Assembly: GCA_963792415.1 (NCBI GenBank) | Contig: CAWBVY010000004.1 | Span: 320,001 to 384,000, forward strand | Direction: 5' to 3' | From: Candidatus Deferrimicrobiaceae bacterium | Lineage (GTDB): Bacteria; Desulfobacterota; Deferrimicrobia; Deferrimicrobiales; Deferrimicrobiaceae | Length of the DNA stretch: 64,000 nt | Shown here: piece by piece, positions 1 through 64,000 of the stretch | Position numbering within the stretch: position 1 is the stretch's first letter | Layout: every line of letters starts with the position of its first letter | Made by a program: the position numbers and the translations under genes | Notes under the pieces: model-generated | What the model was told of the DNA's origin: nothing | Seen by the model: only the letters and a program-made list of their open reading frames with translations | Database searches by the model: none

Positions 1-183
1 AACGGCGAGCTCGGGTTCTACATCGTGAGCCGGGGCGGGGGCGGGCCGTACAAGATCAAGGTCCGGCCGCCGTGCTTCCCGCTGTTCCAGGGGATTCCGC
101 ACCTCGTGAAGGGGCAGATGATCGCGGATCTCATCGCGGTTCTGGGAAGCGTCAACATCATCGCGGGGGAGCTGGACCGGTGA
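1..183 (+). CDS. nuoD: NADH-quinone oxidoreductase subunit D, C-terminal fragment (5' truncated)
   Basis: Frame 1 reads NGELGFYIVS..PYKIKVRPP..GQMIADLIAVLGSVNIIAGELDR*, the typical NuoD C-terminus. The TGA overlaps the nuoE GTG. Confidence 0.93.
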   Translation, partial: NGELGFYIVSRGGGGPYKIKVRPPCFPLFQGIPHLVKGQMIADLIAVLGSVNIIAGELDR

Positions 184-653
184 GCGCCGTCTTTTCCGAG
201 ACCGGGCGCGCGGAGTTCGAGCGCCTGCTGACCCGCTACCCCGACAGGAAGGCGGTGGTCCTGCCCGCCCTTCACCTGGCGCAGAAGGAGTTCGGCTACG
301 TCTCCGAGGAGGCGATCGTCTACATCGCCGGACTGGTGGGCACCTCTCCCGCGGAGATCGAGGGGGTCGCCACCTTCTACACGATGTACAACCGGAAGCC
401 CGTGGGGAAGTACCACGTGCAGATCTGCCGGAACATCTCCTGCTCCCTCCTCGGGGCGGAGCACCTGATCGAGCACGTGTCGAAGAAGCTCGGCGTCCGG
501 CCCGGGGAAACGACCCCGGACGGGAAGTTCACCCTGGCGAAGGTCGAGTGCCTGGGCTCCTGCGGCACGGCGCCGGTGATGCAGGTGAACGACGAGTATC
601 ACGAGAACCTGACCGTCGAGTCGATCGACCGGATCCTCGACCAACTCCCGTGA
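180..653 (+). CDS. nuoE: NADH-quinone oxidoreductase subunit E
   Basis: GTGA overlap start; [2Fe-2S] ligands CRNISC..ECLGSC; VATFYTMY motif. Confidence 0.95.
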   Translation: MSAVFSETGRAEFERLLTRYPDRKAVVLPALHLAQKEFGYVSEEAIVYIAGLVGTSPAEIEGVATFYTMYNRKPVGKYHVQICRNISCSLLGAEHLIEHVSKKLGVRPGETTPDGKFTLAKVECLGSCGTAPVMQVNDEYHENLTVESIDRILDQLP

Positions 654-672
654 GGGGCTGACGCGGACGGCC

Positions 673-1941
673 ATGGAAAAGGTCCTCACCACGCATTTCG
701 CCAACGAGCGGTACCGCCGGCTGGACACGTACCGGCAGTACGGCGGCTACGACGCGTTGAAAAAAGCGTTCGCGATGACGCCCGAGGCGATCATCGACGA
801 GGTGAAGAAGGCGAACCTCCGCGGCCGCGGAGGCGCCGGGTTCCCGGCGGGGGTCAAGTGGGGGTTCCTCCCGAAGGATCTCTCCCGCCCCCGCGTGCTG
901 GTCATCAACGCCGACGAGGGGGAGCCGGGGACGTTCAAGGACCGGGTCATCATGACCCGCGGACCGCACCTCCTGATCGAGGGGATCGTGATCTCCTCCT
1001 TCGCCCTGCGGGCCCACGCCTGCTGGATCTACATCCGGGGCGAGTTCGTCCGCGAGGCGCGGATCCTGGACGAGGCGGTCGCCGAGGCCTACGCGGCGGG
1101 GTTCCTCGGGAAGAACATCCTGGGGTCGGGGTTCGATCTCGACGTGACGGTCCATCGCGGCGCGGGCGCCTACATCTGCGGCGAGGAGACCTCCCTGATC
1201 AACTCCCTCGAGGGGAAGCGCGGATGGCCGAGGCTGAAGCCCCCCTTCCCGGCATCCGTGGGGGCCTTCGGGCTGCCGACGATCGTGAACAACGTGGAGA
1301 CCATCGCGGACATCCCCTGGATCGTCACCCACGGCGGGGAGACGTTCGCCGCCCTCGGAGTGGAGAAGAACGGCGGGACGCGCCTGGTCGGCGTCAGCGG
1401 CGCCGTCAACCGCCCCGGCGTCTACGAGCTTTCCGCGGGGGTGAACCTCAAGGACGTCATCTTCAATGTCGCCGGGGGCTTGCGGGACGGGAAGAAACTC
1501 AAGGCCGTCATCCCCGGGGGGTCGTCCACGCCGGTGCTGCGGGCCGACGAGATCGACGTGACCTTCGACATCGAGTCGATGGCCAAGGTCGGCACGATGT
1601 CGGGGACCAGCGGTATCATCGTCATCCCGGAGGGGACCTGCATGGTGCGCGCCCTCTCGGTCCTCATGAACTTCTACGCGCACGAGTCGTGCGGTCAGTG
1701 CACGCCGTGCCGCGAGGGGACGGGGTGGCTCAAGAAGCTCGTTGGGAGGATCGAGGCGGGAGAGGGGCGGCAGGGCGACGTCGAGCTGATCCTCGACCTG
1801 TGCGACAACATGGGAGGGCGCACCATCTGTGCGCTGGCGGACGCCGCGGTGATGCCGGCGCAGTCGTTCATCTGGAAGTTCCGGGAAGAGTTCGACCGCC
1901 ACATCGGCGAGCAGAAGTGCCCGTACGGGAACCGGTTCTGA
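673..1941 (+). CDS. nuoF: NADH-quinone oxidoreductase subunit F
   Basis: LRGRGGAGFP, NADEGEPG, GAGAYICGEET and ESCGQCTPCREG motifs. Confidence 0.97.
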   Translation: MEKVLTTHFANERYRRLDTYRQYGGYDALKKAFAMTPEAIIDEVKKANLRGRGGAGFPAGVKWGFLPKDLSRPRVLVINADEGEPGTFKDRVIMTRGPHLLIEGIVISSFALRAHACWIYIRGEFVREARILDEAVAEAYAAGFLGKNILGSGFDLDVTVHRGAGAYICGEETSLINSLEGKRGWPRLKPPFPASVGAFGLPTIVNNVETIADIPWIVTHGGETFAALGVEKNGGTRLVGVSGAVNRPGVYELSAGVNLKDVIFNVAGGLRDGKKLKAVIPGGSSTPVLRADEIDVTFDIESMAKVGTMSGTSGIIVIPEGTCMVRALSVLMNFYAHESCGQCTPCREGTGWLKKLVGRIEAGEGRQGDVELILDLCDNMGGRTICALADAAVMPAQSFIWKFREEFDRHIGEQKCPYGNRF

Positions 1942-1949
1942 ACGAGACG

Positions 1950-3527
1950 ATGCCGACCCTGACCTTGAATGGAATGACCGTGGACGTCCCGCAGGGGACG
2001 TCGATCCTCGACGCCGCGAAAGAGGTCGGCGTCGAGATCCCGCACTACTGCTACCACCCGAAGCTTTCGATCGCCGGGAACTGCCGGATGTGCCTCGTGG
2101 AGATCGAGAAGTTTCCGAAGCTGCAGACCGCCTGCTCCACGGTGGTCAATGACGGTATGGTCGTGCGCACCGACACCGAGAAGGTGCGCAAGGCGGTCAC
2201 CGGCGTCCTCGAGCTGATGCTCATCCACCATCCGATCGACTGCCCCATCTGCGACCAGGCCGGGGAGTGCGGACTGCAGAACTACTACATGAAGTTCGGG
2301 CTCCACAAGAGCCGGTACGCCCTCGAGGACAAGGTCCACAAGAAGAAGGTGCAGGACATCGGCGGCCAGATCGTGCTCGACGCCGAGCGGTGCATCCTCT
2401 GCTCCCGGTGCGTGCGGTTCCTCGACGAGGTGACCGGCACCCGGGAACTGCACTTCTTCAACCGCGGCGACCACTCCGAGATTTCGATCTTCCCGGGCCG
2501 GCCGCTCGACAACAACTACACGGGCAACCTTGCCGACATCTGCCCGGTCGGGGCGCTGACGAGCAAGGATTTCCGGTTCAAGTGCCGCGTCTGGTTCCTC
2601 AATGCGTTCGACTCGATCTGCACCGGCTGCTCGAAAGGGTGCAACGTCGACGCGCACCACAAGGGCGACATCCTGTACCGGCTGAAGCCCCGCTGGAACG
2701 ACGCGGTCAACCAGGCGTGGATGTGCGACTTCGGGCGGCTCACCTACAAGGAGATGAACGAGGCGAGGCTGCTCACGCCGTTCGTGCGGGAAGGGGGCGC
2801 GCAGAAGGTTGCCGCGTGGGGATCGCTCCTGCCCGACGTGGCGTTCCGCCTGAAGGCGGCGGCGGACCGGGGAGGGCCGGACCGGGTCGCCGTGATCGCC
2901 TCCCCGCAATCGTCCAACGAGGAGCTGTACCTCCTTCGGCGCCTTGCGACGGAGCTTCTCGGCACGAGGAACCTCGCCTTCACCCACCGGGTCGCAGGGG
3001 ACGGCTTCGCAGACGACTTCCTGATCCAGGCGGACAAGAACCCGAACAGCCGCGGCGCGCGGCTCCTCGGGATCCCCGACGGGGCGGCGTTCGACGCGCT
3101 GGTGTCGAAGATCTCCGCCGGAGGGATCGACGCCCTCCTCGTCTTCGGCAACGTCGTCGGCCCCCTTTCGGAGGAGGAGACGGCGGCGCTGCTGGCCAAG
3201 GTCCCGTTCGTCGCCCAGGTGGGGACGAACGAGGGGCCCGTCTCGAAGGCGGCGACCGCCGTCCTTCCGTCGGCCTCCGTCGCCGAGCGGGCCGGGACCT
3301 TCACCAGCCACGCCGGCCGCGTGCAGCGGTTCCGGTTCGGATTCCCGGCGCGCGGGAAGGCGAAGAACCCGGTCGAGATCCTCGTGGCGCTGGGGAACCG
3401 GCTGGGAGCGGAGTGGGCGTTCGCCGGAGAGGCGTCCGTCTTCCGGGCGCTGGCGGAATCCGAGGCGCCCTTCGCGGGGATGAGCTACGATTCGCTCGGC
3501 ATGTTCGGGCAGGAGGTCAAGGGATGA
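1950..3527 (+). CDS. nuoG: NADH-quinone oxidoreductase subunit G (short form, ~525 aa)
   Basis: CYHPKLSIAGNCRMC, HPIDCPICDQAGEC, CILCSRC and CTGCSKGC Fe-S motifs; ATG at 1950 inside ORF 858..3527. Confidence 0.93.
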   Translation: MPTLTLNGMTVDVPQGTSILDAAKEVGVEIPHYCYHPKLSIAGNCRMCLVEIEKFPKLQTACSTVVNDGMVVRTDTEKVRKAVTGVLELMLIHHPIDCPICDQAGECGLQNYYMKFGLHKSRYALEDKVHKKKVQDIGGQIVLDAERCILCSRCVRFLDEVTGTRELHFFNRGDHSEISIFPGRPLDNNYTGNLADICPVGALTSKDFRFKCRVWFLNAFDSICTGCSKGCNVDAHHKGDILYRLKPRWNDAVNQAWMCDFGRLTYKEMNEARLLTPFVREGGAQKVAAWGSLLPDVAFRLKAAADRGGPDRVAVIASPQSSNEELYLLRRLATELLGTRNLAFTHRVAGDGFADDFLIQADKNPNSRGARLLGIPDGAAFDALVSKISAGGIDALLVFGNVVGPLSEEETAALLAKVPFVAQVGTNEGPVSKAATAVLPSASVAERAGTFTSHAGRVQRFRFGFPARGKAKNPVEILVALGNRLGAEWAFAGEASVFRALAESEAPFAGMSYDSLGMFGQEVKG

Positions 3528-4621
3528 CCGGGCCTCTTTTCGACATCGCGGTGACCGTCGCGCGGATCGCGGTCTTCTTCGCGTTCTGCTTCGGCCTGGT
3601 CGTCGTGATGACCTGGGTCGAGCGGAAGGGGGCGGCGTATATCCAGGACCGCCGCGGGCCGAACCGGGCCGACATTTTCGGCATCCGGGCGTGGGGGCTC
3701 TTCCACCCGCTGGCCGACGCGCTGAAGTTCCTCTTCAAGGAGGACTTCATCCCCGACAACGCCCACCGGCTCTTCTACCAGATGGCCCCGATGTTCTCGC
3801 TGGCGCCGGCGATCCTGGGGATCGCCATCATCCCGTTCGGACCCGACGTCACCGTGATGGGACGCACGATCGCGCTGCAGATCGCCGATCTCAACGTCGG
3901 CATCCTTTACCTGTTCGCCGTCTCGGGGATGACCGTGTACGGCGTCGTTCTCGCCGGGTGGGCCAGCGGGAGCAAGTACCCCCTCCTCGGCGGGCTGCGG
4001 TCGTCCGCCCAGATGCTGTCGTACGAGGTCTCCATGGGGCTCTCCCTCATCGGGATCTTCATGGTGTTCGAGGCCGTCCGGATGTCCCAGATCGTGGCGG
4101 GGCAGGGGGGGCTCCTCTTCGGCGTCCTGCCGAAGTGGGGCGTCTTCGTCCAGCCGCTCGGGTTCATCCTCTTCCTCGTGGCGCAGTACGCGGAGGCGAA
4201 CCGGACCCCCTTCGACCTCCCGGAGGGCGAATCGGAGCTGGTGGCCGGGTACCACACGGAGTACGGTTCGTTCAAGTTCTCCATGTTCATGATGGCGGAA
4301 TACCTCCACATGGTGGTGGGCGCGGCCGTCGTCGCGACCCTCTTCTTCGGCGGGTGGCAGTTCCCGTATTTGGGCGACGCCGGGTTCCTCTTCCCCGGCG
4401 GTTTCGCGGTGGCCGTGCCGCCGGCGGTCGTGCTGCTCCTGCGGATCGGGGCGTTCGTCGGGAAGGTCCTGTTCTTCGCGTGGCTATACGTCTGGGTCCG
4501 GTGGACGATTCCCCGGTTCCGGTACGACCAGGTGATGCGGCTGGGGTGGAAGGTCATGCTCCCCCTCTCGCTGCTCAACATCTTCGCGACGGGGCTGATC
4601 CTGCTCCTTCTGAAAAAGTAG
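3524..4621 (+). CDS. nuoH: NADH-quinone oxidoreductase subunit H
   Basis: ERK..QDRRGPNR, LADALK, NRTPFDLPEGESELVAGY and PRFRYDQ motifs; ATGA overlap with nuoG. Confidence 0.96.
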   Translation: MTGPLFDIAVTVARIAVFFAFCFGLVVVMTWVERKGAAYIQDRRGPNRADIFGIRAWGLFHPLADALKFLFKEDFIPDNAHRLFYQMAPMFSLAPAILGIAIIPFGPDVTVMGRTIALQIADLNVGILYLFAVSGMTVYGVVLAGWASGSKYPLLGGLRSSAQMLSYEVSMGLSLIGIFMVFEAVRMSQIVAGQGGLLFGVLPKWGVFVQPLGFILFLVAQYAEANRTPFDLPEGESELVAGYHTEYGSFKFSMFMMAEYLHMVVGAAVVATLFFGGWQFPYLGDAGFLFPGGFAVAVPPAVVLLLRIGAFVGKVLFFAWLYVWVRWTIPRFRYDQVMRLGWKVMLPLSLLNIFATGLILLLLKK

Positions 4622-4637
4622 AGGCGGAAACCGGACG

Positions 4638-5123
4638 ATGACGATCGGTGTGATAAAAGTGGCGCGGCCGCGGGAGATGTCGTTCTCCGAGGCGCTGTAC
4701 CTCGTGGAGATCGTGAAGGGGCTCGGGGTGACGATGGGGCACATGCTGAGCAACATCGTCCGCCAGGAGGGGATCAAGACGATCGAGTACCCAGAGGTGC
4801 GTCGGCCGATGCCCCCGCGATTCCGGGGGAAACACCGGCTGATGAAACGGGAGAACGGCGCCCCCCGGTGCGTGGCGTGCTACTGCTGCTCGACGGCGTG
4901 CCCGGCCAAGTGCATCACGATCGTGGCGGGGGAGTCGCCCGATCCGGCCGTCGAGAAGTACCCGGTCCGGTTCGACATCGACATGCTCCGGTGCGTCTTC
5001 TGCGGCATGTGCGTCGAGGCGTGCCCGTGCGACGCGATCCGGATGGACACCGGGTGGTTCACCCCGCCGGACGACACCCGCGAGAAGCTCATCTTCACGA
5101 TCGACACGCTGCTGGAGAAGTAG
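4638..5123 (+). CDS. nuoI: NADH-quinone oxidoreductase subunit I
   Basis: Two CxxCxxCxxxCP motifs; YPE and RFRGKH motifs; operon position. Confidence 0.95.
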   Translation: MTIGVIKVARPREMSFSEALYLVEIVKGLGVTMGHMLSNIVRQEGIKTIEYPEVRRPMPPRFRGKHRLMKRENGAPRCVACYCCSTACPAKCITIVAGESPDPAVEKYPVRFDIDMLRCVFCGMCVEACPCDAIRMDTGWFTPPDDTREKLIFTIDTLLEK

Positions 5124-5130
5124 GGGGGCG

Positions 5131-5619
5131 ATGGAAGCGGTTCTCTTCATCCTGTTCGGCGCGATCGCGGTCTGCGGGGCGATCATGGTTGTGACGCGGA
5201 AGCACCCGATGGCGTCCGCGCTCTACCTGATCCTCACGCTGTTCGCCGTCGCGGCGCTGTTCGTGCTGCGCCAGGCCCACTTCCTCGCGGCGATCCAGGT
5301 GATCATCTACGCGGGGGCGGTCGTCGTCCTGTTCGTCTTCGTCATCATGCTGATCAACGTGCCGGAGAACCGGCTCCCCGTGGAGCGGGCGACGACGATG
5401 CGCGTGCTGGGGGTCCTCGCCGCGGGGATCTTCATCCTCGAATCCGCCGTGCTGGCGCGCCGGTACTGGATGCCGAAGGGCCCCGCGGCGGAGGTGGGGA
5501 CGGTCGAGGCCGTGGGACGGGCGCTTTTCACCGACTACCTGCTCGCCTTCGAGATCACCTCGGTGCTTCTCCTGGCCGCGGTGATCGGGGCGATCGCCCT
5601 GGCGAAGAGGAAGATATGA
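5131..5619 (+). CDS. nuoJ: NADH-quinone oxidoreductase subunit J
   Basis: [19 protein letters not shown] and [13 protein letters not shown] motifs. Confidence 0.95.
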
Positions 5620-5635
5620 AGATGCGGAGCGCCGG

Positions 5636-5931
5636 ATGATCGCACCGTCGGCATACCTGCTCCTCTCTGCGATCCTGTTCGGGATCGGGGTCGTCGGGGT
5701 GGTGGCGCGGAAGAACGTCCTCATCATCCTGATGAGCGTCGAGCTGATGCTGAACGGCGTGAACGTGGCGTTCGTGGCGGCCGGCTCGTACCTGGGCGAC
5801 GCCACCGGCGGGGTCTTCGCTTTCATGGTGATGACCGTGGCGGCCGCCGAGGCGGCGGTGGGGCTCGCGCTTCTGATCGCGCTCTACCGGCTGAAGGAAA
5901 CGGTCGACATCACGGAACTCAAGGTTCTCAA

Positions 5932-5938
<7 letters not shown>
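5636..5938 (+). CDS. nuoK: NADH-quinone oxidoreductase subunit K
   Basis: MSVELMLN and [11 protein letters not shown] motifs; 100 aa. Confidence 0.96.
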
Positions 5939-8085
<2,147 letters not shown>

Positions 8086-8089
<4 letters not shown>

Positions 8090-9659
8090 CCGGCGTCGCG
8101 CTGCTCGACCAGCATCTCCTGTCGGTCCTGATCGCGCTGCCGATGATCGGCGCGGCGCTGCTCCTCTTCTTCCCGCGGGGAGCGGACGGCGCGATCCGGA
8201 ATGTTCACGCTCCTCGTGACGATCGCGGAGTTCCTCCTCTCCCTTGCGGTGGTGGCGCGCTTCGACACCGCGACCGCCGGGATGCAGCTGGTGGAGCGGG
8301 TCCCCTGGATCCCGCAATACGGGATCTCCTACATCGTCGGGGTGGACGGGATCTCCCTCTGGATCCTGATGCTCACGATCTTCATCATGCCGATCACGAT
8401 CCTCTCGACCTGGTCGGCGGTGGACGAAGAACGTGAAGGAGTTCATGGTCTTCATGCTCGTCCTCGAGACCGCGATGGTCGGCGTGTTCCTCGCCACCGA
8501 CCTGTTCCTGTTCTACATCTTCTGGGAGCTGGTCCTCATCCCGATGTACTTCCTGATCGGCGTGTGGGGGGGCGAGCGGCGGATCTACGCGGCGATCAAG
8601 TTCTTCCTGTACACCTTCGCCGGCTCGGTCCTGATGCTGGTCGCGATCATCGCCCTCTACTTCCACCATTACGCCGTCACCGGGGTCTACACGATGGACC
8701 TCATGAAGCTCTACGAGCTGACGATCCCGGTGAAGCTGCAGCTGTGGCTCTTCGCGGCCTTCTTCCTCGCCTTCGCCTTCAAGGTGCCGATGTTCCCGTT
8801 CCACACGTGGCTCCCGGACGCGCACGTCGAGGCGCCCACGGCGGGCTCGGTGATCCTGGCGGCCGTCCTCCTGAAGATGGGGACGTACGGCTTCCTGCGG
8901 TTCGCCATGGCCCTGTTCCCCGTCGCCGCCGCCGACTGGACGCCGCTGATCGCGGTCCTCGCCGTCGTCGGGGTCATCTACGGCGCCCTGGTGGCGATGG
9001 TCCAGAAGGACGTGAAGAAGCTGGTCGCCTACTCCTCCGTGTCGCACCTGGGCTTCGTCATGCTGGGGCTCTTCGCCCTCAACCTGCAGGGGATCGAGGG
9101 CGCCATCCTCCAGATGGTCAACCACGGAGTCTCCACCGGGGCGCTCTTCCTCATCGTCGGGATCATCTACGAGCGGCGCCACACCCGCCTCATCTCCGAG
9201 TTCGGGGGGGTCGCGAAGGTGGTCCCGGTCTTCGCCGTCTGCTTCATGATCGTCACCCTCTCCTCGATCGGCGTCCCCGGCACGAACGGCTTCGTCGGCG
9301 AATTCCTGATCCTGCTGGGGGCGTTCAAGGTCCACAAATGGTTCGCCGTCGTCGCCGCGACCGGGGTCATCTTTGCCGCCGTCTACATGCTCTGGATGTT
9401 CCAGCGGGTGATGTACGGAAAGATCACGAACGAGGAGAACCTCCGCCTCGCCGACATGAGCGGGCGGGAGGTCGCGTACATGCTCCCGCTGCTCCTGTTC
9501 ATCCTGTGGATCGGTGTCTACCCGCAGCCGTTCCTGCGGCGGATGGACGCCTCCGTGAACGCGTTCGTCACGCGCTTCGAGGCGAAGAAACAGGCGGCGC
9601 TCGCCGGCTCCCCCGCGGGGGAGACGATGCTCGTCCGCTACTTCGACGGGCAGAAATGA
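8086..9659 (+). CDS. nuoM: NADH-quinone oxidoreductase subunit M (apparent frameshifts near 8200 and 8427)
   Basis: [30 protein letters not shown] and [11 protein letters not shown] motifs; the N-terminus is spread over three frames. Confidence 0.9.
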
Positions 9660-9666
9660 GCGCGCG

Positions 9667-11142
9667 ATGACGCCGATCCTCTTCGACAAGGCCGCCCTGA
9701 TCCAGGGGCTCTACAGCATCCTCCCCGAGCTGGTCGTGATCGCCACGGCGATCGCGGTCCTGCTGGCCGACCTGCTCCTTCCGGAGCGCGGGAAGAGGAG
9801 CTTGTGCCACCTCGCGATCGCGGGCACGGCGGTCGCGATCCTGGCCACGCTGTCGCTCGGCCCCGGGCGGATCGAAGGGTTCTCCGGGATGATCGTCCAC
9901 GACGGGACGGGCCTGTTCATCACCCTGACGATCCTCGTCACCGTGCTGCTCACCCTGCTGATGGCGACCGGCTACTCCGAGTGGGAGGGGACGCAGAAAG
10001 GGGAGTTCTACGCCCTGCTCCTCTTCTCCACCGCCGGGATGCTCTTCATGGCGAAGGGGACGGATCTCATGACCGTCTTCCTCGGGCTGGAGACGATGTC
10101 GATCCCCATCTACTGCCTGGTCGGGTTCCACCGGAACCGGATGACGTCGCTCGAGGGGGCGCTGAAATATTTCCTCCTCGGGGCGTTCGCCTCGGGGTTC
10201 CTGCTCTACGGGATCGCCCTGATCTACTCGGTGACCGGGACCACGAAGATCCCGGCGATCGCGGGGATGATCGGCGACCTGCGTCTCTTCGGGAACCCGG
10301 TGTTCATGGTGGGCGTGGGGATGCTCCTCGTCGGGTTCGCCTTCAAGGTGTCGCTCGTCCCCTTCCACATGTGGACCCCCGACGCGTACCAGGGGGCGCC
10401 CACGCTGGTGACGTCGTTCATGGCCGCCGGCGTGAAGGCGGCCGCGTTCGCGGCGCTCCTGCGCGTGACGCTGCTGACCTTCCCGGCGCTCGGGCCGGTG
10501 ATGACGAACATCCTATGGGTCCTGGCGTTCCTCACGATGACGGTGGGGAACCTGTCGGCCCTGCTCCAGGACAACGTGAAGCGGATGCTCGCCTACTCCT
10601 CGATCGCCCACGCGGGGTACATCCTCGTGGGATTCGTCGCCGGGGACGTCGCCGGCGGGCAGGCGGCCCTCTTCTACCTGCTGGTGTACGCCTTCATGAA
10701 CCTGGGCGCCTTCGGCGTGGTGATGCTCCTCGCGCACAGGGAGGACGACGGGTACGACATCGGGAACTTCAAGGGGATCGGCTTCCGCTACCCCGTGCTC
10801 GGCGGCCTGCTCACGCTGTTTCTCGTTTCGCTGGCCGGGATCCCGCCCACCGCGGGGTTCATCGGGAAGTTCTACCTGTTCAGCGCCGCGGTGAAAAACG
10901 GCTACGTCGGGCTGGCCGTCCTCGGCGTCCTGAACAGCGCCGTCTCGATCTACTACTACCTGCGGCCGGTCGTCTACATGTACATGCTCCCGGCGCCGGC
11001 CGAGGTCCCGGTTCCCCGGCCCCCGCGCACCGCCTTCTCCCTCGCCCTGTGCATCTCCGCGGCGGCGGTCCTGGTCCTCGGGATCATGCCCGGCTCCGTC
11101 CTCGCGTTCGCCGAGCGGTCGATCCTCTCCCTCCTGATGTAA
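9667..11142 (+). CDS. nuoN: NADH-quinone oxidoreductase subunit N
   Basis: EGALKYF, FKVSLVPFHMWTPDAYQGAP and KRMLAYSSIAHAGY motifs. Confidence 0.96.
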   Translation: MTPILFDKAALIQGLYSILPELVVIATAIAVLLADLLLPERGKRSLCHLAIAGTAVAILATLSLGPGRIEGFSGMIVHDGTGLFITLTILVTVLLTLLMATGYSEWEGTQKGEFYALLLFSTAGMLFMAKGTDLMTVFLGLETMSIPIYCLVGFHRNRMTSLEGALKYFLLGAFASGFLLYGIALIYSVTGTTKIPAIAGMIGDLRLFGNPVFMVGVGMLLVGFAFKVSLVPFHMWTPDAYQGAPTLVTSFMAAGVKAAAFAALLRVTLLTFPALGPVMTNILWVLAFLTMTVGNLSALLQDNVKRMLAYSSIAHAGYILVGFVAGDVAGGQAALFYLLVYAFMNLGAFGVVMLLAHREDDGYDIGNFKGIGFRYPVLGGLLTLFLVSLAGIPPTAGFIGKFYLFSAAVKNGYVGLAVLGVLNSAVSIYYYLRPVVYMYMLPAPAEVPVPRPPRTAFSLALCISAAAVLVLGIMPGSVLAFAERSILSLLM

Positions 11143-11149
11143 CGGTTTC

Positions 11150-11755
11150 CTACGGCCGGGGGAGCGGGAAGAGCCGCGGCACGCGTTTTTGGTACTCCCG
11201 GTACTCCTCGCCGAACTTCCGCTCCATCCTGCGCTCCTCGAAGAAGGTCCCGATGTAGAAGTAGGCGACGACGGCCGCCGCCGTGGCGGCGCTGTTTCCC
11301 GTCTGGACCGGGTGGAAGGCGAGAAGCAGCGAGCAACCGAGGTAGAGCGGGTGGCGGACCAGCCCGTACGCCTTCCCGGTGAAGAGGCCCTCGTTGCGGC
11401 CCGCGGCGTCCCCTTCCCCCTTCCGGTGCCGCTCCCATTGGCGGAGTCCGACGAACTCCTTCAGGTCCCACGGCGTCCACAGGAGCAGGCCTGCGCCGAG
11501 GATCTGCACCCCGTGGAAGAGGAAGCGGATCCAACCGTCGAGGCGGTAGAGCGGGGCGTCCGGGAGGGAGCGTACGTAAAGGAGGGCCGCGGCCGTGGCG
11601 GCGGCGGAGTAGAGCGTGAAGAGGAGCCGGTGGTACGCCCGATAGCGGTCCTCGCCCATCACGCGCCGGGCCCACCGCTCGTACGGTTCCGACACGGTCA
11701 CGCTGTGGAAGAGCGCGAACGCCCCCCACGCGACGATCACCTTCAGCGGGTTCAC
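11150..11755 (-). CDS. Isoprenylcysteine carboxyl methyltransferase / NnrU / MddA-like membrane protein
   Basis: YGLVRHPLYLG and EERRMERKFGEEYREYQKRVP signature; several TM helices; GTG start inferred. Confidence 0.75.
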   Translation of the reverse strand: MNPLKVIVAWGAFALFHSVTVSEPYERWARRVMGEDRYRAYHRLLFTLYSAAATAAALLYVRSLPDAPLYRLDGWIRFLFHGVQILGAGLLLWTPWDLKEFVGLRQWERHRKGEGDAAGRNEGLFTGKAYGLVRHPLYLGCSLLLAFHPVQTGNSAATAAAVVAYFYIGTFFEERRMERKFGEEYREYQKRVPRLFPLPRP

Positions 11756-11786
11756 GGCCCCATGGTACACCGGTATACTGATCCCC

Positions 11787-12932
11787 GTGAATTGCCCGTG
11801 CTGCAAGATTCCTTCGATGACCGCGATGAAGGCCGGGGAGGTCGAGGTCGACCGTTGCCGCACGTGCGGGGCCGCCTGGTTCGACCCCGGCGAGATCCGC
11901 GAACTGACGCAGGGGCGGCTGTCGGCCGAAGAGGATTACGCGCCCGTTGGGGATGCCACCCCCCCACCGAGGGAGGAGAAGGGCGCCGCCCTGCGGCTCG
12001 CCTGGGGCGAGGCCCGGGGTCTTTCCTGCCCCCGGTGCGCCGAGCCGCTTCACCCCGAAGACTTCCAGCTCACGGGGGTCCCGGTCTTCCGGTGCGCGGG
12101 GTGCGGCGGGATGCTCGTCTCCCGGCGCTCGGCGAACGCCCTGTCCGCACGCTTCAAGTTCCAGCGCGACCACGCGCAACTCTATGAATCCCTCGGCGCC
12201 TCGATGGCGGAGGAGGTCCGGGGTCGAATGAACCGCCGGTTCGGCCCGGACGTTGCCGAGGTGCGTCCCGGGCAGATCCCGCTGCCGGTTCTCGTCCCCC
12301 TCGCGGACGGGTCGTCTCCCGGGTCGCGTCCGCCCCTGGTGATGTACGGGATCCTCTTCCTCACCGTGGCCCTCTATCTCCTATCCACGATCGGCGCGGG
12401 AGGCGTGGCAGGTCTGCAGGGGCGCCTGGCCCTCCCCTCCGGGACGGGATTTTCCGGGGTGCCGAAGCTCGCGCTGCTGTTGACCCCTTTCCTCAACGGA
12501 GGAATTATCCCGCTCGTCGTCGCGTGCCTCTTCCTCCTCGTGCTGGGGGACAACGTGGAAGACCGGCTCGGGCGGGTTCCGTTCCTCCTCTTCTACCTCT
12601 TCTGCGGCGCGGTCGCGGGTACGGCGCACGTCGTGTTCGGAAAGGCGGGGATGCCCGCCGCGCTCGGCTCCGCCGGCGCCGTGGCGGGGGTGCTGGGCGC
12701 CTACCTCGTCTTCTTCCCGGACGTTCCGATCGAGATGTACGGGATGGGAAAGACCACGACCGTCCCCGCCTACCTCTTCGCGTGCGCCTGGGCGGTCGCC
12801 GTCTTCCTGTGGGGGTGGGGCCCGGGCCCCCTGTCGAACCTGCTCAATCCCGCTCCGTACTCCCTCCCGGGGCACCTCGCGGGGTTTGCCGCCGGAGCGC
12901 TCGGCGCGGTCCTCTGCCGTTCCATCGAGTAA
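11787..12932 (+). CDS. Double zinc-ribbon (zf-TFIIB-like) fused to a rhomboid-family membrane domain
   Basis: CPCC..CRTCGAAWFDPGE and CPRC..CAGCGG ribbons; LGDNVEDRLG, GAVAGVLGAY and GHLAGF rhomboid motifs. Confidence 0.85.
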   Translation: MNCPCCKIPSMTAMKAGEVEVDRCRTCGAAWFDPGEIRELTQGRLSAEEDYAPVGDATPPPREEKGAALRLAWGEARGLSCPRCAEPLHPEDFQLTGVPVFRCAGCGGMLVSRRSANALSARFKFQRDHAQLYESLGASMAEEVRGRMNRRFGPDVAEVRPGQIPLPVLVPLADGSSPGSRPPLVMYGILFLTVALYLLSTIGAGGVAGLQGRLALPSGTGFSGVPKLALLLTPFLNGGIIPLVVACLFLLVLGDNVEDRLGRVPFLLFYLFCGAVAGTAHVVFGKAGMPAALGSAGAVAGVLGAYLVFFPDVPIEMYGMGKTTTVPAYLFACAWAVAVFLWGWGPGPLSNLLNPAPYSLPGHLAGFAAGALGAVLCRSIE

Positions 12933-12938
12933 CCGCGG

Positions 12939-14858
12939 CTACTTCTTCCGCAACACCCGCTTGTCCCCCACCCGCAAGGTGACTTTCGTCGCGTCGAAGT
13001 GCTCGAGGAGCGGGATGATGTACTTCCGGGAGAGGCCGGTCATCTCCTTGAACTCCGGAACGGTGATCTCGCCGCGCTTCGTGAGGAACGCGACGAGCTT
13101 CTCCTGGATCCCCCGCAGCGCCGCTCCGTCGAAGAGGAGCTCCTTCACCCGGACGATCTCCCCGCTCCGGGCGAGGCCGTCGATCACCTTCTCCACCGCC
13201 TTCGGGTCCGCCGAAATCCCTTTGACCGCCTCCAGGAGCTCGGCGCGCCCCGGCGGGGCGTCCCCCGCCGCGCGGAGGAACTCCGCGATCCTGCGGGCCA
13301 GCGGGCTTCCCAGCTCCACCGCCTTCGGCTTGCGGGCCGGGAGGAGGTAAAGCTCCCCCTCGCGGGCGATGGAGGCGTTTCCCTCCAGGGCGAGGGAGAG
13401 GAAGGCCGGGTCGGGGGGGACGGGGAAGAGGGAGGCGATCTCCTCCCGCGGGAACCCGTTCCGTTCGGGAGCGCGGTCGTGCAACTGCTTCAGGGCCTGG
13501 CCGCAGGTGGACGACGCCGCGGAAATGGCGGAACGGGACCATAATTTTCCGGATACGGGGACATGGGCCATCAACCCTTTGGCGGCGAGCTCCTTCAGGA
13601 TCCCTCGGGTCCGCTCCGCCCCGATCCCGGCGACGGCCGCCGCGTCCGCGGCGGTGGCGCCCGCCGCGCCGGCGTCCTCCACCGCGGCCAGGACGCGCTC
13701 CGCGGGGTCTTCCGACCGCAGCCGGGGGAGCGCCTCCGGGACCGCCTTCCCGGCCCCCCGCCGAGCGGGCGGTTTCGGGTGCAGCACGGCCCCGCCGCCG
13801 ATCGTGTACCCGAAGTTCGCCAGCGGGGAGAACCCCCGCAGGATGAACCGGTCGCCGCCCGCGAGGACCGTCTCCTCGGAGAGGAGGACCCGGCCGTACC
13901 CGGAGCCCCCGGGAGGGATCTCGGCCTGCCCGTAGAGGAGGATCCTCCCGACGCAGGAGAAGGTCCCCGCGTGGAAGGAGATCTGGCCGCGGTTGCGCAG
14001 CGGCTTCGGGACCAGCGGTAGGTACTCGACGAAGACTTCCGCGGACTTCGTGGGGGAGAACGTCCCGGGGTGGCACAGGACCGACCCGCGCGGGGCGCTC
14101 TCCTTCTCCAGCCCCTGCAGGTTGACCGCCGTGCGGGTCCCCGCGGAGGCCCGTTCCACGGGGCCGCCGTGGACCTGGAGCCCGCGCACCTTCGCGACGG
14201 TCCCCCCGGGGAGGATCGCCACCTCCTCGCCCGTCGCGACCGTCCCGCCGATCAGCGTCCCGGTGACGACGGTGCCGAACCCCTTCATCGAGAAGGAGCG
14301 GTCGACGGGGAGCCGGAACAGGTTCGACGCGTCTTTTCCCGGGATCCCGGCGGCGATCCGGTCGATGGCGGATACCAGTTCGGGGAGCCCCTCGCCGGTG
14401 GCGGCGGAAACCCGGACGATCGGGGCCCCCTCGAGGAACGTTCCGCGGACCAGCGCGCCGATCTCCTCCTCCTGGAGGTCCATCCACTCGCTCTCCGCCC
14501 TGTCGCACTTGTTGAGGACCACGATCCCGTGGCGCACCGCGAGAAGCCGGCAGATGTCGAGATGCTCGCGCGTCTGCGGCATCACCCCCTCGTCCGCGGC
14601 GACGACGAGCAGGACGATGTCGACCCCCGCGGCGCCGGCCACCATCGTCCGGACGAACCGCTCGTGTCCCGGCACGTCGACGATGCCGGCGAGCGTCCCC
14701 GACGGGAGGGAGAGGCGGGCGAACCCGAGCTCGATCGTGATCCCCCGCTCCTTCTCCTCCTTCAGCCGGTCGGGGTCGGTGCCGGTCAGCGCGCGCACGA
14801 GGGAGCTCTTCCCGTGGTCGATGTGCCCGGCCGTCCCGAGGATCACGGTTTTCGACAT
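12939..14858 (-). CDS. selB: Selenocysteine-specific elongation factor
   Basis: [37 protein letters not shown]; C-terminal winged helix [21 protein letters not shown]. Confidence 0.96.
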
Positions 14859-14903
14859 GAGAGGTATCTTATCGTAATCGACCGGCTGCGGTATCATGCG
14901 GCC

Positions 14904-15236
14904 ATGGACGAGCACACCCGGAAGGAGTCGCCCCACGGATGTTCCGGGCCGGAGGGGGAACCGCCCCCTTTCCGCGTGCCGGTGGAGGGGAGCATCGACC
15001 TCCACGCTTTCCTGCCGCGGGATGTGGTCTCCGTCGTCGAGGAGTATATCGAGGCGGCGGCGCGGAAAGGGCAGCGGGAGGTGCGGCTGATCCACGGAAA
15101 GGGAACGGGAGCACAGCGGGCCGCGGTGCGCGCGCTCCTCTCGCGGCATCCGCGCGTCGAGAGCTACTCGGATGCCCCGCCCGAAGCCGGCGGGTGGGGG
15201 GCGACGCGGGTGACCCTCAAACGGGAACCGGGGTAG
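14904..15236 (+). CDS. Stand-alone Smr/MutS2 C-terminal domain protein
   Basis: IDLHAF, VRLIHGKGTG and GGWGAT motifs. Confidence 0.88.
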   Translation: MDEHTRKESPHGCSGPEGEPPPFRVPVEGSIDLHAFLPRDVVSVVEEYIEAAARKGQREVRLIHGKGTGAQRAAVRALLSRHPRVESYSDAPPEAGGWGATRVTLKREPG

Positions 15237-15242
15237 CCGGCG

Positions 15243-15590
15243 CTACTTCCGGAGGGCGATCTCGATCCGGTTGACGCTTTTCACGACGGCCCGGTCCTTC
15301 TTCACCCGGTCGTCGTTTTTCAGCGAGCGGCGAAGGAGCGCCAGCGCGGCTGCGTGCACCGGGGTTTCCGGCGTGTCCGCGATCCGGTAGGCGATCCACA
15401 GCCCGTCCCGTTGCGAATCGACCAATCCCGCGTCGGCGAGCGTCTTCAGGTGATGGGACACGTTCGGCTGGGACCCCTTCAGCACGTGCTGGATCTCACA
15501 CACGCACAGGGGCCTCGCCTCCAGCATCTTCAGGATCCGCAGGCGGGTCTCGTCGGAGAGCGCCTTGAACAGTTTCGATGTTTTCTTCAA
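15243..15590 (-). CDS. ArsR/SmtB family metalloregulator
   Basis: FKALSDETRLRIL, LCVCEI and SQPNVSHHL motifs. Confidence 0.9.
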   Translation of the reverse strand: MKKTSKLFKALSDETRLRILKMLEARPLCVCEIQHVLKGSQPNVSHHLKTLADAGLVDSQRDGLWIAYRIADTPETPVHAAALALLRRSLKNDDRVKKDRAVVKSVNRIEIALRK

Positions 15591-15802
15591 TTCGAATATC
15601 CCCCTGCATCAAGCCTACGCCTCCCGTCCGTACGGGGTCAAGGTGGGGAGACGTTTTTTCCACCGGGTTTCCCGCCTGCGGGGAGCCGTTTCGGGAGGCA
15701 GGCCTGTCGGAGGATGTTATGATGTTCCAATGGTGCGGCGGCGCTCGAATGCCGGGGTATTCGCGAGACGCTGCGCCAGCCTTCCCGGGGAAAGGAGAGA
15801 CG

Positions 15803-17245
15803 ATGGCGTTTCGCGACCTTCGCGACTATCTCGCCGCCCTTGAAGCGCGCGGCGAGCTCAAGCGCATCCCGTCCGAGGTCTCCCCGGAGCTCGAGGCGGC
15901 GGAGATCGCGGATCGCGCGGTGAAGGCCGGGGGGCCGGCGATCCTCTTCGAGAACGTCCGGGGGACGTCGGTGCCGCTCGCGATGAACCTCTTCGGAACG
16001 ATGGAGCGGATGTGCTTCGCGCTGGGAGTATCCCGCCTCGACGACATCGCGGAGCGCGTCCAGGAGGTGGCCGAACCGGAGATCCCCACGAATTTCCTCG
16101 AGAAGCTCAAGATGCTCCCGAAGCTCGCGCGGCTCGCCGACTTCGTCCCGAAGACCGTCTCCTCGGCCCCGTGCCAGGAGGTGGTCGAGGTGGACCGTCC
16201 CTCCCTGTCGTTCCTCCCCGTGGTGAAGACGTGGCCCGGCGACGGCGGGCCGTTCATCACGCTTCCCCTGGTCTTCACGAAGGACCCGAAGACGGGACGG
16301 CGGAACGTCGGGATGTACCGGATGCACGTCTACGACGAGAAGACGACGGGAATGCACTGGCACGTGCACAAGGGGGGGGCGCAGCATTACCGGGGCTTCC
16401 GGGGGAAGCGGGAACGGATGCCCGTGGCGGTCGCCCTCGGAGGCGATCCGGCGACGATCTACGCGGCATCCGCGCCGCTGCCCGAGGACATGGACGAGAT
16501 GATGTTCTCCGGTTTTCTGAGGAAGGAGCCGGTCGAGCTTGTCCGCTGCAGGACGATCGACATCGAGGTCCCCGCGCACGCCGAGGTGATCCTCGAGGGG
16601 TACGTCGACCCGGACGAGCTGCGCGTCGAGGGCCCCTTCGGCGACCACACGGGATACTACTCCCTCGCCGACCCGTATCCCGTCTTCCACCTGACGTGCG
16701 TCACCCGGAGGAAGGATCCCGTCTACCCGGCGACGATCGTCGGGAAGCCGCCGATGGAGGACGTCTACCTCGGGAAGGCGACGGAGCGGATCTTCCTCCC
16801 GCTCCTCCGGAAGATCGTTCCCGAGGTGACGGACATGAACCTCCCGATCGAGGGGATCTTCCACAACTACGCCTTCTTCTCCATCGACAAGCGGTACCCC
16901 GGCCACGCGCGGAAGGTGATGTGCGCCGTGTGGGGGCTGGGTCTGCTCATGTTCTCCAAGTTCGTCGTGATCTTCGACTCCGACGTGAACATCCAGGACA
17001 TGAGCGAAGCGCTCTGGCGGATCGGGAACAACGTCGACCCGCGACGGGACACGATGATCGTGGACGGACCCGTCGACGCCCTCGAGCACGCCTCCCCGAT
17101 CCCGCACTACGGGTCGAAGATGGGGATCGACGCGACGCGGAAATGGGCTACGGAAGGGTTCGCGCGCGAGTGGCCCGGGGACATCGCGATGCCCCGGGAG
17201 ATCATCGACCTCGTCACCCGACGGTGGAAGGAGTACGGGTTCTGA
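15803..17245 (+). CDS. UbiD-family menaquinone biosynthesis decarboxylase (MqnL-like)
   Basis: RNVGMYR, EGPFGDHTGYY and KMGIDATRK motifs; AGGAGA RBS; clustered with UbiA and UbiX homologs. Confidence 0.9.
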   Translation: MAFRDLRDYLAALEARGELKRIPSEVSPELEAAEIADRAVKAGGPAILFENVRGTSVPLAMNLFGTMERMCFALGVSRLDDIAERVQEVAEPEIPTNFLEKLKMLPKLARLADFVPKTVSSAPCQEVVEVDRPSLSFLPVVKTWPGDGGPFITLPLVFTKDPKTGRRNVGMYRMHVYDEKTTGMHWHVHKGGAQHYRGFRGKRERMPVAVALGGDPATIYAASAPLPEDMDEMMFSGFLRKEPVELVRCRTIDIEVPAHAEVILEGYVDPDELRVEGPFGDHTGYYSLADPYPVFHLTCVTRRKDPVYPATIVGKPPMEDVYLGKATERIFLPLLRKIVPEVTDMNLPIEGIFHNYAFFSIDKRYPGHARKVMCAVWGLGLLMFSKFVVIFDSDVNIQDMSEALWRIGNNVDPRRDTMIVDGPVDALEHASPIPHYGSKMGIDATRKWATEGFAREWPGDIAMPREIIDLVTRRWKEYGF

Positions 17246-18129
17246 GCGTCTTCCGGCGCATCGGCGTCTACCTCGAGATGGTCAAGGTGGCGCACACCGT
17301 CTTCGCGCTCCCCTTCGCCCTGACGGGGATGTTCCTCGCGGCCCGGGAGCTCGGCGCGCGGAACGCGCTCCCCCCGGCCCGGACCGTCTTCTACATCGTC
17401 CTCGCGATGGTGGGGGCACGCAGCGCCTCCATGGGATTCAACCGGCTGGTGGACGCCGAGATCGACGCGAAGAACCCCCGGACGATGGGCCGCGCGATCC
17501 CCTCGGGCCAGGTCAGCCGTCCGATGGCGCGCGTCTTCATCCTGATGTCCGTGGCGCTGCTCGCCCTTTCCGCCGCGAAGCTGAATCCGCTCTGCCTCCT
17601 GCTGACTCCCGTCCTGCTCCTGGTGCTCTTCTCCTACTCGTACATGAAGCGGTTCACGTGGGCGTCGCACCTCGTCCTCGGGGCGTGCCTGGGGGCGGCG
17701 CCGCTGGCGGCGTGGATCGCCGTGACGGGCGGGGTGGACGCGCGGGTGCTCTGGATCTGCCTTGCCGTCCTGTTCTGGGTGGGCGGGTTCGACGTCCTCT
17801 ACGCGCTGCAGGACGTCGAGTTCGACCGGCGGGAGGGCCTCCACTCGATCCCGCGGTCCCTCGGAGTGGGCCCCTCGCTGTGGGTCGCACGGGCGTTCCA
17901 CCTGGCGATGGCGGGCTTCCTCCTGGTGGGGTATCATGTGTTCGGGCTCGGCGGGTGGTATCTTGCGGGGCTCGTCCTGTGCGCTGCCGTGCTGGGGTAC
18001 GAGCACGCGATCGTCCGGAAGAACGACCTCTCGCGGCTGAATATGGCGTTCTTCAACCTGAACGGGGTCGTGAGCATCGCGTTCTGCCTGTTCACCTACC
18101 TCGACCTGGTGTTGCGGGGCCGCCCATGA
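17242..18129 (+). CDS. UbiA-family polyprenyltransferase (MqnP-like)
   Basis: HTVFALPFA, FNRLVDAEIDAKNPRT and YALQDVEFDR motifs. Start uncertain (CTG 17242 overlapping the previous stop, or ATG 17278). Confidence 0.88.
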   Translation: MSVFRRIGVYLEMVKVAHTVFALPFALTGMFLAARELGARNALPPARTVFYIVLAMVGARSASMGFNRLVDAEIDAKNPRTMGRAIPSGQVSRPMARVFILMSVALLALSAAKLNPLCLLLTPVLLLVLFSYSYMKRFTWASHLVLGACLGAAPLAAWIAVTGGVDARVLWICLAVLFWVGGFDVLYALQDVEFDRREGLHSIPRSLGVGPSLWVARAFHLAMAGFLLVGYHVFGLGGWYLAGLVLCAAVLGYEHAIVRKNDLSRLNMAFFNLNGVVSIAFCLFTYLDLVLRGRP

Positions 18130-18734
18130 AGGTTCTCCTCGGCATTTCGGGCGCCAGCGGCGCGGTGTACGGCGTCCGTACCCTCTCCCTGCTCCTTGCG
18201 CGCGGCGCGGACCTCCACGTTCTGGTCACGAAGACGGCGTGGGGGATCCTCGCGGCGGAGGTCTGGGACGGCAACCTCCCCGGCGGCATGGCCGCGCGGC
18301 GGAAGGGACTCGCGCGCCTCTCCTCCTCCTCCCGGCCGTTCCGCCTGTACGCCGAGGACGACTTCGGGATTCCGTTCGCCTCCGGGTCGAACCCGCCCGA
18401 CGCGATGATCGTCGCCCCCTGCTCCATGGGGACCCTCGGGCGGATCGCCCACGGGGTGTCGTCGTCGGTGCTGACCCGGTGCGCCGACGTGGCCCTCAAG
18501 GAACGCAAGCCGCTGGTCCTCGTGGCCCGGGAAACGCCGCTGTCCGTCATCCATCTGGAAAACATGCTGACGCTGGCCCGCGCGGGGGCGCACGTCCTCC
18601 CCGCGTGCCCGGGGTTCTACCATCGCCCGGAGACGGTCTCCGGCCTGGTCGATTTCGTCGTGTCCCGCGCGCTCTCCTGCATCGGCGTCGACGCCGGGGT
18701 CCTCCCGCGATGGGGGGAGGGAAAGGAGGAGTGA
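18126..18734 (+). CDS. ubiX: UbiX-family flavin prenyltransferase
   Basis: GISGASG, ASGS, APCSMGTL, RETPL and PGFY motifs. Confidence 0.92.
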   Translation: MKVLLGISGASGAVYGVRTLSLLLARGADLHVLVTKTAWGILAAEVWDGNLPGGMAARRKGLARLSSSSRPFRLYAEDDFGIPFASGSNPPDAMIVAPCSMGTLGRIAHGVSSSVLTRCADVALKERKPLVLVARETPLSVIHLENMLTLARAGAHVLPACPGFYHRPETVSGLVDFVVSRALSCIGVDAGVLPRWGEGKEE

Positions 18735-18738
18735 GACG

Positions 18739-19095
18739 ATGAAGAAGGTCCTTGTGGTCGACGACGAGGAGAGCATCCGCGAGCTGTACCGGGCGGACCT
18801 CTCCGACGAGGGGTACGAGGTGGTACTGGCCGTGGACGGGCGGCAGGCGCTCGTCCTCCTCGAATCCTTCCTGCCGAACCTCGTGACGCTCGACATCAAG
18901 CTGCCGGACATCGACGGGATCGAGGTGCTCCGCCGGATCCGGGAGAAGAACGCGACGATCCCGGTCATCCTGCTCACCGCCTTCGGCGAATTCCGGCAGG
19001 ACTTCAACACGTGGGCCTCCGACGCCTACATCGTGAAGTCCCACGACACGACGGAGCTGAAGGATACCGTCCGCAGGCTGCTGGGGGAGGGATGA
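18739..19095 (+). CDS. Single-domain response regulator (REC)
   Basis: VLVVDDE, LDIKLP, LTA and YIVKS motifs. Confidence 0.92.
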   Translation: MKKVLVVDDEESIRELYRADLSDEGYEVVLAVDGRQALVLLESFLPNLVTLDIKLPDIDGIEVLRRIREKNATIPVILLTAFGEFRQDFNTWASDAYIVKSHDTTELKDTVRRLLGEG

Positions 19096-20198
19096 GCGTC
19101 CTGTCGGTTCTCGCCGCCGCCCTGCGCGGGGGGAGAAGGCCCCCCGGCAGCGCGAAGGAGGTTTCGCTGGCCGCCGCGCTGACCTCGGGCCTGTACGAGG
19201 TGTCGCAGGCGATGAGCGCGCCGGCGGGGGACGTCCAGCACAGCCTCGACCTCATCACCTCCGCCGCCGCGTCGATCCTTCGCGTCGAGCGGTGCGTTCT
19301 CCTCCTTCCGGAGCCCGGGGTGGAGCACCTGGTCGTCCGGTCGATGGCGGGGATTCCGCGGGGGCGGCAGTTCGAGAAGTACCGGCAGGAGATCTACAAG
19401 ATGCTCATCCATCCGGTCCTCTCCTCAGGGACCGGGATGATCGTCTCGGAGGGGAGACCGGCGACGGACCGCTCCCTCCTGCGGCTGATGCGCCGCCTGG
19501 AGGTGAAGGGGTTGCTCGTCGCGCAGGTGAAGAGCCCCACGGCCGCGATCGGGATCATGGCCGCCGCGACGCCGCTGGACGGGCGGGATCTGCAGGACGT
19601 GGACCTGAAGCTCCTCTCCGTCCTGGCGAATTTCGCGGCGATCGCCCTCGAGAACGCTGCGCTGATCGGGCACCTCGGCAAGAAAGCGCGCAAGCTGACC
19701 GCGATCTTCGAGATCAGCAAGGCGTTGAACGAGCAGAGCGACCCGGCCGTCCTGTTCCAGCTGATCGTCGACCGGGCGACGGAACTGATGGGTGCCTCTT
19801 CCGGGTCGGTCATCCGGATGGACCCCGACACGAAGACGCTCCTCATCGAGGCGGAGCGGGGCCTGGGCCCCGAGGTGAAGAGCGCGATGCGGCTGCGCGT
19901 CGGGGAGGGGGTCACCGGGTGGGTGGCGCGGGAAGGGGAGCCGCTGCTCGTTCCCGACGTCCGGGAAGACCCCCGCTACGTCCAGGCGAATCCCGCGGTG
20001 ATGTCCGAGATGGCGGTGCCGGTGAAATGGGGATCCGAGGTGATGGGCGTCATCAACCTCGACCATTATCAGGTGGGAGGATTCACCGAGGAGGACCTCG
20101 AGCTGCTCACGGCGTTCGCCAACGCGGCGGCGGTGGCGCTGCGCAATGCCAACGCCCTCTGTGGATGGCCGCTGAAGGCGGACCCAGGGAAAGAATGA
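19092..20198 (+). CDS. Tandem GAF-domain protein with no output domain
   Basis: Two GAF units ending LSVLANFAAIALENA and LTAFANAAAVALRNA; GEGVTGWVA; DVREDPRY. Confidence 0.85.
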   Translation: MSVLSVLAAALRGGRRPPGSAKEVSLAAALTSGLYEVSQAMSAPAGDVQHSLDLITSAAASILRVERCVLLLPEPGVEHLVVRSMAGIPRGRQFEKYRQEIYKMLIHPVLSSGTGMIVSEGRPATDRSLLRLMRRLEVKGLLVAQVKSPTAAIGIMAAATPLDGRDLQDVDLKLLSVLANFAAIALENAALIGHLGKKARKLTAIFEISKALNEQSDPAVLFQLIVDRATELMGASSGSVIRMDPDTKTLLIEAERGLGPEVKSAMRLRVGEGVTGWVAREGEPLLVPDVREDPRYVQANPAVMSEMAVPVKWGSEVMGVINLDHYQVGGFTEEDLELLTAFANAAAVALRNANALCGWPLKADPGKE

Positions 20199-21139
20199 CC
20201 CCGGTGCATGGAACCGTCCTCGTCGCCCGCACATTATGGCCCGTCCTCGGGCGCGTAGGGGACCTGTTGTCCCACCGCGGGTACTCGGTGGAGACGGCCG
20301 GTTCCTGGAGCGCTCTCCTCGCGGAACCGGGAAGGAGGGCGGAGCTCGCGGCGGTCCTGCTGGGGGAGTATGGCGCCGTCTCCGAGGAGGAGGAGATCCT
20401 GCGGCGGTTCCGCGCCGCCGGCGGACCCGGGGTTCCCGTGTTCCTCATCGGCGGACAGAGCGCTGTCCTCAGGACCCGCCGGTTCCGGGAGGCGGGGGCG
20501 GACATGGTCTTCTCCGCGGATCTCCCGGAAGAGGAGATCCTCGACCGTGCGCAGCCGCTCCTCGCGTACGGGGAGATGTACCGGAAAGCCGTTCTCGCGG
20601 GACGGGAACTTTCGGACTGCGCCATGCTGGACGGACTGACCGGATTGCCCGACCGGCGCCGTTTCTCTCTCGATCTCGACCGGTGCGCCGAGACGGCACG
20701 GCGCATCGGGCAGCCCCTCTCCTGCATCGTATCGGATATCGACGACCTCCGGCGCGTCAACGAGGCGCACGGACCGGGGGTGGGGGACAGCGTGATCCGG
20801 CAATTCGGCGGCGTCCTGGCGCGGGCGAAAAGGAGTTACGACACCTTGGCCCGCCTGGGGGGTGACGAGTTCGTCTGGCTCCTTCTGGGCGTCCGCCGCG
20901 ACGACGCGTTGCGGGCCGCGGAGAGGGCCCAGCGCCTCGTTTCCGCGAGCGTCTTCAACGGGACCCACGAACCGGTCCGCGTGACCGCGACCTTCGGCGT
21001 GGCGTCGCTTTCCCCCGGGAGGGAGTGGAACGCGCAGACCCTCGTGGAAAACGCCGACCGGGCCCTCTACTGGGGGAAGGAGAGCGGAAAGAACATGGTG
21101 CGGTTCTACCCCCCGGGGAAGGAGGTTGACGATGCGTAG
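20195..21139 (+). CDS. Diguanylate cyclase (degenerate REC-like N-terminus plus GGDEF)
   Basis: DGLTGL, RSYD I-site, ARLGGDEF and ADRALY motifs. Confidence 0.88.
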   Translation: MTPVHGTVLVARTLWPVLGRVGDLLSHRGYSVETAGSWSALLAEPGRRAELAAVLLGEYGAVSEEEEILRRFRAAGGPGVPVFLIGGQSAVLRTRRFREAGADMVFSADLPEEEILDRAQPLLAYGEMYRKAVLAGRELSDCAMLDGLTGLPDRRRFSLDLDRCAETARRIGQPLSCIVSDIDDLRRVNEAHGPGVGDSVIRQFGGVLARAKRSYDTLARLGGDEFVWLLLGVRRDDALRAAERAQRLVSASVFNGTHEPVRVTATFGVASLSPGREWNAQTLVENADRALYWGKESGKNMVRFYPPGKEVDDA

Positions 21140-21605
21140 GGAGATCCTGGTTTTCCCCGATCCGTTCCTGGCGCGGAAGGCGGCCCCCGTGGCCGCGGTG
21201 GACGACCGGATCCGCGCCCTCGTCCGCGACATGTTCGAGACGATGTACGCCGCCGAGGGGGTCGGGCTCGCCGCGACCCAGGTGGGGGTGGGGAAACGGG
21301 TCGTCGTCCTCGACGTCTCTCCGGTGGACGAGACGCTCGGCCCCATGGCCGTCGTCAACCCCGTGATCGTCTCGCGGAAAGGATCGGTGACGGGCCTCGA
21401 GGGGTGCCTGAGCGTCCCCGGGGTCCAGGGCGAGGTGTGCCGCGCCGAAACCGTCGAGGTGCGCGGCATGGACGAGCACGGGAATCCGCTTCGGATCCAG
21501 GCCGCCGGGATCCTCTCCCGCGCGCTGCAGCACGAGATCGACCACCTGGACGGGGTTCTTTTCATCGAGCGCGCTTCCTCCTCCGCGGCGGCCTCCGCGA
21601 AGTGA
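21132..21605 (+). CDS. def: Peptide deformylase
   Basis: GVGLAATQ, EGCLS and QHEIDHL motifs; GGAGG RBS. Confidence 0.96.
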   Translation: MRREILVFPDPFLARKAAPVAAVDDRIRALVRDMFETMYAAEGVGLAATQVGVGKRVVVLDVSPVDETLGPMAVVNPVIVSRKGSVTGLEGCLSVPGVQGEVCRAETVEVRGMDEHGNPLRIQAAGILSRALQHEIDHLDGVLFIERASSSAAASAK

Positions 21606-22567
21606 TCCGCCTGTCGGCAGGCCCCGGGGCCGACCGGTTGCGCACGGTGTTCATGGGTACGCCGTGGTTCGCCGTCTCTTCCCTCGCCGCCCTCGCGGAA
21701 GCGGTGGACGTGACCCTTGTCCTGTGCAACCCGGACCGGCCTGCTGGACGTGGACGATCGATGGCGTCGCCCCCGGTAAAGGATGAGGCGGTACGTCGCG
21801 GGATCCCGGTCTTCCAGCCGGAAAAGGCACGCCATCCCGACGCCGTCGCCCGGATCGCCGCCGAGGCGCCCGACCTGATCGTCGTCGTGGCGTACGGCCA
21901 CATCCTGCCGAAATCGATCCTCGACATCCCCCGTATCGGGTGCATCAACGTCCACGCGTCCCTGCTTCCGAAGTACCGCGGGGCGGCCCCGATCAACTGG
22001 GCGGTGGCGCGGGGCGAAACGGTGACGGGGGTCACGATCATGCGGATGGACGAGGGAATGGACACGGGTCCCATGCTGCACGTCCGGGAGATGCCGATCG
22101 GCGAAGAAGACACCGCGGAGACGATGTTCGCGAAACTGTCGACCCTCGGGGCCGAGGCGCTGCGCGAGGCGCTGAGCAGGCTGCGGGAGGGGACGCTCGG
22201 CGAGACGCCGCAGGACGCCGCCCTTGCGACGTACGCCCCGATGCTGAAGAAGGAGCACGGCCGGATCGACTGGAGGCGTCCGGCGGGAGAGATCCGCAAC
22301 CTGGTCCGCGGGATGACGCCGTGGCCCTCCGCGTTCGCGCTTCACGCCGGGAAGACGCTCAAGGTCCTTTCGTCGGTCCTCGCCGCGGAATCCGGACCGG
22401 CGGGGGAGTCCGGCGAGATCGTCGCCCTCGGGCGCGACGGGATCTCGGTCGCCTGCGGGGATGGGGTCCTCCGCCTCCGGTCCGTCCAGCCGGAGGGCGG
22501 AAAGGCGATGGACGCGTGGGCGTACGCCCAGGGCCGGCGCGCGGCGGTGGGGGAACGGCTATCGTAA
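21602..22567 (+). CDS. fmt: Methionyl-tRNA formyltransferase
   Basis: VFMGTP, NVHASLLPKYRGAAPI and MDEGMDTG motifs. Confidence 0.96.
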   Translation: MIRLSAGPGADRLRTVFMGTPWFAVSSLAALAEAVDVTLVLCNPDRPAGRGRSMASPPVKDEAVRRGIPVFQPEKARHPDAVARIAAEAPDLIVVVAYGHILPKSILDIPRIGCINVHASLLPKYRGAAPINWAVARGETVTGVTIMRMDEGMDTGPMLHVREMPIGEEDTAETMFAKLSTLGAEALREALSRLREGTLGETPQDAALATYAPMLKKEHGRIDWRRPAGEIRNLVRGMTPWPSAFALHAGKTLKVLSSVLAAESGPAGESGEIVALGRDGISVACGDGVLRLRSVQPEGGKAMDAWAYAQGRRAAVGERLS

Positions 22568-23892
22568 GGGACGCGGCGATCTCGGTCCTGGCCCGGGTGG
22601 ACCGCGACGAGGCCTTCGCCGACATCGTGCTCGACCGCGCGCTGCGCGACGCGGGCTTTTCCGATTTCCGCGACCGGGGGCTCCTGACGGAGCTCGTGAT
22701 GGGGACCTTGCGCCGGCGCGGCACGATCGATTTCGCCCTTCTGCCGTTCCTCTCCCGTCCCCTCGAACAGACCGACGCGTACGTCCGGAACGCCCTCCGG
22801 GTGGGGGCGTACCAGCTCTTCTACACCCGCATCCCCGACCGCGCGGCTCTGAACGAAACGGTGGCGGCCGTCAAGGCGGCGCGGGGCGGCGGCGCCGGCG
22901 GGTTCGTCAACGCGGTGCTGCGCGGGATCGTCCGGTCGGGGAAGATTCCCGTCCTTCCCCCGGAGGGAGACCCCCGCCGGCTTCCCGCGGAGGGATCGGC
23001 CCCGCGGGATCTCATCGACGCGTTGGCGGGGTCGCTGGGGGAGGCGGAGACGCGGGCGTTCCTCGCCGCGTGCCTCGAGAAACCGCCCTTCGCGGTGCGT
23101 GCCAACCCGTTCCGCGTCGCCACGGGTCCGCTGGCGGGGCGGTTCGCCGACGAAGGGAAAGACCCCGCCCCCTGCCGGTTCGCGCCGGACGGTTTCGTCC
23201 TCGGGAAGCCCTCTCCCGTCTTCTCCGACGCCGCGTTCCTCGAAGGGGCGTACCTCGTCATGGACGAGGGGGCGCAGTTGATCGCCCCGTTGCTTTGTCC
23301 CGGTCCGGGCGAGCGGATTCTCGACGCCTGCGCCGCCCCGGGGGGGAAGACGACGCACCTGTCCGCCCTCGCAGGCGGAAAGGCGGAGATCCTCGCGGCG
23401 GACGTCTCCGCCCTGCGGCTCCGCATGCTGCGCGAGGTGGTGACGCGGACCGGCGCCCCGGGGATCCGGACGGCACTCCACGACCTCTCCCGGGCTCCGA
23501 TGACGCCTTCCTCCGGGCTCTTCGACAAGGTCCTGGTGGATGCTCCGTGCACCGGGATGGGGGTGATCCGCCGGAACCCGGACGCCAAGTGGCGGTTCCG
23601 GCCGGACGGGCCGCGGCGGATGGCGCGGGTCCAGGCGGCGATCCTGCGGAACGCGTGGGAAGCCGTGCGCCCGGGCGGGCTCCTTCTCTATTGCACCTGT
23701 TCGCCGTTGAGGGAGGAAAACGAGGAGGTCGTCGCCGCGTTCCTCGCGGACCGGCCGGAGGCGGCCGTGGCGGCCCGTCCCGGCGATGGATCGGACCCCG
23801 CCGACGCCTGGACGGCGGACGGATTTCTTCGCGTGTACCCCCACCGGCACGGCACCGACGCCTTCTTCGCCGCGCTTCTGCGGAAGAGGTGA
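22516..23892 (+). CDS. rsmB: 16S rRNA m5C967 methyltransferase
   Basis: NusB-like N-terminus (FVNAVLR), DACAAPGGKT, DAPCTGMG and YCTCS motifs. Start uncertain. Confidence 0.9.
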   Translation: MGVRPGPARGGGGTAIVRDAAISVLARVDRDEAFADIVLDRALRDAGFSDFRDRGLLTELVMGTLRRRGTIDFALLPFLSRPLEQTDAYVRNALRVGAYQLFYTRIPDRAALNETVAAVKAARGGGAGGFVNAVLRGIVRSGKIPVLPPEGDPRRLPAEGSAPRDLIDALAGSLGEAETRAFLAACLEKPPFAVRANPFRVATGPLAGRFADEGKDPAPCRFAPDGFVLGKPSPVFSDAAFLEGAYLVMDEGAQLIAPLLCPGPGERILDACAAPGGKTTHLSALAGGKAEILAADVSALRLRMLREVVTRTGAPGIRTALHDLSRAPMTPSSGLFDKVLVDAPCTGMGVIRRNPDAKWRFRPDGPRRMARVQAAILRNAWEAVRPGGLLLYCTCSPLREENEEVVAAFLADRPEAAVAARPGDGSDPADAWTADGFLRVYPHRHGTDAFFAALLRKR

Positions 23893-23948
23893 TCCGGTCA
23901 CCCGGAGGGCGGTGACGTGCTACTATCGAACCCGGGGAGGGGAACTTC

Positions 23949-24626
23949 ATGGAGTATTACATCGCGCCGTCGCTCCTTTCGGCGGACTTCGGCCGGCTGG
24001 CGGACGAGGTCCGGGCGGTCGAGAAGGCGGGCGCGGACCTGCTCCACGTCGACGTGATGGACGGCCGTTTCGTCCCCAACATCACCATCGGCCCGTCGGT
24101 GGTGGCGGCGATCCGGAAAGCGTCGACTGTGCCCCTCGACGTCCACCTGATGATCGTGGAGCCGGAGCGGTACGTCGACGACTTCGCGAAGGCGGGGGCC
24201 GACATCATCACCGTCCACGCCGAGGCGACCCCCCACCTCCAGCGCGTCGTCGCGCGCATCCGCGAGCTCGGGAAGAAGGCGGGCGTCGCCCTCAATCCCT
24301 CCACGTCGCTCTCTTCCGTCGAATGGGTCCTGACCGACGTGGACATGGTCCTTCTCATGAGCGTCAACCCGGGCTTCGGCGGCCAGGCGTTCCTGCCGTC
24401 CACGCTCGGCAAGACCGAGCTGCTCCGCTCCCAGCTCACCCGCGCGGGCATCGACGTCGACATCCAGGTCGACGGCGGGATCAAGGCGGAAAACGTCGGC
24501 GATGTGGCCGCCGCCGGGGCGAACGTGATCGTCTCCGGATCGGGGATCTTCGGGACTCCCGAGTACGGGAAGACGATCGCCCTGATGAAGCGGAATATCC
24601 GGAAGGCCGTCGGCGCGACGGCCTGA
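23949..24626 (+). CDS. rpe: Ribulose-phosphate 3-epimerase
   Basis: IAPSLLSADF, HVDVMDGRFVPN, MSVNPGFGGQ and VDGGI motifs. Confidence 0.97.
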   Translation: MEYYIAPSLLSADFGRLADEVRAVEKAGADLLHVDVMDGRFVPNITIGPSVVAAIRKASTVPLDVHLMIVEPERYVDDFAKAGADIITVHAEATPHLQRVVARIRELGKKAGVALNPSTSLSSVEWVLTDVDMVLLMSVNPGFGGQAFLPSTLGKTELLRSQLTRAGIDVDIQVDGGIKAENVGDVAAAGANVIVSGSGIFGTPEYGKTIALMKRNIRKAVGATA

Positions 24627-24652
24627 GGCGGGATCGGGAGAGGAGGCGGCAA

Positions 24653-25297
24653 ATGGCGGACCGTGTGCAGATCGGCCTGTGGCAGCTGGATCTCCGGGCC
24701 CGGAAGTGCGTCGAGGCCTTGAGGAAGAACGGCTTCGACGCCCACTTCCTGCCCGACCCGGAGGCGGTTCGCGCCCGCGTCCTCGCGGAGTGCGATCCGG
24801 CAGACTCCGTCGGTTTCGGGGGGTCGATGTCCGTCGCGGGATTGGGGATCTTCGAGGCCTTGTCGGGCCGGGGGAAGAAGCTGTACGACCACGGACGGGT
24901 TCCCCCGGAGGAGAGGGCCGCCACGCGCCTGGCCCAGCTCACCTGCGACCTGTTCCTCACCGGGACGAACGCGGTGACGCTGGAAGGGTGCCTCGTGAAC
25001 CTCGACATGAACGGGAACCGGACGAACGCGATGACCTTCGGCCCGAGGAAGGTCGTGGTGGTGGCGGGGGGCCAGAAGATCGTCGCGGACCTCCCGGAGG
25101 CGATCCGCAGGATCAAGACGGTATCGGCCCCGCGAAACGCGAAGCGCCTCAAGTTATCCACTCCGTGCGCCGCCACCGGCTTCTGCGAGGATTGCAACTC
25201 TCCCCAGCGGATCTGCCGCGTCTATTCCATCATCGAGCGCAGGCCGGCGAACTCGGACATCACGGTGCTGGTCTGCGGCGAGCCCCTGGGGCTATAG
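24653..25297 (+). CDS. LUD-domain (lactate utilization) protein
   Basis: GFGGSMS, TNAVTLEG.LVNLD.NGNR and TPCAATGFCEDCNSPQRIC motifs. Confidence 0.85.
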   Translation: MADRVQIGLWQLDLRARKCVEALRKNGFDAHFLPDPEAVRARVLAECDPADSVGFGGSMSVAGLGIFEALSGRGKKLYDHGRVPPEERAATRLAQLTCDLFLTGTNAVTLEGCLVNLDMNGNRTNAMTFGPRKVVVVAGGQKIVADLPEAIRRIKTVSAPRNAKRLKLSTPCAATGFCEDCNSPQRICRVYSIIERRPANSDITVLVCGEPLGL

Positions 25298-25310
25298 GAG
25301 GATCCTTCCC

Positions 25311-25679
25311 TTGCCGCTTTCTTTCCTCGGCTTCCTCGCGATCGGCGCCGCGATCGGCGGCTTGTCCGGCATGTTCGGGATCGGCGGCGGCGCCTTCGTC
25401 GTGCCGGCGCTGGTGGTCCTTTGCGGATTCGACCAGAAGATGGCGGCCGGGACGACGCTGGGGATGCTCCTCCCCCCGATCGGCCTCGCCGCCTTCTGGC
25501 AATATTACAGGGCGGACCTGGTGAACGTTCCGGCCGCTCTGCTCCTCGTCGTGGGATTCCTGGCGGGCTCCTACCTGTCCGCGGGGTACGCGATCGGGCT
25601 CCCCTCGCTCCTCCTGAAGCGGGCGTTCGGGGTGCTGCTGATCGTGACCGGGGTGATCTATATATTGACGGCAAAATAG
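25311..25679 (+). CDS. Half-size TSUP (TauE/SafE) family membrane protein
   Basis: SGMFGIGGG..VPAL and AGTTL motifs; about 4 TM helices; TTG start after AGGAGG. Confidence 0.82.
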   Translation: MPLSFLGFLAIGAAIGGLSGMFGIGGGAFVVPALVVLCGFDQKMAAGTTLGMLLPPIGLAAFWQYYRADLVNVPAALLLVVGFLAGSYLSAGYAIGLPSLLLKRAFGVLLIVTGVIYILTAK

Positions 25680-25705
25680 GCCGTTGGTATCATGCCGGAT
25701 TACGT

Positions 25706-25782
25706 CGGGATGTGGCTCAGCCTGGTAGAGCACCTGGTTCGGGACCAGGGGGTCGCTGGTTCAAATCCAGTCATCCCGACCA
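25706..25782 (+). tRNA. tRNA-Pro (anticodon CGG)
   Basis: Acceptor stem CGGGATG/CATCCCG, D-arm GCTC..GAGC, anticodon arm CCTGG-TTCGGGA-CCAGG, T-loop TTCAAAT, encoded CCA; 77 nt. Confidence 0.97.
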
Positions 25783-25790
25783 TGAATTTC

Positions 25791-25827
25791 AGGGGGTTGC
25801 GGATTCCCGGTCCGTAGCCCCTTTTTC
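25791..25827 (+). terminator. Rho-independent terminator after tRNA-Pro
   Basis: Stem AGGGGGTTGCGGA / TCCGTAGCCCCT (with G-U pairs) followed by a T-run. Confidence 0.75.
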
Positions 25828-25859
25828 GTTTCCCCTTTCCCGTCCGGAGGACAGAGACG

Positions 25860-27401
25860 ATGAACCTGGCCAGGCTGCTTTCCGAAACCGCGGCGAGGAA
25901 CCCCGGCAAGAACGCCGTCGTGTTCGAGGGGACCCCCTGCACGTACGGCGCCTTCGACCGGGAAGTGGAGCGGTACGCGGCCATGCTCCACGCCGCGGGG
26001 GTGGGGAAAGGGGACCGGGTCGCGATCCAGCTCCCGAAACGGATGGAATTCCTCTTCCTCCACTTCGCCACCCTCTCGGTCGGCGCCGTCACCCTGCCCC
26101 TAAACGCGGAGTACCGGCCCGAGGAGGTCGGGTATTTCCTCTCGGACTCGGGAAGTTCCCAGTTCATCACGGACGGCGAACGGTACGAGCGGGCGGCGGG
26201 GGCGCTCCGGGGATTGCGGGGAGTCCACACCTTCCTGGTGGACGGGGAAGGCGGAGGCGGAGCGGAGAGCCTCGCGGACCGGCTCTCCGCCGCACCTTCC
26301 GGCTTCCGTCGGAGCTGGCCGGCGGGCGGCGACGACCCGGCGATGATCTGCTACACCTCGGGGACGACCGGACGGTCCAAGGGAGCCGTGATCACGCACC
26401 GGAACCTGATATCGAACCTGCTGGCGCTGCACGACGCCTGGGAGTGGACCGGGGCCGACGTGCTCCTGCACGTGCTTCCCCTGTTCCACGTCCACGGGCT
26501 GAACGTCGCAACCCACGGGAGCCTGTACGCCGGCTCCACGATCGTCATGCACGGGAAGTTCGACCCGGGGAGGGCGTGGGACGCGCTGGAAGCGCGCGGG
26601 TGCACCCTGTTCATGGGGGTTCCCACGGTCTACCAGCGGATGATGGGGGAGTGGGAGAAGCGGGAGAGGAAACCCGACCTGCGCGGGATGCGGCTGTTCA
26701 TCTCCGGGTCCGCGCCGCTTTCCGACAGCCTCTTCCACCGGTTCGAGCGGGCCACGGGTTTCCGGATCCTGGAGCGGTACGGCATGACCGAGACGGGGAT
26801 GATCGCCTCCAACCGGGTCGACCCGGCGCACCGCAAGGCGAAGAGCGTGGGGTACCCCCTGGCGGGGGTGGACCTCCGGGTCACCGGGGAAAACGGCGCC
26901 GACGTCCGCCCGGGGGAAGTGGGAGAGGTCTGGATCCGGGGGGACAACGTCTTCCCGGGATACTGGGGGATGCCCGGGAAGTCGGCGGAGTCGTTCGTGG
27001 ACGGCTGGTTCCGGTCGGGGGATCTCGGGTTCCGGGACCCGGAAGACGGCGGGAGGCTGTACCTGGTCGGACGGGCGAAGGAACTGATCATCACCGGCGG
27101 CTACAACGTCTACCCGAAGGAGGTCGAGAACGTCCTGGAATCCCACGAGGCGGTGAAGGAGTCCGCGGTGGTCGGGCTTCCGGACGAGGAGTTCGGGGAG
27201 AAGGTCGTCGCCGTCGTCGTGCAGAAGGAGGGGTCGGCCCCCGTCGCGCCGGAAACCTTCGTGGCGCACTGCAGGACGCATCTCGCGTCGTACAAGTGCC
27301 CGAGGCAGGTCTTCATCGTCCCGGATCTCCCCCGGAACGCCATGGGGAAGATCCGGAAGAACCGGATCGTCGCGTCCCTTCGGGACGGCACGCCGCTCTG
27401 A
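25860..27401 (+). CDS. AMP-forming acyl-CoA synthetase (malonyl-CoA synthetase MatB-like)
   Basis: YTSGTTGRSKG, LPLFHVHGL, ERYGMTET and LPRNAMGK motifs. Confidence 0.88.
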   Translation: MNLARLLSETAARNPGKNAVVFEGTPCTYGAFDREVERYAAMLHAAGVGKGDRVAIQLPKRMEFLFLHFATLSVGAVTLPLNAEYRPEEVGYFLSDSGSSQFITDGERYERAAGALRGLRGVHTFLVDGEGGGGAESLADRLSAAPSGFRRSWPAGGDDPAMICYTSGTTGRSKGAVITHRNLISNLLALHDAWEWTGADVLLHVLPLFHVHGLNVATHGSLYAGSTIVMHGKFDPGRAWDALEARGCTLFMGVPTVYQRMMGEWEKRERKPDLRGMRLFISGSAPLSDSLFHRFERATGFRILERYGMTETGMIASNRVDPAHRKAKSVGYPLAGVDLRVTGENGADVRPGEVGEVWIRGDNVFPGYWGMPGKSAESFVDGWFRSGDLGFRDPEDGGRLYLVGRAKELIITGGYNVYPKEVENVLESHEAVKESAVVGLPDEEFGEKVVAVVVQKEGSAPVAPETFVAHCRTHLASYKCPRQVFIVPDLPRNAMGKIRKNRIVASLRDGTPL

Positions 27402-27429
27402 ACCTCCCCCGTCCCCGCTTCGGGTCCGC

Positions 27430-28203
27430 CTACCGGAGCAGCGCGAGGAGCGCCTCCGCCTCCATGTAGCCGCTGACCATGCGCCCGTCCGGGAGGATCA
27501 GCGTCGGCGTCCCCTCGATCCTCAGCCGCTCGGTGAGCCGGATCGTCTCGTCCACCGCGTCGCTCTTGCACGACGGGGCCGGCAGCTCCTTCCCGGCGTA
27601 GGCGTCGTCGAGCATCTTCTCCGATTTCGAGCAGACGACCGTCTGGCACTTCCGGTATGTGGCCTTGTCGTTCCTGTTTCGCGGGTACGGCATCACGAGG
27701 AACGCCACGTCCGGATCCTTCGCCACCGCTTTCTTGATCTCCCCGTGAAGCTTCACGCAATAGGGGCACGTCGGGTCGGACAGGACGATCACCGTCTTCT
27801 TCGCCGTCTTGCTCCCGATCCGGATGGCGTCCTGGACCGGGATGGCGGCGACGTCCACGCGGTTGAGGTCCTGGTACCGGAGTCCTGTGAGGTTCGCCAT
27901 GTCGGACAGGCGGATGAACTGCCCGCTGATGAGGTACTTCAGGGAATAGTCGAGGTAGAGGGGATAGATTCTCCCGTTCCGGACGACGTCCACCTCCCAG
28001 ACGCCGGGGAACGGCCCCGGCGCGACGGCGACGACGTTGTCAACGATCTTCGCGAGCATCTTCCCCGCCTCTTCCTTCGAGAGTTTGTGGCACTCCGAGC
28101 AGTCCCCGGCGGCCCCGGCCTCTTTCCGGAACGCATCGGCGGGAGCGGAAAGGCACAGGGCGAGAAACGCGGCAAGAACACAGGCGGACAGGAACGGTTT
28201 CAT
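27430..28203 (-). CDS. DsbC-family thiol:disulfide interchange protein with an N-terminal CxxCH
   Basis: Signal peptide; CSECH; DPTCPYC active site; IEGTPT cis-Pro loop. Confidence 0.87.
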   Translation of the reverse strand: MKPFLSACVLAAFLALCLSAPADAFRKEAGAAGDCSECHKLSKEEAGKMLAKIVDNVVAVAPGPFPGVWEVDVVRNGRIYPLYLDYSLKYLISGQFIRLSDMANLTGLRYQDLNRVDVAAIPVQDAIRIGSKTAKKTVIVLSDPTCPYCVKLHGEIKKAVAKDPDVAFLVMPYPRNRNDKATYRKCQTVVCSKSEKMLDDAYAGKELPAPSCKSDAVDETIRLTERLRIEGTPTLILPDGRMVSGYMEAEALLALLR

Positions 28204-28437
28204 CCGGGGTCTCCTTGGACAGGGATCATTGCTACAAGAAAGCATTGGTCAATTGTACAACGCCCCGTGTGGCATCCCGCCGAATTTCAGAATGCGTCGA
28301 CGGGATCCGCCCGTTCGCCCCCCCGGACGGTCGAATTCCGGATCATCGGCGCTTGCAGGCGAAAAACGTTGTTGCCACGAACGCGATTTTTTTGAGATTA
28401 TGGTTCATCAAAATACCGTCTTGCCTTGGGGGTACGA

Positions 28438-29760
28438 ATGGGAATCCGGACGACCGGGGGAATCCTCCGGAAGAGCCTCTCCCCAACGTTCCTTGTGATC
28501 GCCTTTTCCCTGATCCTTTCCGCCTTCCCGACCGGTCCCGCCGCGGCGGCGGATGTGACCGCCTCCTCGAAGACCTATGGCCTGTTGTTCGAGCGGGAGC
28601 TCGCCGGGGGTCAGAAGGACACCTACGCCCCGCTGTACGAATACCTGTCGGCGGACGCGGCGAACCTGGGCGGCAAACCGCTCTCCTTGCACTTCTACGG
28701 CTGGGGGCGGGTCGACCTCGGGGAGCAGACCGGGACCGGCAGTACGTCGGGGGAAATCAGCAGCCTCTACCTCGAGTACCAGCACCCGGAGGGGAACGCC
28801 CAGGGGAAGCTGGGTCGATTCTTCCTCACGGAAGGGGCGGCGATGGATACGGTCGACGGGGTGTTCGTCAAGGCGACGACTCCCGTCGGGCTGGGGGTTT
28901 CCCTCTACGGCGGCGTCCCCGTGGAGTACTCCATCCTGGAGAATGCCGGGAAGGGGGACTCCCTCTACGGCGGCCGGATCTTCTTCGTCAAGTCCGGATT
29001 CGCCGAGATCGGCGCCTCGTACCTGAAGGAGAACAATTCGTCCGACGCGCTGGACCGCGAGCTGTACGGCGGCGATCTGTGGGTGCGCGTCGGGGGCCCG
29101 GTGGAGTTCACCGGGAAGGCGTACTACAACAACTCCGCGAGCGAGATGGCGTCGCAGCGGTACGCGGTCCGGATCGTTCCCAATGCGACCTTCGACATCA
29201 CCGCGGGGTACGAGGCGTATAGTTACAAGGGGCTCTTCCGGTCGGCGCTGAACCCGGCGTTCACATTCCCCTCGGTGGACAACAACGACAAAGTCCAGAC
29301 GATCTTCGGCATCGTGGATTGGGAGTTCACCCCCGGCTGGACCCTGGAGGTGGCGGGGAAGAACATCCGGCACGACCTGTCGGATCCCGGCGACGCCAAC
29401 CGCGGCGAGGTCGGGGTGCGGCACACGTACAACGACAAGAAGGACGTGGCGGGGCTCTCCGCCGCCTTCGTTTCGGCCGACAGCGCGGAAAACGAGTACC
29501 AGGAATACCGCGCTTTTGCCACCTATTCCCCCGACAAGCTCCGGGTGACGCTTGACGGACTCATCCAGAACTACAAGCAGGAGATCAACGGAAAGAAGAA
29601 CGCCTACCAGGTGGTCGCCACGGCGGGGTACCAGGTCCTCGCCGCGCTGCAGGTCTCCGGCAACCTGACCTACACGCAGAGCCCGAACTTCGATAACGAT
29701 TATGCAGGCTTGATCCGGCTGAGCTACGACCTCGCCACCAGCACGGGAGGGAAGAAATGA
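28438..29760 (+). CDS. Outer-membrane beta-barrel porin of a porin-cytochrome conduit
   Basis: Signal peptide (..PAAAA|DV); alternating aromatic-rich beta-strands; terminal LIRLSY strand; ATGA overlap with the next cytochrome gene. Confidence 0.8.
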   Translation: MGIRTTGGILRKSLSPTFLVIAFSLILSAFPTGPAAAADVTASSKTYGLLFERELAGGQKDTYAPLYEYLSADAANLGGKPLSLHFYGWGRVDLGEQTGTGSTSGEISSLYLEYQHPEGNAQGKLGRFFLTEGAAMDTVDGVFVKATTPVGLGVSLYGGVPVEYSILENAGKGDSLYGGRIFFVKSGFAEIGASYLKENNSSDALDRELYGGDLWVRVGGPVEFTGKAYYNNSASEMASQRYAVRIVPNATFDITAGYEAYSYKGLFRSALNPAFTFPSVDNNDKVQTIFGIVDWEFTPGWTLEVAGKNIRHDLSDPGDANRGEVGVRHTYNDKKDVAGLSAAFVSADSAENEYQEYRAFATYSPDKLRVTLDGLIQNYKQEINGKKNAYQVVATAGYQVLAALQVSGNLTYTQSPNFDNDYAGLIRLSYDLATSTGGKK

Positions 29761-30227
29761 TGCGCCGCGCGCACGTCGCGAATATTCTCGGGGTGGCCCT
29801 TTTCGCCCTGCTGTTCGGTTGCTCCGCCGTTTCCCAGGCCCCTTCGGTGCCCCCGAAGCACCCGGAAGAGCTTCCGACCGGGCGGGTCAATTGCCTCGAA
29901 TGCCACGAGAACGTGTCCACCGGGGCGCTGAAGCCGTACGGGACGTTCCGCCACTCCCGCGTCTTCATCGATTCCCACGGCACGTACGCGCGGCAGGGGC
30001 AGAGCCTGTGCTCTTCCTGCCACAAGCCGGAGTTCTGCCAGACGTGCCACGCCGGGAAGGAGGAGCTGAAACCGAACACGAAGATGGGCGACCGGCCGGA
30101 CCGGAGGGCGCCGCACCGCGGCGACTACCTGGTCGCGCACCGGATCGACGGGCGCCTCGACCCCGGCTCGTGCTTCCAGTGCCACGGGAACAAGAACGAC
30201 GCGCGCTGCAGGCAGTGCCATCGGTAA
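29757..30227 (+). CDS. Pentaheme c-type cytochrome lipoprotein (ExtC-like architecture)
   Basis: Lipobox LFGC; CLECH, CSSCH, CQTCH, CFQCH, CRQCH. Confidence 0.9.
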   Translation: MMRRAHVANILGVALFALLFGCSAVSQAPSVPPKHPEELPTGRVNCLECHENVSTGALKPYGTFRHSRVFIDSHGTYARQGQSLCSSCHKPEFCQTCHAGKEELKPNTKMGDRPDRRAPHRGDYLVAHRIDGRLDPGSCFQCHGNKNDARCRQCHR

Positions 30228-30302
30228 AGCGTCCCGCGTCCTTCGAACGGACGATCTCGGGGAGCGTGGCGGATTCCAAGCGGTAAGAAGGAGGAGCGAG
30301 AG

Positions 30303-32522
30303 ATGTCGGGATCCCGAAAGGAACGGCCGTTGAGGCCTTTCATATTGCTGTCGCTCCTCGCGGCGCTGGCGTTTGCCGCCGGCTGCTCGACCGCCAATAC
30401 CCCCGGCGGGGAGAGCCACATCGACGCGTCCGGCAATTCCGTCTCCGGGTGGGTCGTCGTCCCCACCGGCGGGTCGCATTCCACTGTCGCCACGCAGGAA
30501 TATCTCTCCGGCAGCGGGAGCTTCAGTTGCACGCAGTGCCACGGAGCGGACCTCTCGGGCGGAATTTCCGCGGCCTCCTGTTACGGCAACCCGGCGGGAT
30601 GCCACCACGGCCCGGTGGCCGGGTGGGTCGCCACCCCTCCCGCAGCCCAGAATCACGGGGTTACCGCGAAGAAAGCCCCCGGTAGCTCCGGGTTCGCCTC
30701 CTGCCAGATCTGCCACGGGAGTGGATTCTCGGGCGGCGGGTCCCAGGTTTCGTGCTTCACCTGTCACGGGGTGAGTGCTCCGCACGCGCCGAAGCCGTGG
30801 CGCGGCTCCCCCTACACGCACACGAACGTCGACAATGCGAATGTACCGGTCTGTGCGCAGTGCCATTTCCCGGGGTCCCCGAACAACCCGGCGGACCATC
30901 CGGCCACGCCTGCCCCGGCGGGAACGCCGCCGGGCTGCTACAACAACACCCTGTGCCACGGGGAGAACCCGGTCCCTCACCCGGTGGGCGCAACCTGGGT
31001 GGCGACGTCGCCCGCGGCCCAGCCGCACGGGAACGATGCGAAAGCGACCCCGGGCGGGACCACAGGGTTCTCCTACTGCCAGACCTGCCATGGGACGGGG
31101 ACGAACTTCTCGGGCGGCTCGTCGGGGGTCTCCTGCTACCCGTGCCATGTACCGACCGCGAGCTCGCCGCATGCGTCGAATTGGCGGACCGGCGACACCT
31201 ACGTCCACACGACCACGGCAGAGGGGAACGCCCCGGTGTGCGCCTTCTGTCACCTGAACGGGGCGAACTCCCCGATCGCGGCGCCGAGCCCGCCCGCCCC
31301 GGATAACACCGCTCCCGGATGCTTCAACAGCACGCTGTGTCACGGTGCGGGGGGGGTCCCTCACCCGGTGGGCGCAACCTGGGTGGCGACGTCGCCCGCG
31401 GCCCAGCCGCACGGGAACAGCGCAAAGGCGACCCCGGGCGCGACCGCCGGGTACGCCTACTGCCAGGTCTGCCACGGGACGGGGACGAACTTCTCGGGCG
31501 GCTCGTCGGGGGTCTCCTGCTACCCGTGCCACGGGGCGAGCGCGCCACATGCGTCGCAGTGGCGGACCGGCGACACCTACGTCCACACGACCACGGCGAC
31601 GGGGAACGCCCCGGTGTGCGCCTTCTGTCACCTGAACGGGGCGAACTCCCCGATCGCGGCGCCGAGCCCGCCCGCCCCTGCGGGGACGGCGCCCGGATGC
31701 TTCAACAGCACGCTGTGCCACGGATCGGGGGGCATCACGCATCTGGTCCCGTACAACGACGATTCCCACTACTCGGTGACGTCCACGACGTTCCCGGGGA
31801 GCTGCAGCGCCTGTCACGACGTTTCCACGCCGTCGGCGAAGGCCGGGCCCGTCTGCCAGACGTGCCATGTCGCGGCCTCGCCGCTCGCGGCCGCCAACTG
31901 CGCCTCCTGCCACTCCAGCCCGCCGGACGGCGGCGCTCCCGCGGGGGCGGCGTATGCGAACATCGCAGGGGCGCATGCCGCGCACATCGCCCTGACCAGC
32001 ACGGGAACCCCGATCTCCTGCGATACCTGCCACAACGGGCTGGGGAGCGGATCCCTGAACCATTACAACCGCGCCAAATCCCGGGTATCGCCCGGGGACG
32101 CGGCGTTTCTGACCACGTACAACGCGAAGACCGGAGCGTCGTCGTTCGACAACTCCGCCGCACTCAGCTGTTCGAACGTCAGCTGCCACGGGGGACAGGC
32201 CACCCCCAACTGGCAGACGGGCGCGCTCAACGTGAACACCCAGTGCACGAATTGCCACGCCTCCGGAACGACGCAGTACAACGGCTACAGTTCCGGAGAG
32301 CACTCGACGCATGTCGACGGGGAAGGTTTTCTTTGCACGGTATGCCACAACACCACCACGCTCGCGGTGAACCATTTCACCACGCTTGGCACCACGGCGA
32401 TGGAGGGACCGGCTTCCGCGACCATCGGAGGTACGGGAACGAATGTAACCAGCTACTCGGCCCCATCGTGCACCCCCTCCTTGCCCGCTAGCCAGGGTTG
32501 CCACGGGACCAGGTCCTGGTAG
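30303..32522 (+). CDS. Large multiheme c-type cytochrome lipoprotein (16 CxxCH plus 6 CXnCH)
   Basis: Lipobox AAGC; motifs counted in the translation; CSNVSCH..W..CTNCH Geobacter-type CxxxxCH/CxxCH unit; GGAGG RBS. Confidence 0.92.
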   Translation: MSGSRKERPLRPFILLSLLAALAFAAGCSTANTPGGESHIDASGNSVSGWVVVPTGGSHSTVATQEYLSGSGSFSCTQCHGADLSGGISAASCYGNPAGCHHGPVAGWVATPPAAQNHGVTAKKAPGSSGFASCQICHGSGFSGGGSQVSCFTCHGVSAPHAPKPWRGSPYTHTNVDNANVPVCAQCHFPGSPNNPADHPATPAPAGTPPGCYNNTLCHGENPVPHPVGATWVATSPAAQPHGNDAKATPGGTTGFSYCQTCHGTGTNFSGGSSGVSCYPCHVPTASSPHASNWRTGDTYVHTTTAEGNAPVCAFCHLNGANSPIAAPSPPAPDNTAPGCFNSTLCHGAGGVPHPVGATWVATSPAAQPHGNSAKATPGATAGYAYCQVCHGTGTNFSGGSSGVSCYPCHGASAPHASQWRTGDTYVHTTTATGNAPVCAFCHLNGANSPIAAPSPPAPAGTAPGCFNSTLCHGSGGITHLVPYNDDSHYSVTSTTFPGSCSACHDVSTPSAKAGPVCQTCHVAASPLAAANCASCHSSPPDGGAPAGAAYANIAGAHAAHIALTSTGTPISCDTCHNGLGSGSLNHYNRAKSRVSPGDAAFLTTYNAKTGASSFDNSAALSCSNVSCHGGQATPNWQTGALNVNTQCTNCHASGTTQYNGYSSGEHSTHVDGEGFLCTVCHNTTTLAVNHFTTLGTTAMEGPASATIGGTGTNVTSYSAPSCTPSLPASQGCHGTRSW
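30972..31724 (+). repeat. Intragenic tandem duplication, period ~384 bp (128 aa); a third, diverged copy lies at about 30610-30965
   Basis: GTCCCTCACCCGGTGGGCGCAACCTGGGTGGCGACGTCGCCCGCGGCCCAGCCGCACGGGAAC occurs at 30972 and 31356, and near-identity continues through the unit. Confidence 0.93.
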
Positions 32523-32562
32523 GAACGCCGGCTTCGCCGGCGCCGCGTTCCAAGGCGGGATC

Positions 32563-32602
32563 CACGGAAGCCCCGGTCGAAACGACCGGGGCTTCCGTGT
32601 TT
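32563..32602 (+). terminator. Perfect 17-bp hairpin after the cytochrome operon
   Basis: CACGGAAGCCCCGGTCG-AAA-CGACCGGGGCTTCCGTG followed by TTT. Confidence 0.8.
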
Positions 32603-32666
32603 CCGGAAAGGGGAGCCTCACGCATGAAGCCGGCGGAGATCTTCGGGATTGGTGTATAGTCCGGCG

Positions 32667-33614
32667 ATGCCTCGTCATGCTGGGGAAACGTCAACGCCTT
32701 CCCGCGGCCGCGTCTACGCGGGGCTCGTCCTCACCATGTTCTTCTGGGGGAGCGCTTTCCCCACCTCGAAGATGCTGGTCCTCGAGGTGCCGCCGGAGGT
32801 GGGGGCGGCCCTCCGGTTCGGCTTCGGCTCCCTGCTGATGATGGCGATCCTCTTCCGGCGGTCGGCGAAGCCGGTCCCCCCGCGGTCCGACTGGGGGCGT
32901 CTGGCCGTCGTCGCGCTGGTCGGCGTGACCGGGTTCAACACCCTCTTCTTCCGCGGATTGTCCCTGGCCCCCGCCTCCGACGCGGGGATGATCATCCCCA
33001 CGATGTCTCCCGTCTTCACCGCGATGGCCGGGATGCTCTTCCTCGGCGAAGGGGTCCGCGTCGGCCGGGTCGCGGGCCTCGCCGTTGCGCTCGCGGGGGC
33101 GGCTCTCTTCTTCGGGGATGTCCTCCTCCACACGGCGGGGCAGGGGGGCCGGGTGTGGGGGGACGCGGCGCTCGTCGGTGCCGCGATGTGCTGGGCGGCG
33201 ACCTCCATCCTGTCGCGCCCGCTGTCGGTGCGGATCGGCGCGATGCCCACGGCCGCGTGGACGATCTTCCTCGGGAGCCTCGTCCTGCTGCTGGTCTCCT
33301 CCCCGAAGCTTGCCGCCGTGCCGTGGGGGGAACTCACGGGGCGCTTCTGGATCGTCCTGGCGTACGTGGTGATCTTCCCCACGGTGATCGCGTACATCCT
33401 GTGGATGGAGGGGATCCGGTCGATCGGGTCGGGGCCGACGACGTCGTTCATGTTCCTCGCGCCCATCTTCGCCCTGCTGATCGCCGCCGCGCTGCTCGGC
33501 GAGCGTCCCACGGCGCTGCAGGGGGCGGGCGGCGCGCTGATGCTCCTCGGCGTGTGGCTGGTGAATCGGCCCGGGGAAGGGAAGGCTAGGCGAGGATCGT
33601 CCGCAAGCCCCTGA
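32667..33614 (+). CDS. DMT/EamA family transporter
   Basis: FWGSAF, ALRF, about 10 TM helices, two EamA repeats ending FLGE and LLGE. Confidence 0.88.
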   Translation: MPRHAGETSTPSRGRVYAGLVLTMFFWGSAFPTSKMLVLEVPPEVGAALRFGFGSLLMMAILFRRSAKPVPPRSDWGRLAVVALVGVTGFNTLFFRGLSLAPASDAGMIIPTMSPVFTAMAGMLFLGEGVRVGRVAGLAVALAGAALFFGDVLLHTAGQGGRVWGDAALVGAAMCWAATSILSRPLSVRIGAMPTAAWTIFLGSLVLLLVSSPKLAAVPWGELTGRFWIVLAYVVIFPTVIAYILWMEGIRSIGSGPTTSFMFLAPIFALLIAAALLGERPTALQGAGGALMLLGVWLVNRPGEGKARRGSSASP

Positions 33615-34758
33615 CCAGCCGCTCGATTCCTTCGACGGCGGTCTTCTCCCGCAAGCTCCCGTAGGCGATCCGGAGCCAGCACCCCCGCGTCACGCCGAAC
33701 GTCTCCCCGGGGATGACGGCGACCCGGTGTTCCCGCACGAGCCGCTCCGACAGGGAGATCGCGCTCATCGCGGCGTGCACCTTCGCGAAGAAGTAGAAGG
33801 CGCCCGTCGCGGGAGGGACCTCCAGCAGGTCCGGAACGGAGGAGAGGCGCGCGAGGACCTCTTTCCGCACTCTCGCGAGGGAAGGGAGGTGCGCCTCGCA
33901 GTATCCGCGCCCTTCGCGCATCGCGCGCAGGCCGACGAACTGGGAGATCGCCGACCCGCAGACGACGACCGTGTCCTGGATCTTCATGAGGTCCCGGTGC
34001 AGGTGCTCCGGCGCCACGAGGAACCCGACCCGCCAGCTCGCCATCCCGTACGCCTTGGAGAGACTGTAGAGGGAGATCACGTGGTCGCCGCCGAGGGATC
34101 CGGGGGAGAAGTGCCGGGCGTCGTCGTACGTGAAATATTCGTACGCCTCGTCGCTGACGTGGTAGATCCCGCGCTCGGCGCAGAGCCGGTGGATCGCCGC
34201 CAGCGTCTCCCGGGGGTAGACCGCCCCGGTCGGGTTGTTCGGCGACACGGTGACGATCGCGCGCGTCCTCTCCGTGATCGCCGCGGCGATCGCGGGAAGG
34301 TCCGGCTGGAGCCGTTCGTCGACGGGGACCGGCACGGGAACCGCGGAGGCGAGGGTGACCGCCATCTCGTGGTTGAAGTAGTACGGGGAGAGGAGGATCA
34401 CCTCGTCCCCCGGGTCGCAGATCGCGAGGACCGCGTTGAGGAACGCCTGGTTCGCGCCGGCCGTCACGTAGATCCCGCGCTCGAAGGGGGCGTCGATCCC
34501 GTTCTCGGCGCGCAGCTTCCCTTCGAAGGCGCTCCGAAGCCCGGGGAGACCGGCGTCGGGGATGTACTGGTGGTGGGGAACGGTCGCGAGGAACTCGGGG
34601 ATCGCCGCGAGCGCGGCCGCCGGCGGCCCGTAGTGGACCACCCCCTGTCCCAGGGAGATCGTTCCCGGCGTCTCCGCGATCCACCCCGCCACGATCGGGA
34701 TGATGGGAAGCTGGACTCCCGCCGCGCGGATCGAGGGGACGATGCGGTCCGGCGTCAT
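33586..34758 (-). CDS. PLP-dependent aminotransferase class I/II
   Basis: ISLGQG, SPNNPTG, SDEAY and SLSKAYGMASWRVG motifs. Confidence 0.9.
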   Translation of the reverse strand: MTPDRIVPSIRAAGVQLPIIPIVAGWIAETPGTISLGQGVVHYGPPAAALAAIPEFLATVPHHQYIPDAGLPGLRSAFEGKLRAENGIDAPFERGIYVTAGANQAFLNAVLAICDPGDEVILLSPYYFNHEMAVTLASAVPVPVPVDERLQPDLPAIAAAITERTRAIVTVSPNNPTGAVYPRETLAAIHRLCAERGIYHVSDEAYEYFTYDDARHFSPGSLGGDHVISLYSLSKAYGMASWRVGFLVAPEHLHRDLMKIQDTVVVCGSAISQFVGLRAMREGRGYCEAHLPSLARVRKEVLARLSSVPDLLEVPPATGAFYFFAKVHAAMSAISLSERLVREHRVAVIPGETFGVTRGCWLRIAYGSLREKTAVEGIERLVRGLRTILA

Positions 34759-35999
34759 CCTGCGTCGGGCGTCCCGGCGGCGGGGCTCTCGCACCCGGCA
34801 CCGGGATCCGGGGTCCGGTCGATGCACGGGAAGTAGATCCGGAACGCCGTCCCGTCCCCGGGGCGGCTGTCGACGGAGATGTACCCGCCGCTCTGCTTGA
34901 CGAAACCGTAGACCGCGGGGAGTTCCATCCCGTCGTCGCCCGGCTTGAGCGAGAAGAACGGTTCGAAGATCCGGTCGCGGGCCTCCGCGTCCATGCCGCA
35001 GCCGGTGTCCCGGACGGTGAGAAGCGCGTACCGGCCGCGGGCGGGCTCGATCCCCTCGATCGGCTCGACCTCTTCGACCGCGGTCGTGATCACACGGAGC
35101 TCCCCCCCGCCGGGCATCGCGTCGCGGGCATTGGCGACGAGGTCGGTCAGCGCTCGACGCAGATGATCGGGGTCGACCCGGATCGTTCCCACGTCGTCGC
35201 CCGGGGAGAAGGTGAATCGGACGGAGCGGCCCGCGAGGTCGCGCACCGTCGTCGAGAGGCTGGAAAGGAAGAGGTTCACGTCCACCTCCCGGGGGCGAAG
35301 GACCTGAAGCCGGCTGAAGGCGAGCATTTGCCGGGTCAGCTCCGCCGCGCGCTCCCCCGCGCCGCGGATCTTCACGATCTCCTCGTGGAGGGGATCGCCC
35401 CCCGGCACCCGGGTCAGGAGGTGTTCGCTGTACCCCATCACCACGGTCATCAGGTTGTTCAGGCGGTGCGCCAGTCCCCCCGCCATGCGGCCGATCGCCT
35501 CGAACTTCTGCACCTGCCGCAGGCGCTCCGCGTTTCTCCGGATCGTCTCCTCGGCCTGCTTCCTCGCGGTGATGTCCCGGTCGACCCCCCGGTACCCCCG
35601 GAACCTCCCGTTCGCGTCGAAGAACGGGTGGCCGCTCGTCTCGAGCACGACCAGGTGGCCGTCCCTGTGCAGGTTGGCGTTCTCGATCGCCGGGAACGGC
35701 TCCTGTCTGGCGGCGAGCGGGCCGAAGATCTCCTTCACCCGGAGGGCCTCATCGGGTGGCATCAGGTCGAAGGGGGTCTTCCCGAGGATTTCCCCCGGCT
35801 CGTACCCGAGGAGATCCCGGATCTTCGTGCCGACGAACGTGTAGACGGTGTTCTCGTCCACCTCCCAGACCCAGTCGGAGACGGTCTCCACGAGGGCACG
35901 GTACCTCTCCTCGCTCTCCCGCAGTGCGGCGTTCGCTTCCGCAAGGTCCCTCGGGGGGACGCCCTCCCGGTTCCCACGGTCATCCATGTCGGTGGTCAC
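34755..35999 (-). CDS. PAS-domain sensor histidine kinase (degenerate boxes)
   Basis: PAS/PAC (DWVWE..GYRGVDRDIT), H-box AHRLNN, NARDAM, DTGCGM, IFEPFF; GTGA overlap with the upstream gene. Confidence 0.85.
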   Translation of the reverse strand: MTTDMDDRGNREGVPPRDLAEANAALRESEERYRALVETVSDWVWEVDENTVYTFVGTKIRDLLGYEPGEILGKTPFDLMPPDEALRVKEIFGPLAARQEPFPAIENANLHRDGHLVVLETSGHPFFDANGRFRGYRGVDRDITARKQAEETIRRNAERLRQVQKFEAIGRMAGGLAHRLNNLMTVVMGYSEHLLTRVPGGDPLHEEIVKIRGAGERAAELTRQMLAFSRLQVLRPREVDVNLFLSSLSTTVRDLAGRSVRFTFSPGDDVGTIRVDPDHLRRALTDLVANARDAMPGGGELRVITTAVEEVEPIEGIEPARGRYALLTVRDTGCGMDAEARDRIFEPFFSLKPGDDGMELPAVYGFVKQSGGYISVDSRPGDGTAFRIYFPCIDRTPDPGAGCESPAAGTPDAG

Positions 36000-37147
36000 G
36001 GAGACCCCTTCTCTTGATCGGAGCGGACGATGTCCACGACCGTGACCTCCGGAGGGGCGAGGAACCGCATCGGGGGCCCCCACGTTCCCGTCCCCCGGCT
36101 CACGTGCAGGGTCCCGCCTCCCGGGACGGGGTGGTCCCCCGCAAGGAGGGGGAAGACCAGCCGGGTGAGGAGGCGGAACGGAAAGATCTGTCCGTGGTGG
36201 GTATGTCCCGAGAGCTGAAGGTCGAATTTCCCTCCCGGGTCCAGTTGGGGGCGGTGCTTGAGGAGGAGCGTGAACCGTTCACCCGGTGGATTCCCCAGGA
36301 TGGCGGCTTCGGACGGGCCGCCCGTTCGCCCGAACCGTGCCCCGGCGGGATCGTCGACTCCCGCGATGCGGACCGCGTCGTCGATCGTCACGGATTCGTT
36401 CCGAAGGAGCGTGAACCCCGCCTTCCGGGTGAATGCGATCGCACGGTCGATCCCCGCGTAATATTCGTGGTTCCCGAGGACCGCGAATTTCCCTCGCGGC
36501 GCCGGGATCCCGCGCAGGATCTCCGCCAACCCCGCGATGCCGTCCAGCTGCCCGTCCACGAGGTCCCCCGTCGACACGAAGATGTCCGGGTGTTCGCGGG
36601 CGACGATCGTCGCGACCTCCCTGGCCTTGCCGTTCCGGTGGATGAGGCCGAGGTGGAGGTCGGTGATCTGCGCGATCCGAACGGAGGGGACGGACGCCGG
36701 GAGCCGGTCCGTGACGATGCGCACCCGGACGACTTCGATGCGGGACGCCTCGACGATGGCGTACGCCGAAAGCGCGACGGCGAGCATGGCGATGCAGAGA
36801 AACGCGGGGAGACCCGCAAGCCCCCTCGCGGCGTTCGCGGCGATCCCGTCGGGTCCCATGGCCCTCAGGGGCAGGCGGAGGAGGTCGACGGAGAGGTTCA
36901 GGCAGACGAAGAAGAAGAGAAATCCCATCCAGAGGTAGCCGACGTGCGAGACGAACCGCGCCCCGTCCTCGTAGCCGTGGCGACTCAGGTGGTGCGTTAC
37001 GATCGGCGCGCACAGGAGGACCGTGAAGAGGAGGAGAAGCGCGAGCGTCGTCCCGGGACCGGGTGCCAGCACCGATCTCGCCTTGAGAAGGGCGTAGGCG
37101 TGCATGGAACCGTAGACCAGGAAGAACGAAAGGAGGAACAGGCTCAT
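35996..37147 (-). CDS. Membrane-anchored metallophosphoesterase (YkuE/YaeI-like)
   Basis: TDLHLG, TGDLVD, GNHE and LSGHTHHGQ motifs; N-terminal TM helices. Confidence 0.9.
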   Translation of the reverse strand: MSLFLLSFFLVYGSMHAYALLKARSVLAPGPGTTLALLLLFTVLLCAPIVTHHLSRHGYEDGARFVSHVGYLWMGFLFFFVCLNLSVDLLRLPLRAMGPDGIAANAARGLAGLPAFLCIAMLAVALSAYAIVEASRIEVVRVRIVTDRLPASVPSVRIAQITDLHLGLIHRNGKAREVATIVAREHPDIFVSTGDLVDGQLDGIAGLAEILRGIPAPRGKFAVLGNHEYYAGIDRAIAFTRKAGFTLLRNESVTIDDAVRIAGVDDPAGARFGRTGGPSEAAILGNPPGERFTLLLKHRPQLDPGGKFDLQLSGHTHHGQIFPFRLLTRLVFPLLAGDHPVPGGGTLHVSRGTGTWGPPMRFLAPPEVTVVDIVRSDQEKGSP

Positions 37148-37200
37148 GTCGAATGTGCGATAATCACCCGGTACGAGGACCGGTCCCGACGGAGGAGAGC

Positions 37201-37470
37201 TTGCCCACCTACGAGTACAAATGCCCCGAATGCGGGGAGTTCGAGAAGGAGCAGCGGATGTCCGCCCCGCCGCTCAAGAAGTGCCCCCATTGCGGCAAGG
37301 CGGTCACCCGGCTGGTCGGCGGCGGCGGCGGATTCGTGCTGAAGGGCTCCAACTGGGTCTCCAAGATGTCCTCTCCGGGGGAATCCATGAAAAAGAAATC
37401 CGACCGGTTCATGAAGCAGACCGTGGGAGAGGTCGCCGAAGACATCGCGAAGCACTCGCGTTCGCATTAG
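37201..37470 (+). CDS. FmdB-family zinc-ribbon regulatory protein
   Basis: MPTYEYKCPECG..CPHCG..FVLKGSNW; TTG start after GGAGGAG. Confidence 0.87.
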   Translation: MPTYEYKCPECGEFEKEQRMSAPPLKKCPHCGKAVTRLVGGGGGFVLKGSNWVSKMSSPGESMKKKSDRFMKQTVGEVAEDIAKHSRSH

Positions 37471-38198
37471 ACGGGCACGGTGAGCAGGACGGAGCGGGGG
37501 ACGCCCCGCGAAAGTTCGACCAGCTCCCCGTCCGCGAGGAGACGCCACCCGGGATCCGCGTCCAGCGGCTCGCTCGCGACGACCGCGAGCCCGTCCCCGG
37601 AGTTCAGGTACAACGTGTAATATTCCCCGTTCCTTTGGTACCGCCGGAACGCGAAGAGTTCTTTGCCGGCTGCGATCAGGAGGTTCGCCGCGGAATATTC
37701 CCCCACCAGTTCGCGGGAGGAGAGAATCCTCCGAAGGGTTTCCGATAATCCCTCCAGCGTCCGTTCCATCCACCGGTTCTCGAGGAGTTCCAGGAATACC
37801 ACGGTGTCGCTGACCTTTCGTGCGTCTCCCTCCGCGCCGATCTTCCCGTAAAAGGTGCCATTGTGCGCGAGGGTCACGCCCAGCGCCTGGAACGGGTGCG
37901 AGTTTGCCGCGAAAACGGTTTCCGGATTCGAAGCGTACCGGACGTGGCCGATGAACCGGTCGGTCACGGCGTTCATCTCGGACAGGAGCGGGTCGGACGC
38001 GGCGGGATTCCCGCTTTTCACCATCCGGATCTCGTCCCCCGCGCGCCAGGCGACCCCCCACCCGTCCGGATGGTTCCCTCCCGGGCGCTTCTCCCAGCCC
38101 GCGACGAGGTTCCCCGATTCGCAGAACCGCGCAAGGGAGGCGAGGTACGGGGAGACGTCCCGCGGTTCGCTCGACGAAAACGCGATCATCCGGCACAT
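37467..38198 (-). CDS. Class II glutamine amidotransferase (YafJ/EgtC-like)
   Basis: N-terminal MCR nucleophile; HPDGWG, HVRYAS, NSHPF and HNG motifs. Confidence 0.88.
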   Translation of the reverse strand: MCRMIAFSSSEPRDVSPYLASLARFCESGNLVAGWEKRPGGNHPDGWGVAWRAGDEIRMVKSGNPAASDPLLSEMNAVTDRFIGHVRYASNPETVFAANSHPFQALGVTLAHNGTFYGKIGAEGDARKVSDTVVFLELLENRWMERTLEGLSETLRRILSSRELVGEYSAANLLIAAGKELFAFRRYQRNGEYYTLYLNSGDGLAVVASEPLDADPGWRLLADGELVELSRGVPRSVLLTVPV

Positions 38199-38283
38199 GC
38201 CTACATGATAACCGCTTCCGACACCCGCGGGGAGCCCCTGCGGAGAATCGGTCTCACGGCGGGTGTCCGGGTGAGGTGTTCGC

Positions 38284-38784
38284 CTACTTCAGCGTGCGCA
38301 GGTACGCGACGACGAGCCAGCGCTCCTTCGCGGTGAGGTCGGAGCGGAACGGGGGCATGCCGTTCCATCCGTGCGTCACGATGGCGAACAGCAGCCCTTC
38401 GGGGGCCTGCCCGAATCCCGTTGCCGAGATGTCCACGGGGGTCGGGACGAACTTCTTCGCCACGGGCCCGTCGCCCTTGCCCGAGGCGCCGTGGCACGGT
38501 GCGCAGTAGATGCCGAACAGCTCTTTCCCGGTGAGGAGGGAGAAGTCGGTCGCCTTCTCCGGATTCCTGAGGGCCGCGGCCTCCGGGGTCCCCGGCATCG
38601 GGGTGTGCTCCAACCCCTTCGTCGGGACGGAGCCCGCAGGGGGAAGGCGCACCGGCTCCTCCTGGGGGCGGAACGCCGGGTTGTCGTACATGTTCCGGTC
38701 GAGCTTCTCGCAGCCGGCGAGGAGCGCCATGCCGAGGAGGGCGGCGACGAAAACGGCGAGCCGGGCGGGGGGGATTCTCCTCAC
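38284..38784 (-). CDS. Monoheme cytochrome c lipoprotein (ActE-like)
   Basis: Lipobox LAGC; MYDNP..PQE; CAPCH; distal MPPF; GTGA overlap. Confidence 0.85.
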   Translation of the reverse strand: MRRIPPARLAVFVAALLGMALLAGCEKLDRNMYDNPAFRPQEEPVRLPPAGSVPTKGLEHTPMPGTPEAAALRNPEKATDFSLLTGKELFGIYCAPCHGASGKGDGPVAKKFVPTPVDISATGFGQAPEGLLFAIVTHGWNGMPPFRSDLTAKERWLVVAYLRTLK

Positions 38785-39305
38785 AGTTCCCCCTCCTCGG
38801 GCCGCACGTCGATCCCGCCGGCGGATTTCATCGCATCCATCGCCCGTCCCGCCTGCTCGTCGCCGGAGACCCGCGCGCACAGCAGGATCTTCCCCTCCTG
38901 GATCCGCGGGTCGTGGATCAGCCGGGTGCGGAACCGGCAAAGCCCCATCTCCCGGAACCCCGCGATGACCGTTCCCGCCAGCGCGCCGAGCATCGCAACC
39001 TCGTAGGTGATGATCAGGGTCGGGGGAACGGAGATGATCGCCTTCCCGCCCGTGATCAGCGGGTAGAGCAGGTAGGTTCCCAGCGCGAGGGAAAGCCCCG
39101 CGAGCGCGCCGACGAACCAGCCGACGAGCGTGACCCTGGGGAACCCGATCCCGCGCGGGTCCCTGCAGACGGCGCCGTCCGGGAGCGGCATGGGGGAGAG
39201 GGTCGTGACGTCCCCCTCCGGAAGGGGGAGGGCGCGCAAGGCGCGCGCCGCCGCCGCCGCCGGAGCGACCGCGTCGAACAGCCCGACGACCACGATGCCG
39301 TTCAT
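38781..39305 (-). CDS. ActD-like (DUF3341) subunit of alternative complex III
   Basis: VVGLFD, LSPMPL, YPLITGGK and ITYEVAML motifs; 2 TM helices. Confidence 0.85.
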   Translation of the reverse strand: MNGIVVVGLFDAVAPAAAAARALRALPLPEGDVTTLSPMPLPDGAVCRDPRGIGFPRVTLVGWFVGALAGLSLALGTYLLYPLITGGKAIISVPPTLIITYEVAMLGALAGTVIAGFREMGLCRFRTRLIHDPRIQEGKILLCARVSGDEQAGRAMDAMKSAGGIDVRPEEGEL

Positions 39306-40692
39306 CCGTGCCCCCCTTTCCCCGTGTCGTGCGGCATGGCGATCGACTCGACCGTCACGTCGCCGATCTTCCGGTCGGAGGTGTGGAAGAGGTGCTCCTG
39401 GATGTCGCTGATCGCCATGATCGGGAAGAGCTTGGTGAAGACGGTGTACAGCAGGAGGAACATGGCCAGCGCGCCGGCCATGATCGAGAACTCCACCCAG
39501 GAGGGGAAGTAGTTGTGCCAGATGAACGGGTCGTTGCGCCGCGCCAGCGACGGGACGACGATCAGGAACCGCTCGGCGTACATGCCGATCACGACGAGGA
39601 GGGAGACGAAGCTCAGGGCGGGGACCGAGCGGCGCACCCTGCGCATGCACAGCAGCGGGAAGGAGACGACGAAGTTGCACCCGATCATGACGAGGAACAG
39701 GGGGAGGTAGTCGCCCGCGTAGGAGCGGAAAACCTCCCACTCCTCGGGGTTCCGGTTGTACCAGACGGTGAGGAAGTCCGAGAAGTAGAAGTAGCCCCAC
39801 AGGAGCGACATGGTGCACAGCAGCTTTCCGAGGTTCTCGAACTGCACGACCGTGAGCACCCGCTCCAGGCGGAACACCTTCCGGAGCGCCGCCATGACGA
39901 TCACCACGGCGGCGATCCCGGAGAAGATCGCGCCCGTGACGAAGTAGGGGGCGAAGATCGTGCTGTGCCACCCGGGGACCTTCGCCATCGCGAAGTCCCA
40001 GCCGACGATCGAGTGGACCGAGACGGCCACCGGGATGATGAGGATCGCGAAGATCGTCGAGGCGACGTGGTAGCGCCGCCACTCGTTGTGGGACCCCCGG
40101 AACCCCAGCGCGAGCACGGTGTAGAACTTCTTCCTCCACCCCGTCGCGTGGTCGCGTGCGATCGCCAGGTCGGGGATCATCCCGAAGTAGAGGAAGGTGA
40201 GGCTCCCGAGCAGGTACGTGTTGATCGCCACCGCGTCCCACATGAGGGGGGATCGGAGGTTGGGCCACAACTGCCGCGAGTTGGGGTAGGGGATCATGTA
40301 GTAGAACCGCCAGTTCCGCCCGATGTGGATCAGCGGGAAGAGTCCGCCGACCATCAGCGTGAAGGCGGTCAACGCCTCCGCCCCGCGAAGGATGGGGGCG
40401 CGCCAGGTGGCGTTGGTGAGGCGGAGGATGGCGGAGATGAGGGTGCCCGAGTGGGACAGGCCGATCCAGAAGACGAAGGATCCGATGAAGGAGCCCCACA
40501 TGACGGGGCGGTTGAGCCCGGTGACCCCCATCCCGGTCTTCATCATGTAGACGAAGCAGCCGATCCCCCAGAGGGCGACGATCGCCAGCAGCCCCATCCC
40601 CATCCACCACTTTTTCGTGGCGGGGAGGTTCGACCGGGAGAGCTCCCGATAGAGCGCGCCCGGGTCGGTCCGGGAGAGATGGTCGCTCCCGT

Positions 40693-40696
<4 letters not shown>
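39302..40696 (-). CDS. NrfD/PsrC-family quinol-binding membrane subunit (ActC-like)
   Basis: FVFWIGLSHSGTLISAIL, IHIGR, SPLMWD, VSVHSIVGWDFA and WHSTIFAPYFVTGAIFSG motifs. Confidence 0.92.
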
Positions 40697-41391
<695 letters not shown>

Positions 41392-41446
41392 CGCTTCTAC
41401 CGCCCCCCGTCCGCGAAACGTGGATGTTCCCGGGAACTCCCGGGGG

Positions 41447-43612
41447 TCACATCAAATTGCTGATCTTCCATTGCCCCTCCGGGTGCGCGAACCGGACCAG
41501 CCGGGTGGAAAGTTTCGTCTTCGTCAGGGCGACCCGCGTCGACTGCAGCGCGTACGTCTCCCCTGCCGGAAGGAGGGCGATCGGGTTTTCCCCTCTTCCG
41601 TTCGCGGTTTTCCCGTACCGGGTGTGCCCCTGCCCCAGCGGCATCGCCGCGACGTCCGGGGCGACGCCCGGGTTGAACGTCACGTGGGCCGTGATCTTCC
41701 CGGAAGGCGACGTGACGGTCACGCCGTCCCCCTCGGAGAGGCCCAGCCCCGCTCCCGTCTTCGGGTTCACCTCGACCCAGTTCCGCCACACCGCGGTCGA
41801 GACCGGATCCGGCATCTCCTGGAGCCACGCGAGGTTCGCCCCCCGGCCGTCGTAGAGGGTCACGGAAGGGTAGAGGTGCAGCGCCAGGGGGAACGCCTTC
41901 GGGTCGCCGTCGATGGGGCGCTCCGTCGCTTTCGGGAGGACGACGTTCCCCGTTCGGGCCGCGAACCGCGGAGAGGACGACTCCCCGAAGAAGCCGCCGC
42001 GCCGGAGGGCGGCCTCCATCTCACCGCCGGGGCCGCCGTACGCCTTGTCGAGGCACTCCTTGAACGACCGCCACGGGAGCGCCTTTGCGGGTTCGCCGCC
42101 CAGTTCGCCCGCCGCGGCGATCAGGACGTCGGGCATCGACCGGGTGTCGTGGAACGGGACCACCACCGGCTGGCAGAGGGTGACCGCCCCGGAATGCCCC
42201 ACGGGGGCGAGATCGTCCCCCCAGGTCTCGAGGGCGGTCGGGACCGGCAGCACGAGGTCGGCCTGCGACGTCGTCTCGTCGAGGAAGGAGGCGAAGGCGA
42301 CGACGAAGGGGACCTTCGACAGCGCTTCGCTGAATTTGACCGAAGGCGGGAGGGTGAACGCGGGGTTCGTCGCCCCCGAGAGAATCGCCATCCGGAACGC
42401 CCCGCCGCGCATTTTTTCGATTGCGTCGCGCATCCCCGCGTACCCGCTCTCCGGGGATGGGGCGAGCAGGGCGGCGTCCGCCCCGTACTTCGCGAAGGCG
42501 ACTGCGCGGTTCGGGAACGACACCCCGCCGGGCCTCCCCACGTTCCCCGCGAGGACGTTCAGGAGCGCCACGGCGCCGCAGTGGAACGTCCCGTCGGGGC
42601 CGGTCGCGGCTCCCGTTCCCGGGATCGCGATGCCCGGCTGGTTTCGCGCGAACTCCTCCGCCACCGCGGCGATGTCGTGCGCGTGGACCCCCGTCAGTCT
42701 CTCGACCGCCTCCGGGGAATACGCGGACAGATCGTCCGCAAGCCGCCCCGCGACCGCGGCGGCAAGCCGGTCCCGCACCATCACGTGCGCGATCCCGAGG
42801 GCGACGATCCCCTCCGTGCCCGGGGCGCACGGCAGGAACAGGTCGGCGGCGGCGGCGGTCATAGAGAGCCGGGGTCCGAAGTGGATGAATTTCCCCCGGA
42901 TCGTCTCGCGGTCCCCCCGCATCCGGCCGTACTCCCTTGCGTAGTGCACAGGGGAGATGCCGGTCTCGAGGAAGTCGCCGGAGAAGGAGAGCAGGTACCG
43001 CGCGTTCGCCAGGTCGTGCTCGGGCAGGTCGCGGACGCCGTGGACCGCATCGTTCGCGGACAGCATCGCGTCGGCGCCGAACGGGTCCCAGGCGACGCGA
43101 TGCTTCGATCCGAACGCCTTCATGAACCGGCCCGCAACGAGCCCCGCGTGGCCGCGCATCGGGTCGGTGAGCATCAGGAGCGACCCCGGCGCCTCGGCCT
43201 TCACCTTCTTCAACGGGACCATCAGGAGGGAGAGCGCCTCTTCCCAGGAAATCGGCGCGTAGGTCCCCGAACCGCGCCCCCCGGAAAGCTTCATCGGCCG
43301 CGAAAGCCGTTCCGGGTGATAGAGCGCCTGAAGCGCCGCCTGCCCCCGGGCGCACAGCCGGCCGCGGTTCACCGGGTGGAGCGGGTTCCCCTCGATCTTC
43401 TTCGCACGCCCTTCGGAGACGCGGACGACGATCCCGCACCCGGCGGGGCACTGTCCGCACACCGAGGCGTACCAGAGCGCCTCGCCCAGCGTGACGTTCT
43501 CCGGGGGTATTACGAACGGGATGAGTTTCCGCGGAATCTTTTCGCATCCGCCGAACAGGGTGGCGAAGGCCGTCGCGCCGCCGAGTTTCAGGAATTGCCG
43601 CCGATCGAGCAT
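41447..43612 (-). CDS. Molybdopterin-oxidoreductase-fold subunit, TAT lipoprotein (ActB1/QrcB-like)
   Basis: DRRQFLK TAT motif plus FGGC lipobox; CGQCPAGC..LCARG; WLQEMPDP. Confidence 0.9.
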   Translation of the reverse strand: MLDRRQFLKLGGATAFATLFGGCEKIPRKLIPFVIPPENVTLGEALWYASVCGQCPAGCGIVVRVSEGRAKKIEGNPLHPVNRGRLCARGQAALQALYHPERLSRPMKLSGGRGSGTYAPISWEEALSLLMVPLKKVKAEAPGSLLMLTDPMRGHAGLVAGRFMKAFGSKHRVAWDPFGADAMLSANDAVHGVRDLPEHDLANARYLLSFSGDFLETGISPVHYAREYGRMRGDRETIRGKFIHFGPRLSMTAAAADLFLPCAPGTEGIVALGIAHVMVRDRLAAAVAGRLADDLSAYSPEAVERLTGVHAHDIAAVAEEFARNQPGIAIPGTGAATGPDGTFHCGAVALLNVLAGNVGRPGGVSFPNRAVAFAKYGADAALLAPSPESGYAGMRDAIEKMRGGAFRMAILSGATNPAFTLPPSVKFSEALSKVPFVVAFASFLDETTSQADLVLPVPTALETWGDDLAPVGHSGAVTLCQPVVVPFHDTRSMPDVLIAAAGELGGEPAKALPWRSFKECLDKAYGGPGGEMEAALRRGGFFGESSSPRFAARTGNVVLPKATERPIDGDPKAFPLALHLYPSVTLYDGRGANLAWLQEMPDPVSTAVWRNWVEVNPKTGAGLGLSEGDGVTVTSPSGKITAHVTFNPGVAPDVAAMPLGQGHTRYGKTANGRGENPIALLPAGETYALQSTRVALTKTKLSTRLVRFAHPEGQWKISNLM

Positions 43613-43633
43613 CCGTTTCCTCTCGCGTCCCCG

Positions 43634-44134
43634 TCAGTAGTGGCAGGTCCAGCAGTCGATGGAGACCTTCTTCTTCCGGTGGCACTCCATGCAGAAGCCC
43701 ATGCCGAACTCGAGTTTCTGCTCCGCCGTCCCCGCCTGGTCCATCCCCGGGTGGCAGGTGAGGCAGGCGATCCCCGCGTTCACCATCTTCCGGTGCGGGA
43801 AGTAGACGTGGTTCGGGACGTCGATCACCTTGTTCCACGGGATCGGCTTCTTCCCGTTCCAGTATTCGGCGACCTTCTTCACCTCGGGCTTGTCGGTCGC
43901 GATCGACCGGTGGCACATCATGCACTTCTCGACCGGGGGGAGATTCGCGAACTGGGATTTGTTCGTGGAGGAGTGGCAGAACCGGCAGTTCAGCTTGTAC
44001 TCCGTGACGTGGATCTTGTGGGAAAAGGCGATCGGCTGGGGGACGGTTTCGGCGAGGGCGGATCCCGCGGACAGGAAAAGCGCAAGGGCGAGACCAGCGA
44101 GGGGAATCGCGGCGTTGATGGGCCTGCGGGCCAT
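43634..44134 (-). CDS. Pentaheme cytochrome c (ActA/QrcA-like)
   Basis: QPIAFSHKIH; CRFCH, CMMCH, CLTCH, MGFCMECH, CWTCHY. Confidence 0.92.
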   Translation of the reverse strand: MARRPINAAIPLAGLALALFLSAGSALAETVPQPIAFSHKIHVTEYKLNCRFCHSSTNKSQFANLPPVEKCMMCHRSIATDKPEVKKVAEYWNGKKPIPWNKVIDVPNHVYFPHRKMVNAGIACLTCHPGMDQAGTAEQKLEFGMGFCMECHRKKKVSIDCWTCHY

Positions 44135-44224
44135 CGGTCCTCTTTCCGGCGCTTCGAGTGTGGGGCCGTACGCGTAATGCGGAACAATTTTATCGCAGTT
44201 CCCCCGGCGGGAGGGGGAGAATTA

Positions 44225-44575
44225 TCACAGGCACGCCTTCGTCGCGGGGATGGCGCAAAGGAACGAGAAGGTCTCGCCCCCCGCGTTCGCGAAGGCGTGC
44301 TCCTCGTCCGGCGGGACGAAGACGAAGTTCCCCGGCCCCACTTCCGTCTCGCCGTTCTTCCGCTTCACCTTCCCCTTCCCCGAGAGGACGAACACCTCGT
44401 GCTCCCACGCGTGGGCGTGGAACGGGGTATGACCGCCCGGGGCCACCTCGAAATGCCGAAGGGTGAAGTTCGGGGCGCCCACGTTGTCGCCCATCAGGAC
44501 ACGGATGGTGACGCCTCCCGCCCCCGCGTCGGTGACCGCCTTCCCCTCGACATCCTTCCAGTTCGCTACGTGCAT
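44225..44575 (-). CDS. Cupin-domain protein
   Basis: PGGHTPFHAHAWEHEVFV..FVPPDEEH; GGAGG RBS. Confidence 0.88.
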   Translation of the reverse strand: MHVANWKDVEGKAVTDAGAGGVTIRVLMGDNVGAPNFTLRHFEVAPGGHTPFHAHAWEHEVFVLSGKGKVKRKNGETEVGPGNFVFVPPDEEHAFANAGGETFSFLCAIPATKACL

Positions 44576-44592
44576 GACGGTACCTCCGTTTG

Positions 44593-45478
44593 CTATCGTT
44601 TCACCTCGACCTTCGCCTGCTTTTCATAATACCGGATCAGCCCGCCGTGGTCGAGATCGCCGAGGCCGTCCACCTTGAGCGCCTGCATCATCTCCATCAC
44701 CGATGCCGTCAGCGGAAGCGGCACGCCGATTTCGTGGGAGGTCTCCAGGACGTTCGCCAGGTCCTTGATGTGCAGGTGGATGCGGAACCCGGGGGTGGAA
44801 TTTCCGATCCATCACCAGCGGCGCCTTGGCGTCGAGCACGGTGCTTCCGGCCAGCCCCCCGCGAATGGCCTGGTAGACGAGGTCCGGCGCCACGCCTGCC
44901 TTGCTCGCAAGGACCAGGGCTTCGGACATGGCCGCGATATTGAGCGCGACGATGATCTGGTTCGCCAGCTTGGTGATGTTTCCGGCCCCGAGATCCCCGG
45001 TCAGGACGACGGATCCCGCCATCGCCTTCATCACCGGATAGTACCGGTCGAACACCTCCTTCTTCCCGCCGACCATCACCGAAAGCGTCCCTTCGATCGC
45101 CTTGGGCTCCCCGCCGCTGACCGGGGCGTCCAGCATCTCCACCCCCTTCTCCGCCAGCCGTGCCCCGATCTCGCGGCTCACCAGCGGGGCGATCGAGCTC
45201 ATGTCGATCACCACGGACCCCGGTTTCGCGCCGTGGATCAACCCGTTCGCTCCGAGAACCACCTCTTCGACGTGCGGGGAATTCGGCAGCATGGTGATGA
45301 CGGCATCCGTCGTTTCCGCGACCTCTTTCGGCGTGGCCGCCGTCTTGACGCCTTCGGAAGCCAGGGAATGCATGACGTCCGGATTTCTGTCCATCGCCAC
45401 GAGTTCATAGCCGGCCTTGAGCAGGTTCCTGCTCATCGGCCTCCCCATGATCCCCAGTCCGATAAATCCGATCTTCAT
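44593..45478 (-). CDS. garR: 2-hydroxy-3-oxopropionate (tartronate semialdehyde) reductase, GarR/GlxR; apparent frameshift near 44793
   Basis: IGFIGLGIMG, DAPVSGGEPKA, KLANQ. The C-terminus PGFRIHLHIKDL..DHGGLIRYYEKQAKVEVKR* continues in another frame. Confidence 0.88.
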
Positions 45479-45631
45479 GATCCCGCCTCCTTTCCCCCCG
45501 TTTGTGACAAGATATATCGGATCAAATATACAGGGAACGCCTTTGATTACCCAAACACTTTACGAGTGCCGGGGCATTCGTGAGCCGCCGCACCGGATGG
45601 CGGGGATCGGCGGCTGGACCCGGGCGGGCAG

Positions 45632-46849
45632 ATGGGAACTCCCCTGAAGACGACAGCGGAGGACACGGGATCCGGCGTCGTCTTTCCCCTGGCCATCACG
45701 TTGGCGATCCAGGCGCTGGTTGCGATGGCCTCGGTCACGGTTCCCGTGCTCGCGCCCGCGGCGTCCGCGGAGACGGGGATCGCCCTCGCATACCTCGGCG
45801 TCTTCATGGCGTTCATCTACATAGGAGGCATGGTATCCAGCCTCGCCAGCGGGGATTTCATCCTGCGGTACGGCCCGATCCGGATCAGCCAGTGCTGCCT
45901 GGTCCTCAGCGGGCTCGGGCTGGCCGCCACGTCGGCGGGATCCGTCCCGCTCATGGCCTTCGGCGCCCTGCTGATCGGGGCCGGGTACGGGCCGGTGACG
46001 CCCGCGAGTTCCCATCTCCTGGCCCGGACCGCCCCGCCCGGCCGCATGTCCCTGACGTTCTCCCTGAAGCAGACCGGCGTTCCGCTGGGGGGAGCGATGG
46101 CCGGGGCCGTTGTTCCTCCCCTGGTCCTTTTCTTCGGGTGGAAGGGGGCGGCGATCGCGGTGGGGGCGTTCTGCGTCCTCCTCGCCTTCCTCTCCGAGCT
46201 GCCCAGGGCGGGCCTCGACATCGACCGGGAGAAGGGTCGGCCGATAAGCTTCAAGGGGGTCGCCGGGCCGCTGGAGATGGTGTTTTCCAGCGTGCCGCTC
46301 CGGGAACTGGCCATGACGTCGTTTTTTTTCGCTTCCATGCAGGTTTGCCTGAGCACCTACCTCGTCTCCTTCCTGACGACGAGCCTGGGCGTTCCGCTGG
46401 TCCGCGCGGGGTTGACGCTCACCGTCGCCCTGGGCGCGGGGGTCGCGGGACGCATCGTCTGGGGCGGCATTGCGGACCGGCTGATCCTGCCGCGACGGAT
46501 GCTCGGGACGCTCGGCCTCGCCATGTCTCTTTCGGCGGCGGCGACCTGCTTCATCTCCCTTTCCTGGCCGTACGCCGCCGTCGTCCTCCTCGGGGCCCTG
46601 TTCGGCGCCTCCGCGGTCGGCTGGAACGGCGTGTACCTTGCCGAGGTCGCCCGCAAGGCGCCTCCGGGCATGGCGGGGGTGGCCACGGGGGGGACCCTGT
46701 TCTTCACATTCTTCGGGGGAGTGGTCGCCCCTCCGCTCTTCGGAGGGATCGCGGGCGTCGGGCACCGGTACGCGCTTGCCTACTTCCTGTTCGCCGTTCC
46801 CGTGTTCCTGTTCAGCCTGATGCTCTTCCGTGGACGGGGAAGCCGCTGA
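45632..46849 (+). CDS. MFS transporter
   Basis: About 12 hydrophobic segments; FSLKQTGVPLGG; GRIVWGGIADR. Confidence 0.88.
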   Translation: MGTPLKTTAEDTGSGVVFPLAITLAIQALVAMASVTVPVLAPAASAETGIALAYLGVFMAFIYIGGMVSSLASGDFILRYGPIRISQCCLVLSGLGLAATSAGSVPLMAFGALLIGAGYGPVTPASSHLLARTAPPGRMSLTFSLKQTGVPLGGAMAGAVVPPLVLFFGWKGAAIAVGAFCVLLAFLSELPRAGLDIDREKGRPISFKGVAGPLEMVFSSVPLRELAMTSFFFASMQVCLSTYLVSFLTTSLGVPLVRAGLTLTVALGAGVAGRIVWGGIADRLILPRRMLGTLGLAMSLSAAATCFISLSWPYAAVVLLGALFGASAVGWNGVYLAEVARKAPPGMAGVATGGTLFFTFFGGVVAPPLFGGIAGVGHRYALAYFLFAVPVFLFSLMLFRGRGSR

Positions 46850-47025
46850 GCATGTCCGGCAGGTCGCACGCGTCGGCGATGACGGCGTGCGGCCGGAACG
46901 ACCCCCCGGCTGTCAGCATATCCACCGCGGGATGGGGTTCAACCCGAATTTCATACACACACCGTCGGCATCCCGTTCAGGGTCGCCACGCCGTGCGCCG
47001 GGCTCACGTTTCATGAATTGAAGCA

Positions 47026-47958
47026 CTAGGGCCGCATGGGAACGTCGGTCAGGCCCCCGGGTTTTCCCGGGCGGGCCAAAAGGAAGTTCCGGAAACCTTC
47101 GGCCGCGGAGCTCAGAGGGCTGTTTCGCAGGTACAGCATGTAGATCGAGCGGCGCAGATTCAGATCGGAAATCCGAACGGTGCAGAGATGCCCGAGCATG
47201 ACTTCCAGGGCCACGGCCCGCGTGGAGACGATGGAGAGTCCCAGGTTCGCGGCGACGGCCTTCTTGATGGCCTCCGTGCTCCCCAGTTCCATCACGTGCG
47301 GCAACGATACGCCGGCCCGATGCAACTCCTCTTCGAGGATTTCCCGGGTTCCGGATCCATGCTCCCGCAGGATGAACACCTCTTCGGTCTCGGTGAGCAT
47401 CCGCACCGTTACGGTGTCCCGGGAAGCCAGCCGGTGCCGGGGGGAGACGATCAGCACGAGATCGTCCTCCAGGTACGTGTCGACGGCGAGCTCGGATCCC
47501 GGAACGGGCGGTCCGACGAAGCCGATGTCGGCCGTTCCCGCCCGGACGTTGCGAAGCACCTCTTCCTTGTTCGAGATGTTCAGGCGGATCTCGATCCCCG
47601 GATGCCGGGATTTGAACACGCCCAGCACGTCGGGAATCATGTAGATTCCGACCGTGCTGGCCGCGCTGATCCGCAGGTGGCCCCGGAGCAGTCCTTTCAG
47701 GCCGTCGATCTCCTCCCGTGCATCCGTAAGAAGCTGGAACATGCGGATGGAGTACTGCTGAAGGATCTGGCCTGCCTCGGTGAGTGCGAGGATCCGCCCC
47801 TTGCGCACGAACAGGTGGGTCCCGAGAGCCTCTTCCAGGGCGAGGATCTGTCGCGACACGGCGGGCTGGGTCAGATGCAGGTCGTTCAGGGCCCTCGAGA
47901 TTCCCTGGTGCCGGGCCACCGCCAGAAAGGTGCGGAGGTTCGAAAGGTTCCAGTCCAT
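47026..47958 (-). CDS. LysR family transcriptional regulator (CysL/CmpR-like)
   Basis: LHLTQPAVSRQILALE HTH; REHGSGTRE; MELGSTEAIKKAV. Confidence 0.92.
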   Translation of the reverse strand: MDWNLSNLRTFLAVARHQGISRALNDLHLTQPAVSRQILALEEALGTHLFVRKGRILALTEAGQILQQYSIRMFQLLTDAREEIDGLKGLLRGHLRISAASTVGIYMIPDVLGVFKSRHPGIEIRLNISNKEEVLRNVRAGTADIGFVGPPVPGSELAVDTYLEDDLVLIVSPRHRLASRDTVTVRMLTETEEVFILREHGSGTREILEEELHRAGVSLPHVMELGSTEAIKKAVAANLGLSIVSTRAVALEVMLGHLCTVRISDLNLRRSIYMLYLRNSPLSSAAEGFRNFLLARPGKPGGLTDVPMRP

Positions 47959-48011
47959 CGGGGATCTCCTCGCGTGAATGTATTACTTTTACGCATATGT
48001 TCTATGTAATA

Positions 48012-48028
48012 TATGCATTTCAAGCATA
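48012..48028. promoter_or_regulatory. Putative LysR binding box (T-N11-A inverted repeat)
   Basis: TATGC-ATTTCAA-GCATA in the AT-rich spacer between the divergent lysR and CBS genes; overlaps a second palindrome GCATAT-N12-ATATGC at 47993-48016. Confidence 0.6.
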
Positions 48029-48071
48029 GGCCATTTCCTGATAAAAATCCCGTATCGGATGCGGAGGCCCC

Positions 48072-48611
48072 ATGATCGCCGGCAGGCTCGAAGCGGAAGA
48101 CATCATGACCCCCCAGGTTCACACCGTCGGTCCGAAGGATTCGGTGTGGAAGGTGATCGACCTGATCTGCCGGCACCGGGTCAGCGGGATTCCGGTGCTC
48201 GACGGGAAAGGCCACCTCGTCGGACTCATCTCGGAGCGCGACATTCTGCACGCCATGAACTCCGGCGCGGCCGGTGTCACGGGGTCGCCGTCCGGCAAGG
48301 GCGTCGCGGGGAGGCTCCGGAACATCGATGAACTCCTGGCGCGGGACATCATGGTGGTCAAGGTCATCACCGCCACCCCGGAAACCGAAGCCCTCCGCCT
48401 GGCGTCCATCATGGCTCTCCGGAAAATCCGCCGGATTCCCATCGTCGTCGGGAAGAAACTCGTCGGCATCGTCAGCCACGGAGACGTCTACCGGGCCATC
48501 TTCGGAGTACCCGGGAAGGCGGTACCGTGGCGGACGACTGCACGAGCCGCCGAACCGTCGAAATCGAAACGCCCCAGGCACCTCGAGAAAAGGGGAAAGA
48601 AAGGGACCTGA
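48072..48611 (+). CDS. CBS-pair domain protein
   Basis: DIMT..SGIPVLD..LVGLISERD and DIMV..RRIPIV..LVGIVSHGD. Confidence 0.9.
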   Translation: MIAGRLEAEDIMTPQVHTVGPKDSVWKVIDLICRHRVSGIPVLDGKGHLVGLISERDILHAMNSGAAGVTGSPSGKGVAGRLRNIDELLARDIMVVKVITATPETEALRLASIMALRKIRRIPIVVGKKLVGIVSHGDVYRAIFGVPGKAVPWRTTARAAEPSKSKRPRHLEKRGKKGT

Positions 48612-48695
48612 ACCCCGTTGGTATTTGCGCGGCATTGCGGAAAGGAGATTGAAGTACGTGTTTCTGATTTCCCACAATCCAGTAAGGAGGGACGA

Positions 48696-48938
48696 ATGGA
48701 CGTTCAAAACATCCTTGTTGCCAAGTTGAAAGAGAGCGGCATGAACGGGCTGTTCAATGAGAAGGAAAGATGCGGATGCCACATCGACGACCTGATGCCG
48801 TGCTCTTCGCCCCAGCCCGAATGCAAAGCCGGATTCAGGGTCGCAGGGTGTTCGGACATTTGTGGCCTTGGCTGCGATTTTCACGTTCTCAAAGACAAGC
48901 CGAAGGTGGCTGCTGTCGAAGTTCCTGTAAAGCCTTGA
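48696..48938 (+). CDS. Small Cys-rich hypothetical protein (80 aa)
   Basis: Strong RBS AAGGAGG; seven Cys (CGC, MPC, EC, CSDICGLGC). Confidence 0.7.
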   Translation: MDVQNILVAKLKESGMNGLFNEKERCGCHIDDLMPCSSPQPECKAGFRVAGCSDICGLGCDFHVLKDKPKVAAVEVPVKP

Positions 48939-49128
48939 CGCAGGGGGCGGTGCGCCCGGAACTCGCTGCCGGCAGGGCGGCGGGGACCGGCGCGCACGTC
49001 TTGCGCCATGGGACGCCCCCCCATAAAAAGTGTCCTAATCCCTCGAATCCTGTAAAATAATACGCATTTCCCAAGACGTATCCGACGACCAAGCGAATAG
49101 GCGATTCCCCAAGGAAAGGAGACGGAGC

Positions 49129-50913
49129 ATGCCCAAGATGACTGCCGCGAGCGCCGCCGTGAAAATCCTTGAAAACGAGGGTGTCAAGCACATCTTCGGC
49201 ATACCGGGGGCGGGAATCCTCCCTTTCTATCGGTCCCTCAAGGATCTCGGAACGATCAAGCACTTTCTTTGCAGGCACGAGGAGGGTTCGATCCACATGG
49301 CGGACGGGTATGCCCGCGCCATCGGGACGGTGGGCGTGTGCTCGGCGACCTCCGGCCCCGCCGCGAGCAATTTCGTGACCGGCCTGTACACCGCCCAGGT
49401 GGACTCCATCCCCGTGCTGGCGATCACCGGCCAGAATGTGAGGGCGCAGCTGGGGCGCGAGGCGTTCCAGGCGGTCGACATCGCGTCGATCGTGAAGCTG
49501 GTGACGAAGAAGTCGTACTGCGTGCAGGAGCCGGCCATGGTGCCGTGGGTGTTCCGGGAGGCGTTCCGGATCATGCGGGAAGGACGCCCCGGGCCCGTCC
49601 TGATCGATCTCCCCCTCGACGTCCAGAAGGGGGAGATCGAGTACGATCCCGAAACGGATCCGCAGCTCCCGGTCTTCAGGACGCCGCCCGACCCGAAGCA
49701 GGTGGCCAAGGCCGTGGACATGCTCCTGGCCGCTTCGAAGCCGATCATGCTGCTGGGTGGAGGGGTGATCCTGGCGGAGGCCTGCGAGGTATTCGTGAAG
49801 CTCGCCGAGCTCCTGCAGATTCCCGTCGTCACCTCGTACATGGGCAAGGGCGGGATCCCGTGGAACCATCCCCTCGCCGCCGGGCAGGTGGGGACCCAGT
49901 GCAACACCCGGCCGGGGAACCAGACGTTCCTCGAGTCCACCCTGGTGTTCGCCGTGGGCGCCCGGTTCAACGACCGCCACACGGGCGCCCTCAACGTCTA
50001 CAAGGGAAACCGGCAGTTCATCCACGTGGACGTGGACCCGGGCCAGCTCGGGAAGAACATCATGCCGGATCTCGGCATCTGCGCGGACGCCAAGCTGACC
50101 CTGGACGCGATGCTGGAAGAGATCAGGCGGCGGAACGTCAAGCCGGCGCCCGCGAAGATGGCGGTCGCGCAGCTGCGCGCCAAGCTCGAGCGGAAGACCG
50201 ACTACGACGACATTCCCATCAAGCCGCATAGGGTGTTCAAGGAGATCAACGACTTTTTCGACGACGAGACCGTGTTCGTGACCTGCATCGGACTGAACCA
50301 GATCTGGTCCGCCCAGCTGCAGAAGATCTCCAGGCCCAGGCATTACCTGGATTGCGGGGGAGCGGGGCCGCTGGGTTGGGATCTGCCGGCTTCGATCGGG
50401 GCCAAGGTCGCCCGTCCGGACAAGACGGTGGTCCAGGTGGTCGGGGATTACGGCTTCCAGTTCTGCATGGAAGAGCTCTCCGTCGCCGTCATGTACAACG
50501 TCCCCTTCGTGTGCATCGTGCTGAACAACGGGTATCTCGGGCTCATCCGCCAGGCCGAGAAGTACAACTTCGACATGGATTTCGAGGTCCAGACCTGGTA
50601 CGAAACGCTGGCCGAAGGCGCGAGCCTGGCGGTTCCGATGATGGCCGAGGGCGGCCGGAAAGGCTCCGTCGGGGTGGTCGATTCCCCCAAGGGCCGGGTC
50701 GAGCCGGAAAACCAGGGTCGGGGATTCGATTTCGTGAAGTTCGCGGAGGCGTGCGGGGCCACGGGGGAGCGCGTTACGGACCCGAAGGAGATCCGCGGCG
50801 CGTTCGAGCGGGCCGTGAAATCCGGAAGGCCCTACGTGATCGACGTCGTCATGGAGCGGAATACCGACGCTTCGATGGGTCTCTCGCTCGACGCCGTCAA
50901 GGAATTCGAATAA
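49129..50913 (+). CDS. gcl: Glyoxylate carboligase-like ThDP enzyme
   Basis: MADGYAR, EAFQAVDI, GRPGPVLIDLP, AGPLGW, GDYGFQF..EEL, NNGYLGLIRQ; garR lies nearby. Confidence 0.82.
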   Translation: MPKMTAASAAVKILENEGVKHIFGIPGAGILPFYRSLKDLGTIKHFLCRHEEGSIHMADGYARAIGTVGVCSATSGPAASNFVTGLYTAQVDSIPVLAITGQNVRAQLGREAFQAVDIASIVKLVTKKSYCVQEPAMVPWVFREAFRIMREGRPGPVLIDLPLDVQKGEIEYDPETDPQLPVFRTPPDPKQVAKAVDMLLAASKPIMLLGGGVILAEACEVFVKLAELLQIPVVTSYMGKGGIPWNHPLAAGQVGTQCNTRPGNQTFLESTLVFAVGARFNDRHTGALNVYKGNRQFIHVDVDPGQLGKNIMPDLGICADAKLTLDAMLEEIRRRNVKPAPAKMAVAQLRAKLERKTDYDDIPIKPHRVFKEINDFFDDETVFVTCIGLNQIWSAQLQKISRPRHYLDCGGAGPLGWDLPASIGAKVARPDKTVVQVVGDYGFQFCMEELSVAVMYNVPFVCIVLNNGYLGLIRQAEKYNFDMDFEVQTWYETLAEGASLAVPMMAEGGRKGSVGVVDSPKGRVEPENQGRGFDFVKFAEACGATGERVTDPKEIRGAFERAVKSGRPYVIDVVMERNTDASMGLSLDAVKEFE

Positions 50914-50938
50914 GGATCCGACAACGGGGGAACAGGCC

Positions 50939-52222
50939 ATGGCAGAGATAAAGGAACGGGCGTACGCCGTACTGAAGGAATTCAAGGGGGATGCGTACGT
51001 TTTCGGAAGCGGCGCGCTGGACACCGCCCCGGGGAAGTTCGCCGCGGAGTTCGGCAGGAAGGCCCTGTTCGTCGGGCCGATCGACGCGGCGTGGTTCCGG
51101 CCGGTCCGGGAGCGGGTGCTGCGGTCGCTGGAGGTGGCCGGGGTGGAGGTGCTCGAATCCGTGCAGTCCGCCGGACCGAACGCCCCCTTCGAGGACGTCT
51201 ATCGCATTCTCGGCCGGATCAGGGAAAGGAAACCGGACGTCCTGGTCGTGGCGGACGGCGGCTCCGGGATCGATGCCGTAAAAGCGGCAGCGGTGCTGGC
51301 GACGTTCGGGGAGACCCATTCCGAAATCGATCCGTTCTTCGGGGTGGGGCAGGTGACCGAGGTGTGCAAAAAAACCGGCCGTTCCGTGATGCCGGTGGTG
51401 GCCGTCATGATGGCCGCCAGTTCCGGGGCGCACCTGACCAAGTACGCCAACATCACCGACCTGGCCAAGGGACAGAAGAAACTCATCGTGGACGAGGCGA
51501 TCGTCCCGCCGCGCGCCGTGTTCGACTACGACGTGACCACCACCCAGCCGATGAGCCTGACCCTGGACGGGGGACTGGACGGGATCGCGCACTGCCTGGA
51601 GGTCTACTTCGGAGCCGCGTCCGCCGTCCGGGACCGGGCAAGGGAGGTCGCGGAGCTCGGCATCGAACTCGTCATCAAGGGCCTCACCGAGGTGAAGAAG
51701 GACGCCGCCGGGAAGGAGGCCCGGACCCTGCTGGGGCTGGGCACGGACCTGGGCGGCTACGCCATCATGATCGGCGGCACGTCGGGGGCCCATCTTTCCA
51801 GCTTCTCGCTGGTCGATGTGCTGAGCCACGGACGGGCGTGCGCCCTGATGAACCCGTACTACACCGTGTTTTTCGCTCCGGCCATCCAGGAGCAGCTGAA
51901 GGTGATCGGACGCATCTACGCGAAGTACGGGTACGCGGAGAAGAACGTGGATTCCCTCTCCGGCAGGGAGCTGGGGGTGGCCGTGGCCGAGGCGATGGTC
52001 CGTTTCAGCCGGTTCCTGGAATTCCCCACGCGCTTAAGCGACGTGAAGGGGGTCGGCCGGGAGCATATAGAGCGGTGCCTCACGGCCGCCAAGAACCCGC
52101 AGCTGGACATGAAGCTCCGGAACATGCCGGTGCCGCTGAACGCGGGCACGGTGGATCAGTACATGGGGCCGATCCTCGAGGCCGCCTGGACGGGGGACTT
52201 CGGGAACATAAGGAACATGTAG
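50939..52222 (+). CDS. Iron-containing alcohol dehydrogenase family protein
   Basis: DGGSGIDAVK; metal ligands in DGIAHCLE, GAHL and SHGRAC. Confidence 0.82.
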   Translation: MAEIKERAYAVLKEFKGDAYVFGSGALDTAPGKFAAEFGRKALFVGPIDAAWFRPVRERVLRSLEVAGVEVLESVQSAGPNAPFEDVYRILGRIRERKPDVLVVADGGSGIDAVKAAAVLATFGETHSEIDPFFGVGQVTEVCKKTGRSVMPVVAVMMAASSGAHLTKYANITDLAKGQKKLIVDEAIVPPRAVFDYDVTTTQPMSLTLDGGLDGIAHCLEVYFGAASAVRDRAREVAELGIELVIKGLTEVKKDAAGKEARTLLGLGTDLGGYAIMIGGTSGAHLSSFSLVDVLSHGRACALMNPYYTVFFAPAIQEQLKVIGRIYAKYGYAEKNVDSLSGRELGVAVAEAMVRFSRFLEFPTRLSDVKGVGREHIERCLTAAKNPQLDMKLRNMPVPLNAGTVDQYMGPILEAAWTGDFGNIRNM

Positions 52223-52239
52223 GGACAGGGGATCCGTCC

Positions 52240-53523
52240 ATGAACGTCGACCTCTTGTACGGACGAAAGACCCTGACGGTCCGGCTGCCGGACGATCTCC
52301 GGGTCACGGTGATCGGCAAGCATCCGATGGATCCCGTCCGGGAACCGGTCCGGGCCGTGAAGGAGGCGCTGGAGAACCCGGTGGGGTCCCCGCCGCTTTC
52401 GGAGATGGCGCGCGGCCGGAAGAGCGCCTGCATCCTCATCTGCGACATCACGCGGCCCGTGCCCAACGGCACGCTGCTCCCGCCCCTCATCGAGACGATC
52501 ACCGGGGCCGGCATCCCCAGGGAGAACATCCTGATCCTCGTGGCCACCGGGTTGCACCGCCCCAACGAGGGGGAGGAGCTCCGGGAGATCATCGGCTCGG
52601 AGGAGGTGTTCCGGACCGTCCGCGCCGAGAACCACTTCGCCCGGGACCGGGGTGCCCACGCGGACCTCGGGAAAACGCGCCGGGGGATCCCGATCCTGAT
52701 CGACCGGCGCTTCCTCGAGGCCGACCTGAAAATCGTCACCGGCCTGGTGGAGCCCCACTTCATGGCCGGGTACTCCGGAGGCCGCAAGGTGGTCGCCCCG
52801 GGGGTCGCCCACCAGGACACCATCCTGGCGTTCCACGTTCCGAATCTCCTCGAGCATCCCAACTCCGCCAATTGCGTCATCGAGGGAAATCCCCTGCACG
52901 AGGAGCAGATCGAAATCGTCCGGGCCATCGGCGGGATCGTGGCGCTGAACGTCGCCATCGACGAGAAGCGGCGGATCGGATTCGTCAATTTCGGCGAGAT
53001 CGAGGCCAGCCACCGCGAAGCGGTGGAGTACATGCGGAAGTGCGCGGAGGTTGCCGTCCCCCGCCGTTTCCGCACCGTCGTCACGTCCAGCGCGGGGTAT
53101 CCCCTGGACAGGACGTACTACCAGACCGTCAAGGGGATGGTGAGCGCCCTCGACATCCTCGAACCCGGGGGGACCATCATCATCGCAAGCGAGTGCTCGG
53201 AGGGGATGGGGAGCGACGAATTCGTCGCCGCCCAGCGGTTGCTGCTCGAGACGGGGCCGGACCGGTTCCTGTCCGTGCTGGGAAGCCGCGACCGGGCACT
53301 GGTCGACGAATGGCAGACCGAGATGCTGCTCAAGGCCCTGCGGGTCGGGACCGTCAAGCTCTATACCACGGGGCTGGGGAAGGAAGGCCTGAAGGACGTG
53401 GGCGTGGAAACGGTTTCCTCGGTGGAGGAGGCGGTCGCCGAAAGCGTCAAGGCCCACGGCGACCCGGACATCGCCGTGGTGCCGGAAGGCCCGTACGTGA
53501 TCCCGCTCTATTCCGGTTCCTAG
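52240..53523 (+). CDS. Nickel-pincer-dependent LarA-family racemase/epimerase
   Basis: DITRP, ATGLHR, EPHFMAGYSGGRK and YQTVKG motifs. Confidence 0.9.
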   Translation: MNVDLLYGRKTLTVRLPDDLRVTVIGKHPMDPVREPVRAVKEALENPVGSPPLSEMARGRKSACILICDITRPVPNGTLLPPLIETITGAGIPRENILILVATGLHRPNEGEELREIIGSEEVFRTVRAENHFARDRGAHADLGKTRRGIPILIDRRFLEADLKIVTGLVEPHFMAGYSGGRKVVAPGVAHQDTILAFHVPNLLEHPNSANCVIEGNPLHEEQIEIVRAIGGIVALNVAIDEKRRIGFVNFGEIEASHREAVEYMRKCAEVAVPRRFRTVVTSSAGYPLDRTYYQTVKGMVSALDILEPGGTIIIASECSEGMGSDEFVAAQRLLLETGPDRFLSVLGSRDRALVDEWQTEMLLKALRVGTVKLYTTGLGKEGLKDVGVETVSSVEEAVAESVKAHGDPDIAVVPEGPYVIPLYSGS

Positions 53524-53542
53524 TGCAGCGGAGGAGGGAAGA

Positions 53543-54503
53543 ATGAAGCCCGTGATCCTGGTTACCCGCAAGCTGCCGGATGCCGTCGAGGAGCGTCTCC
53601 GACGGGACTACGACCCCCGCCTGAATCCCGGAGACGTCCTCTATTCCGCGGACGAGCTGATCGAACGGGCCAAGGACGTCGACGCCATCCTTCCCTGCCA
53701 CACGGAGAAATTCACCGCGGAAGTGATCGCCCGGTTGCCCGGGCGCGTGCGCGCCATCGCGAATTTCTCCGTCGGCTACGACCACGTGGACGTGAAGGCC
53801 GCAAAGGCCCGGGGGATCATCGTCACGAACACCCCCGAGGTGCTGTCCGACGCCACGGCGGAGCTGACCATGATGCTCCTGCTGGGCGCGGCGCGGCGGG
53901 CGAGCGAGGGGGAACGGCTGGTCCGGACCGCTGCGTGGAAGGACTGGAGCCCCGCCTTCATGGTGGGCACCCAGGTGACGGGGAAGCGGCTCGGGATTCT
54001 CGGGTTCGGACGGATCGGGCAGGTCGTGGCGAAGCGGGCCCGCGGGTTCGACATGGAAATCCACTATCACGACGTGCGCAGGGCGACGCCGGACGCTGGA
54101 GGCGGGCGCGATCTTCCACCCGACGCCCGAGGCGCTGATGCCGCACTGCGATTTCCTGACGCTCCACTGCGTGTCCACGCCGGAAACCTTCCGGTTGCTC
54201 AACGCCGCGCGGATCGCGCTGCTGCCGGACGGGGCGATCGTCGTCAACGCGAGCCGCGGCGCGGTGGTCGACGACGAGGCGCTGATCGGGGCGTTAAAAT
54301 CCGGGAAGCTGACGGCGGCCGGCCTGGACGTCTACACGAACGAGCCGGACATCCATCCGGGGTACCGGGATCTGCCCAACGTGTTCCTGATGCCGCACAT
54401 CGCCAGCGCCACGAAGGAGACGCGGGACGCCATGGGGTTCCGGGCGCTCGACAACCTGGATGCCGTCTTCGCCGGGCGGGAACCCCGCGACCGCGTGGCC
54501 TGA
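53543..54503 (+). CDS. D-2-hydroxyacid dehydrogenase (glyoxylate/hydroxypyruvate reductase-like); apparent frameshift near 54095
   Basis: SVGYDHVD, TNTPEVL and GFGRIG in one frame; VNASRG, GLDVY.EP and PHIASAT in the next. Confidence 0.88.
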
Positions 54504-54533
54504 GGGCGCCGCCTTCGGGTCGTCGGACAGGGC

Positions 54534-54732
54534 TTACTTGCGGGGAGGATTCATCTTCCTCCAGTATCGATGTGACAAAGTCGTATATCAGGAGGGCGAG
54601 GGTTCCGACGGTGATGATCCAGACCGGGAGGGATTTCGCGAACCCGAGGGCGAAATACAGCCGGATGGGGTAATAGAGAAAGAACGCAACCGCCATTGCC
54701 ACCGCGATCGCTCCCGTGATGATGTTGCTCAT
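54534..54732 (-). CDS. Small two-TM hypothetical membrane protein
   Basis: GGAGG RBS; MSNIITGAIAVAMAVAFF..LPVWIITVGTLALLIYDF. As written the ORF runs on to 54244 across the opposite gene; the true stop is probably the TAA at 54534 after an indel. Confidence 0.6.
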
Positions 54733-54766
54733 TGTGCCACTGCCTCCTTTCCTGCGTTCGATTCCA

Positions 54767-56100
54767 TCATGTGCGGTTCACGAGCCAGCGGGCCGTCCGC
54801 AGCAGCCGGGCGTCGTCCCCCTTGGCCCCCACCAGCTGCACGCCGATCGGCATGCCGTGGGCGCCCTGCATCATGGGAAGGGTGATCGCGGGCATCCCGC
54901 ACAGCGTCCATAGGGTGCAGAAGATCGGGCTTCCCGTCGATTCCAGTCCGACGGGGGCCTCGCCGGTGGTGGCGGGGGTGAGGATGGCGTCGTGCCACTC
55001 GAAGATCTTGTCGAGCGCGTGGTTCAAGGCCGGGATCTGGCTCAACGCGCGGTTGTACTCCACGGCCAGCACCTTCCGCCCCCGCTCGATCATCTCCCGC
55101 AGGATGGGACTCAGCCGGTCCTTGCCGTCCGCATATTCCCGCTCGAAGCTCCGGGCGAGGTCCGCCTCCATGATCGTGCGGTGCAGGTCGACCGCCTCGT
55201 CGAACAGCTCCGGAAGCACGACCTCGCCGGCGCTCTCCCCCAGGTGCGCGACCAGTTCCGCGAACGCCTCCTTCGTGTCTTCGTCGGCCGTGTCCCCACG
55301 CCGGCGTCTTGACGAACGCCAGGCGCGGGTCGATCGGGGGATCTTCGACCGCCGTCTTGCGGAGGGCGGGGCGCGCCCGCGGACGCGTGTCGGGATCGCG
55401 GTCGTCGAAGGCCATCATCTGCTCCGCGATCAGCGCCGCGTCCTCGACGGTCCGCGCGAACACGCCGACCTGGTCCAGGGGCCGCGACTGCTGGAGCACC
55501 AGATGCCTGGAGATCAGGCCGTGGCTCGGCTTGTACCCGTAGACCCCGCAGTAGGAAGCCGGGCGGATGACGGATCCGTTGGACTGGGTGCCGATGGCGA
55601 GAGGCGCCATGAACGCCGCCACGGCCGCCGCGGAGCCGCTCGAGGAGCCGCCGGGGGTGCGCGAGGGGTCGTGCGGATTCCGGGTCTTTCCCGGCGAGAT
55701 AGACCGCAAGCTCGGTGGTGACGGTCTTTCCCAGCAGGATCGCGCCCGCCTCGCGGAGCAGGGCGACGGCGGTGGCGTCTTCCATCGGCCGATGTCCGGC
55801 GTGCAGGACCGTGCCGTCCTCGGTCGGCATGTCCTTCGTGTCGAAGATGTCCTTGACCCCCACCGGAACGCCGTGGAGCGGACCGAGCGCCTTCCCTTCC
55901 CGCCGCGCCAGGTCCGCCGCGCGCGCCTGGTCCAGGGCATGACCGGGGTCCAGGTGCGCCCAGGCGCCGATCCGCTCCTCGAGCGCCGCGATGCGGTCGA
56001 GGCAGGCGCCCACCAGCGCTTCGGAGGTGATCCGGCCGTCGCGGATCGCCCCGGCCGCCTCGACGGCGCTCAGGAGGGTCGGATCCGTCGTTGTGTTCAT
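54767..56100 (-). CDS. Amidase-signature family enzyme; apparent frameshifts near 55698 and 55289
   Basis: LHGVPVGVKD, TPGGSSSGSAAAVA, GTQSNGSVIRPASYCG and MPIGVQLVG across three frames. Confidence 0.87.
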
Positions 56101-56113
56101 CGGGGACACGGGG

Positions 56114-57473
56114 TCACCTGGCAACGCCGTAGACGATGTCGGGCAGCCACGTCACGATGACCGGGAAAACGTAGACGATGACCATGCAGAGCAGGACCAT
56201 CCCCAGGAACGGCAGCGACCCCTTGAAGATCGTCGTCAGCTGGATGTGCGGCGGCGCGATCCCCTTGAGGTAGTAGCACGACATCGCCATCGGCGGCGTC
56301 AGGAACGAGGTCTGCAGGTTCAGCGCGATGAGGATCCCGAAGAAGAGCGGGTCGATCCCGAAATGGTCCAGCAGCGGCAGGAAGATCGGCACGAAGATGA
56401 TGATGATCTCGCTCCATTCCAGCGGCCAGCCCAGGAGGAAGATGATGAACTGCGCCAGGATCAGGAACTGGATGGGCGATATGTTCAGGGTCTGCACGAA
56501 CTCCCGGATGAGCTCGTGGCCGCCGAGGTAGGAAAAGACCGAGGAGAAGGTCCAGGAGCCGACGAAGAGCCAGCACACCATGGCCGAGGTGCGCGTCGTC
56601 AGGTAGATCGATTCCTTCAGGCGCGTCCACGTGAGCTCGCGGTAGGCCGCGGCGAGGAGGATGCTGCCGAGCGCGCCGACCGCCGCCGCCTCCGACGGGG
56701 TCGCCAGCCCGCCGATGATGGAGCCGAGCACCGCCAGGATCAGGACGGCCAGCGGGACGACGGAGGTCAGCAGCCGGGTGTACAGCTCCTTTCTGGGGAT
56801 GTCCCAGTCTTCCTTCGGCGGCTTCGGGGCCAGCTTGGGGTTGATGACCACCCGGATGATCACGTAGGTGATGTAGAGGCCGGCCAGCATGAATCCGGGG
56901 AGGAACGCCGCGGAGTACAGGCGGACCACGGAGACCCCGGAGATCGCCCCGTACACGATCAGCAGGATGCTCGGCGGGATCATGATGCCGAGGCAGCCGC
57001 CGGCGCAGATGACGCCGGCGGACAGCGTCTCGTCGTAGCCGGCTTTCAGCAGGGCCGGGAAGGCCAGCAGTCCCATCAGCGTCACCACGGCGCCGACGAT
57101 GCCGACGGCGGTGGCGAAGATCGCGCAGGTGATCAGCGCCGCCACGGCCATGGCGCCGGGCACCTTGCGGGCGGCGATGTTCAGGGTGAAGAAGAGCCGC
57201 TCCACGACGTTCGAGCGCTCGATGATGTAGCCCATGAACAGGAAGAGCGGCACCGCGACCAGCACGTCGTTGATCATGACGGAATACGTCTGGTTCACCA
57301 GGAGGTCGAAGATCTGGTTCTGGAAGATGTGGCTCATCTGGTCGGGCGTGGCGTACGCGTAGTAGCCGAAGACCGACGCCCAGCGCGACCAGCGTGAAGC
57401 AGATGGGAAAGCCCAGGAAGATCGAGACGACGAAGGACCCCATCATTACCATGGCGACCTGGGGATGGGTCAT
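56114..57473 (-). CDS. TRAP transporter large permease DctM; apparent frameshift near 57373
   Basis: AVPLFLFMG, GIMIPPSI, ATPSEAAA and SFLTPP motifs. Confidence 0.9.
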
Positions 57474-58147
57474 TTCGTGCCCTCGTTTCCTTCGCCGCCC
57501 TGCGGGGCGGCTTTCTGCGCTTCCAGTTCCTCTTTCCGTTTCTCGCGCTTCCATCTGCTTCCTGGTGTTCACGGATGAGCTGCGTTTCCAGTTCCTCCAC
57601 GTCCTTCAGGCGCTGCGGCCACGCCCCGGTCCGCAGGCACTGGACGCAGCGGATGGTTTCCGCGATCCCCTGGAGCACCAGCAGGAACGCGGCTATGGGA
57701 AGGATCGTTTTCAGGGGAGAGACCGGCACCCCCACGGGACTGTTGATGCTGACCTCCCCCACCAGTCCTCCGATGCCGTACGGCCTGTAGGCCCAGGATT
57801 CGGCCGCGTACACGTACCCGGCGTAGACCAGCGCCAGCATCCCGGGGAAGAAGAAGAGGAAGTAGAGCACCAGATCGATTCCCGCCTGCACGCGCGGGGG
57901 GAAGAGCCGATAGAGGAAGTCCCCGCGCACGTGGGCTTTTTGGGAGAGGGCGTAGGCCCCCGCCATCATGAACATGGCCCCGTACATGATGTAGGCCAGG
58001 TCGAAGGCCCACGCGGTGGGATTCCGCACGACGTAACGGACGAACACCTCGTAGCTGGTGGCGAAGGTCAGGATCAGCATGGACCAGGCGAAGGCCTTTG
58101 CCCACCCATTGGGACAGGTGATCGATGAACAACAGCACGCGCTCCAT
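57470..58147 (-). CDS. TRAP transporter small permease DctQ; apparent frameshifts near 58098 and 57550
   Basis: YEVFVRY..PTAWAFD and HVRGDFLY motifs; 4 TM helices. Confidence 0.85.
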
Positions 58148-58261
58148 GGGTTCACCCTTCGATGAGATTTCGGTTGCTCACAGAAAAGGGTGGCGCGGCG
58201 CCCTCTTCGGCGTCGCGCCAACCCTTTGTCCGGCCATTCCACTCCGTTACAAACGGAGGTG

Positions 58262-59424
58262 TTAGAACCCCGCCTTCTTCAGCTCGCCGGGGAAGTAATG
58301 GTCGAAGGCCATCTTGTAGTCGCACGAGTTGAGGAGATCGTAGTACGCGAGGCGGTGCGCGAAGGCCTTCTGCGACGCCACGACCTTCTTGAAGAACGGG
58401 TCCTTCTCGAGGTCCGGCAGGATCTTGTCCCAGGCGGCGAGCTGCGCCTTCATGACGGAGTTCGGCGTCCGGTAGACATCGACCTTCGCCTTTTCCCGCA
58501 GCCACAGGAGATCCGCGGAGTACCGGTCCTGCCCCTTCCAGTAGCCGTTCGAGGACGCCGCCTCGGCCGCGTATTTCAGGATCGCCTTGTGTTCCGCCGG
58601 CAGGGCGTCGAACTTCGTCTTGTTGAAGATGATCTCGAAGTACTCCGCCGCCTGGTGGTAGCTGCCCAGCATGTACACCTTGCTCACGTCCTGGGCGCCG
58701 AAGGATCTGTCGGAGGTCGGGTTGTTGAACTCGAACGCCTCGATCACGCCGCGCTCCAGGGCCGGGACGATCTCGCCGCCGGGGAGCTGGGTGACCTTCA
58801 CTGCCCATCGCCTGGAACAGGTCGGCCGCCAGGCCCACGGTGCGGTACTTGAGGCCCACCAGATCCTTGGCGTCCGTGATCCGCTTCTTGAACCACCCGA
58901 GAGGCTGGGTCGGCATCGGGAAGGCGAAGAACCCCGACGATGTTGAGCCCCAGGGCCTTGAGAAGTTCGTCGTAGAGCTGCCTGGCCGCCGCCGTAATAG
59001 ATCCAGGCGAGGCCCTGGTGGGCGTTCTGGCCGAAGACGGGCCCCGTGCCGAACAGCGACGCCACCTTGCTCTTCCCGTACCAGTAGACGGACACCGGTG
59101 CCCGGCGTCGAGCACGCCCTTGTTGACGGCGTCCATCACCTGGAACGGCTTGACCACGGCGCCGGCGACCAGGTAGTCGATCTTCAGCCGTCCGCCGGCC
59201 ATTTCATTGACGCGCTTGACGTAGTCCTCGGCGTATTCGTTGAAGATGTCCTTCGCACCCCAGGCGCCCTGCATCTTCAGGGTGACCGTCTGGGCCCTGG
59301 ACACCATCGGGAAGCCCAGTGCGGCTACCCCGGCGGCGCCCGCTGCTGCCGTCTTGAGGAACGTGCGACGGCCGGTCTTCACTTCCTCTTTCTTGGCAAC
59401 TACTTTGGTCTTTTCTTCCTTCAT
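58262..59424 (-). CDS. TRAP substrate-binding protein DctP (TakP-like, TAT-exported); several apparent frameshifts at 58800-59095
   Basis: GRRTFLK TAT motif; MAGGRLKI, YWYGK, QPLGWF, GLKYR and LPGGEIVPALERGVIEAFEF in different frames. Confidence 0.85.
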
Positions 59425-59617
59425 CCCTTTACCCCCTATTGAAGAGTTCATTGGGGTGGTGCACCCAATGCTTGCCGCAGCCAACGGAGTACAACCCTCT
59501 AAACGGTAACCGCTGTCGACCGGCGTACGATCCTGCTCTTGAGAGAGACGGAATAAGTCATCTCGACAGGAAAAACGCCGTTCCGCCTTCGTACTATTTT
59601 GTCAGCTCTTATGAATG

Positions 59618-59644
59618 AATATGGTGTCTGAAACATTGTGTCAA
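59618..59644 (-). promoter_or_regulatory. Possible sigma70 promoter for the TRAP-amidase operon
   Basis: Perfect TTGACA on the minus strand (59644-59639) in an AT-rich spacer; the -10 candidate (CATATT or TATTCA) is weak. Confidence 0.35.
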
Positions 59645-59759
59645 GGATTTTTTCCGGGGCACCGGGTATCATATGAAACGAGGGTTGATTTCGGATGGGC
59701 ATAGCGAATACATTAGTCTGCGTATTTTCCCCGATTTCCGGACAAGGAGGTTCTTATTA

Positions 59760-61271
59760 TTGGAAGCCACCGTCACGAAAACCATCGGTCATTTCGTCAA
59801 TGGCAGGATCCTGCCGGGCTCCGGAGAGCGGTACGGAAACGTTTACGACCCTGCAAAGGGAGAGGTCACCGCCCGCGTATCGTTCGCCGGAAAGAAGGAG
59901 GTGGAGGAGGCCGTCGCCTCGGCCGCCGCCGCGTTTCCGGCCTGGGCCGCCACTCCGCCGCTGCGGCGCGCAAGGGTCCTGTTCCGGTTCAAGGAGCTGC
60001 TGGAACGGAACGCCGATGAACTTTCGGCCCTGATCACGTCGGAGCACGGCAAGGTGCTGAGCGACGCGCGTGGCTCCCTGACCCGGGGGATCGAGGTGGT
60101 GGAGTTCGCCTGCGGGATCCCCCACCTGTTGAAGGGGAGCTTTTCGGAAAACGTCGGGACCGGCGTCGACAGCTACTCCTTCCGGCAGCCGCTCGGCGTG
60201 TGCGCGGGGGTCTCCCCGTTCAACTTCCCCGCGATGGTGCCGATGTGGATGTTTCCCGTCGCCATCGCCTGCGGCAACACCTTCATCCTGAAGCCCTCCG
60301 AGAAGGACCCCTCCTGCCCGTTGCGGCTCGCCGAGCTCTTTTCCGAGGCGGGTCTGCCGCCGGGAGTCTTCAACGTGGTGAACGGGGACAAGGAGGCGGT
60401 CGAGCTGCTGGCCTCGCACCCGAAGGTCTCCGCGGTGAGTTTCGTCGGGTCCAGCGTCGTCGGCGAGCAGGTGCACCGGACGGCCACGGCCCATGGCAAG
60501 CGGGCGCAGGCCCTGTGCAGCGCGAAGAACCACGCCATCGTGATGGCCGATGCCGACCTCGACCAGGCGGTGGACGCCCTGATGGGGGCCGCGTACGGGT
60601 CCGCGGGGGAGCGGTGCATGGCCATCTCCGTCGTCGTCGCGGTCGGGGACAAGGTCGCCGACGAACTGGTGAAGCGGATCGTGGAACGGATCCGGACACT
60701 CAAGGTCCGACCCGGCCTGGCTCCGGAAGCGGAGATGGGCCCGCTCGTCACGGGCGAACACCTGGAGCGGGTGAAGGGATACGTCGACCTGGGGGTAAAG
60801 GAAGGGGCGAAGCTCGTGGCGGACGGGCGGGGGCTCAAGGTCGCGGGCCACGAAAACGGCTTCTTCCTCGGCGCCTGCCTGTTCGACCGGGTGACGCCCG
60901 GAATGAGGATCTACCGGGAGGAGATCTTCGGTCCCGTCCTTTCCCTGGTGCGGGTCCCGGACTTCGAGGCGGCCTTGAAGCTGGTGAACGACCACGAGTT
61001 CGCCAACGGGACCGCCGTCTTCACGCGCGACGGCGACACCGCGCGCGAATTCGCCGGCAGGGTCGAGGTGGGGATGGTCGGGATCAACGTGCCGATCCCC
61101 GTCCCGGTGGCGTTCTACAGCTTCGGGGGGTGGAAGCGGTCCATTTTCGGGGACTATTTCGTGCACGGCACCGAGGGGGTGAACTTCTACACCCGGATGA
61201 AGACGATCACGTCCCGATGGCCGACCGGGATTCGCGCCGGAGCGGATTTCGTCATGCCGACCATGAAGTAG
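59760..61271 (+). CDS. mmsA: CoA-acylating (methyl)malonate-semialdehyde dehydrogenase
   Basis: [41 protein letters not shown]; TTG start after AGGAGG. Confidence 0.92.
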
Positions 61272-61289
61272 GGGCCCGCTCGCCCTGGA

Positions 61290-62590
61290 TCACGTTTTGT
61301 CGTATTCCCGGACGCGGCACCAGGTTTCCCGGGTGAAGGAAACGGCCGCCACCGACAGGCAGGAGCTGAGGAACAGCCACAGGAACGCCGCCGAATAGGC
61401 GTCCGCATCGTAGATCCGCACCCCGTTGACCAGCAGTCCGTTCCAATGCCGGTCGAGAATGCCCCCGAGCACCGGTTGCATGACCGCCGCGAAGCCCAGG
61501 GGGCCCATGTTGACCACCCCGGCCCCGGCCCCGGTCGCCCCGGGATGGTTGGCCTCCCGGGAATGGGCGAAGCCGATGATCATGGCCCCGGAGGTGAACC
61601 CGATGGCGGCGAACAGGGGATACAGGAGAGTCCGGGGGATCTCCCCCCAGAAGAGAAAGACCCCCCACAGCGTCGCGCTCGCGACGTTCGCCGCCAGGTA
61701 GGGAAGCTTGCGCCGCCCGATGCGGTCGGACACCCCTCCCAGGGTCGGACCCCCGACGGCCCAGGCGACGAGCATGGTCGAGGTCAGCGCGGCCGCGTGA
61801 CCGCGGTCGAGCCCGTACACCTGGGTCAGGTAGGGGACCCCCCACAATCCGGCGAACACCAGCACCGGGGCCGCCGAAAGGCCGCCGGCCGCCAGCAGCA
61901 GCCACGTTTCCCGCCGGGCGAATACGGTGCGCAGCGCGCGGAACGGCCGGAGGCTCCCTTTCTCGGCCACCGAGGCGTGGACGAAGCTCGTGAACCCGCG
62001 CTCTCCCGGGTCGTCCCGAACCACCGCCCAGATCGCCGCCGCCAGGGCGAACGTGCACGCGGCGCTCGCCACCATCGAGGTCTCGCCAGCCGAAGTGACC
62101 CACCGCCTCCGCGAGCGGCACGCCGGCGAGCACGCCGCCGAGATTGCCGAGCAGAAGGGCGACGCCCGTCACCGTGGCGAACCGGTTGGCCGGGAACCAG
62201 TGGCCGGCGAGCTTCATGCAGGTGACGAACGCGACGCCGACCGCCGCTCCGACCAGCAGGCGGCCGGCAAAGGCGACCCACAGCTGATCCGCGAGGCCGA
62301 ACATCAGCGTGCCGGCCGCGGCCAGGAGGGCCGTCCGATGCGCTGAGGCGCCTCGGGCCGATCGCGTCCGCCAGAAGGCCGCTGGGGATCTGCATCGCCG
62401 TGTAGGAAAAGAAGTAGGCGGCCGACAGGTTTCCGAGCAGCGCCCCGCCGAGCCGGTATTCCCGCATCAATTCGTCGACCATCACCGCGGGCGCGACGCG
62501 CTGGAAAAACCCGACCAGGTAGAAACTGCCCACCAACCCCCACATCAGCCAGGACATCCAGGCGGGCGCGTGACGGGACATGGGTTGCAA
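61290..62590 (-). CDS. MFS transporter; apparent frameshifts near 62335 and 62081
   Basis: FFQRVAPAV, MQIPSGLLADAIGPRR and SDRIGRRK motifs. Confidence 0.85.
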
Positions 62591-62707
62591 CTTTATCCGA
62601 TCCCCCCGGTCACATCAACGATTTCCATTTCCCGTTTCCGTTTGCCGCCAAGGAGATACAATAAACCGGTCGCGTCGTAGGAATCCGCTGCGGGAAGGAC
62701 ACGTGCA

Positions 62708-64000
62708 ATGACCTTACGCTCAAAAGGGAAAGATTTCCTGGCGCTTCCGGAAGCGTACAAGGCGTTCCATGACGGCATCTCCCCCCCGATCCCGTCGTCC
62801 CGGATCTTCTGCGACCCGTTCCGGACGCTCGCCTTCGGCACGGACGCCAGCTTCTACCGCCTCGTCCCGAAAATCGTCGTGAAGGCGAACACCCCGGAGG
62901 AAGTCGCGCATCTGCTGCGGACCGCGGCTCCCTTGAACATTCCCATCACCTTTCGCGCCGCCGGCACGAGCCTGTCGGGACAGGCCGTGACGGATTCCGT
63001 CCTGGTGGTGCTGGCCGGAGGATGGCGGAAGCGGACCATCCATGACGGCGGGGAGAAGATCTCGCTGGAGCCGGGGGTCATCGGCGCGGAGGCGAATGCC
63101 TGCCTCGCCCCGTACCGGCGGAAGATCGGTCCGGACCCCGCCTCGATCAATCATTGCATGATCGGGGGGATCGCCGCCAACAACGCGAGCGGCATGTGCT
63201 GCGGAACGGCGCAGAACAGCTACCGGACCGTGGAGAGCATGAAGATCATCTTCCACGACGGAACGGTCCTGGACACGGGCGACCCGGACTCGCGCCGCTC
63301 CTTCCTGGCCTCCCACGCGGAGATGATCCGGGAGATCGAAAAAATCCGGGACGAGATCGCCGGAGACGGCGTTCTCCGGCAACGGATCCAGGACAAGTTC
63401 CGCATCAAGAACACCACGGGGTACAGCATCAACGCCTTCGTGGATTACTCCGACCCCGTCGACATCCTTCTTCACCTGATGATCGGGTCCGAAGGGACCC
63501 TGGGATTCATCGCGGAAGTCACGTACCGGACCGTGGAGGAGCACGCGCACAATGCCTCGTCCCTGATCCTGTTTCCGGACATCGGGAACGCATGCCGGGC
63601 CACGATCCGGCTCAAGACCGGCCCGGTGTCCGCCGTCGAGCTGATGGACCGCGCCTCCCTCCGGTCCGTCGAGGAGAAGGAAGGGATGCCGGCCTATCTG
63701 AAAACTCTCGGGGATACCGCGACGGGGCTCCTGGTCGAGACGCGGGCCGGCGACGCGGATTCCCTTGCGCGGCAGGTGGAGGAGGTCCTTGGACTCCTTT
63801 CCGATCTCCCGACCGTCTTTCCCGCCGCCTTCACGGACCGGAAGGCGGAGTGCGAGAAGCTCTGGAACGTCCGGAAAGGGCTTTTTCCCGCCGTCGGGGC
63901 GGCGCGGCAGATCGGAACCACGGTGGTCATCGAGGACGTGGTGTTCCCCATCGAGACGCTCGCGGACGCGACCGTGGAGCTCGAGGGTCTGATGAAGAAG
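62708..64000 (+). CDS. FAD-linked D-lactate dehydrogenase-like oxidoreductase (Dld-II/GlcD family), 3' truncated
   Basis: Open frame absent from the ORF track because it has no stop: LAFGTDASFYRLVP, FRAAGTSLSGQ, GPDPAS, ANNASGMCCG, KNTTGYS, GSEGTLGF. Confidence 0.9.
   Translation, partial: MTLRSKGKDFLALPEAYKAFHDGISPPIPSSRIFCDPFRTLAFGTDASFYRLVPKIVVKANTPEEVAHLLRTAAPLNIPITFRAAGTSLSGQAVTDSVLVVLAGGWRKRTIHDGGEKISLEPGVIGAEANACLAPYRRKIGPDPASINHCMIGGIAANNASGMCCGTAQNSYRTVESMKIIFHDGTVLDTGDPDSRRSFLASHAEMIREIEKIRDEIAGDGVLRQRIQDKFRIKNTTGYSINAFVDYSDPVDILLHLMIGSEGTLGFIAEVTYRTVEEHAHNASSLILFPDIGNACRATIRLKTGPVSAVELMDRASLRSVEEKEGMPAYLKTLGDTATGLLVETRAGDADSLARQVEEVLGLLSDLPTVFPAAFTDRKAECEKLWNVRKGLFPAVGAARQIGTTVVIEDVVFPIETLADATVELEGLMKK

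Follow-up and report, generated by a model that had tools for sequence, protein, structure and literature searches.

In the window analysed here, a stretch of 64,000 nucleotides from a Candidatus Deferrimicrobiaceae bacterium, the gene for a DsbC-like protein that carries a CxxCH motif stands divergently beside a porin-cytochrome operon. The locus raises the question of whether this DsbC is a hemoprotein and whether it is a maturation factor reserved for the neighbouring cytochromes, as a preliminary description of the sequence had proposed, or serves the periplasm in general. The features of the locus are:

27430..28203, minus strand: dsbC-like gene, 257 aa, with signal peptide, CxxCH tail, DsbC_N-type dimerisation domain and thioredoxin domain
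28087..28101, minus strand: CSECH, residues 35-39 of DsbC, putative c-type heme attachment site (translation checked)
27757..27768, minus strand: CPYC redox active site, residues 146-149 of DsbC (translation checked, alignment)
28204..28437, no strand: divergent spacer, 234 bp, with two back-to-back promoter-like sites (promoter scan)
28438..29760, plus strand: outer-membrane beta-barrel ("porin"), 440 aa from the conserved ATG (AF2, Foldseek)
29757..30227, plus strand: 5-heme lipoprotein cytochrome, 156 aa, lipobox LFGC, five CxxCH
30303..32522, plus strand: 22-site multiheme lipoprotein cytochrome, 739 aa, lipobox AAGC
32563..32602, plus strand: intrinsic-terminator-like hairpin, 17-bp perfect stem (32563-32599), AAA loop, then TTT

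The porin-cytochrome operon and the divergent spacer

The porin, the 5-heme lipoprotein and the large multiheme lipoprotein form one terminated operon, as first described. The start of the 5-heme gene overlaps the porin stop by 4 bases. The porin contains no cysteine and matched neither Pfam nor NCBIfam; its AF2 model (pLDDT 67.8, pTM 0.57) has 22 strands behind a signal helix, and a Foldseek search returned 306 PDB matches at E <= 0.001, the best of those listed being outer-membrane barrels with E values down to 1e-9. Porin homologs (E down to 2e-65) occur in three named Geobacteraceae genomes, and homologs of the 5-heme protein, 44-48% identical, directly follow porin homologs in three Geobacteraceae genomes. 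Geomesophilobacter sediminis has three such adjacent pairs, Geomonas paludis three and Geomonas diazotrophica two, and in each of both Geomonas genomes one pair is flanked by cytochromes. The Geomonas module is preceded by an MtrC-like cytochrome, a homolog of which the host genome encodes at C4:626900-627958.

The 5-heme lipoprotein matches Pfam Cytochrome_C7. A second 5-heme protein of the window (43634-44134) was considered as a paralog of it and rejected (best E 0.06); that protein belongs to an ACIII-like cluster. The 739-aa cytochrome contains 16 CxxCH sites and six CXnCH sites (n = 4, 5, 5, 5, 6, 9) and matches the CxxxxCH/CxxCH domain of NCBIfam TIGR01904 at 28.7 bits. Its 45 cysteines comprise one lipid-anchor residue and 22 pairs, all 44 non-anchor cysteines lying in C...CH arrangements, and the CX4-6CH sites are kept in orthologs. 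Both lipoboxes have a serine at position +2, and outer-membrane localisation is predicted. No periplasmic multiheme cytochrome is encoded between dsbC and the terminator.

The terminator region (32555-32610) has a minimum free energy of -43.7 kcal/mol; the hairpin was not listed by a consensus scan. RNA-library contigs from four studies extend over dsbC, the porin gene and the 5-heme gene, and one of 1620 nt spans the porin/5-heme junction; these contigs may derive from DNA and show neither strand nor transcript ends. Coverage of the 739-aa gene is thin or absent at about 31650-32350.

The spacer, put at about 230 bp in the preliminary description, measures 234 bp between the dsbC start at 28203 and the porin ATG at 28438. 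On the plus strand the promoter-like site reads TTGCCA (28372) ... GATTAT (28401); the promoter scan placed the minus-strand site at 28252..28225, and a minus-strand TACAAT (28252-28257) lies upstream of the 28203 start. Of 32 aligned spacers, 80% or more retain the minus-strand TACAAT, the plus-strand box and the RBS/ATG; beyond the promoter-like boxes and the RBS, no palindrome common to the spacers that might act as an operator was evident.

A DsbC-family protein with a CxxCH tail

The dsbC start was placed at 28203, with homologs of 257 aa, although a longer open reading frame extends to 28245. The signal peptide terminates in ...APADA and is followed by FRKEAGAAGDCSECH. Translation confirmed both the CSECH just past the signal peptide and the CPYC active site. 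The CSECH lies approximately 10 residues past the predicted AxA cleavage site, in the Sec-exported N-terminal tail.

The protein matches Pfam Thioredoxin_2 at 63.2 bits (cut-off 27) and DsbC_N at 24.2 bits, slightly below the cut-off of 25. A profile of the family matched E. coli DsbC (1eej) with an E value of 2.4e-30 over 1eej residues 5-211. This match begins at profile position 42, indicating that the CxxCH sits in an extension that is absent from solved DsbC structures. The AF2 model (pLDDT 93.7) has DsbC structures as its best Foldseek matches, aligned over about 220 columns with full-length DsbC chains; in this model, built without heme, the CxxCH tail has a pLDDT of 56-77. In the best-matching solved DsbC chains displayed, the active-site cysteine pair (FTDITCGYC) is the aligned counterpart of CPYC. 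Against the NCBIfam DsbC equivalog NF008129 the protein scored 72.6 bits (cut-off 215), which places it in a divergent subfamily, as a DsbC family member and not an equivalog. It is the only DsbC-family match in the host genome.

Residues C35, C38, H39, C146 and C149 are invariant in an alignment of 48 sequences (A1, 26-44% identity), and CPYC, T232 and P233 are invariant in an alignment of eight (A2). Three further cysteines, at positions 186, 191 and 212, are present as first noted, but only C186 is truly extra, since C191 and C212 align with the structural-disulfide cysteines of solved DsbC chains (HMMER alignment) and thus form an ordinary structural disulfide. The latter pair, each member of which occurs in 82% of motif-bearing representatives, corresponds to the disulfide in the helical insert, C141-C163 by E. 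coli numbering.

Conservation and spread of the motif

The CxxCH, histidine included, was found at fixed spacing from the active site in all 38 frames of relatives and in 73 of 85 frames from 80 named-genome loci (Desulfuromonadales, Nitrospirota and others). Among 111 near-full-length cluster representatives 63 bear the motif, or 64 if P0128 (CKDCH at residue 122) is counted, and a CxxC without the histidine occurs in just two real cases. From this conservation, the CxxCH is not a chance motif; it is very likely a real c-heme site that marks a wide subfamily. The proposal that the DsbC is a hemoprotein is accordingly upheld as very probable, as judged from the conserved motif and its histidine, the Sec-exported tail and the presence of a System II lyase in the genome.

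The trait is clustered on the tree, requiring 18 changes as compared with about 36 in shuffles, none of 500 shuffles reaching so low a number. Well-supported branches require at least six gains or losses, indicating that DsbC function does not depend on the motif. The motif co-varies with residues of the N-terminal domain that are more frequent in sequences with it than in those lacking it: K88 (82% vs 25%), W69 (77% vs 33%) and F86 (59% vs 12%). No invariant or motif-specific methionine or histidine that could act as a distal heme ligand was found among motif-bearing members. A third cysteine 3-5 residues upstream of the CxxCH is present in 48 of 64 motif-bearing sequences, though not in the DsbC of the window, and may point to metal binding or thiol chemistry rather than heme.

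All named-genome carriers come from cytochrome-rich lineages. The cultured carriers are Geomonas paludis, Geomonas diazotrophica, Geomesophilobacter sediminis and Trichlorobacter thiogenes, and the homologs at Geobacteraceae loci are 33-37% identical to the protein of the window. A literature search found no paper describing these proteins, which constitute a wide, so far undescribed subfamily.

Genomic context of CxxCH-dsbC

The porin gene adjoins dsbC in 24/24 loci of the genus and in 0/6 loci of the sister family. Within the genus the adjacency spans the whole range of DsbC identity (73-85%), and the divergent arrangement is also kept in eight numbered Deferrimicrobiaceae loci (L031-L038). 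Adjacency of dsbC and conduit is restricted to Deferrimicrobiaceae: outside the family a multiheme gene lies near CxxCH-dsbC in 1 of 71 loci (flanks up to 8 kb), and in all six sister-family loci the gene stands away from cytochromes. Its neighbours in Geobacteraceae, Nitrospirota and others are dap genes, tgt/queA, or a histidine kinase and a sigma-54 regulator. Geobacteraceae that possess homologous porin and 5-heme modules encode their CxxCH-DsbC elsewhere. The preliminary description had itself looked to synteny with cytochrome operons as a check on its proposal; outside Deferrimicrobiaceae the orthologs are unlinked, and with CxxCH-DsbC standing among housekeeping genes in other lineages, the reading of the pair as a dedicated maturation system fails. 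Given the adjacency kept across the genus and the conserved promoter elements that each gene has in the shared spacer, some co-regulation of dsbC and the conduit, or a preferred-client relation between them, is possible.

Heme maturation and thiol-redox genes of the host genome

Thirty frames of the genome contain at least two CxxCH motifs. System II heme lyase is represented by three PF01578 (CcsA family) matches and by ResB in two frames, all above cut-off, with the main ResB/CcsA pair at C6:538959-541212; a 4-heme gene adjoins this pair. No cytochromes with odd motifs were found beside the extra CcsA/ResB paralogs, and therefore no dedicated lyase can be assigned to the CXnCH sites.

The membrane domain of DsbD/CcdA (DsbD_TM) had no match in the genome, an absence that is uncertain for CcdA because the search left out 72 kb of contig C6. 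The domain likewise had no match in five other genomes of the genus (92-99% completeness). A match was obtained in 16 of 24 congeners, and in eight congeners dsbC is immediately followed by ccdA, read in the same direction. The suggestion that the heme network acts in place of DsbD is compatible with the lack of a match in the host and these five genomes. DsbB had no match in the genome, and a VKOR + Thioredoxin_4 fusion scored 24.7 and 20.7 bits, both sub-threshold.

Assignment of function

The proposal that the heme-DsbC is dedicated to the adjacent operon, keeping the cysteine pairs of the 22-site cytochrome reduced or correctly paired, especially at the CX4-9CH sites, draws on the divergent arrangement in 24/24 genus loci and in L031-L038, on the reality and conservation of the CXnCH sites, and on the cytochrome itself, which with its 44 heme cysteines is an obvious DsbC client. 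Against this stand a lone DsbC match for approximately 30 multi-CxxCH frames, the lack of adjoining cytochromes beyond Deferrimicrobiaceae (70 of 71 loci) and in 6/6 sister-family loci, and the placement of CxxCH-DsbC away from the homologous modules of Geobacteraceae. Odd heme motifs, moreover, have a known route in dedicated CcsA/CcsB-type lyases, such as Wolinella CcsA1 for CX15CH, and the genome has three CcsA-family matches and two ResB frames. Dedication to the neighbouring cytochrome or its long CXnCH loops is therefore very unlikely; a sole DsbC facing about 30 multi-CxxCH frames, with no synteny elsewhere, argues for a general role. The conduit and a general heme-motif DsbC are probably two separate units that are neighbours by chance in Deferrimicrobiaceae.

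A different reading of the tail itself, which we consider unlikely, is that its C-x(3-4)-C-x-x-C-H serves as another thiol or metal centre instead of a heme site, perhaps by binding Cu(I)/Zn or relaying disulfides, and adapts DsbC to metal stress as in the Scs copper-sensitivity systems. The upstream third cysteine in 48/64 motif-bearing sequences and the lack of a conserved distal heme ligand among them are in its favour, as is the tie of DsbC and ScsC relatives to copper stress in the excerpted text of a preprint (bioRxiv 10.64898/2026.10.17.759849), ScsC structures being among the PDB matches. However, the third cysteine is missing from the DsbC of the window and from its whole paralog group, the histidine is present wherever the cysteine pair is, bar two real exceptions in 111 representatives, and the named carriers all belong to cytochrome-rich lineages. 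The motif also lies in an unstructured Sec-exported tail, and System I and II lyases load such tails with heme. It is also very unlikely, in our view, that the heme-DsbC is an oxidase, a stand-in for DsbA that would take electrons off substrate thiols and hand them by way of its heme to the cytochrome pool of a cell lacking DsbB. The genome does lack a DsbB match, offers only the sub-threshold VKOR + Thioredoxin_4 fusion, and revealed no CcdA/DsbD that would keep DsbC reduced. Nevertheless ccdA, a conductor of reductant, directly follows dsbC in eight congeners in the same orientation, an order that indicates a reductive or isomerase role, and the two-domain DsbC architecture, which shields E. 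coli DsbC from DsbB, is retained.

Under the preferred reading of two separate units, the barrel of roughly 22 strands with the 5-heme and 22-site lipoproteins would carry respiratory electrons across the outer membrane, and the periplasmic cytochrome partner of this conduit would be encoded elsewhere in the genome. The other unit would be the genome's single DsbC-family periplasmic thiol-disulfide isomerase or reductase, its CxxCH most likely loaded with heme by the System II lyase. It would serve the whole periplasm, with no exclusive tie to the operon next door, and would probably have among its clients every one of the approximately 30 multiheme apocytochromes, whose numerous cysteine pairs mis-bond easily. 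The heme may link the CPxC redox centre with the periplasmic cytochrome pool, as an electron input, an output or a redox gauge. The classical reducing route would run through the downstream ccdA of congeners, which is apparently missing in the host genome.

If heme is covalently bound, this DsbC would directly join the respiratory cytochrome network to protein disulfide chemistry. To our knowledge, all known periplasmic Dsb recycling depends on membrane thiol relays, DsbD/CcdA for reduction and DsbB/VKOR for oxidation. With no CcdA/DsbD or DsbB match in the genome, electron exchange with the cytochrome pool by way of the heme is conceivable, and a bolder, tentative suggestion, which we hold to be possible but doubtful, is that CxxCH-DsbC, as a heme-c-tagged disulfide oxidoreductase, trades electrons directly with the pool of periplasmic multiheme cytochromes and needs neither DsbD/CcdA nor DsbB. 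Were this so, a dimer's pair of hemes would suit the two-electron chemistry of one disulfide. Metal-respiring bacteria could then set the poise of their periplasmic thiol-disulfide system, or recycle it, with none of these membrane proteins, and the host, together with at least five near-complete congeners that retain the heme-DsbC but gave no CcdA match, would already use the heme route alone. CxxCH-DsbC is common in bacteria that fold dozens of multiheme proteins (Desulfuromonadales, Nitrospirota, Deferrimicrobiota), and the idea of a heme-DsbC is readily testable because cultured strains have the gene.

Comparison with known systems

The conduit is ExtBCD-like. It is likened to ExtB and ExtC by description, and its sequence homology runs through the Geomonas and Geomesophilobacter pairs. 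According to the excerpted text of PMC6148476, ExtABCD of Geobacter sulfurreducens has the same order of barrel, 5-heme lipoprotein and larger multiheme lipoprotein; unlike ExtABCD, the operon of the window has no ExtA-like periplasmic cytochrome, and extBCD clusters without extA nearby are reported in the same excerpt. Its last cytochrome has 22 sites, six of them CX4-9CH, where 12 are given there for ExtD, and its barrel has 22 predicted strands as compared with the 18 transmembrane domains reported for ExtB (PMC6148476, same excerpt). In Deferrimicrobiota, this operon of ExtBCD type makes a concrete candidate for the step of iron reduction that takes place at the outer membrane.

E. coli DsbC (1EEJ; DsbC-DsbD-alpha complex 1JZD) consists, like the protein of the window, of an N-terminal dimerisation domain, a linker helix and a thioredoxin domain, and the two were aligned by Foldseek with an E value of 2e-13 at about 25% identity. 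In both, xKLH comes after the CxxC active site, and a cis-Pro loop (GTPT) and the structural disulfide are present. The active site is CPYC in the window and CGYC in E. coli, and the N-terminal tail with its invariant CxxCH sets the window protein apart from any solved DsbC. E. coli DsbC pairs with DsbD, whereas no DsbD was found in the host genome. Gmet_2250, the DsbC/DsbG of Geobacter metallireducens, is set beside CxxCH-DsbC by description; the excerpted text of PMC2700814 does not mention a heme motif in it.

The pathway of CcdA with ResA/CcsX or CcmG, which reduces apocytochrome thiols in cytochrome c maturation, likewise joins a periplasmic thioredoxin-fold protein with a ccdA gene, as do eight congeners here, and both that pathway and heme-DsbC belong to cytochrome-rich cells. 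The DsbC of the window differs from ResA, CcsX and CcmG in the lack of a ccdA match in its host genome and in having a heme motif of its own, and by homology it has the dimeric DsbC architecture as opposed to the membrane-anchored, monomeric TlpA/ResA fold.

Organisation of dsbC and the divergent porin-cytochrome operon

The dsbC-like gene lies 234 bp from a plus-strand operon, in a window of approximately 67% G+C. Judged by the organisms in which nearly identical proteins occur, the genome is that of a Candidatus Deferrimicrobium (candidate phylum MBNT15/Deferrimicrobiota). The layout and motifs given in the preliminary description were correct, and every element was present:

27430..28203, minus strand: dsbC-like gene, 257 aa
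plus strand: porin/barrel protein, 440 aa; no cysteine, no Pfam or NCBIfam match
plus strand: lipoprotein, 156 aa; five CxxCH; start overlaps the preceding stop
plus strand: large lipoprotein, 739 aa; 16 CxxCH plus CX4CH, three CX5CH, CX6CH and CX9CH
32563-32602: terminator-like hairpin closing the operon; 17-bp perfect stem, then TTT

A longer dsbC reading frame, to 28245, is also present. The start at 28203 was favoured because 257 aa is the length of almost all close DsbC homologs, and because both a TACAAT box (28252-28257), kept throughout the genus, and a promoter-like site (28252..28225) lie upstream of it. Downstream of dsbC in this genome, a gap of 28 bp separates it from an acyl-CoA synthetase gene in convergent orientation.

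Besides the lipid-anchor cysteine, all 44 of the 44 cysteines of the 739-aa lipoprotein fall in C...CH pairs, and its CX4-6CH sites are kept in orthologs, so that a total of 22 heme sites is reasonable. AF2 modelled the 440-aa protein (pLDDT 67.8) as 22 long antiparallel strands preceded by a signal helix, and Foldseek searches with this model returned outer-membrane barrels. No periplasmic cytochrome was found within the operon. The region of the terminator (32555-32610) folds at -43.7 kcal/mol.

In metatranscriptome data (four libraries, four studies), RNA contigs of 95-99% likeness covered dsbC, the genes for the barrel and the 5-heme lipoprotein, and the beginning of the large cytochrome gene. 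One contig spanned the barrel/5-heme junction and others the 5-heme/large-cytochrome junction, a hint, not proof, that dsbC and the operon genes are expressed. In RNA contigs of two runs, 61 bases (30227-30287) of the spacer between the two cytochrome genes (30227-30303) were replaced by 3 bases, so these genes almost abut in close relatives.

Elsewhere in the window, an alternative-complex-III-like cluster (38284-44134, minus strand) encodes a pentaheme cytochrome (166 aa), a molybdopterin-family protein (721 aa), an NrfD-family membrane protein (692 aa) and a monoheme cytochrome c (218 aa). The cluster is probably the counterpart of one of the ACIII-like clusters reported from Ca. Deferrimicrobium borealis (PMC9386147).

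The window DsbC belongs to a divergent subfamily with an N-terminal CxxCH

Pfam searches of the window DsbC gave a match to Thioredoxin_2, with DsbC_N just below threshold, and the NCBIfam DsbC equivalog scored 72.6 bits, under its cut-off of 215. A 48-member family profile matched E. coli, Salmonella and Yersinia DsbC at E ~1e-30 over nearly the whole mature length, and full-length DsbC chains were the closest structural matches to the AF2 model (pLDDT 93.7). As judged from these comparisons, the protein is DsbC proper, extended by an N-terminal tail, and belongs to a divergent subfamily. Its signal peptide ends in APADA, followed by FRKEAGAAGDCSECH; the CPYC active site lies 111 residues past the CxxCH segment. 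Three further cysteines follow, as previously counted, of which C191 and C212 are the ordinary DsbC structural disulfide and not extra. Profile alignments to solved DsbC begin only at profile position 41-43, indicating that no solved DsbC has a counterpart of the CxxCH segment.

CxxCH was found approximately 111 residues ahead of the active site in 38 of 38 DsbC frames from 23 congeners and 6 sister-family genomes, including a tandem paralog of ~48% identity. Of 1.84 billion cluster representatives searched, 3067 matched at E <= 0.001. Among the best 150 of these, 111 were near full length: 63 carried an N-terminal CxxCH (64 if P0128, a representative with CKDCH at residue 122, is counted), 43 had nothing at this position and only 2 had CxxC without the histidine. 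The consensus was F-x3-G-C-x(3-4)-C-x-x-C-H-x-L-x3-E-A; the third, upstream cysteine occurred in 48 of the 64 carriers and is absent from the window's paralog. In named genomes (Deferrimicrobiaceae; Desulfuromonadales including Geomonas, Geomesophilobacter and Trichlorobacter; Nitrospirota/Thermodesulfovibrionales; one Syntrophaceae MAG), 73 of 85 frames from 80 loci had the motif, which was absent from the Syntrophaceae DsbC. When the N-terminal columns were left out of tree building, the trait was clustered (18 changes, against ~36 in shuffles), with repeated loss or gain nonetheless.

In many congeners (loci L010, L013, L017-L022, L032, L036 and L037) the porin operon and ccdA flank two tandem CxxCH-DsbC paralogs, ~48% identical. 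The upstream third cysteine is present in one type (FTGEGCxSGACTDCH) and missing from the other, the window's (AFRKEAGxxxxCxECH). Two congener genomes, G007 and G009, have the former only.

Taken together, motif conservation and the System II heme-attachment machinery encoded in this genome suggest that the CxxCH is probably a genuine c-heme site. Its leading rival is the reading as a thiol or metal centre. Comparison of motif-bearing and motif-free DsbC found no carrier-specific Met or His as a possible distal ligand; the N-terminal-domain residues K88, W69 and F86 co-vary with CxxCH. The proposal of a hemoprotein DsbC is backed by conservation and applies more widely than first supposed, and the heme-motif subfamily itself is the finding worth following. 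Full-text literature searches turned up no description of such a motif in a DsbC; passages of the G. metallireducens genome paper mention a DsbC/DsbG homolog without noting one (PMC2700814).

Genomic context of CxxCH-dsbC

The suggestion that this DsbC is a maturation system devoted to non-canonical heme sites was not supported. The genome has a single DsbC match and 30 reading frames with at least two CxxCH. Adjacency of dsbC and porin was seen at 24/24 genus loci and 0/6 sister-family loci. Outside Deferrimicrobiaceae, a multiheme gene occurred within flanks of up to 8 kb at just one of 71 loci. CxxCH-dsbC comes after lysA-dapF-dapA-dapB in Nitrospirota; in Geobacteraceae the genes ahead of it are pilD and those for a histidine kinase and a sigma-54 regulator, and elsewhere it adjoins tgt/queA or icd. 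In Geobacteraceae with homologs of the window's porin and 5-heme module, CxxCH-DsbC is encoded at a separate locus. Orthologs unlinked in this way are what the preliminary description had set as refuting its proposal.

At six Geobacteraceae loci (L087, L099, L100, L104, L106 and L108) a 1600-1990-aa protein is encoded directly downstream of CxxCH-dsbC. The L104 copy has no Pfam match. Genes for PilD, a histidine kinase and a response regulator of the sigma-54 type lie on the upstream side.

Redox partners and heme lyases

In 8 congeners dsbC is immediately followed by a co-oriented ccdA, an arrangement that points to reduction by the classical route and to a role as isomerase/reductase. Searches of this genome, save for 72 kb of contig C6, and of 5 other genus genomes (92-99% complete) that keep the heme-motif DsbC detected no DsbD/CcdA membrane domain. 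It is reasonable to infer that DsbC may exchange electrons with the cytochrome pool via its putative heme.

No match to DsbB was found in this genome. A 438-aa protein (C6:758483-759799; locus L121:808-2124, minus strand) gave sub-threshold scores for VKOR (24.7 bits) and Thioredoxin_4/DsbA-like (20.7 bits), and may be a VKOR-thioredoxin fusion acting as periplasmic oxidant. Apart from the main ResB/CcsA pair, CcsA-family genes occur at C1:226274-227722 and C6:911100-912666, the latter adjoining a short ResB-like frame. Neither has a cytochrome gene beside it; their products are candidate lyases of CXnCH sites.

Comparison with known conduits

A passage of the Deferrimicrobium genome paper lists four cytochrome clusters, with no porin-cytochrome cluster among them (PMC9386147). 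Homologs of the barrel and 5-heme lipoprotein (44-48% identity for the latter) were found in Geomesophilobacter sediminis, Geomonas paludis and Geomonas diazotrophica, as 3, 3 and 2 adjacent pairs, respectively, with order kept. Both Geomonas genomes have one pair with a cytochrome on either side. In this genome, a cytochrome encoded ~280 kb from the porin module (C4:626900-627958, locus L146) is 49% identical to the MtrC/MtrF-domain cytochrome preceding the module in G. paludis, and is a possible further conduit component.

In the account of ExtABCD of Geobacter sulfurreducens given in part of PMC6148476, ExtB is a barrel, ExtC has 5 hemes and ExtD has 12, and extBCD clusters without extA nearby are also reported. 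Compared by this description, the ExtABCD layout matches that of the Geomonas, Geomesophilobacter and window modules.
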